64,000 nt of DNA. It comes from Eledone cirrhosa. Taxonomy: Eukaryota. A program made the translations under genes and the position numbers. The stretch spans positions 48,918,001-48,982,000 of the forward strand of contig OZ024742.1 of NCBI GenBank assembly GCA_964016885.1. The letters are read 5' to 3'. Within the stretch, counting starts at the first letter, position 1, and every line of letters starts with the position of its first letter. The notes below the pieces were generated by a model that saw only the letters and a program-made list of their open reading frames with translations, was not told the origin of the DNA and searched no databases. Shown one piece after another: positions 1 through 64,000 of this stretch.

Positions 1-185
1 ATGTAACAAAGTTCAAATATTTGGTCCGAAAGGCCAAAATATTATACTTTCCCCTTCACAGGGCAAAGTGCAAGGACTTATATCCCTTACACAACAACAC
101 AAAATTCAATAAATAAGTTTTGACAGGTAAATAAATAGACTTACGAGAGCGAGCAAAGAGACGTCCGTTCAGACTAATAATAGTA

Positions 186-340
186 ATTGTTTCTACTTTT
201 GGCACAAGGCCAGCAATTACCAGTACATTACTGGTACTTTATTTTATCAACCCCGTAAAGGATTTGAACTCAGAATGGCAAGGGCCATAACTCTATGCTA
301 CAACACATGGTGTCCGACCCTCTATCGATACTGCCAATCC
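186..340 (-). mobile_element. tRNA-derived SINE (major family), internally deleted copy
   Basis: Minus strand reads ggattggcagtatcg (A box) ... gagttcaaatcc (B box) ... gataaaataaagtaccagt ... ccttgtgccaaaagtagaaacaatt; same sequence as the copies at 13068, 20162, 23000, 24391 and 52410. Confidence 0.85.
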
Positions 341-1504
341 TCAATAATAATGATAATGAGTGGGAACGAAATGTCAAATTATCTTTATTAAGGAAAGCAT
401 TATTCAGATGAGTTATTGATACCACAGTCGGGCCCGATCGATACGGATCGTAACTAGAGTTGTTCATATCGGAAACGCGCGTCACACCTGAATAAAGTTA
501 ATGATGATATACTGAGACCTCATTCAAAGAAGACCATCCTTAGTATAAAACTAAACGTACAATACCACATACTATATTATAAAGGACCCACCTATGCATC
601 GAATGTTCAATATTAACTCAAAGATACAAACCATTAAACTATATATATATATAGTCATATATGTAAAGAGAGAGGTGGGGGGCGATTATATATATATATA
701 TATATATATGCATATATATTTAGACATATATCTGTGTGTGTGCGAATATCTCTATTCATATAAGGATTTGCACGTGTCGATTGATCGAGAGCTTTTTCTT
801 GAATCCGTTTTCTCATTTGTGCTTTTTGTATCTATCTATCTGTCTGTCTATCACTCTACCAAAAGACACCTTTGACTGGTTTGAAATCCTCACTCTCCAA
901 CAGGTTACAAATCTGCTACTTCTGATAAAACTACAACTGTTTCTGTTCTGCTGACGTAGATAACTACATACTTTCATTACCCCCACATTTTTTCCCAATA
1001 CATAACGGAAAAGTGTGTTTCTTTTATATGTCTATAATTTTCAATCATTTGGGATTTCTTGAAATTATTAAATCCAATTTAAAACCTTTGAATTTTGTGG
1101 CGAAATTCACTTGTAAATATATCTTCAGTGGAATTTTACATAGATCTCTTTAATGAACAATGGTGGCCAAATTTGTGTAATTTGATTTACATTTTAATGT
1201 TATTGTTTATTGGCGTTACTATAATATTTCCCTACATATCCATCATCTGTATATTCAGCCATATTTTTTAATTCTCTACTTTCTACACCACCACTATATC
1301 TGCACGTATGTCATCTCTGTTTGTCTGTCTCTCCCCTCTTTCTCTTCATAAGCAAACTATCTATGCTACCCTCAGAATTGTCGACTGTCGACTGACACCA
1401 CTCCCTTGTAACCGTACAATAAACCGATACTGACGCAACAACAAGAGCACACACGTATATATATATATACTCACACACACATACAATCATATATATATTA
1501 TGTC

Positions 1505-2039
1505 AGGTCTATCTTCGGCGCTACTGGTAACGTGTAACCCGGTACAACCTGTGCATGGTCGGCTCGTCGGTGACTAAACAGAGAAGCCCACCACGCTTGC
1601 TTGGTGAGCAGGGTAATTTTGGACATCCTCCGCGATGAAAAACAGAACCCGTCAAAGGGTGGAGGAACCCAAGAGTGTCAACGGCCATCCAATTAAGTAT
1701 TTTTTTTTTATATGGAGCGAGAGACTCCTAGGTTTCATTAATATATCTCTTTAGGAGAAGGTGATTCTTATATAAAGACGAGCGACTTTATTTGCATCCA
1801 ATGATGTAGGCCAGTTCATCTTTTTGGGCAAATGTATTTGATATTGAGAGAGTATTATTGGCCCCGTGAAAAGCCTTTCCACACCAAAAAGTTTCAAGCA
1901 CAGGCATCGCTGGATATGTGACATTTTTAAGATGCATGGTACTGCTGACCATAGCAAGTTACTAACAGGACTAAAAAGCCACGTCTGTGATACACATGCT
2001 TAAGCATCGAATGATGGCATTACTCGAAATCGTGTGGCA

Positions 2040-2047
<8 letters not shown>
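1505..2047 (+). mobile_element. Non-autonomous LINE-derived element (5' UTR-like part plus 3' end), probably RTE-related
   Basis: 5' part (gtacaacctg...gactaaac...ttttggacatcct...gtcaacggccatcc) and 3' end (tactcgaaa...tggcagccatcat) both match 40555-41207 and 58453-59057(-). Confidence 0.55.
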
Positions 2048-2117
<70 letters not shown>

Positions 2118-2119
2118 AT

Positions 2120-2290
2120 ATATAAAACAGTAGTTGTCTGTGTGTGTGTCCTCATTTTTTCAGAGTCTATACAATGCACATTTCTACTCCGATTGACTTC
2201 AAACTTGCATCTATACATTCCTTGCGGTCTAAAGATATTAACTCAAGCTTTTATTTTTCAATTTTCTGTTGTTAAAGGCGCCGGTTATCC
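2120..2290 (-). mobile_element. Possible non-autonomous Helitron/Helentron-like fragment
   Basis: Minus strand aagtttgaagtcaatcgg...acacacagacaactactgttttatatata resembles the 3' ends of DINE/HINE-type elements; recognised by pattern only. Confidence 0.3.
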
Positions 2291-2354
2291 ATCTCCGTCG
2301 CGCCCTTATAATATCGGTCTGTATGCCTGGCTGTCTGCATTACGACGTTCTGAC

Positions 2355-2575
2355 AAATATTGATGACGTATTATGTTCCCTATTTTCCGTTTATTGTCAG
2401 GGAACGTCTTCACGAATCAAAGTATTGTCTTCCTGTTTTCCTTCGGTTGCAACGTTTTTCGAAATATTTACTTCTGCGTTCACAGATTGATTTTCTTTTA
2501 GTTTCAGAAGATCCCGTTAATGGTGGAAGCAGCGATTCTTTGCTTAAATTTTAATAGGTTATTTTAATATTTAAT
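2355..2575 (+). mobile_element. Solo pLTR fragment of PLE family A with decayed hammerhead (2500-2550)
   Basis: Reverse-complement match to 16320-16530; AGTTT-CAGAAGA-TCCC gttaa TGGT-GGAA-GCA..TGC-TT-AAATT. Confidence 0.8.
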
Positions 2576-4001
2576 ATAAGCGAGGCAAGCCAGCCCAGTT
2601 GCACTTCTTGCCAATAAACATTAACCCTTTGTGCGCCATTCATCTAACTGTAGACCAACAAATACCAACTAAACGGAGCATTGACAAGAACGATGGCAAA
2701 TGAATCTTCGAGGTAAGCAGTTTCCGCCCGAGCTGTTAGTTCACGCGGGATTCTCTGCTATACCTTTTCGCAATAATACCGAACAACGTACTGCTGGTCA
2801 ATCCTTCCTCCAAAAGCCGTACAATGCGGACATGTGCATCGGTCAGATGGATCGGGTGCAGATCTACACCAGGCCTACGCGAGAAATTCGCAAGGGTCTA
2901 TACCGAGAGAGATAGAGAGAAAGTGTAACTTAGTGGAAAGAGTGCGAATGAACTTTTGAGGTAAGTAGCCTACGCCTTACTGCTATGACACTGGAACCTG
3001 CTGCCAACTCAACCTGTGATTTTCTCTTTCACATTTACTCCAAAAGGCCAAAACAGAGGAGTATGAAAAGAAGGGGCTTAACAATATTTCTATGAAAAAT
3101 GCACGTAGACAGCTAAACTGTACTTTCAACTTCTTAATTTTCACCAAATAAAACAAGTTTCCTGTCGGTATATTTTCGTGAGTTTTTAACAGGCACTCAC
3201 AAATAAACGTTTCTCATTGGAGGTGGTATTTACCAATGCAACACCGGGATACACTGCTAGTGTATATATGTATATATTTAACCGACTAAAGTCTGTCGGA
3301 TGTGATGCAGATATAATGATGCGTTCAACGATATGTATATATGGTATGAGCCGGAGAATTATTGACTGTTAAATACAACGAAGGTCAAATGCAGTTGTTT
3401 TCAGGTTTATATTCATCTTCATGGTATATATTTCACAGAGGTTGACGGCTAGGTAGTTTTCTTCCTATCCATTCCACTATACTAAGCTCGTTAGATAGTT
3501 TAAAAAATATTTAAACTATTTCATATAACTTTAAAAAAATATTAAATAGTATAAAAATATTCCTCCAAAACACCCAAAAAGTTCTCTGGACAATGTTTTT
3601 TTTATGATACAAGGGAGCGGATGTATTTATTGGTATTGTTTCTATGCCAGTCCGCTCCTGTTTTAACCCTAGCGCTAGGGCGGAAGTGTGGTTCTGTCCC
3701 CAGCTCACGTCACTTCCAGTGGATATCGAAAATAGCAAGTTATCGTTGTAGGATCTAATTCTACACAATGCTCGCCTCCCTCCTCCGCTCTGCCTGCCAG
3801 TGGTTGTTATTTAATTATTTACAGATATATCCACCCACCCCAGTTGTAAGATTCGTCTGCAACACTAACCACCATTAAGTGTAAGTAGCAGAAAAGGGAA
3901 TACATATGGACGAAGTGTAGGAATATTATAGCTAAAATAAGAAGTAAACATGAAATAGATTAAATTGAATGGATATACGTAAAATAGATTACTTAAAATA
4001 G

Positions 4002-4105
4002 TTATAGTTTATACCATACTTATTATATTATAGTTTATACCATACTTATTATATTATAGTTTATACCATACTTATTATATTATAGTTTATACAATACTTA
4101 TTATA
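4002..4105. repeat. Minisatellite, 26 bp x4
   Basis: Unit ttatagtttataccatacttattata repeated four times. Confidence 0.9.
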
Positions 4106-4574
4106 TTGTAAATTTCTGACCATACTTTAATTTAATTTACTTCAATTATTTACACTGGGTCAATCTACTTTATTTAATTATTTATAGCCCTGACACATAG
4201 CTTCTTATCGGCTAGACACGTCAGAGCGAAGATCTAGATCAGTTTCACCGCAGTATACTGCAAGATGTGAGGAATATTCCTACATACACCACCTCACCCC
4301 GGACATTCCCTTTATATCGAAAGATTGCATGAATCTCCTAGGCTGAGGCTACGACATCTGCATGAACTCAATTAAGCATGGATCTAGTGAAGGAGAAAAG
4401 CTCACACACATTGTAGCAATATATACCGCAGTTAAAGTTTAACTATAAAATGAATACTTTATATTCTTTATTTTCTTGTTAAGCTATACCGTAATCTATT
4501 TTAAGTGTCTCTATTTAATAACATATAGTATCTAATTTAATATTCTATTTACTACTATTTATATATTATATGTA

Positions 4575-4615
<41 letters not shown>

Positions 4616-4744
4616 ATAAATGCTCTGAAATAGCGATATATATGTGAAGATAGACATAGAATATTCGAAAATATTCTGTATGTTTATAATAAACATTCTC
4701 GATAAACATTCTCGATAAACATTCTCGATAAAAGCACTGGATAT

Positions 4745-4787
4745 GTAATCCTGAAGATTTCTAATGAGAATGAAACGCGTAGGTTAC
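4745..4787 (+). ncRNA. Minimal type I hammerhead ribozyme
   Basis: GTAATC-CTGAAGA-TTTCT aatg AGAAT-GAAA-CGCG-TA-GGTTAC: stem I GTAATC/GGTTAC, intact core, palindromic stem III ACGCGT, GUA cleavage triplet. Confidence 0.85.
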
Positions 4788-4909
4788 TTCCCTTGCTTTT
4801 ATCGAGAATCTAATTATAATACGTGACGTATTCTATTCTATAGCGATTAGGTCTTCAAAATGTTTATTATAAACATACAGAATATTTTCGAATATTCTAT
4901 GTCTATCTT

Positions 4910-4946
<37 letters not shown>

Positions 4947-4948
<2 letters not shown>

Positions 4949-5135
4949 CGAAGGAAATGTGGTAAGGAACCAGATGGACCATAACGCACCAAAGTACTCA
5001 ATACTTATGGTAGTAGAGTGGGTAATAGGAACGAGTAGGACCCCGACGGCTAATTCTGGACTAAAGATAGTCCAGAGTTAGTCCAGAATTAGCCGTCGAC
5101 ACGGCTTGAGCTCAGCCGTCGGGCTCCTACTCCTT

Positions 5136-5140
<5 letters not shown>
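4947..5140 (-). mobile_element. Short dispersed repeat (likely PLE pLTR 3' end) with 5' fold-back and the 3' half of a hammerhead
   Basis: aacgaaggaaatgtggtaaggaaccagatggacc...; other copies at 24568-24738, 36430-36630, 45751-45946 and 56590-56645; the family carries GAAA-CGGC..GCCG-TC. Confidence 0.7.
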
Positions 5141-5177
<37 letters not shown>

Positions 5178-5191
5178 TATATATATATATA

Positions 5192-7128
5192 GTAATAATA
5201 ATAAATTTGAAGACTAAAATCCAAAGAGGGTTCGATAAGGATAAATATATATCAAATATATAAGAGCCGTAGAGCAAATATTTATTAAAATAACAGATTA
5301 ATGTTTAAGCAAAGAATCGCTGCTTTCACCCTTAACGGGATCTTCTGAAACTAACAAAGTCTATCTGTGAATGCAGAAGAGTATATTTCAAAAAAACGTT
5401 GCAACCGGAGGGAGACAGGAAGACGATACTTTGGTCCGTGGAAACGTTCCCTGGCAAAGAACGGGAAAAAACGAATATAATACGTCATTATTTGGAGCGG
5501 TGAAAAACAATTACACGTGAAAACAAAACCACGTTTATGGTATAAAAGAAGTCGTAGACTAATATTCTATTAGGTGATTCATAGAGACGTTCTCTGGCAA
5601 TGAAGGGAAAAAACGAAGATAATACGTCATTTGTGGAGTGGGGAAAACAATTGCACGCAAAGACAAAACCACGTAAATGGTATAACTGAAGTCATACACT
5701 AAAATTCTAACTAGGAAACCAAATGAATCTCGGCTTCAGAGTTAAGAATAAAGTAAATAAAATATAGAGGTAATTGAAATGAAATAAATACATACACGCA
5801 TCCATATACGTACATACACAAGCATACGCGAAAACACTCGCCATAGGTATACAAATACACGCGCGTACACAGAAAAAAAAGCACACGCACATACAGAACC
5901 CACGCAACGCCTGTACCCGCACGTATACGAGTGTATACACCAAATACACATATAAATATATATTTAAAAAAAAATATATATATATATATGTGTGTGTGTG
6001 TGCCTGTATACATATAATTGAATAAACGTATATAAATAAATAGATACGTATATAACAAGCGCACACACATACCTACATGTAAATACACATATGTTCGGAG
6101 ACGAACGTGAACCAAAACACGAAGTACACATATACACAGACCCTACATACGTACGAACCTGCATACTCACACAGACACAAAACTCGCGTATACACATAAC
6201 CAAAAGCATATGTACCAGAAAATATAATATATACGGCATAACATATACAATCAAATATACGTACGAGAAAGTATACGTACCTTCACAAAACATACAGGTA
6301 ATATATACTTACCTATACAAATAATTAATGGTATAAACATAACATATACTTAGCTACCACACCAAGACGTAAAATATCCGCGTATAGTTCGTACTATCCG
6401 TTAGGGTATAATGTGGGGCTGTAATACAGGAAGGTTTTGTGCAATTTATGTTTACAAGCCAAAATTGCCTCAGATTTTTTGTTTAAGATGTGGTCTTTTG
6501 CGTGGAGTATTTCCAGGGCCTCAGCGGCGCAGAGGTCACATGGTCTTTTATTTCCGTTATACGATCTAGCCCTAGCTAGGATCTCCCAGTGTAACTTATA
6601 TTGGGTGTGGTTGTCTTTTAGACTCCAGATATAAGCTGAAAATTATGAAAATATTCCTTCTTAAAGGGTAACGAAAAGAATGGGTATGCATGTAAAGACG
6701 CTGCTTGAATCTTGAATCTATGTAGGCCCTACGGGTGTGGGTGTTTCAACCTTACATTTGTAGACCATGTTAATAGAGAGGCATTTCGCGGATAGGGGGC
6801 AGTCAACCCGATTCCTACAATTACAATTAGTATTAACTACAGGGTTGCAAGTGTTCCTACTGCTAAGTAGTTTAGCTAAATTTGAAGCTGTGATGTTATG
6901 TGCAAGGTTAGGAGTCATAGAGTAAGAAATTTTAATAGTATTTCTATAAAAAATGTCACTATATTTATGTGTAGGGGAAAATGCCTCATAATAAGGGGGG
7001 GAAAGATCTTAGCTAACTCTGTAGCCACCTCCATATTATATGGTGGGTTATACCATATAAGGCGTCGGGATCTATTTCTTCTAGGTCTATTCTCGTACTC
7101 TTTATATGCTACCTTATCAACAAATCCA
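5192..7128 (-). mobile_element. PLE family A, 5'-truncated copy (RT C-terminus, GIY-YIG, 3' UTR/pLTR with hammerhead at 5302-5352)
   Basis: IWYNPPY, CNCRNRVDCPLSAKCL, VYKCKV peptides; colinear with 16318-18040. Confidence 0.9.
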
Positions 7129-7425
7129 CGCAACATACAGCCACGCACGCACATACAGAACCCACGCAACGCCTGTACCCGCACACATACGAACGTATCC
7201 GCCAAATACACATTAAAAAAAATATATAAAAACATACAAGCTGGTGATATATTCGGCTCGGATAATTCGTAGAGCTATTTCAAATGTCGTGTAGACCCGG
7301 CTACTTTGTTTAGTGGCGCAAATCTACACGACACGCTAAGTTCGGGAACCATCTGCGTTATATACACACACTTTGCAGTTTTCCATTTGATTTAGAAGTA
7401 GAAGTGAGGCGTATACTAATTTCAA

Positions 7426-7506
7426 CACCCACTGATGAGACTGGAATTTGGTATTTATCTTCACAAATAATATTGCGAAACTGTTATACCAATGACCGTC
7501 TGGGTG
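7426..7506 (+). ncRNA. Type I hammerhead ribozyme (distinct family)
   Basis: CACCCA-CTGATGA-[38-nt stem II region]-GAAA-C(T)GTTA..TGAC(C)G-TC-TGGGTG; perfect 6-bp stem I, GUC triplet, one mismatch in stem III. Confidence 0.75.
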
Positions 7507-7749
7507 ATGGTAGTTACCACATCACCAGTTTGTATTTATTTTTCTTAATTTATTTTTAAATTGAGTCCAGCAAACCCTATTGTCTGTAGTTAGTATTTTT
7601 TTCCGCTTAGCGATTTTGGTCCATTACAATTTTAACACATATATCTATGTATGTGTTCGTTTTTTCCTTTTTGTTCAGTTATATACGGCTCGGAAAAGCC
7701 TTTTTCCTAGTGCTAATTTACTGTAATGAAACTATTTTGAGTTTCTAAC

Positions 7750-9612
7750 TCAAAACAAGCTTTTGATATAAAAACATATATACATATACATGTGTGTGTG
7801 TGTGTGTGTGTATACATAATTAAATAAACGATATATAAATATACACACATAAATACGTATATAACGCGTGTACACACACACCCACATGTAAATATACATA
7901 TGTTCGCGGACGTACGTCATCCAAAACAAAAAGTACACATAAAGACACACCCTACATACGTACGAACCCGCATACTCACACAGGCGCAAAACTCGCGTAT
8001 ACACATAACGAAATGCACATGTACCAATATATATAATATAAAGGCCAATAACATATACAAACAAATATACGTACAAGAAAGTATACGTACCTTCACAAAA
8101 CATACAGCTAATATATACTTACCTATACGAATAAGTAATGTTATTAACATAACATGTACTTAGCTACCACATCAAGACGTAAAATATCCGCGTATAGTTC
8201 GTACTATCCGTTAGGGTATAATGTGGGCCTGTAATTCAGGAAAGGTTTGTGCAATTTATGTTTACAAGCCGAAATTGCCTCAGATTTTTTGTTTAAGATG
8301 TGGTCTTTGGCGTAGAGTAATTTCCAGGGCCTCAGCGGCGCAGAGGTCACATGGTCTTTTATTTCCGTTATACGATCTAGCCCTAGCTAGGATCTCCCAG
8401 TGTAACTTATATTGCGTGTTGTTGTCTTTTAGACTCCAGATATAAGCTGAAAGTGACGTCATATTCCTTCTTAAAGGGTTAAGAAAAGAATGGGTATGCA
8501 TGTAAAGACGCTGCTTGAATGTTGAATCTATGTAGGCCCTACGGGTGTGGGTGTTTCAACCTTACATTTGTAGACAATGTTAATAGAGAGGCATTTCCCG
8601 GATAGGGGGCAGTCAACCTGATTCCTACAATTACAGTTATTACTAGCTACAGGGTTGCACGTGTTCCTACGGCTAGGTAATTTAGCTAAATTTGAAGCTG
8701 TGATGTTATGTGCAAGTTTAGGAGTTGTAGAGTAAGAAATTTTAATGGTATTTCTATTAAAAATGTTCCTATATTTATGTGCTGGGGGAAAATGCTTCAT
8801 AATAAGGGAGAGAAAGATCTTAGCTAATGGCCTGGCCACCTCCATATTATATGGTGGGTTATACAATATGAGGCGTCGGGATCTATTTCTTCTAGGTCTA
8901 TTCTCGTATAAGCTACCTTATCGAAAAGTCCACTCCGAACAAGAGCTTCATTGTAATATGTGGAATGGTCGTTGAAAATATGCTCATTTGTAGATAGACG
9001 GGAAAGCCTCAAAGAAACGTTTCTTACCAGGTTCTTGGTTATGCTGGCAGGATGGTTAAAATGCTTACTTATGTAATTAAACGAATCATTCGGCTTTCTA
9101 TACGGGTTATGCAAGCCATTCGACAAATCAAGTGTAACGTCGAGCTAATAACGACCGAGAGGTTGGCCTCAACCTGTATGGAGAGGTTGAAGCCTTTAAA
9201 AAAGCATGTGTGTTATTTTCTGAACCTGTCGCAAGCACGTGGGCCGCACTTTGTCAGGGTCAAAAGACCGTTGTTACGGTACAAACCACCGCCCACGTTG
9301 GGGAAATCTTCCTTGATAGGGAAAAGAAGGAAACACCGACTTACGGGCATTGAGGATGACATCAACTTCAAAATCCTTAACCACTGTGAATGTTTTAGCA
9401 AAATTGATAGCTCTAAGAAGAAGTGGTAAAGTGATGGAGGAATAGTAATTATTGATGTCGAATTGGATAAAACGGCAATATTATCTTTCCACGAACCAAA
9501 GTAACATCTTCCTGTCTTCCTTCGGTTGCAACGTTTTTTGAAATATTCACTTCTGCGTTCACAGATTGACTGTTTTAGTTTCAGAAGATCCCGTTAAGTG
9601 TGAAAGCAGCAA
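7750..9612 (-). mobile_element. PLE family A, deleted copy with inverted pLTR piece at its 5' junction (9489-9612, +)
   Basis: GGGLYRNNGL, YRKPND..YISKH.NHP, CNCR..CPLSGKCL, WEILARARSYNG..CDLC; the inverted pLTR holds part of the CAGAAGA hammerhead. Confidence 0.9.
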
Positions 9613-10190
9613 TACGTTATACATATTTACAGAAACAGAAAAAATGAAATTTCATTTCTCACGCTTAGTACGGCTGATACTTAAATATAAGTATGTATAC
9701 AGACATACATATATGTATACAGACGTACAGTAGTATGTATATACATACATACATGCACACATATATATATGTACGTATGGGTTTACCGAACATTTATTAT
9801 AATGCTCGGTTTGTTTGTAAACAAACAGCCTGAATTATTAGCCGTACAGTGTTCGGCAACCATCGTTGCCATGTTGTTCAACTCTGATAAAGGAACGATA
9901 ACTTGTTGCTAGCGTATTAGCTGTCATCAGCACCGTATACCTTCCTGTCAGTACGCCCGGCGGACTAACTCACTCGATATGCAAATTAGGCTGCTCAGCC
10001 GTTAATATGCATAAGGAATGTATATACTTTCAAACGTTCAATTGAATGACAGGAAGGTATACGGTGCTGATGACAGCTAATAAGCTAGAATCTAGTTCAT
10101 CGTTCCTTTGTCAGTGTTGAACAAAAGCTAAGATGTTTCCATAGGTGGCATGCCGTTTTAGCACTCTATGCTCTTACAGAGCAGAGTGTG

Positions 10191-10512
10191 ATAGAATAGA
10201 AAACGAAAAATCAGTGATGCATCTGAACTCAATTTATTGTGTAATACAATTGTTTCGCCTGCGGACAAATCGAGACGCGATCATCGTGTGGATCTGTTTG
10301 ATTCTGGACCTGCAGGTTCGACGGACACTTCTAATGATTTTGGAGCATATTCTCTCACTCCGAAATCGTTAGACGTGTCCGTCGAACCTGCGGGTCCAGA
10401 ATCAGACAAATCCACACAATGATCGCGTCTCCAGCTGTCCGCCGGCGAAGCAATTGTAACACACAATAAATTGAGTTAAGATGCATCACTCATTTTTCGT
10501 TTTCTATTCTAT
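10191..10512. repeat. ~320 bp imperfect palindrome (MITE-like or fold-back pLTR)
   Basis: Arms atagaatagaaaacgaaaaat...ttttggag and ctccgaaat...atttttcgttttctattctat are reverse complements around a ~12-nt loop. Confidence 0.9.
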
Positions 10513-11081
10513 ATAGAGAGATAGATAGATAGATAGATAGATATACATATTTATATATACATACATATTCTTATATATTCACACACACACACACACACAT
10601 ATACATATATATATATGTATATATAGGTGTTTGAGTGTATGTGTGTGTGTGTGTGTGTATGTATATATACATATGCACATTGATATATACACACTTTACT
10701 TCCACACAAACAGATATCCATATATTTATATAAATCCATTATCTATCATATTTTCTATTTTTATATAAATCTATTTATCTGTACAGTCAAATCTAATATA
10801 CATGTGTGTGTGTGTATATGTGTGTGCATGCGTGGATATGTATATTTAGAGGAAACTCGAGGTGGGGCTATCAAATATTTAGAATTGTAATAGATACTGC
10901 GATGCTCGCAGCGATCCTACGTGTAATCCTATTTTAATTTTAAAGAATACGTCTATTTTGAATAGCCATAATTATCACTTCTAGCCACGAAATAAGTATC
11001 TGTGAAGTTATATATATATAATTTATACACGGACACTCAGACAGACATACATATACACAAACACACACACACGCCACACAC

Positions 11082-11139
<58 letters not shown>

Positions 11140-11151
<12 letters not shown>

Positions 11152-11381
11152 TAAAATAACAGATTAAAGTTTAAGCAAAGAATCACTGCTTTCACCCTTA
11201 ACGGGATCTTCTGAAACTAGTTTAGTTTCAGAAGATCTCGTTAAGGGTGAAAGCACCAATTCTTTGCTTTAACTTTAATCTGTTATTTTAATAAATATTT
11301 GCTCTACGGTTCTTATATATTTGATATATATTTATCCTTATCGAGCCCCCTTTGGATTTTAGTCTTCAAATTTATTATTAT

Positions 11382-11386
<5 letters not shown>
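11140..11386 (+). mobile_element. Solo family A pLTR 3' end with inverted duplicate: two opposed hammerheads (11168-11218 -, 11224-11274 +) within (TA)n
   Basis: ...ctgaaactagtttagtttcagaaga...; terminus gtcttcaaatttattattattac matches 5192 and 24826. Confidence 0.85.
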
Positions 11387-11434
<48 letters not shown>

Positions 11435-11453
11435 TATATGCATATGTATATAA

Positions 11454-11487
<34 letters not shown>

Positions 11488-13067
11488 ACGTGTGTGTATG
11501 TATGTGTGTCTGTGTGTGTGTGCGTTTGTGTGTGTGTGTGTGTGTGTGTAGACATGTAGTTATGTTTGATTATATTCCAAAATTAGAAACTGGTCAATAG
11601 AATTACCTGGCATCACTCGCTATGCAACCGCAGCAAGGAGAACAAGACCCACATGAATCAAATATTCAAATAGTAGCGAATTATTGAAGGAACACAATTT
11701 TATTTGAACTGGGAACTTGTGGATGGATATAGTTTACCGAAGGCATAGTAAAGAGAGAAAAAGATATCGTTCTGGTGTGGAAGAGTAAAAAATGTAATGT
11801 TTCCGTCCCTTTCCGCCCCTCTGTGATTGTAAAGGGGAGAAAGTGGAATTATAACTTCCATTACCGATGGAAAGCATTTCTTCCTTTTTTCCTTTGTTCT
11901 CCTTTTTTCTCTCGAGGTGTTGCCCGTCGACATCACAATATCTTTGGAAGCTTCCAAATTACATTAGGAACATTCCATTTTTAATACTCATGAATAGCAT
12001 CATTTTCTATACATATATCCAAAATGATGGTTGTAGTAGTTGTAGGACTAATGATCTCTGGATATTGTGTTATTGTTTTAGAAAAATCCTGATTAACATT
12101 CTTTTAAGACTGGTGTTTTAAATATTGGCCCTTCTTTTTCCGTATCCTTTTTGCATTAATGTTTTCGTCAATAATAAATTATTTGTCTCATTATTTAAAC
12201 ATCAGAGGTAGAGATAAAATTGATTGAAATGCTTTCTGTCTGGAATGCAATTATCGCACGTTTAACTATTAAATATATATATAATTCGTGGATAGTGTTA
12301 TACTTATTATCAGCTGCAGCCGTTATTAAATACAAGTTTCTCAACACCATTTATGTTAAATATAGTTCGTTAACAAAGAATTTCTATCGCCCAGAAAACA
12401 AAACTCTCGAGATTTTGTATAATAAATGCCTCCAAGCTAAAGCGGTCTCTTTTAAATATATATTATACTTGATATGATGAGCATTAGAGAAAATATGCTT
12501 TCTTTCTGAAGTTTAAAGATGATTGACGACATTTTTATAAACGCGTGGCTGACAACAGGAATTAAGGCATCGGACACATTCCACAAGGGTCGTGCTTCAA
12601 GAGACAACGTAAGCAATTGCCTTTTTGAAACCAAGCAATCATTTTCTTCAGTCTTGTGAAACATGTTTTTTTTTGTTTTTTTGTTTTTTTTTTCTTTTTA
12701 ACATTTCGTTGCCATTTTGTAACTCTTCAGAGATTACTGTTTTGAAAATTAAAATCTATTTAGCACATTACCCCAGTTGCTTCCTTTAGATAGTCCTCTG
12801 TTACGGTCATAATAGTTATATGGCGTTGGATTGATATCATCATAAGCAACCCCGGACCAACAACGGTAAACTAATAGGGGAGATGGAGCTATGGGTGACA
12901 ACTGTAGCTCATAAGAAAACTATCACAACCCAGTAATGTAGATATGACGCGGCCAGTAAAAGCTGCCTCTAAAAAAGCCTATTCTTCGGGGATTTGAGAA
13001 AGTACCATATTGTGGACTGACGTGAACAAGATCACCAAAACCTCAATAAGGTGTGAGGTAAGAAAAA

Positions 13068-13260
13068 TAATTGTTTCTACCTTCGGCACAAGGCCAGCAA
13101 ATTACCCAGTGTAATACTGGTACTTTATTTTATCGACCCCATAAGGATGAAAGGCAAAGTTAACCGCAGCGGGATTTGAACTCAGAATGGCAAGGGCCGT
13201 AACTCTATGCGTCAAATCATGGCGTCCGACCCTCTACTGATACTGCCAATCCACCGCCTA
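13068..13260 (-). mobile_element. tRNA-derived SINE, full-length
   Basis: A box, B box (gagttcaaatccc), core ctttgcctttcatccttatggggtcgataaaataaagtaccag. Confidence 0.9.
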
Positions 13261-13349
13261 TAGGTAAGAAAAATAATCACACCGCATCGTCTTTCGCGCA
13301 GATGGACGCACAAAGATTGCGTATCTCCAGACCTGTAAGTAGATCCGGA

Positions 13350-14470
13350 AGGGAGAACCCCTCGGCAATTGGATCATGGAACCATAACTATTAAGAAAAG
13401 GAGTAGGAACTAGTGGAGGAGGCTAAATATAGTCGGAATTTCTTCAACACAGATCCATGGCTTTGGTACTGTACATTTGGATGGAGGATGGAAATTCCAA
13501 TATTCAGGCGTGGCGCTAGAAATTACTGCACAGATGCGAGTAGGGTTAGTCACAAGTTCCCGATTGTCAGAATGGGTTATAGACTGGATACCATTAGAAG
13601 GTAGGATTTGCCTCTTGAATCTTAGTCTGAAAGATAAGTCTCTCTATGTGCGGTGCAAGTTTATGGACCAGAAAAGGAGTCACATTACAGAACATTCATT
13701 CTTTGACGAATCACTGCAGCGTCAGATGTAGTTATGACTGAGTCACATATCTTAATGGGAGACGTCAATACAGGTGTTGGCACTTACCATCTGGCATAGA
13801 ATTGAGTGATTGGAAGGAACAGTGATGCCGCTCTAAATACGAAAAGAGAGGCCTTATTAGAATTCTGTTCTAGCAATGGACACTATAATGAATTTTTTTT
13901 CCAGCGCAGAGACATCCATAAATATACATGGCATGAGGGAATAGGGATAGAGATCAATAATTGATGTCGTTATTGTTTTTGATCTCATCGATTCTGTGGA
14001 TGTCCATGCCATGTTAAGTGTAGGACTTAGCTGTCAGCTGATCACCTCTAGTTATCTGCAAATTGAGTCTATAGAGAGTAGAAGAAGCCCATACAAAAGG
14101 CAGGTCCAGGGCTACATGGAGGATGAAGTTTGAAGCACTGGTGCATAAGGAGGTCAGGCCAGGTATGCGGATACTATTGCATCCAAATTCAGAGGACACC
14201 CTAAGCAAACTAAAGACGTTGAAAGGGAGTGGAGATTGTTCAACTAAGCAGTTTCTGCTTCAACTGTTAAATGCTGCGAGCGAAAGAGAAATGGTGTGGT
14301 GACGGATGACATGAAAATCTCTTGCTTTAATCAAAGGGTCAAAGATGCCATCCGAGCAAAGAAAGAGGCATAAAAAGATTGGATTTAGAAATAAGTGCCG
14401 CTTCTTGCACTTGTAGTATAAGCAGACACGAAGAAATGCAGCAGAGGTGGTAAAAGCGTACAAAGTTAAG
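13350..14470 (+). mobile_element. Decayed LINE APE endonuclease region (RTE-like)
   Basis: Degenerate motifs across frames: GSWN, SGVA...VG, LMGDVNTGVG, LLEFCSSNG, KYTWH, RSIIDV, ADHL. Confidence 0.65.
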
Positions 14471-14734
14471 GGAGTGAACCTAGGATTTAAAGTTCTTCCG
14501 CGTTGACTATCCTGTCTTTAACTCAGTTGTTGTGTATCAGCGGCGATATTGTCTGATGTATCCTTCTGATGTATTCTTGATATTTAGTTTCTATTTCTAG
14601 CAAGACAAACAAAAGAGAGAGACAAACACTCACTGTATGCAAGTCAGTGGTCATATATTTAGTGAACGGAGCCTGAGATATCTAACTAAAGATAAAAATG
14701 TTCTGAAAAAACAAAACGATATGAAAAATATTTT

Positions 14735-15460
14735 CACCGTCTTTTCAAATGTAGCCACAAGGCCAACAGAATAGGAGAGAAGGCGTCGATTAGATCGACC
14801 ACATACATGACTGGTATTTTATTTATCCACCCAATGAAGATGAAAGACAAATTTGATCTCGGCAAGTTTGGAACTCAGAATGTAAATATCCGAGACAGTT
14901 AGTGGAAAACATTTTGTCCGACGCTCTACTGGTTCTGCCAATCGAAAGCCTGTTTTAGTAAGAATAAGGATTTTTACTATAGGAACAAAGCCAGTAATTT
15001 ATGGTGAGGGAAAGTCGATTAAATCGGCCCCAGTGCATTACTGGTGCTTTACTTTATCGAAAGGGAAAGCTAATCACGGCGGGATATGAACTCATAAGGT
15101 AAAGGGTCATAACTCTATGCTGCTAAGCATTTTGTTTGACGCTCTACAAGTACTGCCAATCCACCACCTTTAATTTTAGTAAGAATAATAGACAATCGTT
15201 GGCCATAATTGTCCTCCGTAAATACTGCAGCAATGAAAAGAATAATGATTCCTAGCATAGAAATAAAACCTCAAATATCAGGCAGGGTAGAATTGATTAT
15301 ATCGATCCCTGTACTACTTGATTATTAGTACTTATTTTACTCTCCTAGGAAGAATGAAAGACAAAATAGATCATTGCGGGATTTGACATCAGGTACTAAA
15401 AAGTCGATTCTAAAACAAGGTATTTTATAAAACTCTCCACCGATTATACCAATGCGCTAC
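14735..15460 (-). mobile_element. Cluster of three older SINE copies
   Basis: Repeated actggta..tttatcga..atgaaag..aaa..gggatttgaactcag pattern at ~14735, ~14965 and ~15245. Confidence 0.7.
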
Positions 15461-16317
15461 CTTATTTATAACAAAAATATTATGTGCTTACGCTTTCTGC
15501 GTATTTATCTTTCGCTAGTTTTCCATACTGCATCCATTAACTATGTTAACACTAACCTACCTATTACATTTCTATGTGAATGGCGTCTCTGAATTATTTA
15601 TTACATACTGTTTTTCATACATTGTGGTGCGGGGAATCTATTGTTCATTCCCTATCTTATCATCCTATCTAAATGTCCTATTATATAATGCAGACTGCTC
15701 ATATTTTACTCCAGTTTTGTTATCCAGCTTGGTGGCTAACGTCAGATAATTTCATTGCCATAACTATAAACTTATACGTGTACCTGTATGAGTGTTCATG
15801 TATGTATGTATGTATGTATGTATGTATGTATGTATGTATACACGCACACACAAACACACATGTATTTACTTGCATATATCTATATAAATATATATACATA
15901 CAAACTTATATTACATACAGACATACATACAAACATAATACATACGTACGTATAACAATATATACATAGATATTACATATGTACACACACGTATGTGTGT
16001 ATGCCGATAACCATAGAACAATGACTGCACTTTTGCAATAACAAAATTACAAAATTACAGTAAAATTCGGTTGTTATACATGAGAATGTCTGAAATTCAG
16101 TGTCTATTTGAGTTTATATATATATATAAATATATAATAGAGAAGGCGAGGAAGTTTCGTCGTTTACATATGAAGAATGTTTATTTTGTATCGACCTGTT
16201 ACGCGCGTTTCGCAGAGGGTTGGCTCAAGGTAACCCATAGGAATTATGGACCCGACTCCAATATCGATCTGCTCGAAGATTGATGATGTGACAATATATA
16301 TATATATATATATATAT

Positions 16318-19300
16318 TTATTTATTAAAATAACAGATTAAATTGTAAGCAAAGAATCGCTGCTTTCACCCTTAACGGGATCTTCTGAAACTAAAAAAGT
16401 CAATCTGTCAACGCTGAAGTGGATATTTCCAAAGACGTTGCAACCGGAGGAAGACAGGAAGACGATACTTTGGTTCGTGGAAACATTCCCTGGCAAAGAA
16501 CGGAAAAAAACGTATATAATACGTCAGTAATAGGAGAGGTGAAAAACAATTACGCGCAAAGACAGAACCACCTTTATTGTATAAAAGAGGTCGTAGACTA
16601 ATGTTCTCTTAGGTGATTCATAGAGACGTCCTCTGGCAATGAACGAAAAAAACGAAGATAATACGTCATATGTGGTGCGTGGAGAACAATTGCACGCAAA
16701 GACAAAACCACGTAAATGGTATAGCAGAAGTTGTAGACTAAAATTCTAACAAGGAGATAGAATGAATCTCCGCATCAGAGTTAAGAATAAAGTAAATAAA
16801 TACAATACAGACGTAATAGAAATTAAATAAATACATACACGCATACAAATACGTACATACACAAGCATACGCGAAAACACTTACCATAGGTATACAAAAC
16901 CACGCACATATAAGTATGTGTGTGTGTGTGCGTGTATACAAATAAATAAATAATTAAATAAACGTATATAAATAAATAAATACGTATATAACAAGCGCAC
17001 AAACATACCTACGTGTAAATATACAAATATTCGGAAACGTAAGTCAACAAAATCATGAAGTACACATATACACACACCCTACATACGAACGAACCTGCAT
17101 ACTCACACAGACGCAAAACTCCCGTATACACATAACCAAACCATATGTACCAGAATATATTAAATTATACGCCATAACATATACAATCAAATATACGTAC
17201 GAGAAAGTATACGTACCTTCACAAAACATACAGGTAATATATACTTACCTATGCAAATAAGTAATGGTATAAACAAAACATATACTTAGCTACCACATAG
17301 ATCGTACTATCCGTTAGGGTATAACGTGGGGCTGTAATACAGGAAGGTTTTGTGCAATTTATGTTTACAAGCCGAAATTGCCTCAGATTTTTTGTTTAAG
17401 ATGTGGTATGTGGCGTAGAGTATTTCCAGGGCCTCAGCGGCGCAGAGGTCACATGGTCTTTTATTTCCGTTATACGATCTAGCCCTAGCTAGGATCTCCC
17501 AGTGTAACTTATATTGGGTGCGGTTGTCTTTTAGATTCCAGATATAAGCTGAAAGTAACGTCATATTCCTTCTTAGAGGGTAGCGAAAAGAATGGGTATG
17601 CATGTAAAGACGCTGCTTGAATCTATTGGCGGTTAACCCTATGTAGGTCCTACGGGACGTGGGTGTTTCAACCTTACATTTGTAGACAATGTTACGAGAG
17701 AGGCATTTCCCGGATAGGGGGCAATCAGCCCGATTCCTACAATTACAGTTAGTACTAACTACAGGGTTGCACGTGTTCCTACGGCTAGGTAGTTTAGCTG
17801 AATTTGAAGCTGTGATGTTATGTGCAGTCGTAGAGTAAGAAATGTTAATAGTATTTCTATTAAAATGTTACTATATTTATGTGTAGAGGGAAAAAGCTTC
17901 GTAATAAGGGAAAGAAAGAACTTAGCTAATGGTGTGGCCACTTCCATATTATATGGTGAGTTATACCAACAAATGCGAGGGGATCTATTTCTTCTTGGTC
18001 TATTTTCGTACTCTGTATATGCTACCTTATCGACAAATCCACTCCGAGCAAAAGCTTCATTGTAATAAGTGGAATGGTCGTTAAAAATATGTTCGTTAGT
18101 AGATAGGCGGGAAAGCCTCAACGAAACGCTTCTTACCAGGTTCTTGGTTATGCTGGAAGGATGGTTGGAATGTTTACTTATGTAATTAAGCGTATCATTC
18201 GGCTTTCTATACGGGTAATACAACCCATTCGATAAATTGAGGGTAACGTCGAGGTAATTAACGACTGAGAGATTGACCTCAACCTGTATAGAGAGGTTGA
18301 AGCCTTTAAAGAAGGTTGAAGCCTTTAAAGAAGGCACGAGGTCCCCACTTAGTCATGGTCAAAAGACCATCATCACGGTACAAACCACCGCCCGCGTTGG
18401 GGAATTCGTCCTTGATAGAGAAAAGAAGGAAAAGGCTGATAAGATCAGTAACCTCCGCAGAATCGATGGCGCCCATACTCACATCGAATGGGGTACTATT
18501 GGATTTTTTAATCCAAATAGAGTCGTCGAAATTAATCACCAACTTACGGGCATTGAGGATGACATCAACTTCGAAATCCTTAACCACTGTGAGTGTTTTA
18601 GCGAAATTGATAGCTCTAAGGAGAAGTGGTAAAGTGATGGAGGAATAGTAATTGTTGATGTCGAATTGGATAAAACGGCAATGTTCCTTGTTACATATGC
18701 CGTTGAACCAATCAATCACCGCGAAAGAATTGTTCCACAGTGCAAGAGCGGCCAAACTTCTAATTTCAGGTATAATTCAATCAAGAATCGTTTTACTAAG
18801 TCTACCTAAATCGGACTTCGTAGTGTTAATAAGCCGAATAGAGGGGCTCTTCGGAAAATTGGATTTGTGATCCTTCAGGGTAAAGTGGCGAGAAATACGG
18901 TTCAGAGGTTCGCTCCGGTCCAGGATGTTGAGATCAGATGTGATTTTAAACCGAGCATCGTTGATTTCATTGATGACGCACCGATTAGTTTTACCGTAAT
19001 CCTTAGTTACAGCATTATGTAGTAGTTGATAGTAAGTACTGCGCTCCACTTGATATAGGTTGCCAGTCTTGTCGGAATGGACGTGTACGGCATTAGAATC
19101 CTTAATAGAACGAATTCTATTCTTCAGTTCCTGCTGGAAGGAATTGCTCCTATTCCGAAATTTGAAACTCCGTATGAGTTCCAAGACATCATTTTCGAAT
19201 GGTAGCAATACTGGTTTACACGGGGGGTTATTATAGGTTTTAAACCCAAATTTATCCTGTTTGTTGTCTGCTTTTCGCGGATTATCGAAATAAAAGGCAC

Positions 19301-19345
19301 GCCAACGCAACCTTTTAATGAACGCGTCTGTTTTCTGTACAAAAT
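16318..19345 (-). mobile_element. PLE family A, longest copy: RT plus C-terminal GIY-YIG (frameshifted), 3' UTR and pLTR hammerhead at 16343-16392; possibly Hydra clade
   Basis: RWRAFYF, SDKTGNLY, TLKDHK.NF..IRLIN, QFDINNYY, MGAIDSAEV, LYRDDGL, NYLDVTLNL, YRKPN, SAYIWNLK, CDLC, LNKKSE. Clade inferred from the CxC linker. Confidence 0.92.
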
Positions 19346-19388
19346 TTACTCTGTTTATTTATACACACACACACACACACACACACAT

Positions 19389-19506
<118 letters not shown>

Positions 19507-19524
19507 GTGTGTGTGTGTAGTAAT

Positions 19525-20160
19525 ATATATGTATGAATAAACACAGTAAACTTCGTATTTAAAATGGCGAGGGTATAATGTACCACTAATATTTTAAATA
19601 TTAACCATACAGTATGATATATTAATTTTATACTGACCGTATCAAAAACATTTCATCTCTCGGTCAGATTTTAGACTCAATCTGTTTAGCCCGGAAAAAT
19701 TGTGTTTGTAACAGATAGATAATCTGTAGGCTATCATCAGCGAGAGATAGATCAAATGAAACAAAACACCTCTATAGCAATTTGAGGACCAAAGATATGT
19801 TCCTCGTGGTCTGCACGCTATACGTGGTATGAGTAGTTATGCTAGAAATAATAGCCTTATCCCACTCACTTTATAAGCTCACCCATTCAGGGGGCCGAAA
19901 TACAAATAAAATACAGAGTTATTAACTCATATAGGTACCCTGCAATTAAAACAAGCTCAAAGTATAAATACCGAGGATTATATAGTAATATATATGTATA
20001 AATAAACACAGTAAATTTCGTCTATAAAAATTACGAGGGCATAAGATACCACTAAAGTTTTAAATATTTAATAAATATTTAATACATTAGTGGTATCTTA
20101 TACCCTCGTAATTTTAGACACAAAATTTACTGTATTTCTTTATACATATATATTACTATA
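19525..20160 (-). mobile_element. Non-coding tandem plus inverted pLTR-like module containing a hammerhead (19655-19748)
   Basis: Direct repeats 19525-19605 and 19988-20070, inverted copy 20085-20160; minus strand ATCTCTCG-CTGATGA-TAGCC...GGCT-AAA-CAGATT..AATCTG-AC-CGAGAGAT (G12 and U16.1 altered). Confidence 0.7.
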
Positions 20161-20161
20161 T

Positions 20162-20337
20162 AATTGTTTCTACTTTAGGCACAAGGCCAGCAATTACCCA
20201 GTGCATTACTGGTACTTTATTTTATCGACCCCGTAAGGTTGAAAGGCAAAGTCAACCTCGGCGGGATTTGAACTCAGATCGTAAAGGGACGTAACTATGC
20301 TGGAAATCATGGCCTCCGACCCTCTACGGATACTGCT
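20162..20337 (-). mobile_element. tRNA-derived SINE
   Basis: Near-identical to 52410-52596. Confidence 0.9.
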
Positions 20338-20362
20338 ATACTATATTTATATATGTCTATTC

Positions 20363-20441
<79 letters not shown>

Positions 20442-20444
20442 ATG

Positions 20445-20491
<47 letters not shown>

Positions 20492-20555
20492 TTGATATAT
20501 ATTTATCCTTATCGAGCCCTCTTTGGATTTTAGTCTTCAAACTTATTATTATTAC

Positions 20556-20587
<32 letters not shown>

Positions 20588-20647
20588 CTATATGTATATA
20601 TATATATATGTGTGTGTGTGCGTGTGTGTGCGCGCACGTGTGTGTAC

Positions 20648-20692
<45 letters not shown>

Positions 20693-21352
20693 GAATGTAG
20701 AAAAGTAACACACGAGTTGATATATATAAAACAAATAGTAGAAAGGAAAAATACTTTTTCAGTAGTAAATGTTGAAGAGATTTTTTCAGTGAAATATCAA
20801 AACATTAATTTAATTACACAACCAGTTTAAGCATTATGTGCATTGTCAATTGCGGATATGCACACTATTGTTAAGCAGTATATTTGTACAAATAGTGATA
20901 ATAATAATAATTGTTTCTACTTTTGGCAAAAGGCCAGCAATTACTCAGTGCATTACTGGTACTTTATTTTAGCGACCCCATAAGGATGAAAGGCAAAGTC
21001 AACCTCGGAGGTATTTGAACTCACCGAGGTTAACTTTGCTTTTCATCCATGGTAATAATAATAATAATAAAAATAAAAAGGGAAAGACAAATTAATTTTC
21101 ACATATATGTTCATTCAGAGAAGAGAGTTCATTTCTCTGTCTATGCTTCTCTGCTAATAGTTTGACCATGTTATTCTTCACTCTTTCACTATTATTAATC
21201 TAAGATTAACTTACATAGGAATTTCTGAGAACTCAAACTCGCTACCTAAGGAAACCTCTTGTTGAGTCAAACAACGCCATACGTTAAAACTATCCACAAA
21301 TCGGAGTATTCACAACCTCTAACTGGATTACCTATAACGATAACTTGTTATC

Positions 21353-21391
<39 letters not shown>

Positions 21392-21463
21392 TAAATATAG
21401 AAATATATATATATATATAAGTATGTATACTTACATACATATATGTATACAGACGTACAGTAG

Positions 21464-21499
<36 letters not shown>

Positions 21500-21806
21500 C
21501 ATGCACACATATATATATGTACGTATGGATTCACCGAACATTTATTATAATGCTTTGTGTGATTGTAAACAAACATCCCGAATTAAGCCTGTTATACTCT
21601 GCTATGTATTGAGTACCTTACTTACTGTGGTTACCTCCGATTCAACCCGGAATAACGTATATATATAGTATGTATATATATATATATATATATATATACA
21701 TACTACTGTACGTCTGTATACATATATGTATGTAAGTACTTATATTTAAGTAACAGACGTACTAAGAGTGAGAAATGACATTTCGTTTCATTTTTTCCGT
21801 TTATCG

Positions 21807-21890
<84 letters not shown>

Positions 21891-22100
21891 CGGCGATGAA
21901 TTAGTTTTGCGAGGTTTTTTATATGAAATCGTGTGTCGAAACCGCCGGTCAGTCAATGGCAACATTGAGGACCGAGTAAGTTAGATCGCAGATATATATA
22001 TATAAAAGACAGCGAGAAGCGAAAACCAACCAAACAGTGAGTGTGTTCTGTTATTAATTCTGGCAATATTACGCAAATATGACCCTCCCCAAATATAACA

Positions 22101-22134
<34 letters not shown>

Positions 22135-22999
22135 GTATATATACATACATACATGTATGTGTTGTTGATCTTGTTGTTGTTGTTGTTGTTTTTTTCATAT
22201 ATTCAATCCTATGACAATCATAATTTTTTAATTGTATGTCTAGTAGTACACCATGTAATCTGTAATAAGTTTGTCTCTAGTTTAAATGGTATACCGTGAG
22301 TAGGGGGTATATTTTGCTGCCATTTTAAGGTGTACAGTACCTAGGACTGAGGAATGGTTATAGGCTTTCTTCCCTTAGTTATATCGTGAGAAATTTCGAA
22401 TTTATTGTTGTGATATTCATACCTTTTCACATGGCAAATTGTTTACAGTATCAACTTCAATTAATATTAATTCTAATTTCATTTCGAATACGCAGATATT
22501 GCTTGTTAAAGACATCAACTTTTAAAAAATGTCTTATTTCAGACAACAAAATTATACCAATAAAACTTTTAAAAATTTCAACAATTTATTAAAAATTAAT
22601 TTTGACTGATTTAATTGCTTAAGATGACAGATGCGCGTCAAATGTTAAAGTCCATTTCTGATTACTAATTACCATCTATGAATTTAGCAGTGCTTTGTAG
22701 GTGTAGACAATCTGACAGAGTGGGTGGAAAATAAATATTTTAAATTAATTTTAAGTAATTAGTTTGGCAGCCTACCAGTTAGAGTGCGAATGCCACAGGG
22801 GTCAAATCTTCCTGTCATCTCTCCAGGGCCGATAGAAATAAATGTCAGCAATATGGTCTATGATAGTTGTTTGTAATCAACTGATAATACCAAATCCAAC
22901 TCACCTTACAATATTACAGTATAAATAGATTTTGAAATTATTATGCACAACTTCAGGCCAGTGGATTTGGCAATATCAGTAGAACATCAGACAAAATTC

Positions 23000-23186
23000 G
23001 GTGGAGTGGCAGTATCGGTAGAGGGTCGGACGCCATGCTTTGAAGCATAGAGTTACTCCCTTTATGATCTGAGTTAAAATTCCGCCGAGGTTAACTTTGT
23101 TTTTCATCCTTACGGTGTCGATAAAATAAAGTACCAGTAATGCACTGGGATAATTGCTGGCCTTGTGCCAAAAGTAGAAACAATTA
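23000..23186 (+). mobile_element. tRNA-derived SINE
   Basis: gtggcagtatcggtagagggtcgg...gtcgataaaataaagtaccagt...agtagaaacaatt. Confidence 0.88.
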
Positions 23187-24390
23187 TTTAGTTAGGAGAT
23201 TCCATGTTCTGAATTCAAATCCCGCCTTCGTCAACTTTGCTATTGATCCTTCTTGGTCGAGAGATGACATTACGCGTTAAGTTCACGGGTCAATTATAAT
23301 TGTCTTTCTTATTCCACCTTGCGCCAATGTTAGAAAGAAGTACTATTGCTTTTCTCCTCTATGAGTGGTTTGTTTGGCATTAAATGGTAGACTCAGCATG
23401 ACCGAAGTTTTAAGAAATTTCCTTTGCATTCACGAGGTTCCAGATTCTATCTCACAATGGAGCAGATATTGAGTGGTCGGAAGCAGTGTGTAAAGCAATT
23501 GGATGTGATTCACCAGTAATTCGTAGTTCTAGCCATATAACATACTATACACTGCTTGTTCTACCTGGAATTTACACGAGAGGCGAATACTCAGCCATTT
23601 AATTGCTAGTTGAGATGCTCGAACAACTGGATATTCTTCATTGAAACCAACCAATTTGTTGCTGAATTACAGTATTTTGTTTCATCAGTTCATTTTATCA
23701 GCTGTCTTTCTGCATATTGTTAAATCATTTAGTCATTTTCTGTTAACGAGATAAGCAGAAGGCCTGCTAGTAGTTATAATTCTTATTTCATTCATCTTAC
23801 TAGCAATAACAATTGGATGCATCCTCAATTCCTCCACGATTAAAATAAAAAATGCACACATTAGTGCAACCTGAAACTGAGATAAACTTAGAAACGGTTT
23901 CGGTTTCGGTTGGGATGCATTTGATCAAATGTCTAGTCTATAAATGCTAAACACACAAAAAAAAATACAACATCCAGATCAATAGTTACTAGAAACGTTC
24001 TTCACAGATCTTCTAATCCACCCGACCTCGTTAGTTAAAAAAAAAGAATTGAAAAATTCAAAATAAATGCATATAAGCGTCGTTTTCCGAATACCATCAC
24101 AAATGACGCACTTATTTGAAGGTAGCGTAGCTGATAGAATCATCCTGATAATACAATCGTCCCTCGTATAGATGGGTATTCTGACTCTTCCATCCATTTT
24201 CCACTCGAGCACATATAATACATACAAGGGTAAAAACATTAAAGTGAACCACCAAGAGACATTTTACATAGTCAATCGACCTGCTAGAAATAACAGACAA
24301 AACTCCATCAAATCCCATCTCACAGTCATAAAAAAGTATATATATATATATAAAAATATATATATATATAAAAATTATATATATATATAT

Positions 24391-24565
24391 AATTGTTTCT
24401 ACATTTAGCAGAAGGCCACCAATTACCCAGTACATTACTTTATTTTATCGACCCCGTAAGGATGAAAGGCAAAGTTAACCTCGGCGGGATTTGAACTCAG
24501 ATCGTAAAGGGACGTAACTATGCTGGAAAGCATGGCGTCCGACTCTCTACCTATACTGCCAATCC
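24391..24565 (-). mobile_element. tRNA-derived SINE
   Basis: Same family core and A/B boxes. Confidence 0.88.
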
Positions 24566-24748
24566 AATGAAGGAAGTGTGGTAAGGAACCCGGTGAACCA
24601 TAACGCACCAGAGTACTCGATACTTTAGGTAGTAGAGTGGGTAATAGGAAAAGGTTCAGGACCCCGACGACTATTTCAGTCGAGAAATAGCCGTCGAAAC
24701 GGCTTGAGCTCTGCCGTCGAGGTCTTGAACCTTTTCCTCTCTCTATAT

Positions 24749-24781
<33 letters not shown>

Positions 24782-24791
24782 AATATATATA

Positions 24792-24825
<34 letters not shown>

Positions 24826-25035
24826 GTAATAATAATAAATTTGAAGACTAAAATCCAAAGAGGGCTCGATAAGGATAAATATATATCAAATATATAAGAA
24901 CCGTAATTAAAATAACAGATTAAAGTTTAAGCAAAGAATTGCTGCTTTCACCCTTAACGGGATCCTCTGAAACTCCCGTTAAGGGTGAAAGCAGCGATTT
25001 TTTGCTTAAACTCTAATCTGTTATTTTAATAAATA
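24826..25035 (-). mobile_element. Solo family A pLTR end with hammerhead (24924-24974, core CAGAGGA) and partial inverted copy
   Basis: Matches 5192-5352; the inversion joint at aactcccgttaaggg falls inside stem II. Confidence 0.85.
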
Positions 25036-25565
25036 TATATGTATATATATACATACATATATATATCTATATCATCTTATGATGTATATGATGTTGTTAT
25101 GTTGTATTTTTAAATATACATGCACATTTTGTAGATCTCAACGAAAAGAAATTAGTTCATACAACATAAATCTTTTTTTTCAAAGTTGGTGGATTAGCAG
25201 AAATACTGATGGTTATCTAGTTTGTTTTGGTACTAATCATTTTAATTAAAGGCAGCAATCCAAGGTATCTTTATCAATGATAGGTTTGTACTAATGTTGT
25301 CTATTTTAAAAAAATTTGTGCGGCTTTTATATGAACACACGCAGGCGCATACGCAATATATATATATGAAAGGCATCGCTGGATAATATGAAATTCTATA
25401 AACGAAGTATTAAAGGTAATTTTACTTTCAGATCAAAAAGAATTTTATCATAATCTACCATTGTTTCTTTTCTGTTTTAACGGACTAACAGACACAACAG
25501 ATACATACGTGCATACCTATAAATTTACACTCACGTGCATATATATATATATATGTGTGTGTATG

Positions 25566-25686
<121 letters not shown>

Positions 25687-27416
25687 CTGCACACATATAT
25701 GAGTGTGTTTATCACATATAATTTCCTACCTATTAGACAGAAATAAAATTCTTTATTTTGGACGGATGTTTATAATACACTTCAAACTTCCATTTAACTG
25801 TGAATTCTTTCTTTTGATGTCTATATCAGCTGTAAACATCCGTGATACTCGCTTGTATGTTAGAAGGGGTGGCAGGATCAGCACAATAGAGTAAGCGTAA
25901 ATTTACAGCTATTTTATTCACTGATCCGGTTTCGATTCCCAGCCATTAATATTTCATTTCACCCATATGTTTTATATGTCCTTGAGAATTACATAAACAA
26001 CATAACATTGCAACACCTGAAATGAGAGAAATATTTAGAGACTAAACCACAATCACAACAACAGATAAATACTGGCCAATCATATAATATGATGCAAGAA
26101 CAATGGATTTATTCTTGTTGTTACCAGACCTGTCAAATCTCTCCGTCCGACGGGGAGATCTACACAATTTAGGGTGGGTTAGTGATGTCTTCTCTTTTAA
26201 AAATATATATAGGTTTCATTATGTAAAATCTCCGCCGAGGTTAACTTTGCCTTTCATCCTTACGGGGGTCGATAAAATAAAGTACCAGTAATACACTGGG
26301 TAATTGCTGGCCTTGTGCCTAACGGAGAAACAATTATGTAAAACCTCCCCATTTTGCCTCGTTTCTCCCCGTTTTGGGGCCCTTTTTTTCATGGTACTCC
26401 CCGTTTGGTTTTTATAGGTTGGTATGTCTGTTGTTACTGCTGTACTGTTGTTACAGCCGGTCAGCCCTAATTAAGTAGAAATTAATATATCTTATGTTTT
26501 GAATAGAAATAATTGTGATAATTTTATGTGTAATTATGTGATTTTCTAGCAATACATGAGCAATATTATAGATTTTTCCGTTTACATAATTTATGGTAAC
26601 CTTCACAATAACTATTTAAAAAAATATTAACACTATTCTTTAAAATTTGAAATGTGTGCGTGTCACTGCAAATCACCCTAATAAAACTGAATCACAATAT
26701 ATTATAGTTGAGAAAATTGTGTAAGTTATTCTTGGAGACAGAAGATTGTGGATAGGTTCAATATTTCTCAGTGCTTCATGAATCAACCTCGTTGTCATGT
26801 TTTTATTTTTTTTCCTAAATTCTTAAAACAATCTCTACTTTCTCTCCACAGATTTGAGTCTTCCTGTTTCTTAGACGAATTTCGATTTATTTGAAGTGTT
26901 TGTCTTCTTGTCTCATTTCTCCGAATATTCATAAGATGAAACGATAATCATTCAGCTTTCAAATGAAATAACAATTGTTTTACGTTTAACAGTCTGTCAT
27001 CATAAATAATCGTTGATAAAATCCGGTAACGCATCTTTAGAGACAGTAAAAAAGTAGAGATAATCGCTTGTGGATAATGAAATATATATAGCCGAAATTT
27101 GGTAATGTGTACAGTAATCCTTATAAATCAGGAAATATGAGCAATGGTAAGCATTTCTTCTACTAACACGGTAATATATGATGATTTGCGGGTAAAGTCG
27201 CCCAAATCGACTCCAGGGCGTTACTGGTATTTTATTTTATTGACCCGAAAGCATGAAATGCAAAGCTAACCGCGGAAATGATTTGCACTCAGACTATAAA
27301 GTGCCGTAACTCAATGGAGTTAGCTGTTTAGGCGAAAAGAGCACAGCCGTCGAGGTCCAGACTCGTTGTAATATAGCCCATACTTTACTACAGCAAGTAT
27401 CGCGTACTCTTTAGAT

Positions 27417-27712
<296 letters not shown>

Positions 27713-28418
27713 AAACCCCAATGTCTTAATAGCGAATGATATAAGTATTTACGGTTTAAAGCAAACTGTGTTTATTTAACCTCCTCCAGTGAAGTAAAAC
27801 TTATATTATAAATATTTAAACCTATCTAAAATTTGAGATAATTAAACTACAGAGTTTACTTTCAATATATCCAAAAGAGCAGAAGAGCTGGCAGTATTAT
27901 TTTGTTGAGGAAGCGATACGAATATTTACCAGTCATGTATTTGGTCTATATTATATATCTTTCTCATTCCCACCTCGAGCTGCTCTCTCTCTCTCTCTCC
28001 TTCTCTGGAATAAATCGGTTGTATTCTGACCTGGAGAGGAACCTGTCCAGAACTACATCGCCCGTACGACTCCCACCAGGCGTTATGGGTTTATACATAC
28101 AGAGACACATTATGTTTTCCCTAATTTTTATGAATAAAAGCCTCAATACTTAAAAAGCTTTACATCCTGACTCTGTAATTTCTGTGTTCAAATCCTGCTT
28201 TGGCTGATTATTGGTTTAAATTGTCCTTATTTTACTGCTTTCAGATATTCGACTTCTGTGATTTCATTTAGTTGATCTTATTGCATTGAACATCATTATT
28301 CATGTAACAATTCACAAATTTATGATGTTTATTTTGAGATAAATAGTTTCAAGCCATCAGAGTACACCGTTCAATATAGGTAGGATAGAGAAACCCACAT
28401 ATGAAAAGGATGATGGGA

Positions 28419-28459
<41 letters not shown>

Positions 28460-28520
28460 TATATATATATATAGGCGAGGCGGTGTTTATGCGTACGCAT
28501 ACATGCGTAAATTTATACAT

Positions 28521-28571
<51 letters not shown>

Positions 28572-29465
28572 ATAATGATATAATTTATGTAATGATCTGT
28601 ATATATATATAGGAAAAGATCAGAACCCCGACGGCTGAGCTCCGGCCGTTTCGACAGTAAAATCCGCACTAAACCAGTAGTATTAGGTCGGCAGGAACCT
28701 GGCTATGGTACAGTCCATATATGGGCATGCAATCAAAACACAGTTGAAGTATCATATCAAACAGTCCTAAAAATTGTTGTTTTTCTTTTCTGTCAAAGGG
28801 AATGGTCAATGATTTTGATATATATATATTAACTAGCCGAATTACCCGCGCCTTGCTGTGTTTCACACTTTTCTTTTTTTTGTAAGAAAATGATGATTGA
28901 TTTTAAATCAGTGATGTTTTGCCATAGATGAAATGTCTAAATTTTACTTTAAAAGACAGGTGCTTTTTTTTGTTGATTTACGTTTAATCATAGTAGAAGT
29001 TCGTGAACAAACAAACAAACAAACAGACAGGAACAACTTTATATATATAGATGTGTACACAAGTAGCCGAAACATATTGTGAATACACATCTGACAGGAT
29101 TAACCGAGACAGTGAGTATGTATATGGAATATATAGATATGTAAACATGTCAAATTTACGTATTTCCATGAGGAGTGAAGAAACAACACCTTCTCTTGAT
29201 TTTCAACAAATCGGATGGTCTCATCAGGGCATGCCTATTTCACTTGTCACCCACAATAAAACGAAAGATGACCTTATAAAACCTAGCTAATATAGTTGTA
29301 ACTATAAAATGAACGTAGAGGTTGCGTTATTATTAGTGCTTATTATTATAAAGTACCAGTAATGCACTGGTTAATTGCTGGCCTTGTGCCAAAAGTAGAA
29401 ACAGTTATTATTAGTGCTTATTTTGATAGCTAGTTTCAACATAAATATACATATCTGTGTGTGTA

Positions 29466-29520
<55 letters not shown>

Positions 29521-29860
29521 ATGTATGTGTGTGTTTGTATGTGTGTGTATATGTATGTGTGGGTATGTGTATGTGTGTGTATATGTATGTGTGGGTATGT
29601 GTATGTGTGTGTATGCTTGTTTGCGTGTGTGCATAAATATATTTATATGCATAGATATTGCGTAGAGATTTGCACATCGGCTTGGGTGTATGTGAACGTA
29701 TGTGCATATGAGTGTGCGTGTGTGTATATGTATGTTTTTACGTGCGTCTGTGTGTAATAATAAAAAATATGGTTCACGAAAATTTCTAAAACTAGGAGAC
29801 CAGAGATAATAGAAGCAAATTGATTTACTAAAATGTAGGTTTGTAAAAAGTTGCTTTTTA

Positions 29861-29912
<52 letters not shown>

Positions 29913-30060
29913 ATGCTTTGGCAGGGTCATGTTGCCAATAAGAAACACACGCACCAGTTTCTTTCACTCCAAATTATTATACATTAAATTCATAAATTTA
30001 AGAATTTTTTAATTTCCGGTTGGTTAGTTGGTTCCATAAACGGACGGTTGATCATATTTC

Positions 30061-30103
30061 GTCAAAGTTCTTTCGTCACACATTCTGTGACTTCTTCAGT
30101 GAC
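30061..30103 (-). ncRNA. Hammerhead in the inverted pLTR of family B
   Basis: GTCA-CTGAAGA-A-GTCACA gaatg TGTGAC-GAAA-GAAC-TT-TGAC. Confidence 0.8.
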
Positions 30104-31097
30104 TGGGGATTCTTTTCTTGGGTTTTATGCCTCTCCTTTGTTCATCAATTACCTGTAGTAGACATAGATCTCTAGTTAGAAACCATTAATAACAAAAGAC
30201 AAATCCTCCATTCCAATTATGCCAAACCCATGACTTCCAAATATCTGATCCACAGAAACTCAGCTGTTTCGGATCACACCAAAATCAACATACTGATTGC
30301 GGATTTGCTACGGGTGATGAGAAACGTGTCCCGTATGTGCAACCCCAAAGAACTAGAGAGACACATACAACACATCATCCACGGTATGCAGTTCTCTGAT
30401 TACAATCACAGAGATAAAATCAGAGTATATAAACTTAATATTAAGATAGTAGAAAGACCAGGAACTTCCATAAAAACACTTATTAGCAATAGATACCCTT
30501 TTCAAAGAACTCCCTGTATAGATAAGAAGTGCATAATCTGTAAACTAAACCCCCATATTAACTGTAAAACTAAAAATGTAGTATATAGCATAAGTTGTAC
30601 TGAAGGACAATGTAAAGATAAGAATATAGTGTACATAGGTGAGACAGCTCGTAGTATAGGAGAACGGTTAAATGAACAATGGCGAGAACTTCAAGATAAA
30701 AAAGAATCATCAATATTCCACCAACATGCTAAAATAGACATAAGGGCAAATTAGAGAACATAGAAATAAAAATAGAATCTACACACAGAAAAGACGCAAT
30801 GTTTAGACAAATCACAGAGGCTATAAACATAAATGAACTCCAACCAAAATTAAATAGAAAACATGAATGGAATAGCAACAACACAACTTACAACTAAGGA
30901 CAAAATGAAAACACACACACACGTAGAACAAACAACCAACCAGTAACATGTAAATAAACAAATAAATAAACAAATAAACACCCGTATTCAGACACCCGGA
31001 TGTAACACATGCGCAAACTAAGCACACAACACACACAAAAACAAGATGGCGTAGGACAGAACAAAGGAGAGGCACAAAACAAATAAAAGAATCCGCA

Positions 31098-31140
31098 GTC
31101 ACTGAAGAGGTCACATAATGTGTGAGGAAAGAACTTTGAC
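31098..31140 (+). ncRNA. Hammerhead in the 5' pLTR of family B
   Basis: GTCA-CTGAAGA-GGTCACA taatg TGTGAG-GAAA-GAAC-TT-TGAC. Confidence 0.75.
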
Positions 31141-31274
31141 AATATATGAACAACCGTCCGGTTATGGAACCATCCAACCAACCAACCGGAAATTTATAAA
31201 TTCTTAAATTTATAAATTTAATTTATAATAAATTGGAGTGAAAGCAACTGGTGCGTGTGTTTCTTATTGGTAAC

Positions 31275-34200
31275 ATGACCCTCCCAAAGCATAACAATAT
31301 CGGTTTCAACACACGTTTTCAGATAAAGAATCTTGCTAAACAAATTTAGAAACGAAATATCGTAATCCTTAGTCAGGCTAACAAGATACTGAAAACCACC
31401 ATGTTCTGTTGTCTACGAAAAACTATAACATCTCAACAACTACACTTCATAAAAGAATGTGCTTCGTCCCGAGTTTACACCAACACCATCAACACCGATG
31501 TAAGAAGATTACAACTTTCCAAAAAGCAAGCAGATAGGCTAAAACGAACACTAATGCTAAACATTAAAAAAAAGATTTACAGAAAATTAAGTCATAAAGA
31601 AAAACATAAGCGTAACATAATACAAGAAATAAGTAAGATCACCACACCAAGAGAAAAATTAATATAGATAAACCTTATATGTCTCGAAGAAAAGTACATT
31701 GTTCAAGATTGTGACAAACACTTTAACAAGAAATTAAGGTGGCTCAAACGGATGAGACTAAACCAAGAAACTTCAGAGAATAGAGATAAATATCCAGACA
31801 AAATTGATGGTATAAACATTGCCGACATCTCATTAACAGATGAATTCAACAACAACACAAATATATACGGCAACACTACAGTCGACTCTGATGATTTATC
31901 GATATTACAGCTACCACCTAAATATACCACATATAATGAGGTAAATATGATAAAATGCTGGTCAGAAATAGAAAAATCATTTACAAAATTACGTTTGAGC
32001 CTCAAAACCAAAAACAAAAGTAACAACATACGCACACACACACATACAACACACATCCCAACAACAACAGACACACAGACACAAACAACGATAACAGCAA
32101 CAACACACACATCAACAATAATAACATACTCAGAAACAACAACAACAGACACACAGACACAAACAACAATAACAACAACACACACAACAATAATAACATA
32201 CACGGAGACAACATAACAACAACACACATCAACAACAGCACACACACATTCTATGCCTCTCACCACCACCACAATCTTAACAAACACACAGACACAGAAA
32301 ACAGGTAATGACGGTAACACAGAAGTAAGGGAAGGTGATGGGATTGAAAGGAGAAGGGAAACTATCGATACTGACAGAGAAAATAACCAGGATGAACACA
32401 CAGACTCACAAAATAGAGTAGATAATAACAATGAGCCAGAGGGAAGAGACAGGAGTAATAATGAGAGACATAGAAACAAACATGAGGCTGTTGGTAGAAA
32501 TAGAAATAGAAACAACACAACTAACAATAGCAATAGTACACATAAAGCAGCAGCCTGGAATTCTACTTTTTATAATCCTTCCAATATGTCCTTCGACCTA
32601 CAACGAGTCCGCGCCATGACTTTAGCTTTTAACAAACGCACGCAATTGCCGTCGCAGGTCGATGAACAAACAGAAGCACAATTTAGTATAGCTAGATCTG
32701 AACTGAGAAATATTATAGAACAGTATAGCAAGAAGCAAAATAGAATGGAGGCCCAGCAACTGGGAGAAAAATCTGCAAATCGCTTGCTTAAGCTCATGCA
32801 GCGCTCGCCTAGTGGAAAGAGTGCCTGCTTTCCAACAGACAAGTCTGGCAGAATTTCGTTGACAGTCTGTCAAACTACATCCAGGCAATGCAACCCCACA
32901 TCACTAACACAAGAGAAGTAACACCACAAGATCATGAGGATAGGGAGAAAACCCTCAATGGCCATATGATGATGTGGACAAACATAATGCAGCCCAATAA
33001 AAGAACGGCCAACAAATTCCAGGCCTGGAACAATGACGTGCCAGCGTTGTATGGGCTTCAAAAAGACCATAAAACGAGCAGTGACCCTGTCACAGGGCCA
33101 CCAATACGGCCAGTCTGAGGAGCTAACATTGCTAGTAAATACAGAGTTTCCTACTTCCTCTCCCTGATCATACGCCCCCATCATTGAAATGTCCCCAGAT
33201 ATATGTGACAACACGGAGGACCTCCTCAGCAGAATCAGCGAAAATAACCGATCTAGGGACCTAACAAACTGTATAATAGGTAGTATGGATGTTGTGTCCC
33301 TATATCCATCCATTGACGTGGATTTTGCTGTGGAGAAATGCGTAGAAATGATCAGTGAGAGCAATGTTGAATTCTGTGGGATTGATACCAATGAGCTGGG
33401 ACACCTACTTAAACTTATCCATAGTAATGATTATCTAGATACTTATGACCTTAGAAACCTGTGCCTTACAAGACCAGCAAGAGGCAGACCACCTACTATT
33501 ACCTCAATGGCCAAGAAAACCCACACAGAGATGGAACGTGTGGACCAGAGCCATACGGACCCCCGAAAACTACGATGAACTAAAGAAAATGATTGCTCAT
33601 GAGGTGGGGGCCAGTATAAAATTAACCCTGTTCAAATTTAATGAAAAACATATGCCCAAGAGGAGGGAGCAGCTATTGGTGTTAGCATTGCAGGTGACAA
33701 AGCTAACCTATTCATGGTATGGTTGGACAATAAACTTAAAGAACAATTAGCAGACAACAACCTCTTAACCCTGATTATGTACTCCCGGTACGTTGATGAT
33801 ATAAACATCGTAGTAAAAACACTCCCACTAGAGAACAATCAGGAATTAGAGAAAAACACCACGGAAAGCATCCAGTAAATAGCTAACTCCACCCACCAGA
33901 GTATTAGAGTTACGATAGACTACCCAAGCGAACACCCCAACCATCGATTACCTGTACTAGACACAGAGCTCTGGTTAGAAACCATTAATTCCATTCCCAT
34001 TATGCCAAATCCATGACTTCCAAATATCTGATCCACCGAAACTCAGCTGTTTCGGATCACACCAAAATCAACATACTGATTGCGGATTTGGTGCGGGTGA
34101 TGAGAAACGTGTCCCGCATGTGCAACCCCAAAGAACTATAGAGACACATACAACACTTCATCCACCGTATGCAGTTCTCTCGTTACAATGAGAGATATAA

Positions 34201-34891
34201 AATCAGAGTATATAGAGGAGCCAGAACCGAATGGAAAAAATGGTAAATAATGATACAAATGGGACCTGCCGTTTGTATAGGAGCAAATTTTGGAATAGAA
34301 TAGAACGAACTAGGAATAAGGTTAATAGAATAAACTCATGGTATGATAGCAATAAATACCAGAGTGCAATGTTCATCAATACCACCCTTAGAGGTGAATT
34401 AGCTAACAAATTTAGAAGGGTCCTAGATAAAAATAAACTTAAAATTAAGATACTAGAAAGACCAGGTACCTCCATAAAAACACTTATTAGCATTACATAA
34501 CCTTTTCAAATACCTCCCTGTATAGATAAGAAATGCATAATATGTAAACTAAACCCCCATAATAACTGTAAAACTAGAAATGTAGTATATAGCATAAGAT
34601 GTACTGAAGGACAATGTAAAGATAAGAATTTAGTGTATATAGGTGAGACAGCTCATAGTATAGGAGAACGGTTAAAAGAACACTGGCGAGAACTTCAAGA
34701 TAAAAAAAGAATCATCAATATTCCACCAACATGCTAAAATAGACCATAAGGGCAAATTAGAGACCATAGAAATGAAAATAGAATCTACACACAGAAAAGA
34801 CAATAAATGTGAGGCAATAAACATAAATGAACTCCGACCAAAATTAAATAGAAAACATGAATGGAATAGCAGCATCATAACTTACAATTAA
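31275..34891 (+). pseudogene. Disrupted PLE ORF (N-terminus, RT, GIY-YIG)
   Basis: Starts MTLPKHNN inside the pLTR; PTDKSG, LYGLQKDHK, PPIRPV, SMDVVSLYPSI, AIGVSIAG, RYVDDINIV, LPVLDTELW, NVVYSI.C..YIGETAHSIGERLKEH; several stops and frameshifts. Confidence 0.9.
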
Positions 34892-35091
34892 GGACAAAAT
34901 GAAAACACACACACACGTAGAACAAACAACCAACCAGTAACATGAAAATAAACAAATAAATAAACAAATAAACACCCGTATTCAGACACCCGTATGTAAC
35001 ACATGCGCAAACTAAGCACACAACACACACAAAAACAAGATGGCGTAGGACAGAACAAAGGAGAGGCACAAAACAAAGAAAAGAATGCCCA

Positions 35092-35134
35092 GTCACTGAA
35101 GAGTTCACATAATGTGTGGCGAAAGGACTTTGAC
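35092..35134 (+). ncRNA. Hammerhead in the 3' pLTR of family B
   Basis: GTCA-CTGAAGA-GTTCACA taatg TGTGGC-GAAA-GGAC-TT-TGAC. Confidence 0.78.
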
Positions 35135-35355
35135 AATATATGAACAACCGTCCGATTATGGAACCAACCAACCGGAAATTTATAAATTCTTAAATTTATG
35201 AATTTAATTTATAATAAATTGGAGTGAAAGCTGATGGTGCGTGTGTTTCTTATTGGCAACATGACCCTCCCAAAGCATAACAATATCGGTTTCAACACAC
35301 GTTTTCAGATAAAGAATCTTGCTAAACAAATTCAGAAACGATATATATATATATG

Positions 35356-35445
<90 letters not shown>

Positions 35446-35449
<4 letters not shown>

Positions 35450-35594
35450 TGAGATTCTACAGGACTAGAACTGTTTCATTCATTAGAAATCATCTTTAGT
35501 CCTGTAGAATCTCATCTATATTAAAACTGTTATACTCTGCTATGTATTGAGTACCTTACTTACTGTGGTTACCTCCGATTCAACCCGGAATAAC

Positions 35595-35597
<3 letters not shown>
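35446..35597 (+). mobile_element. Short pLTR-like repeat with fold-back and truncated hammerhead
   Basis: Minus strand GATGA-TTTC taat GAAT-GAAA-CAG..CTG-TA-GAAT; tail tgttatactctgctatgtattgagtacc...cccggaataacg recurs at 21590-21658 and 43232-43340(-). Confidence 0.7.
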
Positions 35598-35664
<67 letters not shown>

Positions 35665-35690
35665 AGTATGCATGTATATATATATATGTG

Positions 35691-35763
<73 letters not shown>

Positions 35764-35800
35764 ATATATATATATGATGTATAAAAATCAATACAATATA

Positions 35801-35878
35801 ATTACCTCATTACCAGAGGTTTCCCGAATGAGGCGAATACGAAAGAAACGTCTTCATTCGTTCGTCAGACGAGGCAAT
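35801..35878 (-). ncRNA. Type I hammerhead ribozyme, well preserved
   Basis: ATTGCCTCGT-CTGACGA-A CGAATGA..TCATTCG G-GAAA-CC tct GG-TA-ATGAGGTAAT; 10-bp stem I, GUA triplet. Confidence 0.85.
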
Positions 35879-35963
35879 ATAAAACATGGCTAAATACTTG
35901 GAAATTCGCATCAAGAAATACTTATATATATATATATGTATATATATCTATATATATATATAA

Positions 35964-36006
<43 letters not shown>

Positions 36007-36011
<5 letters not shown>

Positions 36012-36293
36012 AAAAAGAGATGAAATCGAAGATGCAACTGAAGTCTTATTTTTTTTTTAAATATATATATTTACTTGGTTCCTTTACCGGTTTCGCAGTT
36101 CTTCTGCTTTTCAAAAGGTGAGTTGAGATGGAGGGTCTGTGGTTTTTCTGAAAAAACCACAGACCCTCCATCTCAACTCACCTTTTGAAAAGCAGAAGAA
36201 CTGCGAAACCGGTAAAGGAACCAAATAAATATATATATATTTTTTTTAAATAAGACTTCAGTTGCATCTTCGATTTCATCTCTTTTTCTTTAT
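36007..36293. repeat. Near-perfect fold-back with two opposed hammerhead-like motifs (36081-36118 -, 36181-36218 +)
   Basis: CCTT-TTGAAAA-GCAG aagaa CTGC-GAAA-CCGG-TA-AAGG in both arms; the core differs from CTGANGA at C3 and G8. Confidence 0.8.
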
Positions 36294-36351
36294 ACTTCCA
36301 CTCGTGTAGGACACCTCGGTTATTTTTCACTTTGTAAAAAAAAAACCTCAC

Positions 36352-36404
<53 letters not shown>

Positions 36405-36640
36405 TATATAGATATATAGATATAGATATATAGGAACGAGTAGGACCCCGACGACTGAGCTCAAGGCGTTTCGGCGGCTAATTCTGGACTAGCCGTCGAA
36501 TTAGCCGTCGAAACGGCTTGAGCTCAGCCGTCGGGGACCTACTCGTTCCTATTACCCACTCTACTACCCTAAGTACTGAGTACTTTGGTCCGTTATGGTC
36601 CATCTGGTTCCTTACCACATTTCCTTCGTTATATATATAT

Positions 36641-36697
<57 letters not shown>

Positions 36698-37212
36698 CGG
36701 AGAGAGAGAGAGAGAGATCCGAACACACTTGTACAAACAAACACTCTCCTCCTCGTACACAATCATCCCTCTATAAACACATATAGAAAGTTAAACCGTA
36801 AGATAGAATGATTTAACTGTAATCAATATAGTGTGTCTGAAATGTTTCTATTATTCTATGTGTATTCCGGAATGTGATATAGACTGTTTGCCGGAGAGTT
36901 CCTATTACATAACATATAGTGAGATTCATTTGAAGCCGATTCAGTATTTTTCTTTCTGTCTGTTTTATTGATATTTTTCGTAGATTTATTTTAGTTCATT
37001 TTTGCTGCAATTTTTTCATTACATAAATTTCTTTGTGATTGTAACTCAATAATAAGCTTTACTGCACAAAATGGCGTCATTCGCAACTAAAATGCACCAC
37101 CATCTGACTTTTATAGTCTCTGTGTATGTAAGTATATACACACAAACAGACACACAGACACACATACACACAGAAATATATATACACACAAACAGACACA
37201 CATATACACAGA

Positions 37213-37302
<90 letters not shown>

Positions 37303-38335
37303 GACAGATAGATAGATATATAGATATATATCTATGTTTGTGTATATATAAATACACAAATATAGGTATATATCTATATATCTGTCTTTATATATATATA
37401 TGTGTGTTTGTATATATATATATGTCTGTGTATATGTGTGTCTTTGCGTCTGTTTGTGTATATATATTTGTGTTTGTATGTGTGTCTATAAATATATAAA
37501 TATACTTGTATACATGTGTACATATATATATAGATATATATAGATATATATGTATGTATGTATATAGAGAGAGAGGTTTAGAGAGTTTTGCTCTCCCCAA
37601 ACTCTCCTTCACTCTGCGCTGTGCCTTGTCATCCTCATGCAGATCGCCTCATCAATGTATATATGTGTGATATGTGTGTCTGTGTGTCTGTGTGTATTTG
37701 TGTGTATGTTATCTATACGTGTTTGTGAATGTGTGCCTCTATATGCTAATATCTGATATTCTTTAGGTCATACAAGTTGGTACAAAATACTGTATTATTT
37801 TATACATGTGTAAAAGTCTCTGTGCTTCCTAAGCAAAAATATTATATACCATGTGTATTAAAGCAGGGATAATGGCCTAGTAAACACGTTTGATTCGTCA
37901 GCAATTGCTTCTGTGTTTTAACATATTACGCGATACCTTTGTTAACGGATATAATTGTAGCCTCATGTTGACTAATGCCTATAGTGAAATATGTTACACT
38001 TGGGAAATATGTAGAAGACGTTGAGGAATGCGTGTGTCTACGTGTATGAATATGTAAGTGGGTGCTCTTACTTTGAGCCTTATAAACCTGTGCATTCAAT
38101 TTGTGTCACTTATGAGAAATAATTGTTTTTAAATTAGGCACAAAACCAACAATTTGATGGGAAGGGAAAAGGCGTTTACGTCGACCTAGTACTTACGGGT
38201 GCTTTATCTTATTGCACTCGTAAGGATGAAAGTGAAATCTAACGTTGACGGGAATTTTTAATCAGAACATAAATAGTTGGGGAGGACAAATACTGCTAAG
38301 GATTTCTCCGACGTTTCAATAATGTTGCCAACCCA

Positions 38336-38411
<76 letters not shown>

Positions 38412-38641
38412 TACATATATATATCCACCAATATATATATATATAAACATATATACATATATCTATATATATATTAGTAAAAAGGAAAAGAAAATGCTGA
38501 CAAATGTTTCCCACTGACAATAGTTTAATTAGGAATAAGTATAAATTAGTAATAAATATTAGTTAGTATTCAGTTTTAGTTTTAAGTTTTTACCGGTTGC
38601 GCATTTCTTATGCTTTTCAAAAAATTTTGAGATACAGTGCT

Positions 38642-38770
<129 letters not shown>

Positions 38771-39941
38771 TGTGTCTGTGTCTGTGTGTGTGTGTGTGTA
38801 TGTGTAGGTAGGAATATAGACTGGTATGAATGTATGTATTCTTTCTTAATTTTGAGATTATTTTTGATCTGCTAACTTCCCGATGTCAAGATTATAAAGT
38901 AAGGAAATTGTCGTTTCTTGTGAAAGCGTTCATCCTTTGAATCTTAATGTTTAACCAATTTTGAAGGACTGGATATCTTGGTTGTTTGTAACTTATGAAT
39001 TAAGGGGCCAAGTTGTTTCTCAAGAAATCCAAACTCAGTTATACATTGGCCCAGTGGGGCTGATATATAACATTTAGCGCCAATATTGACGGGTATGAAC
39101 CTGAACGTGTGTCTTGGATACTGGATCTACAAACTCCTCATCAAAAGTCCGTATGTATCCTCCATAATTTGCATTTTAAATTCATTGACATCGTGTGGGC
39201 AGCTGAATTCCACAACACAGCATGTTTTTATTTATTTATAATTAATTAATTTAAAGGTCCGTATAGAGTTAGTACGCAATGATAGATTAAGGGAAGTATC
39301 TCGTGTTTCTGACAGTCGAGAAACGAAAAAAAAATATAGATAAGTGAATTTAAAAATAAAATTACAGTTTAAAAATATAAAATAAAATAACAATATTAAA
39401 TAAGGCCTACGAGAGGAAAAAATAAGCATTAAAAAAATCAAGAAAAAATTGAATGTAAGGGAAGCTGTAAATCAGTGAGGAGGTTCTATTGGTGAATCTT
39501 ATCGTAGCCTCCATGTACACGAAGATTTTGTTTATAGTTGGAAGATCTTTTACAATATATTGTATCCTCAATCTTAGTACCTTTTTAATAATTAGCTTTA
39601 AGATATCGTCTCTCTCAGCTTAGTGTTTTCATTGGAACAAATAAAGACAAAGATTCTGGGAAGTCACCTCAAGAACATAGTTCGACATGAAACGTAATTC
39701 AATCGTATATGTCGAGTTCGAAGCCAGCATAGTCTTTTTTTTTGTGTATTAACATTGCTCAATGCCTGATATATTTTTAAATGTTGTCTGATCTGGTTGA
39801 GAAATTAGAGGGTTGAAATTTGAGAGGTTATCTCTAGATTCTTTTCCAAATGTTTCCCAATCTTGACTAATTAATTATTTTTAATGATTTCAATTCCGAT
39901 AGATGTAGTCTATATCTCTGATTATCCTATGTACTCCATCC

Positions 39942-40010
39942 TTTTGCAGTTCATCTGCTTTCCTATTTCCTCTAATATCTCTATGGCCTAATATCCAAAT
40001 CAATATATTT
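39942..40010 (-). mobile_element. LINE RNase H fragment (I/R1-type)
   Basis: Translates to ILIWILGHRDIRGNRKADELQ, matching WxPGHxGIxGNExADxLA. Confidence 0.7.
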
Positions 40011-40199
40011 GTTTATTATTCTCTGAGAGGTAATTATCCATTATTAACATTGAGTACTCTCAATATATCTAAACGATCCTACTTCGTGGAAGTAGAAATT
40101 GTGTCCCCACAAAACCAGTTGCCGTACAAAAAATTGAGCGTTCATGACTCACTTATTTGTATGACTCCATTTTAAAGTATTTATATGTTAGACAATGGA

Positions 40200-40490
40200 A
40201 TTTCGTTGAAATATTTTTTATTACATGCCATGTTGAGGTCAATAATGTCAGTGTGTGGTTGAAATGAGTTTCCCATTTCAAGTCCGATTGTAACCAAATA
40301 CCTAGGATATTTATGGATGTTTGGGATATCAGTAGTTGTTTCATTAAGTATATTTCATCAGATTGATAACTGATAGTTTCAGGATTATTGGAAGGAATCA
40401 ATTGTGTTTTAGAGGGATCAAATTGTTGACGCTTTTCTTTTCCCCATTTAGTTGTAGTTGATAGGGCTGTGCATAATTTTGTTTTGTTGT
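40200..40490 (-). mobile_element. LINE RT C-terminal fragment (CR1/L2/Jockey-like)
   Basis: KWG...FDPSKTQLI...INILGIWLQSDLKWETH. Confidence 0.7.
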
Positions 40491-40554
40491 TGTTGATACT
40501 AGATGAGGTATATATGCTGATATGTATGCATGTATGTATATATGTATATATGTG

Positions 40555-41103
40555 TGGTTGCCGGTTTAGTCGTCGACGACCCTTACTTGGTGAGGAGGGT
40601 AATTTTGGACATCCTGCAGGACAAAAAACATAACCTGACAAATGGCGGAAGAACCCATAAGAGTCAACGAAGGTTTGTAAATATGTATATACATATGTAC
40701 AGATGTATGTATATGTGTATATACATGGGTGCATGTGTATGTATATGCGCGGGGACATAGAAATAGTCGGGCTGGACACCCGATCGCGCGGTTAAACCAC
40801 TGGGAGTGAAGAACCCTTAGCCTTTGTCAGGGCATACTTCTAGGAGAAGGCAACTCAGGAAACTGGGATAACTCCGATATAAAACCTGCGGCTCAGTAGT
40901 TACCGATGATGTTGATCTTTTCTTCTTTTCGGGTTATAGCTACTGTCGCTCAGAGAGTGGGATTGGTTCAGTGCACAGTCTTTCCTCACTTTAAAAGATA
41001 TCTTCACGCACAGGCATTGCACGATAGAATTAATTAATAATTATTAATAATGGTATTTCTTACAATGGCCATACTAGATAACGAGGGGACAGCCATCATC
41101 ATG

Positions 41104-41137
<34 letters not shown>

Positions 41138-41207
41138 TGTATGTATGTATGTATGTATATGGATATAAAGTAGTGGCCGTACTCGAAAACGAGTTGGCAG
41201 CCACCAT
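40555..41207 (+). mobile_element. Non-autonomous LINE-derived element pieces in (TATG)n
   Basis: Homology to 58453-59057(-), including ccttagcctttgtc..ctaggagaagg and the 3' end ggccgtactcgaaaacgagttggcagccaccatg. Confidence 0.6.
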
Positions 41208-41435
41208 GTATGTATGTATGTATGTATGTATGTATGGATGGATGGATGGATGGATGGATGGATGGATGGATGGATGGATATATGTGTGTGCGAGTGTGTG
41301 CGTATGCATGTTTATATGTATATGTGTATGGAGTTAATTATAAAACCGTAAAAAAGTATTCTACATTTTCTTCTGGTGGCTTATTATATTTAAACTAGCT
41401 GTCATTGTTTCTCTCTATACTTTCTCTCTCTTGCT

Positions 41436-41491
<56 letters not shown>

Positions 41492-41566
41492 CAAAATGAC
41501 AAACAAACAAACGCAGGAGTCAATAGTACATAGTGTTATTAGCTTCACATGGAGAGAGAGAGGGAG

Positions 41567-41646
<80 letters not shown>

Positions 41647-41975
41647 AAGAGAGAGAAAGAGAGAGAAAGAGTTGTTTATATACATATATATATATGCACA
41701 TATAAACACCCAAACACATACACGTACATATACACTCACACATATATGCACACGTATATTCGTGCATGAATGTAAACACTTGGGTCTATTTAAGTGAAAA
41801 TAAACACATATATCACTTATTCTATACAATTAGAGTCATTTATGTATTTTTTGGCGTTGTTGTATCCTGCTGGATAGTATGTATATATATATATATTTAT
41901 ACTGCTTATGTCGGTCATTTTGTTTTCTTTTGTTTATATACATACATTATATGCATATAAATATATATATATATA

Positions 41976-42017
<42 letters not shown>

Positions 42018-43031
42018 GAGAGATGTATGCAAATATGTGTGTGTGTGTCTGGCGATATTTATAAACATTTGAGACATCAAAAGTACTTAATGTGTATGGA
42101 CAAACATGTCGGTGTATAGCTGACGTGAACTGTTTATCGGTTTGAGTAATAATACTTATGGTGGTGCAAGCTATGTTGGGTGGCACGGGTATCTCCACAG
42201 GAGGAAGGCATGATGGTAGAAGTGGTAATAAGTATGGCGGTACAGACGTTGTTGTGACTCACTTGCTATATTCATGGTGAAGATGGTATAATAGTCATGG
42301 TAATATAAATATTCCGAAGCTGAGGTTCTTGTGCAACAAGGACTTCAGGATAAATATAGGATGTTAATAGGTATTCTGATGGAGAAAATAACGAGGCTGA
42401 GGTGCATTATCCGGAGTGTTGGAAGACCTTTCTAACCGTTGAAGTAACAAACAAATCTGCCAACGTCTCTCCTCTTTCCGCAGGCGATTTCTCTCATCTT
42501 CTTTTGTTAAGTAGTTTATATATATATATATATATAGTATACAAATATAGTCGAAGAGAATCGGCATAACCACGGTCGCTTCCTCCCCACAACTAATATC
42601 ACTAACATCCCCTCAACCCCACGCACACGAACACACACCATCACACACACACCCACACCTAAGTACACCACCCACTCCACACAGCCAAACACCACTAACC
42701 CCACTTACACACCCGCATTCAACCCTTTTGCCACCCCCAGTAATACTAACACCCCCTTTACCACACACACACTCATCCAAACACGCACACACACACCAGG
42801 ACACTACACTCCCTCTCCCTCTCCCCGCTCCTTATTTATATCTTTATATTTTCTATTTTCTTATTTTCTTACTTTTTTAATGTATCCTATCTTATATTTT
42901 GCTTTTTACTTTTTACATCTGTAACTTCTCTACTTATTTACCATATATATTTTATTATTGATGTTATTGTTTTGATTGTACGCTATTATTCTATATAAAT
43001 CTTGCCTCGAATGAATTATTTTTATATGTAC

Positions 43032-43142
43032 GTACTCTGATGTGTTTATCAGAGGTAAATAATGTATTGGAGATCGAGTGACGCAACTTCAAGCGATTAG
43101 CGACCTCTAAACTCACCTGATCAATGAAACAATTGTCAGTAC
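43032..43142 (+). ncRNA. Type I hammerhead with very long stem II
   Basis: GTACT-CTGATGT-GTTTATCAG...CTGATCAAT-GAAA-CAATTG-TC-AGTAC; palindromic stem III ACAATTGT; A9 changed to U. Confidence 0.72.
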
Positions 43143-43465
43143 TTAAAATAAAGCCCCTTATTGTACAGCCAACCATGTTACTCTTCATTCTTTCACTATA
43201 TATGTATATATAAATATATATATATATATATATCCAGGGTTTAAACGGTGGTAACCACAGTAAGTAAGGTACTCAATACATAGCAGAGTATACATTTTTA
43301 ATATAGAGATGAGTTCTACAGGACTAGAACTGTTTAATTTGAAGGAATTCATTCTGATGATTTCCTTACCTTTTCCCAATATATATATATGTGTGTGTGT
43401 GTGTGTTTGTGTATATGTATGTGTATATATATATATGTATATATATATATGTATATATATATGTA

Positions 43466-43499
<34 letters not shown>

Positions 43500-43527
43500 C
43501 ATATATATATATACATATATATATACT

Positions 43528-43578
<51 letters not shown>

Positions 43579-43604
43579 GAATATATATATATATACATAT
43601 AATA

Positions 43605-44070
43605 TATTTTAACAAATGGAAACTATATTTATAAAAACATATTTATTTCATTATACATATTTCAAGGGCCACCAGAGCAAACTATGGTGCGCTTTCATCA
43701 GATAAAATATAATATAGGTTATTTTTATAAATAAATATTGACATACCCTTAAAAAATGCAACCATTCTGGTTGGAATCTCCTAGTTGGAATCTCCAGAAT
43801 GGTTGCATTTTTTAAGTGTATGTCAATATTTTTTTAAAGGTATGTCAATATTTATTTATAAAACTAACCTATATTATATTTTATCTAATGAAAGCGCACC
43901 ATTGTTTGCTCTGGTTGTCCTTGAAATATGTATAATGAAATAAATATGGTTTTATAAATATAGTTTCCATTTGTTAATATATTGTATATTTACTCCAATA
44001 ATTTATTGAGTGCTTTATATGAGTTGTAAAAATATTTAGCTTGTTGTATCCCAACAAATTAAATATAACC
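43605..44070 (+). mobile_element. pLTR-like module as a fold-back with hammerheads at 43644-43709 (-, intact core) and 43877-43942 (+, CTAATGA)
   Basis: TATTTTAT-CTGATGA-AAGCGCACCA..TGGTGGCCCTT-GAAA-TATGTA-TA-ATGAAATA; related to 46160-46613 and 54720-54950. Confidence 0.82.
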
Positions 44071-44108
44071 TCTACATATTTACATATATACACACACACA
44101 CAGACACG

Positions 44109-44189
<81 letters not shown>

Positions 44190-44194
<5 letters not shown>

Positions 44195-44535
44195 CATGTA
44201 TGTATATATATACATACTAATGTACGTCTGCGGACATATATGTATGTATGTATACAGACGTACAGTAATATGTATATATATACATGCATGCACACATATA
44301 TATATGCACGTATCGGTTTACAGAACATTTATTATAATGCTCGGTTTGTTTGTTTGTAAACAAACAAACATTCGGGTTGTAAACAAACAAACAATTCGGC
44401 CTCTTTGTTTGTTTACAAACAAACAAACCGGGCATTATAATAAATGTTCGGTAAACCGATACGTGCATATATGTGTGCATGTATGTATACATATACATAC
44501 TACTGTACGTCTGTATACATATATGTATGTACGCA
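44190..44535. repeat. Fold-back of a dispersed repeat also found at 9690-9840 and 21420-21590
   Basis: gtatacagacgtacagta...aacatttattataatgc..ggtttgtttg mirrored around ~44385. Confidence 0.8.
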
Positions 44536-46159
44536 CATACATAGAAAAGGGAAGTAAGGATCCTATACAAAACAGTGGATATAGAGAAAAGATGAAGTTG
44601 GAAATAGCACGGGAGATATATTTAAAGGTCTATTTTTCATTTTTGATTCGTCAAAGTGACATTATTGAAAAGATAGTGTTATTAAAAAGATAATGTTATT
44701 AAATAAAGAGAGACCACTTCTTCTTTTAAAAAAATGTTATGAAGTATATAAAGTATATCAGAAAGTTATCGGTTTCGATGTATTAAAATCCATCTTGTCA
44801 AATGTAGTGTAAAAAAATAAAATCCATCTTGTCAAATGTAGTGTAAAAAATTAAAAAGTGTTGATAGGAGTAAAAAAAGAAAGGTTTAAAATTAAAATCA
44901 AAATCGAATGTTTGAATAATTTTTCTTCCATTCTGCTTCTTGAAAAGGTTGGTTGGAAATGAGAACTATTTGTTATTTTGCTTTTCTTTTGTAAGGGAGG
45001 AGGTTGATTTGAAAAATAAATATGCTGTCAATGTATTGTTTAATCTAGTGGTCAATAGTTTAAAAGGGGACATGGGATTGTAAGAGCTGAATTCTGTGGT
45101 AGGCTGGTATGTGTACACACACACACACACATACACATACACATATGTATATAGAGAGAGTGTGAGGGTGTATATACAACAGTAAACACATGTGAGTGTG
45201 TGCGTATATGCATGTATAAATACGTGTGTGTATGTGTGGGGTTGTTGTGTGAGTTTTTTTGTGCGATTTTTTCAGCCTGTCTGTTAAAGTTACTTTTGTG
45301 GAGGGGAACTAAGAAAGAATTATTTTCTCTCCAAAATTCTGAAAATTGTCAAAAGTTAAGGGCTAAAATCCAAAGGATTCCCGGAATCCAAAAATTAAAA
45401 AATTAAAGAAGTTAAGAAAGTTAAGAAAAGTCTTCCGAAAAACTTCAAAAAATACTTTTCAAACTAAATTTAAAAAAATTTTTTATTTAAAAAATCATTC
45501 TTTAAAAAAATTAAAAGATCTTAAAAAATCTTTTCAAAACGAGACACAGTGCGTGTATATATAAATAAATAAATAAATATATACACAGAGGGAATTAAGT
45601 AACATTTCCTTCTACAGAATTCATAAAATTGTCAAAAGTTAAAGGATAAGAACCAAAGGGTTCTCAGAATACAATAGTTTCTTTAAAGAGAGCCAGAATA
45701 TCAGTGGCAGTAGTTTCTGCAATAGGTAATTTTTTCCCTCTTATATATATAACGAAGGAAATGTGGTAAGGAACCAGATGTACCATAAGGCACCAAATTA
45801 CTCAATACTTAGGGTAGTAGAGTGGGTAAAAGGAACAAGTAGGACTACGACGGCTGAGCTCAAGCCGTTTAGACGGCTAAATCTGGACTCCAGAATTAGC
45901 CGTCGAAACTGCTTGAGCTCAGCTGTCGGGGTCCTACTTGTTCCTATATATATATCCATATCCATATATATATGTAATTGAAAAAGTGGAGAATAACATG
46001 ATGAACAGTACTAAAAAGAGGATTTATTTGCAGTTTAACAATTGTTTCACTGTAAGTGTTGTCTAAAAATTGCTGAACACTAAAAACAGTGCCACTCAAT
46101 TTTAAATACGATGTTACCTCTACTAGGTCATCGGAAAAAAAATATCTATATATCTATAT

Positions 46160-46613
46160 GCAAAAGTTTTATTTAAATTGTTGAGATACAACAAGCAAAT
46201 ATTTTTATAACTGATATAAAGCACTCGACAAATATTTGGAGTAGATATACGATATTAATAAATGGAAACTATATTTATAAAACCATATTTATTTCATTAT
46301 ATATATTTCAAGGATACCAAGTTACATTATGGTATGCCTTCATCAGACAAGATACAATATATAACAGTTTTATAAATAGACATTGACGTACCCCTTTTAA
46401 AAATTGACCGTTGTTTTTGGAGGCCATCAGGATAGTATCCATACTATCCTGATGGCCTCCAAAAACAACGGTACGTCAATGTCTATTTATAAAACTGTTA
46501 TATATTGTATCTTGTCTCATGAAGGCACACCATAATGTAACTTGGTATCCTTGAAATATATATAATGAAATAAATATGGTTTTATAAATATAGTTTCCAT
46601 TTATTAATATCGT
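46160..46613 (-). mobile_element. pLTR-like module as a fold-back with hammerheads at 46290-46354 (-, intact core) and 46508-46572 (+, CTCATGA)
   Basis: TATCTTGT-CTGATGA-AGGCATACCA..TGGTATCCTT-GAAA-TATATA-TA-ATGAAATA. Confidence 0.82.
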
Positions 46614-46623
46614 ATTATATATC

Positions 46624-46654
<31 letters not shown>

Positions 46655-46659
46655 GTGTA

Positions 46660-47440
46660 CACCACCAAATAAGAGGGAAAAAATTACCCATTTCGAAATG
46701 GGGGAGGATTTTAAAGTTGGGGAGGGTCATTCCTGCACAATCTGCAACGTAGCTGCTTAAGGGGATTTTCCTTGTGTTTACTTCTCGGTTTTGTTGGCGA
46801 TGGATGGGCATTCATTTGCGTAATGACAACCCGTCTGTCCTATATAGTTATGTTGACAACCACCAATAGATTAGGTTCTCGGAGTTTCAAGTGTAGTTGT
46901 TTTTCACTGTGAAAGTTTGGCCATCTTTGAACGTGAATGTTGACCCTTCAATTAAGCATAGGCATATTTCACAGTTTGTTCTTCCGCATTTTGTTATCGT
47001 AAGGCTGGAGATAGGTTTGTGTGTCTTTGTTCCTATGAGGATGTGTTTTAGTGATGTTGGTTGCCTTTTGCTTTTGGCGATCTTGTGTGTTTCTAGAATG
47101 TTTTTCATTTTTTCATCTTTAAATAGAAAGGGGAGGTTTTTGTGCAGGAGGTCGAATATTTCGATGTTTCTGGGGTTGAACGTGGATACATATGGTAAGG
47201 TATTGTTTGTGGTGCTGTGCTTTTGGTTGTTGGGTTGATGACATTTGCGTGTTTTGCTTTATCTATACCGTTATTAATTATGTTAAGTGGGAAGGCTCTT
47301 AAGGTAAGTGTGTTTTTGAGTTCATTTAGTCTTTGTTCCCGTTTAGCTGGGTCTGATACTATGGTGCATATACGTTTGGCTAAATTGAAAGGGATGTTAA
47401 GTTTTGTTTGTTTTGGGTGATTTGATGTGAATATAGGACA
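46660..47440 (-). mobile_element. PLE family C, 5'-truncated (RT thumb, Zn linker, deleted endonuclease); Neptune-like
   Basis: FTSNHPKQTKLNIPFNLAKRICTIVSD; LPYVSTFNP; KSKRQPTSLKHIL; KCGRTNCEIC. Confidence 0.8.
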
Positions 47441-47812
47441 AATAAATTTTTTTTTTAATATGGTCTCTCTAATAAAGTAGTATATAGAATACCTATGAAC
47501 TTAACAGCTATGTATAGTTAGGAAATAAAAAAAGTCATATATATATTTATATATATCTACATATATACATATATACATATATATGTCCATACACAATGAG
47601 AAATTGGTTATAGTTTCACTATACTAACAAAAAACATACAAGTTAGTAAGACAACCAAGGGTGGTTTTTTTTTTTGCTTTTGTTATCCTTTTAATATTTT
47701 TTTTCTTTCTTTTCTTTAGAAGAGCATTTCTTTGGAAAAGCTGGAAGAAGTTCATGATCTGCAGAGACAATGTTTGTCTTCCAAGGTAAAACAGGGTTGC
47801 TCCAAAATAGAT

Positions 47813-47976
47813 TTAAATGAGGTCAGCAGCATTCATTGGCATTTCAGCAACTACAGAGTTATAAAAATGTTCGATGTCTCGAAGAGTCCGATATCATCGT
47901 CAGTTACGAAGTTGATAGCAACTCCTTTACGACCAAATCGACCACCTCTGCCAAAACGATGAATATAATTTTCTCT
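47813..47976 (-). pseudogene. EIF4A: eIF4A (DEAD-box helicase) C-terminal pseudogene fragment with a 1-nt frameshift
   Basis: [53 protein letters not shown], matching motif VI and the eIF4A1/2 C-terminus. Confidence 0.93.
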
Positions 47977-48017
47977 GCAGTGTGTGTGTGTGTATATATC
48001 TATATGTATGTATATGA

Positions 48018-48054
<37 letters not shown>

Positions 48055-48377
48055 CATATATACATATATATATATATATCATAATCTATAAAGCTCAGTG
48101 TGTGGTCATGCTCCTTCGTTATAGAAATCTACGATATAAAATTTCTTCAAGTGAAATTTACAATTCACTACTCGAAATAGTTTCGATTGCGTCTTGACGC
48201 AGATAATGTTTTCAATTTCACCCACAATTATGCAAAAAATAGATAAAACTCAATATTATACGATTTTTCTCTCTCATTTAAACTGCTGAACTCTTTCTAC
48301 TACCATTCAAAATCTATACAACTTCATACCCTCTGCTACTTTTTCTTTCCAAGCTTGATGGTGATACTGTCCGTTTA

Positions 48378-48600
48378 CACCACTCCCTACTGTCTTAAAT
48401 TTAGAAAACACATATCCTCTCTGAGGTTACTAAACCTGCTAGAAACAGCAGCTAACTCTCCCCCATATCACACCACTCCCTGCTGTCTTAAATTTAGAAA
48501 ACACATATCCTCTATGAGGTCAGTAAACCTGCTAGAAACAACAGCTAACTCTCCCTCATATCACAACCCTCCTTACTGTCTTAAATTTAGAAAACACACA
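48378..48600. repeat. Tandem repeat, ~93 bp x2.4
   Basis: ctgtcttaaatttagaaaacaca occurs three times. Confidence 0.85.
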
Positions 48601-48894
48601 GACAACCATGCAGAACAACTCCATCGCAGCTCTGTTGTTCGGCTGGCATCGTCTACGCGCGTGTTGCGCAAGTACTGTGAAACAATAAATTTCAACACTT
48701 TTTTGCACAGAGATAATATCCATAGGCGAAACTACAATTGTCACTGCTGGCGCAGCTCATGCTTCCAGGTCTGCAATTCATTCACCCAGTACCTAGCAGA
48801 CAAAAAAGTGCTGCCATAAAAAATTTTTTAAATTTAGTTTGAAAAGTATTTTTTGAAGTTTTTCGGAAGACTTTTCTTAACTTTCTTAACTTCT

Positions 48895-49110
48895 TTGATT
48901 ATAGATGTAGCTAGCCCATTTGAAATAAAAGTGCAAAAAAAAGAAGAGAAAAGTAACCGGTACCAGGATTTAAAATGGGAATTGAAAAGGATTTGGGACT
49001 GTCAGGAGTTCAAGGTCGTGCCCATCCTCATATGATCACTAGGTACTATCTCGAAGAGCTTTCTATGCTGGTTTACGAACATTAGCCACGTCCCTTTTTG
49101 GAACATTCAA
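48895..49110 (+). mobile_element. R4/Dong-type LINE restriction-like endonuclease fragment
   Basis: LIIDVASPF...KEEKSNRYQDLKWELKRIW...VVPILI*SLGTI. Confidence 0.8.
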
Positions 49111-50413
49111 GAAGACTCAAATATACGCTATAAACTATAATTTGAAGTGCTTCACTTTCTCGAAAATTATATTTAGGTGCACAAATTGATACCATAATTA
49201 AAGCATATATATACTTATATAATCATTTGCTACATAGAAACCATATATTCACTTATTCGTCGGGGTTAAGTTTTTTAAAAAAATGGCAGCAAATGGTGGT
49301 CAGTCTGAAGTTTGGCATGTTGAGGGACCGTTCATGTTGAGGGACCGTTCGCGCTACTGAACATTCTGTTGTTGACGCCAGAATTGTAAATAGAACCGTT
49401 ACGAATTGTCGAATTATGCAGATCTGAATTAATTTCCTTTTAAAATCGTTAAATTCTTTGAATAGTCTGATATATAAATGATCATGTAATCCAAACTCTT
49501 CTGTAATCTCTGGTAAATAATTATCTCCTAAAGGTAAAAAGTGAATCTTCTGGATTCAGCATCTAAACCAAATAATTATACATTCTATATAATTATCCAC
49601 CAACGATAAAAAGTTATTTTCTGGAATGTTGGTAATAATTAAATATCTTTCCCACTTAATTAACTTTTTACATTTATCATTGGAATCTATCACATATTCA
49701 ATAAACCTGAATTCCATAATTTTGATCAAACGCTTCTAAAACTTCTCTCTGTGTTCTTTATGTACTTTGCTACTATCACATTGCCATTATCCCATTAAAT
49801 ATTATCTGGCTTGTTGCCTTATGTATTTCACCCTAATATTTCCCTGACTTTTTTTTTGTTTGACTACTAAGAAGATGATAGTCTATATGATTTCCTCATG
49901 TACTTTAATTTGTAAACAATTTCGGTTCTGCAGTTCAAATAGCATTTCACATAACCCAACCACACTTTTCGTCAACAAGTTGAAACTGTAGAGTTTTCTT
50001 ATCACATACTTTCTTTTTCTGGAAAAGATCTTGATGGATTACCGCCCGCTTTTTCAACGTACTCCCAAAGAGCTTTTTAAGATTACTATACTTCCTGTAG
50101 AGGCTATGGGATAGAACAACATCTTTCACAACTAAAACACTACTAATATTCCGGAATTGACAACAAAGTGACTCAATGTATACAATTAACTCATTTTAAT
50201 ATATATAGTCACACCAACTTTGGAGCTAGTCAGGAGCATAACATAAATAGTCCTGTCTCCAAACCCCATGTTTCAAGCAAACAAGAAATTATTTTAAAAC
50301 AGTGCGTTCTTTCTTTTGTTATTTGTAATATTTACATAGATTGTGACTGATATATTTCCCACCGATCAATTAATTAGATAATGGATTAAATAAATATTTC
50401 TGGAAGAAATCTA

Positions 50414-50511
<98 letters not shown>

Positions 50512-51047
50512 GGGGTGGAGCGTAGACGTATAAAAGCCAGTAAATTTAGATTCTGCCTCAACGTTTCTCTGGAACAAAGGAAAGACATTCATTTTTACAA
50601 AATGGCAGTTATCAGTAGGCGTTCACTTCATCCAACGATCCCTTCCTATATTGCGTTATCTCTTAACTGCCCTTGTAAAATTAATTACTCACGTAACTTC
50701 GGATCATGTAATACATAACAAAGTTAAGATTTACTTCCCCAGTTATCATACGCTACAACAATAAATCTTTCCCTCTCCTGTTTAACTTATTCAACCATTA
50801 AAATGCTTCGGTGACGTTTTTTTTGCATGCCACTATTGTTAGATTCGTTGCTAGCAGTGTGCGATAAGATGTTTTCTTTTCTCTATCACACAGATATACT
50901 ACTGTATCAAGCCGAGCAATTACTTACTCAAGTTTATTTCTTATCTGTGTTTATACTAAACTAAATACGAACTTGCTGCTTTCTGTCTGTTGTGTTTCCT
51001 GTGATGTTTAATAAATATTTTTATTGTTTATATATATATATATATTC

Positions 51048-51079
<32 letters not shown>

Positions 51080-51115
51080 TCATATATATTTATATATGAT
51101 TATATATATATATAA

Positions 51116-51198
<83 letters not shown>

Positions 51199-51409
51199 TA
51201 TATACACATATATATATATATATATATATATAGATATAGATATATATTGCCTACCACAATGTTCAATTTGTCAAGCTATTTAAACGTATGTTATTACTCT
51301 AAGGACCTACCTTGCTTTGCTAACTCATTCATATAGTAGGTCGAATTTGCTTGCACACCGCCAAAGATTCGATTTTACTAAGCTTCCAATTATATATATA
51401 TATATATAG

Positions 51410-51549
<140 letters not shown>

Positions 51550-51631
51550 TTCAAGAAATGACAAGACAAACAGGGAGAAGCAAAGAGCGCGAAGTCTTAT
51601 TGGTATCAGGTTAAGGATGAAGTAGAACAGG

Positions 51632-51668
51632 GTTTGATGTTTCAGACATAAATACTTCTTCAGAAAAC
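51632..51668 (-). ncRNA. Minimal hammerhead motif
   Basis: GTTTT-CTGAAGA-AGTAT tt ATGTCT-GAAA-CA-TC-AAAC; stem III ACAT may be a CpG-decayed ACGT. Confidence 0.55.
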
Positions 51669-51700
51669 TAGGAGTTAGGAGAGGGAGAGATAGATAGATA

Positions 51701-51759
<59 letters not shown>

Positions 51760-51771
<12 letters not shown>

Positions 51772-52178
51772 TTGGAACATCGGAGTTAGGAAAAAAGTTT
51801 TTAAAAAGTTTTAAGAGGGCTTAGGTGGTAGTCGAGTAGTTAGGCATCTGGGAATGGGGGCCGATGTGCAGCGAACAGTTGTACCATGGGTGTAGTTATG
51901 TGTGTGAAGCTGGAGTGCATTTCATGCGCATGCATTATTGCTAGTGTATATATATATATTCTAGTCGATCGACTTTCGTCAAATCGGACCGAGGAAACTA
52001 TGTTTCCGTTGGTCTTTCCAATTGCTAATACTATCTATCGGTCGCAACTCCAGGTAGAAGGAGCAACGTGAAATAAAGTGTCTTGCTCAAGGAGATAACG
52101 CATCGCCTGGTTCAGGAATCGAACTCACAACCTCACGATTGTGAATCCAATACTCTAACCACTCAGCCACACGCCTTC

Positions 52179-52255
<77 letters not shown>

Positions 52256-52412
52256 TTTGGAACATCGGAGTTAGGAAAAAAGTTTTAAAAAAGTTTTAAG
52301 AGGGCTTAGGTGGTAGTCGAGTAGTTAGGCATCTGGGAATGGCGGCCGATGTGCAGCGAACAGTTGTACCATGGGTGTAGTTATGTGTGTGAAGCTGGAG
52401 TGCATTTCATGC
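51760..52412 (+). repeat. ~160 bp direct duplication (51768-51928 and 52253-52412), each copy preceded by (TA)n(GA)n
   Basis: gggtttggaacatcggagttagg...ggagtgcatttcatgcg present twice. Confidence 0.9.
52040..52160 (-). mobile_element. Second tRNA-derived SINE family (CORE-like)
   Basis: gtggctgagtggttaga (A box), gagttcgattcc (B box), ccttgagcaagacacttta. Confidence 0.8.
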
Positions 52413-52596
52413 GGATTGGCAGTATTGGTAGAGAGTCAGACGCCATGCTTTCTAGCATAGTTACGTCCCTTTACGATCTGAGTTCAAATCCCGCCGAGGT
52501 TGACTTTGCCTTTCATCCTTACGGGGTCGATAAAATAAAGTACCAGTAATGCACTGGGTAATTGCTGGCCTTGTGCCTAAAGTAGAAACAATTATT
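52410..52596 (+). mobile_element. tRNA-derived SINE, full-length
   Basis: A/B boxes and core gactttgcctttcatccttacggggtcgataaaataaagtaccagt. Confidence 0.9.
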
Positions 52597-52613
52597 GCTA
52601 GTGTGTGTTTGTG

Positions 52614-52656
<43 letters not shown>

Positions 52657-52743
52657 GTACACACACACACAGATATATCTATATATCTATAAAGAGAGAG
52701 GGAGAGAGAGAAAGAGACAGAGAGAGATATATATTATACATAT

Positions 52744-52794
<51 letters not shown>

Positions 52795-53183
52795 TGTCTA
52801 GAGGCTTAGATTCTTGTCTCAAGTGGAGAAAAACACCCCTTCAATAGTTATAAAAAAAAGTCCTTAAAAGGAACGGGGACAAAGAAGGGTGTAATCACAA
52901 GGGTAATAGAAAACCAACCGTTTCAACTCCCCCTAATTTCTTCTTTTCGACATTTGAAAGCAATTCAAAAATTATATCATGTCATTTAGATAAACTTCTG
53001 AACCAAATCTAAACAAAATACAGAAATAAAAACCTCTTCAAAGAAAATGAAACGGTCGCCTGAGTGAGAGTGGGAAATGTTGAACTATGTCACTGAGAGT
53101 AACTAACATTATTTTCAGACGTTTGCGATAAAAACACATCACAAATGTGTAGCTATGTACGTGTGTGTATATTTGTTTGTGTC

Positions 53184-53387
53184 TATTCGAGATTGGGTTC
53201 TAAAGTTCATAGGCTGAATATGAAGCAGTGTTACTAGTCCTGTTAAATCTTGCATGTATTAATTTCAACACTTCTTATTAATAACTGCCTTGTTATTTTC
53301 GACGAACTATGTTGAAAAATAAATCTCATTTCATCATTCCATGAGAATATATTGGTCAGCCTATGAATTTTTCAGCAGACCTTCGTA
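53184..53387. mobile_element. Mariner-type MITE
   Basis: Terminal inverted repeats cgag..aaagttcataggctga / tcagcctatgaattttt..cttcgta. Confidence 0.65.
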
Positions 53388-53879
53388 CATGTATATATAA
53401 TTGTGTACTTGAATGCGAACTGTCGATTGTGAAAAGTTAAAGTGTTCTAACATAAATATTATAGCTATATATCTATTTGTGTGCATGTGTCTGCGTTTAA
53501 GTGTTTGTGTGCATGCATGCATGAATGTGTGAGTTTGAGAGTGAGGTGTTTATAACAATACAAATGTATCGGCAGTAAATAGCAGTGGTAAAAATCAAAC
53601 GGTCAAAAACCTTAGAAAATAAAAGGACTAAAGTGGTCAACCGAGATTCTTAATTGTTCTGAATCATAATTAACCCTTCTGTATCTTAATTAATGAAGTA
53701 ATTGGAGAAATTTACTACAATTATTAATTATTTCATTGTTTTGATGATAACTTAACATCTGATTCTTTCATAAAATTATGGTGAAATATTATAATTTATA
53801 AGAGAACAATTACAAAGAGTGGTTTGTTTCATAGAACCAGATCCGGTCCTGTTCTACTTGGTATACAAATTGATAAATT

Positions 53880-54640
53880 ATAAAGTGAGACATGCAAACA
53901 AGTCAAATTCATGCCAGGAATTTTAATTGTAGATACAAACATCAGCAACGGTAGATATGTAGATGACCCTACCTTAATAAATTTGAACAGAGATTACCTA
54001 CAGAACCTTGTAACTACAGTAAATGACAGAAGAATGTTTTCTGGAAAGAAAATATCTGCAAAGGAAAAAAAATCAATGGTAATCAGTAAGAATCAACATA
54101 GAGATAATATAAATATTACAATTAAAGGAAAACCAATGAACTGACACAAAATATTTTATATCTGGGATATATGTAATCGTAAAAAGGAAATAAGGAACAG
54201 AAATAAAATGAAAGAATGAAATAACCAGAAAGTCAGTTGAAGAACTGTCTAATATACTATCAACAAGAAAAATTAATATTAAAGACAGCAAAAGAGATTA
54301 TCAAAATGTTATGATTGGTCTATTCTACGCTTTGAAGATGGACAATTGACTTGAATAAAGGTTTCTTCAAACAAATTAGAAATAGTTTAGATGTCGTCTT
54401 TTTAGTATAAAACATAATACTAAAATGTTTTGATTGGTCTATTCTATGCTTTGAAGATGGACTTGAATAAAGGTTCCTCAAACAAATTAGAAATGTTTTA
54501 GATGTCTTATAGACAAACTTTTAGTATAAGGTGAAGAGTACAGAGCCGTATAGACCCGATTGCAGCAAGGCATAGGAAGAAGAGAGTCTGATAGACAACA
54601 TTTCAAAACATGGACAGAAGAGAAAATCAATAATGCAGTA
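53880..54640 (+). mobile_element. RTE LINE RT fragment
   Basis: ISNGRYVDDPTLI..LQNLV..SMVISK..ITIKG matches INNLRYADDT; internal duplication at ~54300/54420. Confidence 0.72.
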
Positions 54641-54757
54641 TTGACACTGAAAATGACATACTGTAAGTTAATTTTAATAGGCAATATCAACTTTTTAAAT
54701 GGAAGTTGAAGTTGTAAGGTATGTCAAATCTATCTATTTATAAGACTGTTTATATTG

Positions 54758-54823
54758 TATTTTGTCTGATGAAGGCATACCATATTTTTAATATGATATC
54801 CCTGAAATATATATAATGAAATA
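54758..54823 (+). ncRNA. Type I hammerhead in a solo pLTR-like module (54720-54950)
   Basis: TATTTTGT-CTGATGA-AGG..CCT-GAAA-TATATA-TA-ATGAAATA. Confidence 0.8.
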
Positions 54824-54949
54824 AATATGGTTTTATAAATATAGTTTCCATTTATTTAATATCGTAAATATACTCCAAATACTTGTTGAGTGCTTTTATA
54901 TCAGTTATAAATATTTACTCGTTGTAACCCAACAATTTAAATAAAACTT

Positions 54950-55032
<83 letters not shown>

Positions 55033-55137
55033 GGCTTTCTCAATATTTATCTATAAACGTACCGTATTTATTTAGCAATAAGAAATTCCAATACGTATCT
55101 GCATACAGTTATACATGAAGCTAAATCCTAATTCTAT

Positions 55138-55275
<138 letters not shown>

Positions 55276-55787
55276 TTGTTTCCGAAAAAGACGGTATGAT
55301 CGAACCCATATATTGTCTTTAGTAAAACTGCTACATATCAGTCAATATATCCATATGGTCAATCCTCCAAAACGATCCTAAAACAATGAATGGGATATGT
55401 ATAATAAGTTAACTTTGTTATAATTGTTAAAAAAAATATTGTATAATATATCAGTCTCTGTATCTAAAAATTGACTCAGCCAAATAAAAGCCTATGAATT
55501 ACGTACCTAACATCCAACGGAACCAATCACAGTACCTCATTGAATTACATTCTGACCGACTGCATTGAGTTCTAACTACGGTATCGACCCTACCGCAAAG
55601 GGTAGACTACATTATATATATATATATATAATAAAAGTATGTGTTCCTACATGTAAATAATACACATAGGGATGCAAGTATAGTCCGACCGTATGCAAGT
55701 GTGGTTCAATGGTAAGTTAATAAATTAATAAGCCAGAACATATAAAGTCAAGGGAAAGCAAATAAATTCACTCTACTTACTATATGT

Positions 55788-55869
55788 ACCTTTACCGCGG
55801 TTTCAGATCTCAAAACAAATAGATAATCCAAGCGGATTTCTATTGAGAAAGAAATCCTCGTCAGAAGGC
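55788..55869 (-). ncRNA. Type I hammerhead with long stem II
   Basis: GCCTT-CTGACGA-GGATTTC...GAGATCT-GAAA-CCGCGG-TA-AAGGT; palindromic stem III ACCGCGGT. Confidence 0.83.
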
Positions 55870-55938
55870 TTTTCTCTCTCGGAGAATATAAGATTCACGA
55901 GTTCAAAATACAAACTCGCGCCATACAAAACTGCCCCA

Positions 55939-55969
<31 letters not shown>

Positions 55970-56524
55970 CAGTATATATATATATATGAAATTAAGAACG
56001 AGTGAGAGAGACAGAGAGAGTCTATTCGCTTTATAAGTCGCTCCATTAAGCTCCAGTCAAACCTGCAGAACCAATACCTCTACCGATCTACTCCGGACTT
56101 TCTCGTCATCACACTTACCACTAAGCTTAGTCATTTATATCATTTACATCGACCCTGTAGAATACCTTCCCACTCCATTTCATTCCAAAATGATTCGACA
56201 TGCAACCACTTAAAGGAAACATCAAAAGTATCGATCGCTCCGGTTTCGGTCGGTTTCTGAATGCCAGAAACACTGCCTCTCCTACCAAACACAGCAATTA
56301 AATGAAGTAAAAAACAGTGTAACAACCAAGTAACGTAAGAGAAATTTGATAAGACCGACGAAGCCCACATAGTCTTGTAGCTTTCAAGACACGTTTAGAT
56401 ACAACTACTGACAAATGCTTACACAAAGTGCTTATTATACACGCACACACACATACATATATATAAATATATATATATTTGTGTGTGCGTGTATAATAAG
56501 CATGTATTATACACACACACACAC

Positions 56525-56582
<58 letters not shown>

Positions 56583-56644
56583 AAGAGGGTATGGTAAGAT
56601 ACCAGGTGGACCATAACGCACCAGAGTACTCATTACTTAGAGTA

Positions 56645-56696
<52 letters not shown>

Positions 56697-57539
56697 GTGT
56701 ATGTATATACATTTATATATATGTATATATATATGTGTGTGTATGTGTGTGTGCGTGCGTATGTGTGTGTGTGTTTGGCCCTTTATACTTATAATGTCCA
56801 ATATACTCCGTTAGCTTATCTGGTATCAATTAGTGACGTTCTGCTTTTATACCAAAATGTTATTCTTTACAAGAAAATGATTTAACGGTCGAGGTGGGAT
56901 ATCCCTAAGAAAACCGATATGCTCTGATTTGGCTATAGTACATGCCTCATTAAAACACTGAAAAAGAAAGGGTAATGCGAAACAGAGAGAGAGAATAAGG
57001 AATATAGCATGACAGGGTGAGAAGGAGGGCGAGTAGAAACAGTGAAGGGACTGAGAAAGATGTTGACTGTATATAGTAATTTAAAAAGCTGGAATGTTGG
57101 GTGCGCTGGAAGACCGAAAAGGCGGAGGAATGTTGAAAAGACGGGTTACTAAAAGGAATACTACATCTTAGCGTGTGTCTATACATATACAAACCATGCA
57201 ACAACACAGCTCGCCATTTTTCATTCATGTGTGTGTGTGTGTGTGTGTGTGTATAGCAAAATGCAAGTAGTAAAAGCTTCTTTAGACCATTACTCACAAG
57301 AGTACTCGATACTTGGGAGGTAGAGTATGTTAATATGAATGAGTCGGAACCACGACGGCTGAGCTCACAGCTAGTTCCAGACGACAAGTCTGGAACTAGC
57401 AGTTAAATCGCGAAGGGCTCAACTGTCGGCGTCCTGTTTATTCCACACGCATATCTATATATTTTATATATATATATATATATATAATTAAACCATTTTT
57501 CAACTGTGAACAATTTGTCAGCATTTTCTATTCCGTTTA

Positions 57540-57602
<63 letters not shown>

Positions 57603-57829
57603 ATGTATGTATATTTATTTATTTATTCATTTATATACATACATATGAGTGTGTGAACGAATCACACTCAATACTTTTTTAGCCTTTTTTACTTGTCATG
57701 CACTTTTAATTGACCTATATAACTGCCAGTCTAACACATCCTTCATATAATAATAATAAGCTAACATGGCACATTCTTTTCCAGGTTCAAAGTACACCAC
57801 GTTAGACACTACACGTGATTCACGTCTTG

Positions 57830-58060
57830 TCACAGTTGACTGCCTCCATAATGCAGTCAGGACATAAGGACAACGTGGAGGATCGATATACAATAAAGCT
57901 TTGGATCAAGCTCGGTAAAATCCCTGCAGATATCTATGAAATGGTCGCAAAACCTACGGACTACGTTCGTAAGACGGGCGACTGTTTTCTGCTGGCATAA
58001 GATGATCCAGGAGAACAGGAAGCACGTGAGGGAGATCAAGAGTACATGCAGATGAAAAAC
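57830..58060 (+). mobile_element. Mariner transposase N-terminal HTH fragment
   Basis: EDRYTIKLWIKLGKIPADIYEMV..RRATVFCWHK resembles EQRYAIKFC.KLGK..E.YEM..VF.WHK. Confidence 0.7.
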
Positions 58061-58452
58061 TTTATGGTTTAATGGATAGTGTTTTCAGTTCCGGTGTTAA
58101 GCTTATGAATTCGATTCACGGCGGTGCGTTGCTGAAATATGTGTGTGTGCATGTATGTATATATGTATGTATATATGTATACTCTCACGTATACTGTAAA
58201 AACAAGTAAATTTGATAAACCCATAAAAATATTTACATCCTGCAGAAAAAAAAAAGATAGAGATGAGTGTGAGACAGAAGATAGAATGGGAGATAGTAAT
58301 TCATACATACAGACAGACTTATATACAAACATACACACGGGAAGATGTTTATATTATTATACATGTTACTATAGATCTATAGAGTGAAATGGAAAACAAG
58401 TAAAAAGGCCGTGTACATACATATATGCATACATACATACATATATATATAC

Positions 58453-59057
58453 ATGGTGGCTGCCAACTCGTTTTCGAGTACGGCCACTACTTTATATCCA
58501 TGTAGGAGAACCCCTACCGATGCGCTGAAAGAGTGTGACTTTTTAGTCCAGTCACCGACTTGAAAACTCTGGTACATACACTACACTTGTGACAATTATT
58601 GACACATAGTGCTGGGCCCATGGTACCATGTGACGACAAGTGCAGAGAGATCTCCAGATACAAAGCAGTGCCTGTGCCGTGAAGCTTTTATAGTGAGCAA
58701 AGGCACTGCACAAAGCCAGTCCCACTCTCTTAACCAAGATGATATTTACCAAAAAGAAGAACAAGTCAACATCATTGGATACCATCAAGGTTGCAGGTGT
58801 TATAGCAGAGTTTTCCTTCTCCTAGAATTCTGCCTTGACAAAGGCTAAGGGGTCATCTCTCCCGGTGATGTTGGATGGCCATTGACTCTTACGAGTTCCT
58901 TTGCCCTTTGACAGGTTTTGTTTTTAGTCCTGCAGGATGTCCAAAGTCACCCTCCTCCCCAAGAAACCTTGGTGGGGTTGCCAGTTTAGTCGCCAATGAC
59001 CCGACCATGAGACAGGTTGTACTGGGATACATGTTACCAGTAGCACCAACTGGTGAC
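58453..59057 (-). mobile_element. Non-autonomous LINE-derived element, ~600 bp, flanked by (CATA)n
   Basis: 5' part and 3' end shared with 1505-2047 and 40555-41207. Confidence 0.65.
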
Positions 59058-62000
59058 CATACATACATACATACATACATACATACATACATACATACAC
59101 AGACGGATAGTTTTACATTTCAAACCAGAGAAGAGAATGAAAATATTTCTTAGATTGGCATGTGTCCATACAGTTTGTGAGAAGGGTTTATAGTCGATTA
59201 ATTCGACAATAGCACATGCCTGCTAAGTATTTTATTTACTCCATTCAAGGGATGAAAGATTGAGTCAACCCTATCGGAATTTGAACAGAAATTGTAAAAA
59301 CATGTAATTAAACCCAACCGTACACATATATCCTGGTTGTATACCCTTTTCTCATTCTCCATCGCCGTAGATTCCTTACATTAATTACTTCTTTTTTAAC
59401 CGTTCAGCGCTCTACCGCACATCATCCGTTGACGCCCACCATCACTGCTTCCTTTGGCGGTTTTTGTAACATGATAGATGAGTAAACGACCATTGAAATT
59501 GAGCACGAAAGAAATTAGTGCATGTAAAGGTAATTAACGTGTGCATAAAATATTAATTACCTAAATTATTGTAGTAATTAATAATTATACTTGTTTTACA
59601 TTCGGTTTTTACTTATGTTTTCTCAGAGGAAATATTTTGCACACAACACATGATTTTGGCGTGTACTAATCATTAAATATGAGAAACGACGGTTTTACTT
59701 TCAACCCACCTCCATTGCTTTGAGATAAGGTAGCATTACTAATAGACCCTAGCAATTTCTCACAGTGCTTTGGTATAGCTGATTCAGATTGAGGGACCAT
59801 GAAGGAGAGACAGAGAGATGAAATAATCATTCTTCAATACTGGATTGTTACTTTATTTATCGACCCAGAAAGGGTTAAATGGTAATCCTGTCCCCAGTGG
59901 TTATTCACCTCAGAAACCAATGAACTGGAACAATTAATAACGCTCTATTTATTCTGGCAAGCGATTAATTTATAATGATTTCACACATTGAGACTTTTAT
60001 GAATTAGGTAATAAAGTTGATTGACTCAATCTATCTACCAGCATATTACTGGTATTTAATATTTTTTTCAATTCCTGGAAAGATAATATTTGCCGTCGAT
60101 CTTTTTTGTTTGTTTAATGTGTTTGTTATTCTGTGTTTTGTGTTTTGTGCTTCTTTCTCGTTCCTTTTCTTTTCAAAGGTGAAGGTAAAGAGAATGTTAT
60201 AGTTAAGATGTGTAAATTGAAATATCTGAACGGAAGTTAAAGGTCAGCATCTCATTTATCTGTTGCTATTTTCAGAGACTCCAGCTGATAAAAGGTGAAG
60301 AGCTCCGTGATCCCATCTTTTATCCACGAGCTCACTTTAATTCAGAAAAAAATTAGATAACGATCTAAGATATCATAGCCCACCTAGTCTGGCCTGAAGA
60401 TATTAAATTCCTCCATTGTGCACCGCTTCTATTTTCATCCCATCCCAACCCCCATATCAGACGACAAAAGATTCCTGAATAATTTTACTATTTATTTTTT
60501 TTATATGTTTTGTCCTGTATCATTCCTTAGTGACTGGTGATATGTAGTGTTTCATTTGATATTTCAGAAAATATCGAAGCTTATGTATTATTCTATATAT
60601 TCATTTTTTTTCTCAGTTAAAATTAAGCAAAAATAGGAAATAATTTCGATTTTATATTTATCAAATTTTGATGTTTGGGTAAGTTATTCAGATAGTTAGT
60701 ACGAAAGCCAACTCTATTTGGTATGTCAGATGCCGCAGAGGAAAAATCAGTTAAGATACGAAAAACCATACGTGAAATAGGAATGAATTCATCATATGCA
60801 TAGTTACTTAGCAACGCAATTTCTGTCAGATATTGGAGAGTATAACAGTTAGTATAACAAAATATATACTCAATTACCAAATAGTAGTTAACGGAAGAAT
60901 ACGATTCTCGTGTCTGAGATTGTTTCTCAAATTTGTACTTTTTTCTTCGGTAATTCCTTCCTTTATCTTTATATAAAGATTGTTGACTATTGATCTCAGT
61001 TACTCTTGATTAAACAAACACCGTTATTCTATCTTTCTTGCAATCTTCGTTTTACTGGAACCACATAAAATAATGTGTCCTTTTTATTTAAAAAGAGTAT
61101 GAAGTTCAATATTATCACACTCAGGAGATCGATATAACGATTCCTTGTTTGGGGTGGGGAGGAAAAGCGATTAAATCAACTGTACCGCACTGCAAGACTG
61201 GTACTTCATTTCATCGACCCGTAGGGTGAAAGGCAAATATAATGTTGGCAGGAATTGAAAAATATATCCTTTCTGACATTTGTATAGTTGAAAATATGAA
61301 TACTCACCGACCATCTATTTGTGGTCGTTAGTCCAGCAGTGAATGTTTAGAATTTATATATCGTATTACGGAGGAAAGAAAACAGAGAGGAGACACTATT
61401 AACTATAGGTGAATACCGCTCCAACATTAAACTAAAACAAATCAAATATTTCTACCAAAATTCAACTTCAAATCAGGCGTAGCAGAAAGCAAACTATATA
61501 AATGGTTAAACCCATGAGTGAAAACCTGCAGTTCAAAAACTATAAAATCAGGAAATCAAGAGAGTTATTGGTAGATATTAAGATTTTTCACACAAGAAAT
61601 GCCTGCTCCCTCTCTAGCTTGTCAACGAAATAACTGAACCATAAGCTGAGTAAATACAATGATAACCTTATTAAAAAGTAACCTTGACATGTACGATTAC
61701 TAATATGGTATAATTCTGTTCACTTCAACAGTGATTATACTTCTACCATAATCCTCGTAATGTTTCATGTCATCATGAAAAGTTGATAATATGTCTTCTG
61801 TCTGTGAAAAATATCTCCTTGATTTGCAGCTTTTTCTCTGCTCACTTATTCCTGTGAGTCTCATTGAGGCAGAGCCCTTAAGAACACCATCTAATGGGTT
61901 GTGTCAGAAACAATCGTCTACAAATGATGCGGCTGGATCCCCGACTCTACGTGGAGCGACTCTCTGATCTTCGAGTAACGTACTCTATCGAGTAAATTTA

Positions 62001-62531
62001 ATTCCAAGACCATTCGGAAGAACCCCATTCATGCCGTTTGTGGCGAATTCAAAAACAATATTTTGAACAAAAATAACTCAACACTGTATGCATCAAAATA
62101 TTGTCACCTCTCTGCTATTTCTAGCACTCAATATTCTCTCGATTCTTCATTAATCAAACTTAATGATAAACATCTTATACAATTTATGACAGCAGCCTGA
62201 ATATGATGAGTATGGCTGTGGTACGTGTTGATGATGGCCTGTCAATTGCCAGATTCTGCGATTCAGATCCTATCTTCGAATGTAAAAATATGTTCTTTTT
62301 TTTCGAATGATGTTTAGAAATTTCTGAAAATCAAAATATCTCCTCGTTCTGTCTGAATGGAGAAGGAGTGATTGATCATGTCTGGATATTTAATGCACCA
62401 GCACATGAAATAGGCGCACACACACACACACATACATACATCCATATATCCATACATCCATCCGTCCATCCATCCATACATACATACATACATACATACA
62501 TACATACATACATACATACATACATACATAC

Positions 62532-64000
62532 AGTAAACGTGGTCAGTCGCATATTTTGGCGTGGGAGACTATTTATTAAATTTAAGATGAATACTATCTC
62601 CGACAGTAATGCCACAACTACAGTCATGTTGAATAACTGGTTATTCTTCTAACTATATCTTCTGAAGACACCATTTATTCGAATTCGTAGAGATATCCGA
62701 CTAAATACATAATTCATTTTACAAACAGCATGGCTGAACACAACATCAACAACAAAATTAAGGAAGTATCGAAGACAAACAACAAGAAAGGTAAACAAAC
62801 TTTATTCAGTTGTAGCTACAGAAGAAACCGAAATTATAAATCGCATTTCTCTTGGAGTTGCGAAGTTAATAGTGATTTATTTACTTGTTATAAAATGGCA
62901 AAAAGCAATCTCTCCATTGGCTATATGAACAGAATGAAGCTACACTGGGACGAAATGCACCCCGATCTAAATTATTTCACAGCGAAACAATTACGCCAAC
63001 CAGCGACGTTTGTTGAACGTAAAAATAAGATAAATAATATTAATTGTAAGTCCCCCACAGCAAACATGTTATCAACAACACGTGCTACAGGTCGCCATGC
63101 TACTAGACTTCCTAGCAGCCAGGTCGAACAGCGCCTTGAAACAACTATGCCTGTAAGAAACTAGACACCACGTGTACCATCTAAGTCTACCTCGAATGTT
63201 GGGGAAAACACTATCGATAATAACAATAATCGAAGAAATAATAATAATAATCGAAGAAATTTGACACCACGTGTACCACCCGAGTCTATCTTGACTGTTG
63301 TGGAAAATACTATCGATAATGATAATAATCAAAAGTATAAACAATTGAAAATTTCCCTCAACGAAATTTTCCAGAGAGAAATTAACTCATGTATAAATAT
63401 TCCTCTTGCTGGACGTATTAAAACGACAATGTTTAATATAAAAAAAAACAAATAATGAAATATTACGTGTTATTGACGAAATAGGGGATGAATATTTACG
63501 ACGGATAAAAAGCCCAACATTTTGTTTTGGCAAATCAACGCCTGTTTATATGCCTTAGCAACGACAGTGAAATATTATCTTGGAGATAGCAGAGATATTA
63601 ACAAAAACAAAACACCACCAAAAATACCATCTTATATAACTAAAATAGAAAAAAAGATTGCTGACATACGAAAAACCATAGGATATCTGGCAATGCTCCT
63701 TACATGCAAACAAACACAAAAAAACCTCACTCCTCTCCAACAAAGAGTGAACAATGAAATAGAGAAGATGTTTGGTAACAGTAGAACCAGAACTCTTCAA
63801 TATAAGCTGATCAACCTCAAACAAGAATTGAGAGCTGTTAGCGAAAAACGCCGATATCTGAAGAAGGTGGATAAGAGAAAAGTGTTTAATAAAAGACGAA
63901 ACCAAACATCAGTCTATAGAGACATGAAGGGCGAAATAATAATTGTCACTGAGGCCCCATCCCAGAAAGACATAGATTCCTTTTGGAGCAAAATATGGGG
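62532..64000 (+). mobile_element. R4/Dong-type LINE 5' region (decayed ORF, runs off the window)
   Basis: WSCEVN..CYKMAK..GYMNRMKLHWDEMHP..TAKQLRQ; later INACLYALA and IDSFWSKIW. Confidence 0.75.

Follow-up and report, generated by a model that had tools for sequence, protein, structure and literature searches.

On the minus strand of a 64,000-nt stretch of Eledone cirrhosa DNA (the window; GenBank assembly GCA_964016885.1, contig OZ024742.1, positions 48,918,001 to 48,982,000), a 5′-truncated copy of an eIF4A mRNA (47977-47435) is followed by a decayed fragment of a Penelope-like element (PLE; 46700-47433). Both parts have the same orientation and are directly fused, with 1-3 letters between them. 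The eIF4A piece is a copy of a spliced mRNA, and we consider it about evenly balanced whether this copy and the PLE were made in one insertion through a template switch by the PLE reverse transcriptase (RT), with the end of the PLE lost later. The confidence that we attach to this and to all other readings is a matter of judgement and was not computed.

Public contigs aligned to the locus served as a stand-in for the parent gene; 6 of 23 listed runs were used. Runs X1-X3 are one sample from organism A, X4-X5 are one sample from a related organism B, and none of the X6 contigs aligned to the locus. Some contigs of X1-X3 agree fully with the window copy (0 substitutions over 47591-47816), so this sample may be the one from which the assembly was made.

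The eIF4A piece lacks an intron

The coding part of the copy (47813-47977, minus strand) is the 3′ end of an eIF4A reading frame of the I/II type. Its tract at 47976-47816 measures 161 nt, that is, 54 codons minus a 1-nt deletion near 47890, and it ends in a TAA at 47815-47813, which bears out the original prediction of an intronless eIF4A C-terminus of this length. The first 30 residues have eIF4A chains as their top matches (yeast eIF4A, E = 5e-13; eIF4A-I, E = 1e-11; eIF4A-III, E = 6e-10), the first peptide piece is 97% alike to an Argonauta eIF4A-like protein, and 20 of the last 25 residues match the Argonauta eIF4A-like protein P0071. The copy is disabled by its 5′ truncation, by the frameshift near 47890 and by changes of IGRGG to FGRGG and of V to A in MNVADLI. 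The eIF4A/PLE product as a whole appears to be a decayed, single-copy pseudogene with no sign of function.

The exon-exon junction at which an intron was lost lies at 47956-47957 (minus strand), at CG|T in IHR|IGR. The eIF4A contig of organism B matches the window through UTR and coding sequence up to 47954 and then, in its loose end, reads a polypyrimidine tract followed by CAG (X4 and X5, one sample); this is an intron acceptor at CG|T in IHR|IGR, found in both of the two runs. The window holds 20-21 nt of the upstream exon (RENYIHR) in place of the intron. Because the window crosses IHR|IGR without the intron seen in the organism B gene, the eIF4A piece is a processed retrocopy of a spliced mRNA, and the intron loss that had been proposed as a check at ENYIHR/IGRGG is there. 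A contig from an eIF4A paralogue of organism A (X1 and X3; window 47893-47948) also has its acceptor at IHR|IGR and reads on as VRILNDIQQF. An intron at this place in the organism A parent gene is thus suggested by the organism B gene together with the organism A paralogue.

A genomic duplication of the last exon, against which a ctgcag just upstream had been raised as a caution, is ruled out by the missing IHR|IGR intron and the upstream exon letters. The most likely reading of the ctgcag itself is that flank meets the 5′-truncated copy within it (C|AGA GAA): a homologue reads LPSNRENYIHR over the truncation point, and the window has no pyrimidine tract before ctgcag.

As originally described, the 5′ end of the copy directly adjoins a (CA)n/(TA)n microsatellite (47977-48079), which is the likely insertion target. 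It consists of a tandem repeat at 47993-48079 from which purine-pyrimidine alternation continues to 47977. Adjoining a TA/CA tract is true of only 12% of window positions.

The 3′ UTR ends without a tail

The TAA is followed by 378 nt of 3′ UTR copy (47812-47435, minus strand), about 5% diverged from a second locus that we take to be the parent. A second low-copy contig of organism A aligns at 47591-47816 with 12 substitutions and 18 gap letters and again at 47449-47530 with 3 substitutions; the copy holds a (TA)-type repeat at 47531-47590, and the parent contigs also run into it. The UTR assignment made earlier is upheld by this alignment, its length of about 360 nt is not, and the doubt whether 47457-47812 is eIF4A UTR at all falls away. 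Besides the window's UTR version, organism A has one other, and both have similar depth (about 7-10), which suggests a single copy and no spread. The other version and organism B agree at 8 sites where the window differs, and because of these 8 common letters we regard the other version as parental and that of the window as its decayed copy. The private substitutions of the window UTR number 8 in 226 nt (3.5-4%), and its total difference from the parent is 15 in 308.

The original prediction had the two parts fused through an A-run (A10, 47447-47456). Past the aligned part, the parent contig reads ATT-A8-T-AATTCATTTGTCCT-GTTCTG, and over 47448-47435 it matches the window in 13 of 14 letters; no other of 128,000 window positions gives such a match. 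Since the parent locus DNA carries the A-run and 12 nt of further match, the A10 is templated, its reading as a poly(A) remnant is ruled out, and the eIF4A edge of the fusion moves to 47435/47434, where the parent match stops. At that edge an untemplated poly(A) tail is lacking, with at most one A present. This counts in favor of a template switch, as a tail-primed LINE retrocopy would carry a tail. A 37-nt match to organism B at 47444-47480 has 7 mismatches and unlike sequence on both sides; it was taken as chance and dropped.

The templated A-run overlaps an ATTAAA hexamer at 47459-47454 (together 47447-47459, minus strand; A10 in the window, A8-T-AA in the parent), a candidate polyadenylation signal. 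The 378-nt UTR has two ATTAAA hexamers and no AATAAA. From the end of the hexamer to the junction there are 19 nt, a normal distance for a cleavage site, and by a rough estimate a random break would fall in such a window in 5-10% of cases. An equally good candidate cleavage site in the parent is a CA that lies 12 nt past the hexamer and has a U/GU-rich run behind it; the true cut could therefore be 8 nt upstream of the junction or a long way beyond it.

The PLE fragment is broken at both ends

The PLE fragment (46700-47433, minus strand, 734 nt) comprises the RT thumb, a CX4CxxC linker and most of the GIY-YIG endonuclease, and it spans amino acids 461 to about 712 of the best long homolog (745 amino acids). 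The RT-thumb sequence expected in the same orientation after eIF4A is thus present, with endonuclease sequence in addition. The fragment carries stops and at least 3 small deletions. The 68-residue thumb has 515 homologs at E ≤ 0.001, and a Pfam scan of six long homologs found RVT_1 in 3 and GIY-YIG in 5, while no relevant Pfam family matched the window's own PLE pieces and a word-index protein search with a 104-amino-acid piece gave no match. The translated linker, CGRTNCEIC, fits the CX2-5CxxC motif between RT and endonuclease that defines Neptune/Nematis-type EN+ PLEs (PMC8557442). We accordingly label the fragment, which is without the RT core, as putatively Neptune/Nematis-type from this linker motif.

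At the eIF4A side, contigs of the PLE family start at 47433 (one contig per run) or at 47431 (11 contigs in X1), and upstream of 47433/47431 their translated loose ends read KPTDSKQYLL. Between the end of the parent match and the start of the PLE family there remain 1 to 3 letters (A or ATA; 47432-47434, minus strand) whose assignment to either partner is uncertain. At the join, we could show no microhomology in register. Among the contigs listed from the public runs aligned here none crosses the junction, so evidence for the join itself comes from the assembly. Aligned contigs from X1 number 554, nearly all on the PLE part, and 239 of them are 90-95% alike; the apparent ages of the eIF4A copy and the PLE piece do not conflict, this PLE figure being an overall contig likeness and not a private rate.

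The other end had been placed at 46660, but the family contigs part from the window at 46700/46701 and read on as FYKCSDSF. Some 30 codons are lost, as is the terminal repeat, and the element's own 3′ end or pLTR is absent. The 45 letters that follow (46655-46699, minus strand) are not PLE sequence. Within them, 46669-46692 is an inverted copy of 45721-45744 (23 of 24 letters), likely repair filler. At four candidate 3′ ends, with microsatellite on the flanks and a rearranged 3′ side, no target-site duplication of at least 4 nt was found.

Next to this stretch, in a (TA)n tract, lies an inverted pair of a repeat with a hammerhead motif (46142-46654; arms 46247-46392 and 46470-46615, 99% alike). 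The repeat is roughly 290 nt long, has a CTGATGA...GAAA motif and a hairpin center, and starts with a YPDGL-type PLE coding tail; the inverted pair at 46142-46615 has further occurrences at 43594-44090 and 54718-54970. We use the word hammerhead because of the CTGATGA/GAAA motif and a predicted stem II; an Rfam scan of 44000-50000 gave no match at gathering score and no hammerhead family, nor did a strict hammerhead pattern match. That the pair is the PLE fragment's own end is unlikely. Its arms are too alike, with 2 differences in about 165 letters where about 12 would be expected at the age of the eIF4A copy (P about 6e-4), and the YPDGL coding tail is unlike the ends of the 12 PLE homologs listed, all of which close with a P-x-L-N/H type motif. 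Homogenization of the arms could be another cause of their likeness. The pair is probably a separate, later insertion and not part of the fusion event.

One insertion or several

Under a single insertion, a Neptune-type PLE would have nicked the (TA)n/(CA)n tract and begun to copy its own RNA, synthesis would have stopped in the RT-thumb region at 47431-47433, and the enzyme would then have moved to an eIF4A mRNA, entering it at its likely 3′ end or just beyond and adding 1-3 extra letters. The RNA that was copied was spliced, as the missing intron shows, and the copy takes in about 540 nt, as far as the 5′ end that now abuts the microsatellite. The PLE 3′ end, which is missing from the locus, was likely removed by a later deletion that left a short filler, and the neighboring hammerhead repeat pair was likely inserted later. 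The neighborhood would suit such an element, as PLEs with the CX2-5CxxC linker have been proposed to favor microsatellites (PMC8557442), and template jumps with 1-2 nt overhangs have been shown in vitro for the R2 RT (PMC8857657). In PLE biochemistry, nicking of both strands in AT-rich DNA and internal initiation are described, and the accessible text reports no template jumping (PMC11167929). The PLE thumb motif that would be expected farther upstream is absent 5′ of the eIF4A copy within 47900-51000, so the mRNA copy did not simply insert into an existing PLE. Penelope RT reportedly performs strand transfer in vitro; we do not use this as evidence. Because the PLE has lost its 3′ end, the locus also lacks the end from which the supposed switch event would have been primed.

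The two parts might also have come separately: a LINE would have made a tailed eIF4A retrocopy, a PLE would have inserted into or near the tail, and a deletion or target loss would have removed the tail together with the 5′ part of the PLE. The break at both ends of the PLE, with filler-like DNA at the 3′ break, the lack of a shared target-site duplication and a window packed with nested repeats would all suit this account, as would the preference of a PLE endonuclease for AT-rich DNA (PMC11167929) and a spliced cargo that is atypical for PLEs (PMC8557442), the host genes so far known to have been moved by PLEs keeping their introns (PMC3846280, PMC8557442). There is a precedent in a U6atac/Alu case without a duplication and with an extra A at the join, which its authors read as two events (PMC4476161). 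The locus was, moreover, broken at least once more beside the PLE, which raises the chance of a fusion by deletion. However, two insertions require that the DNA broke only a few letters from where the retrocopy likely ended, with no more than one A left over, and that a PLE on the same strand was present at that very spot. Nor is there a displaced A-run beyond the PLE, though that end is rearranged. We hold two insertions to be fairly unlikely. Since the missing PLE 3′ end needs a further break under a template switch and under two insertions alike, it takes away proof more than it helps to tell the two apart.

The joining could instead have happened before copying, if a 5′-truncated PLE at the 3′ end of the parent gene was read through from the eIF4A promoter (5′ transduction), or if two RNAs were ligated, and the PLE machinery then copied the spliced chimeric RNA in cis. 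This would give one cause for the intron loss, the missing tail and the shared orientation, and RNA-level joining has been reported for L1 chimeras (PMC6789731, PMC13174262). Against it, the parent contig has 131-132 more letters beyond the junction point that do not align to the window, and the 30 that were read (one sample) are not PLE, so that a lost allele would be needed. Splice signals are poor, with CCT|GTTCTG in the parent and no AG directly before the PLE start, and the junction is not at a hammerhead site. As for ligation, to our knowledge an mRNA 3′-OH end is not an RtcB substrate. A pre-formed RNA of this kind strikes us as improbable.

Finally, another enzyme, such as a LINE RT, or RNA-templated break repair may have started on an interior part of a PLE RNA and switched from there to the eIF4A mRNA. 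The internal 3′ end of the PLE piece would then need no later deletion, and double jumps are described for LINEs (PMC2104539), but we found no LINE 3′ end at 46700, and the 45 letters there look like local DNA. We regard this origin as slightly less probable still. Template switching by the PLE RT, as the original prediction had proposed, is the leading reading of a locus that cannot alone prove a mechanism; the fusion through an A-run does not hold, the natural PLE 3′ end is missing and no shared duplication was found.

Comparison with known chimeras

The closest likeness is to the LINE chimeric retrogenes (U6/L1, snRNA/L2/RTE, mRNA/L1 and Magnaporthe MINE), which also have a host RNA copy 5′ of a 5′-truncated element on the same strand and in direct fusion (PMC4476161, PMC2104539, PMC13174262). 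Their partner is a LINE, whereas here it is a PLE, and they are defined by the element's 3′ end together with a target-site duplication common to both parts, neither of which was found here. In addition, most of 17 mRNA/L1 chimeras have first exons on a near-full-length L1, in contrast to the mRNA 3′ end in our case.

Host gene sequence is also associated with a PLE in Adineta vaga, where an NRPS gene lies between Pen3a pLTRs (PMC3846280). That captured gene has kept all its introns, sits between pLTRs, carries no internal PLE sequence and has an 8-bp duplication and an empty allele (PMC3846280), whereas in our case a spliced cargo is found on the 5′ side of internal ORF sequence, without a pLTR of the element's own family. 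LTR-mediated retroposition by template switch likewise yields an intronless, tailless mRNA piece fused to a retroelement, but with the element on both sides and about 6 bp of microsimilarity at the joins (PMC5131818); here the element is on one side only. With Neptune/Nematis-type EN+ PLEs, our locus shares the RT, the CX2-5CxxC linker, the C-terminal GIY-YIG domain and the microsatellite neighborhood (PMC8557442, PMC3846280), while only a 734-nt decayed internal fragment is present.

In the accessible literature, with subscription papers mostly outside it, we found no published report of a spliced host mRNA fused to a PLE. We propose, tentatively and with more doubt than conviction, that PLE RTs generate processed pseudogenes through jumps off their own RNA onto the tailless 3′ end of spliced host mRNAs. 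If this is true, PLE-rich genomes such as the present one would contain a class of retrocopies that end at the polyadenylation site, have no poly(A) and are fused to 5′-truncated PLEs. PLE complexes would meet spliced RNA despite the known intron retention, template jumping would occur in vivo, and PLEs would have to be added to L1 and LTR elements as a source of retrocopies. The layout itself (an end near a polyadenylation signal, no tail and a 5′-truncated PLE next to it) offers a sharp genome-wide test.

Surroundings of the chimera

The window is AT-rich and crowded with (TA)n/(CA)n tracts, nested repeats and retroelement debris. An 86-nt inverted repeat (45401-45486 and 48816-48900, 97.7% identical, 3.3 kb apart) lies on both sides of the chimera. 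It is colinear with the 24-nt inverted match of 45721-45744 and 46669-46692, and the sequence between is without counterpart; our guess is that the repeat is templated filler. A large inverted duplication that would provide an empty site inside the window was rejected, the only inverted matches being of 86 nt and 24-31 nt and other alignments being at or about shuffle level. Starting exactly at the 86-nt repeat, a plus-strand fragment at 48901-49035 reads IDVASPFEIKVQKKEEKSNRYQDLKWELKRIW and, we presume, resembles the restriction-type endonuclease end of R4/Dong LINEs. There is also a 93-nt tandem repeat at 48377-48598 (2.4 copies, 92% alike).

A second palindromic repeat family with (TA)n flanks occurs at 45742-45976 and also at 4938-5169, 24566-24765 and 36404-36639, and is probably another terminal repeat pair of PLE type. 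At 17310-19358 (minus strand), a nearly complete decayed ORF with RT and GIY-YIG-like parts represents a different PLE family, with partial copies at 5965-9333; it was identified by eye from translations, and two pieces of it gave no Pfam match. Further PLE-like pieces lie on the plus strand at 30176-30751 and 33168-33575, with a weak GIY-YIG match (E = 0.011), and together with a 930-nt direct repeat (30429-31360 and 34433-35346) they show the partial-tandem layout of PLEs.
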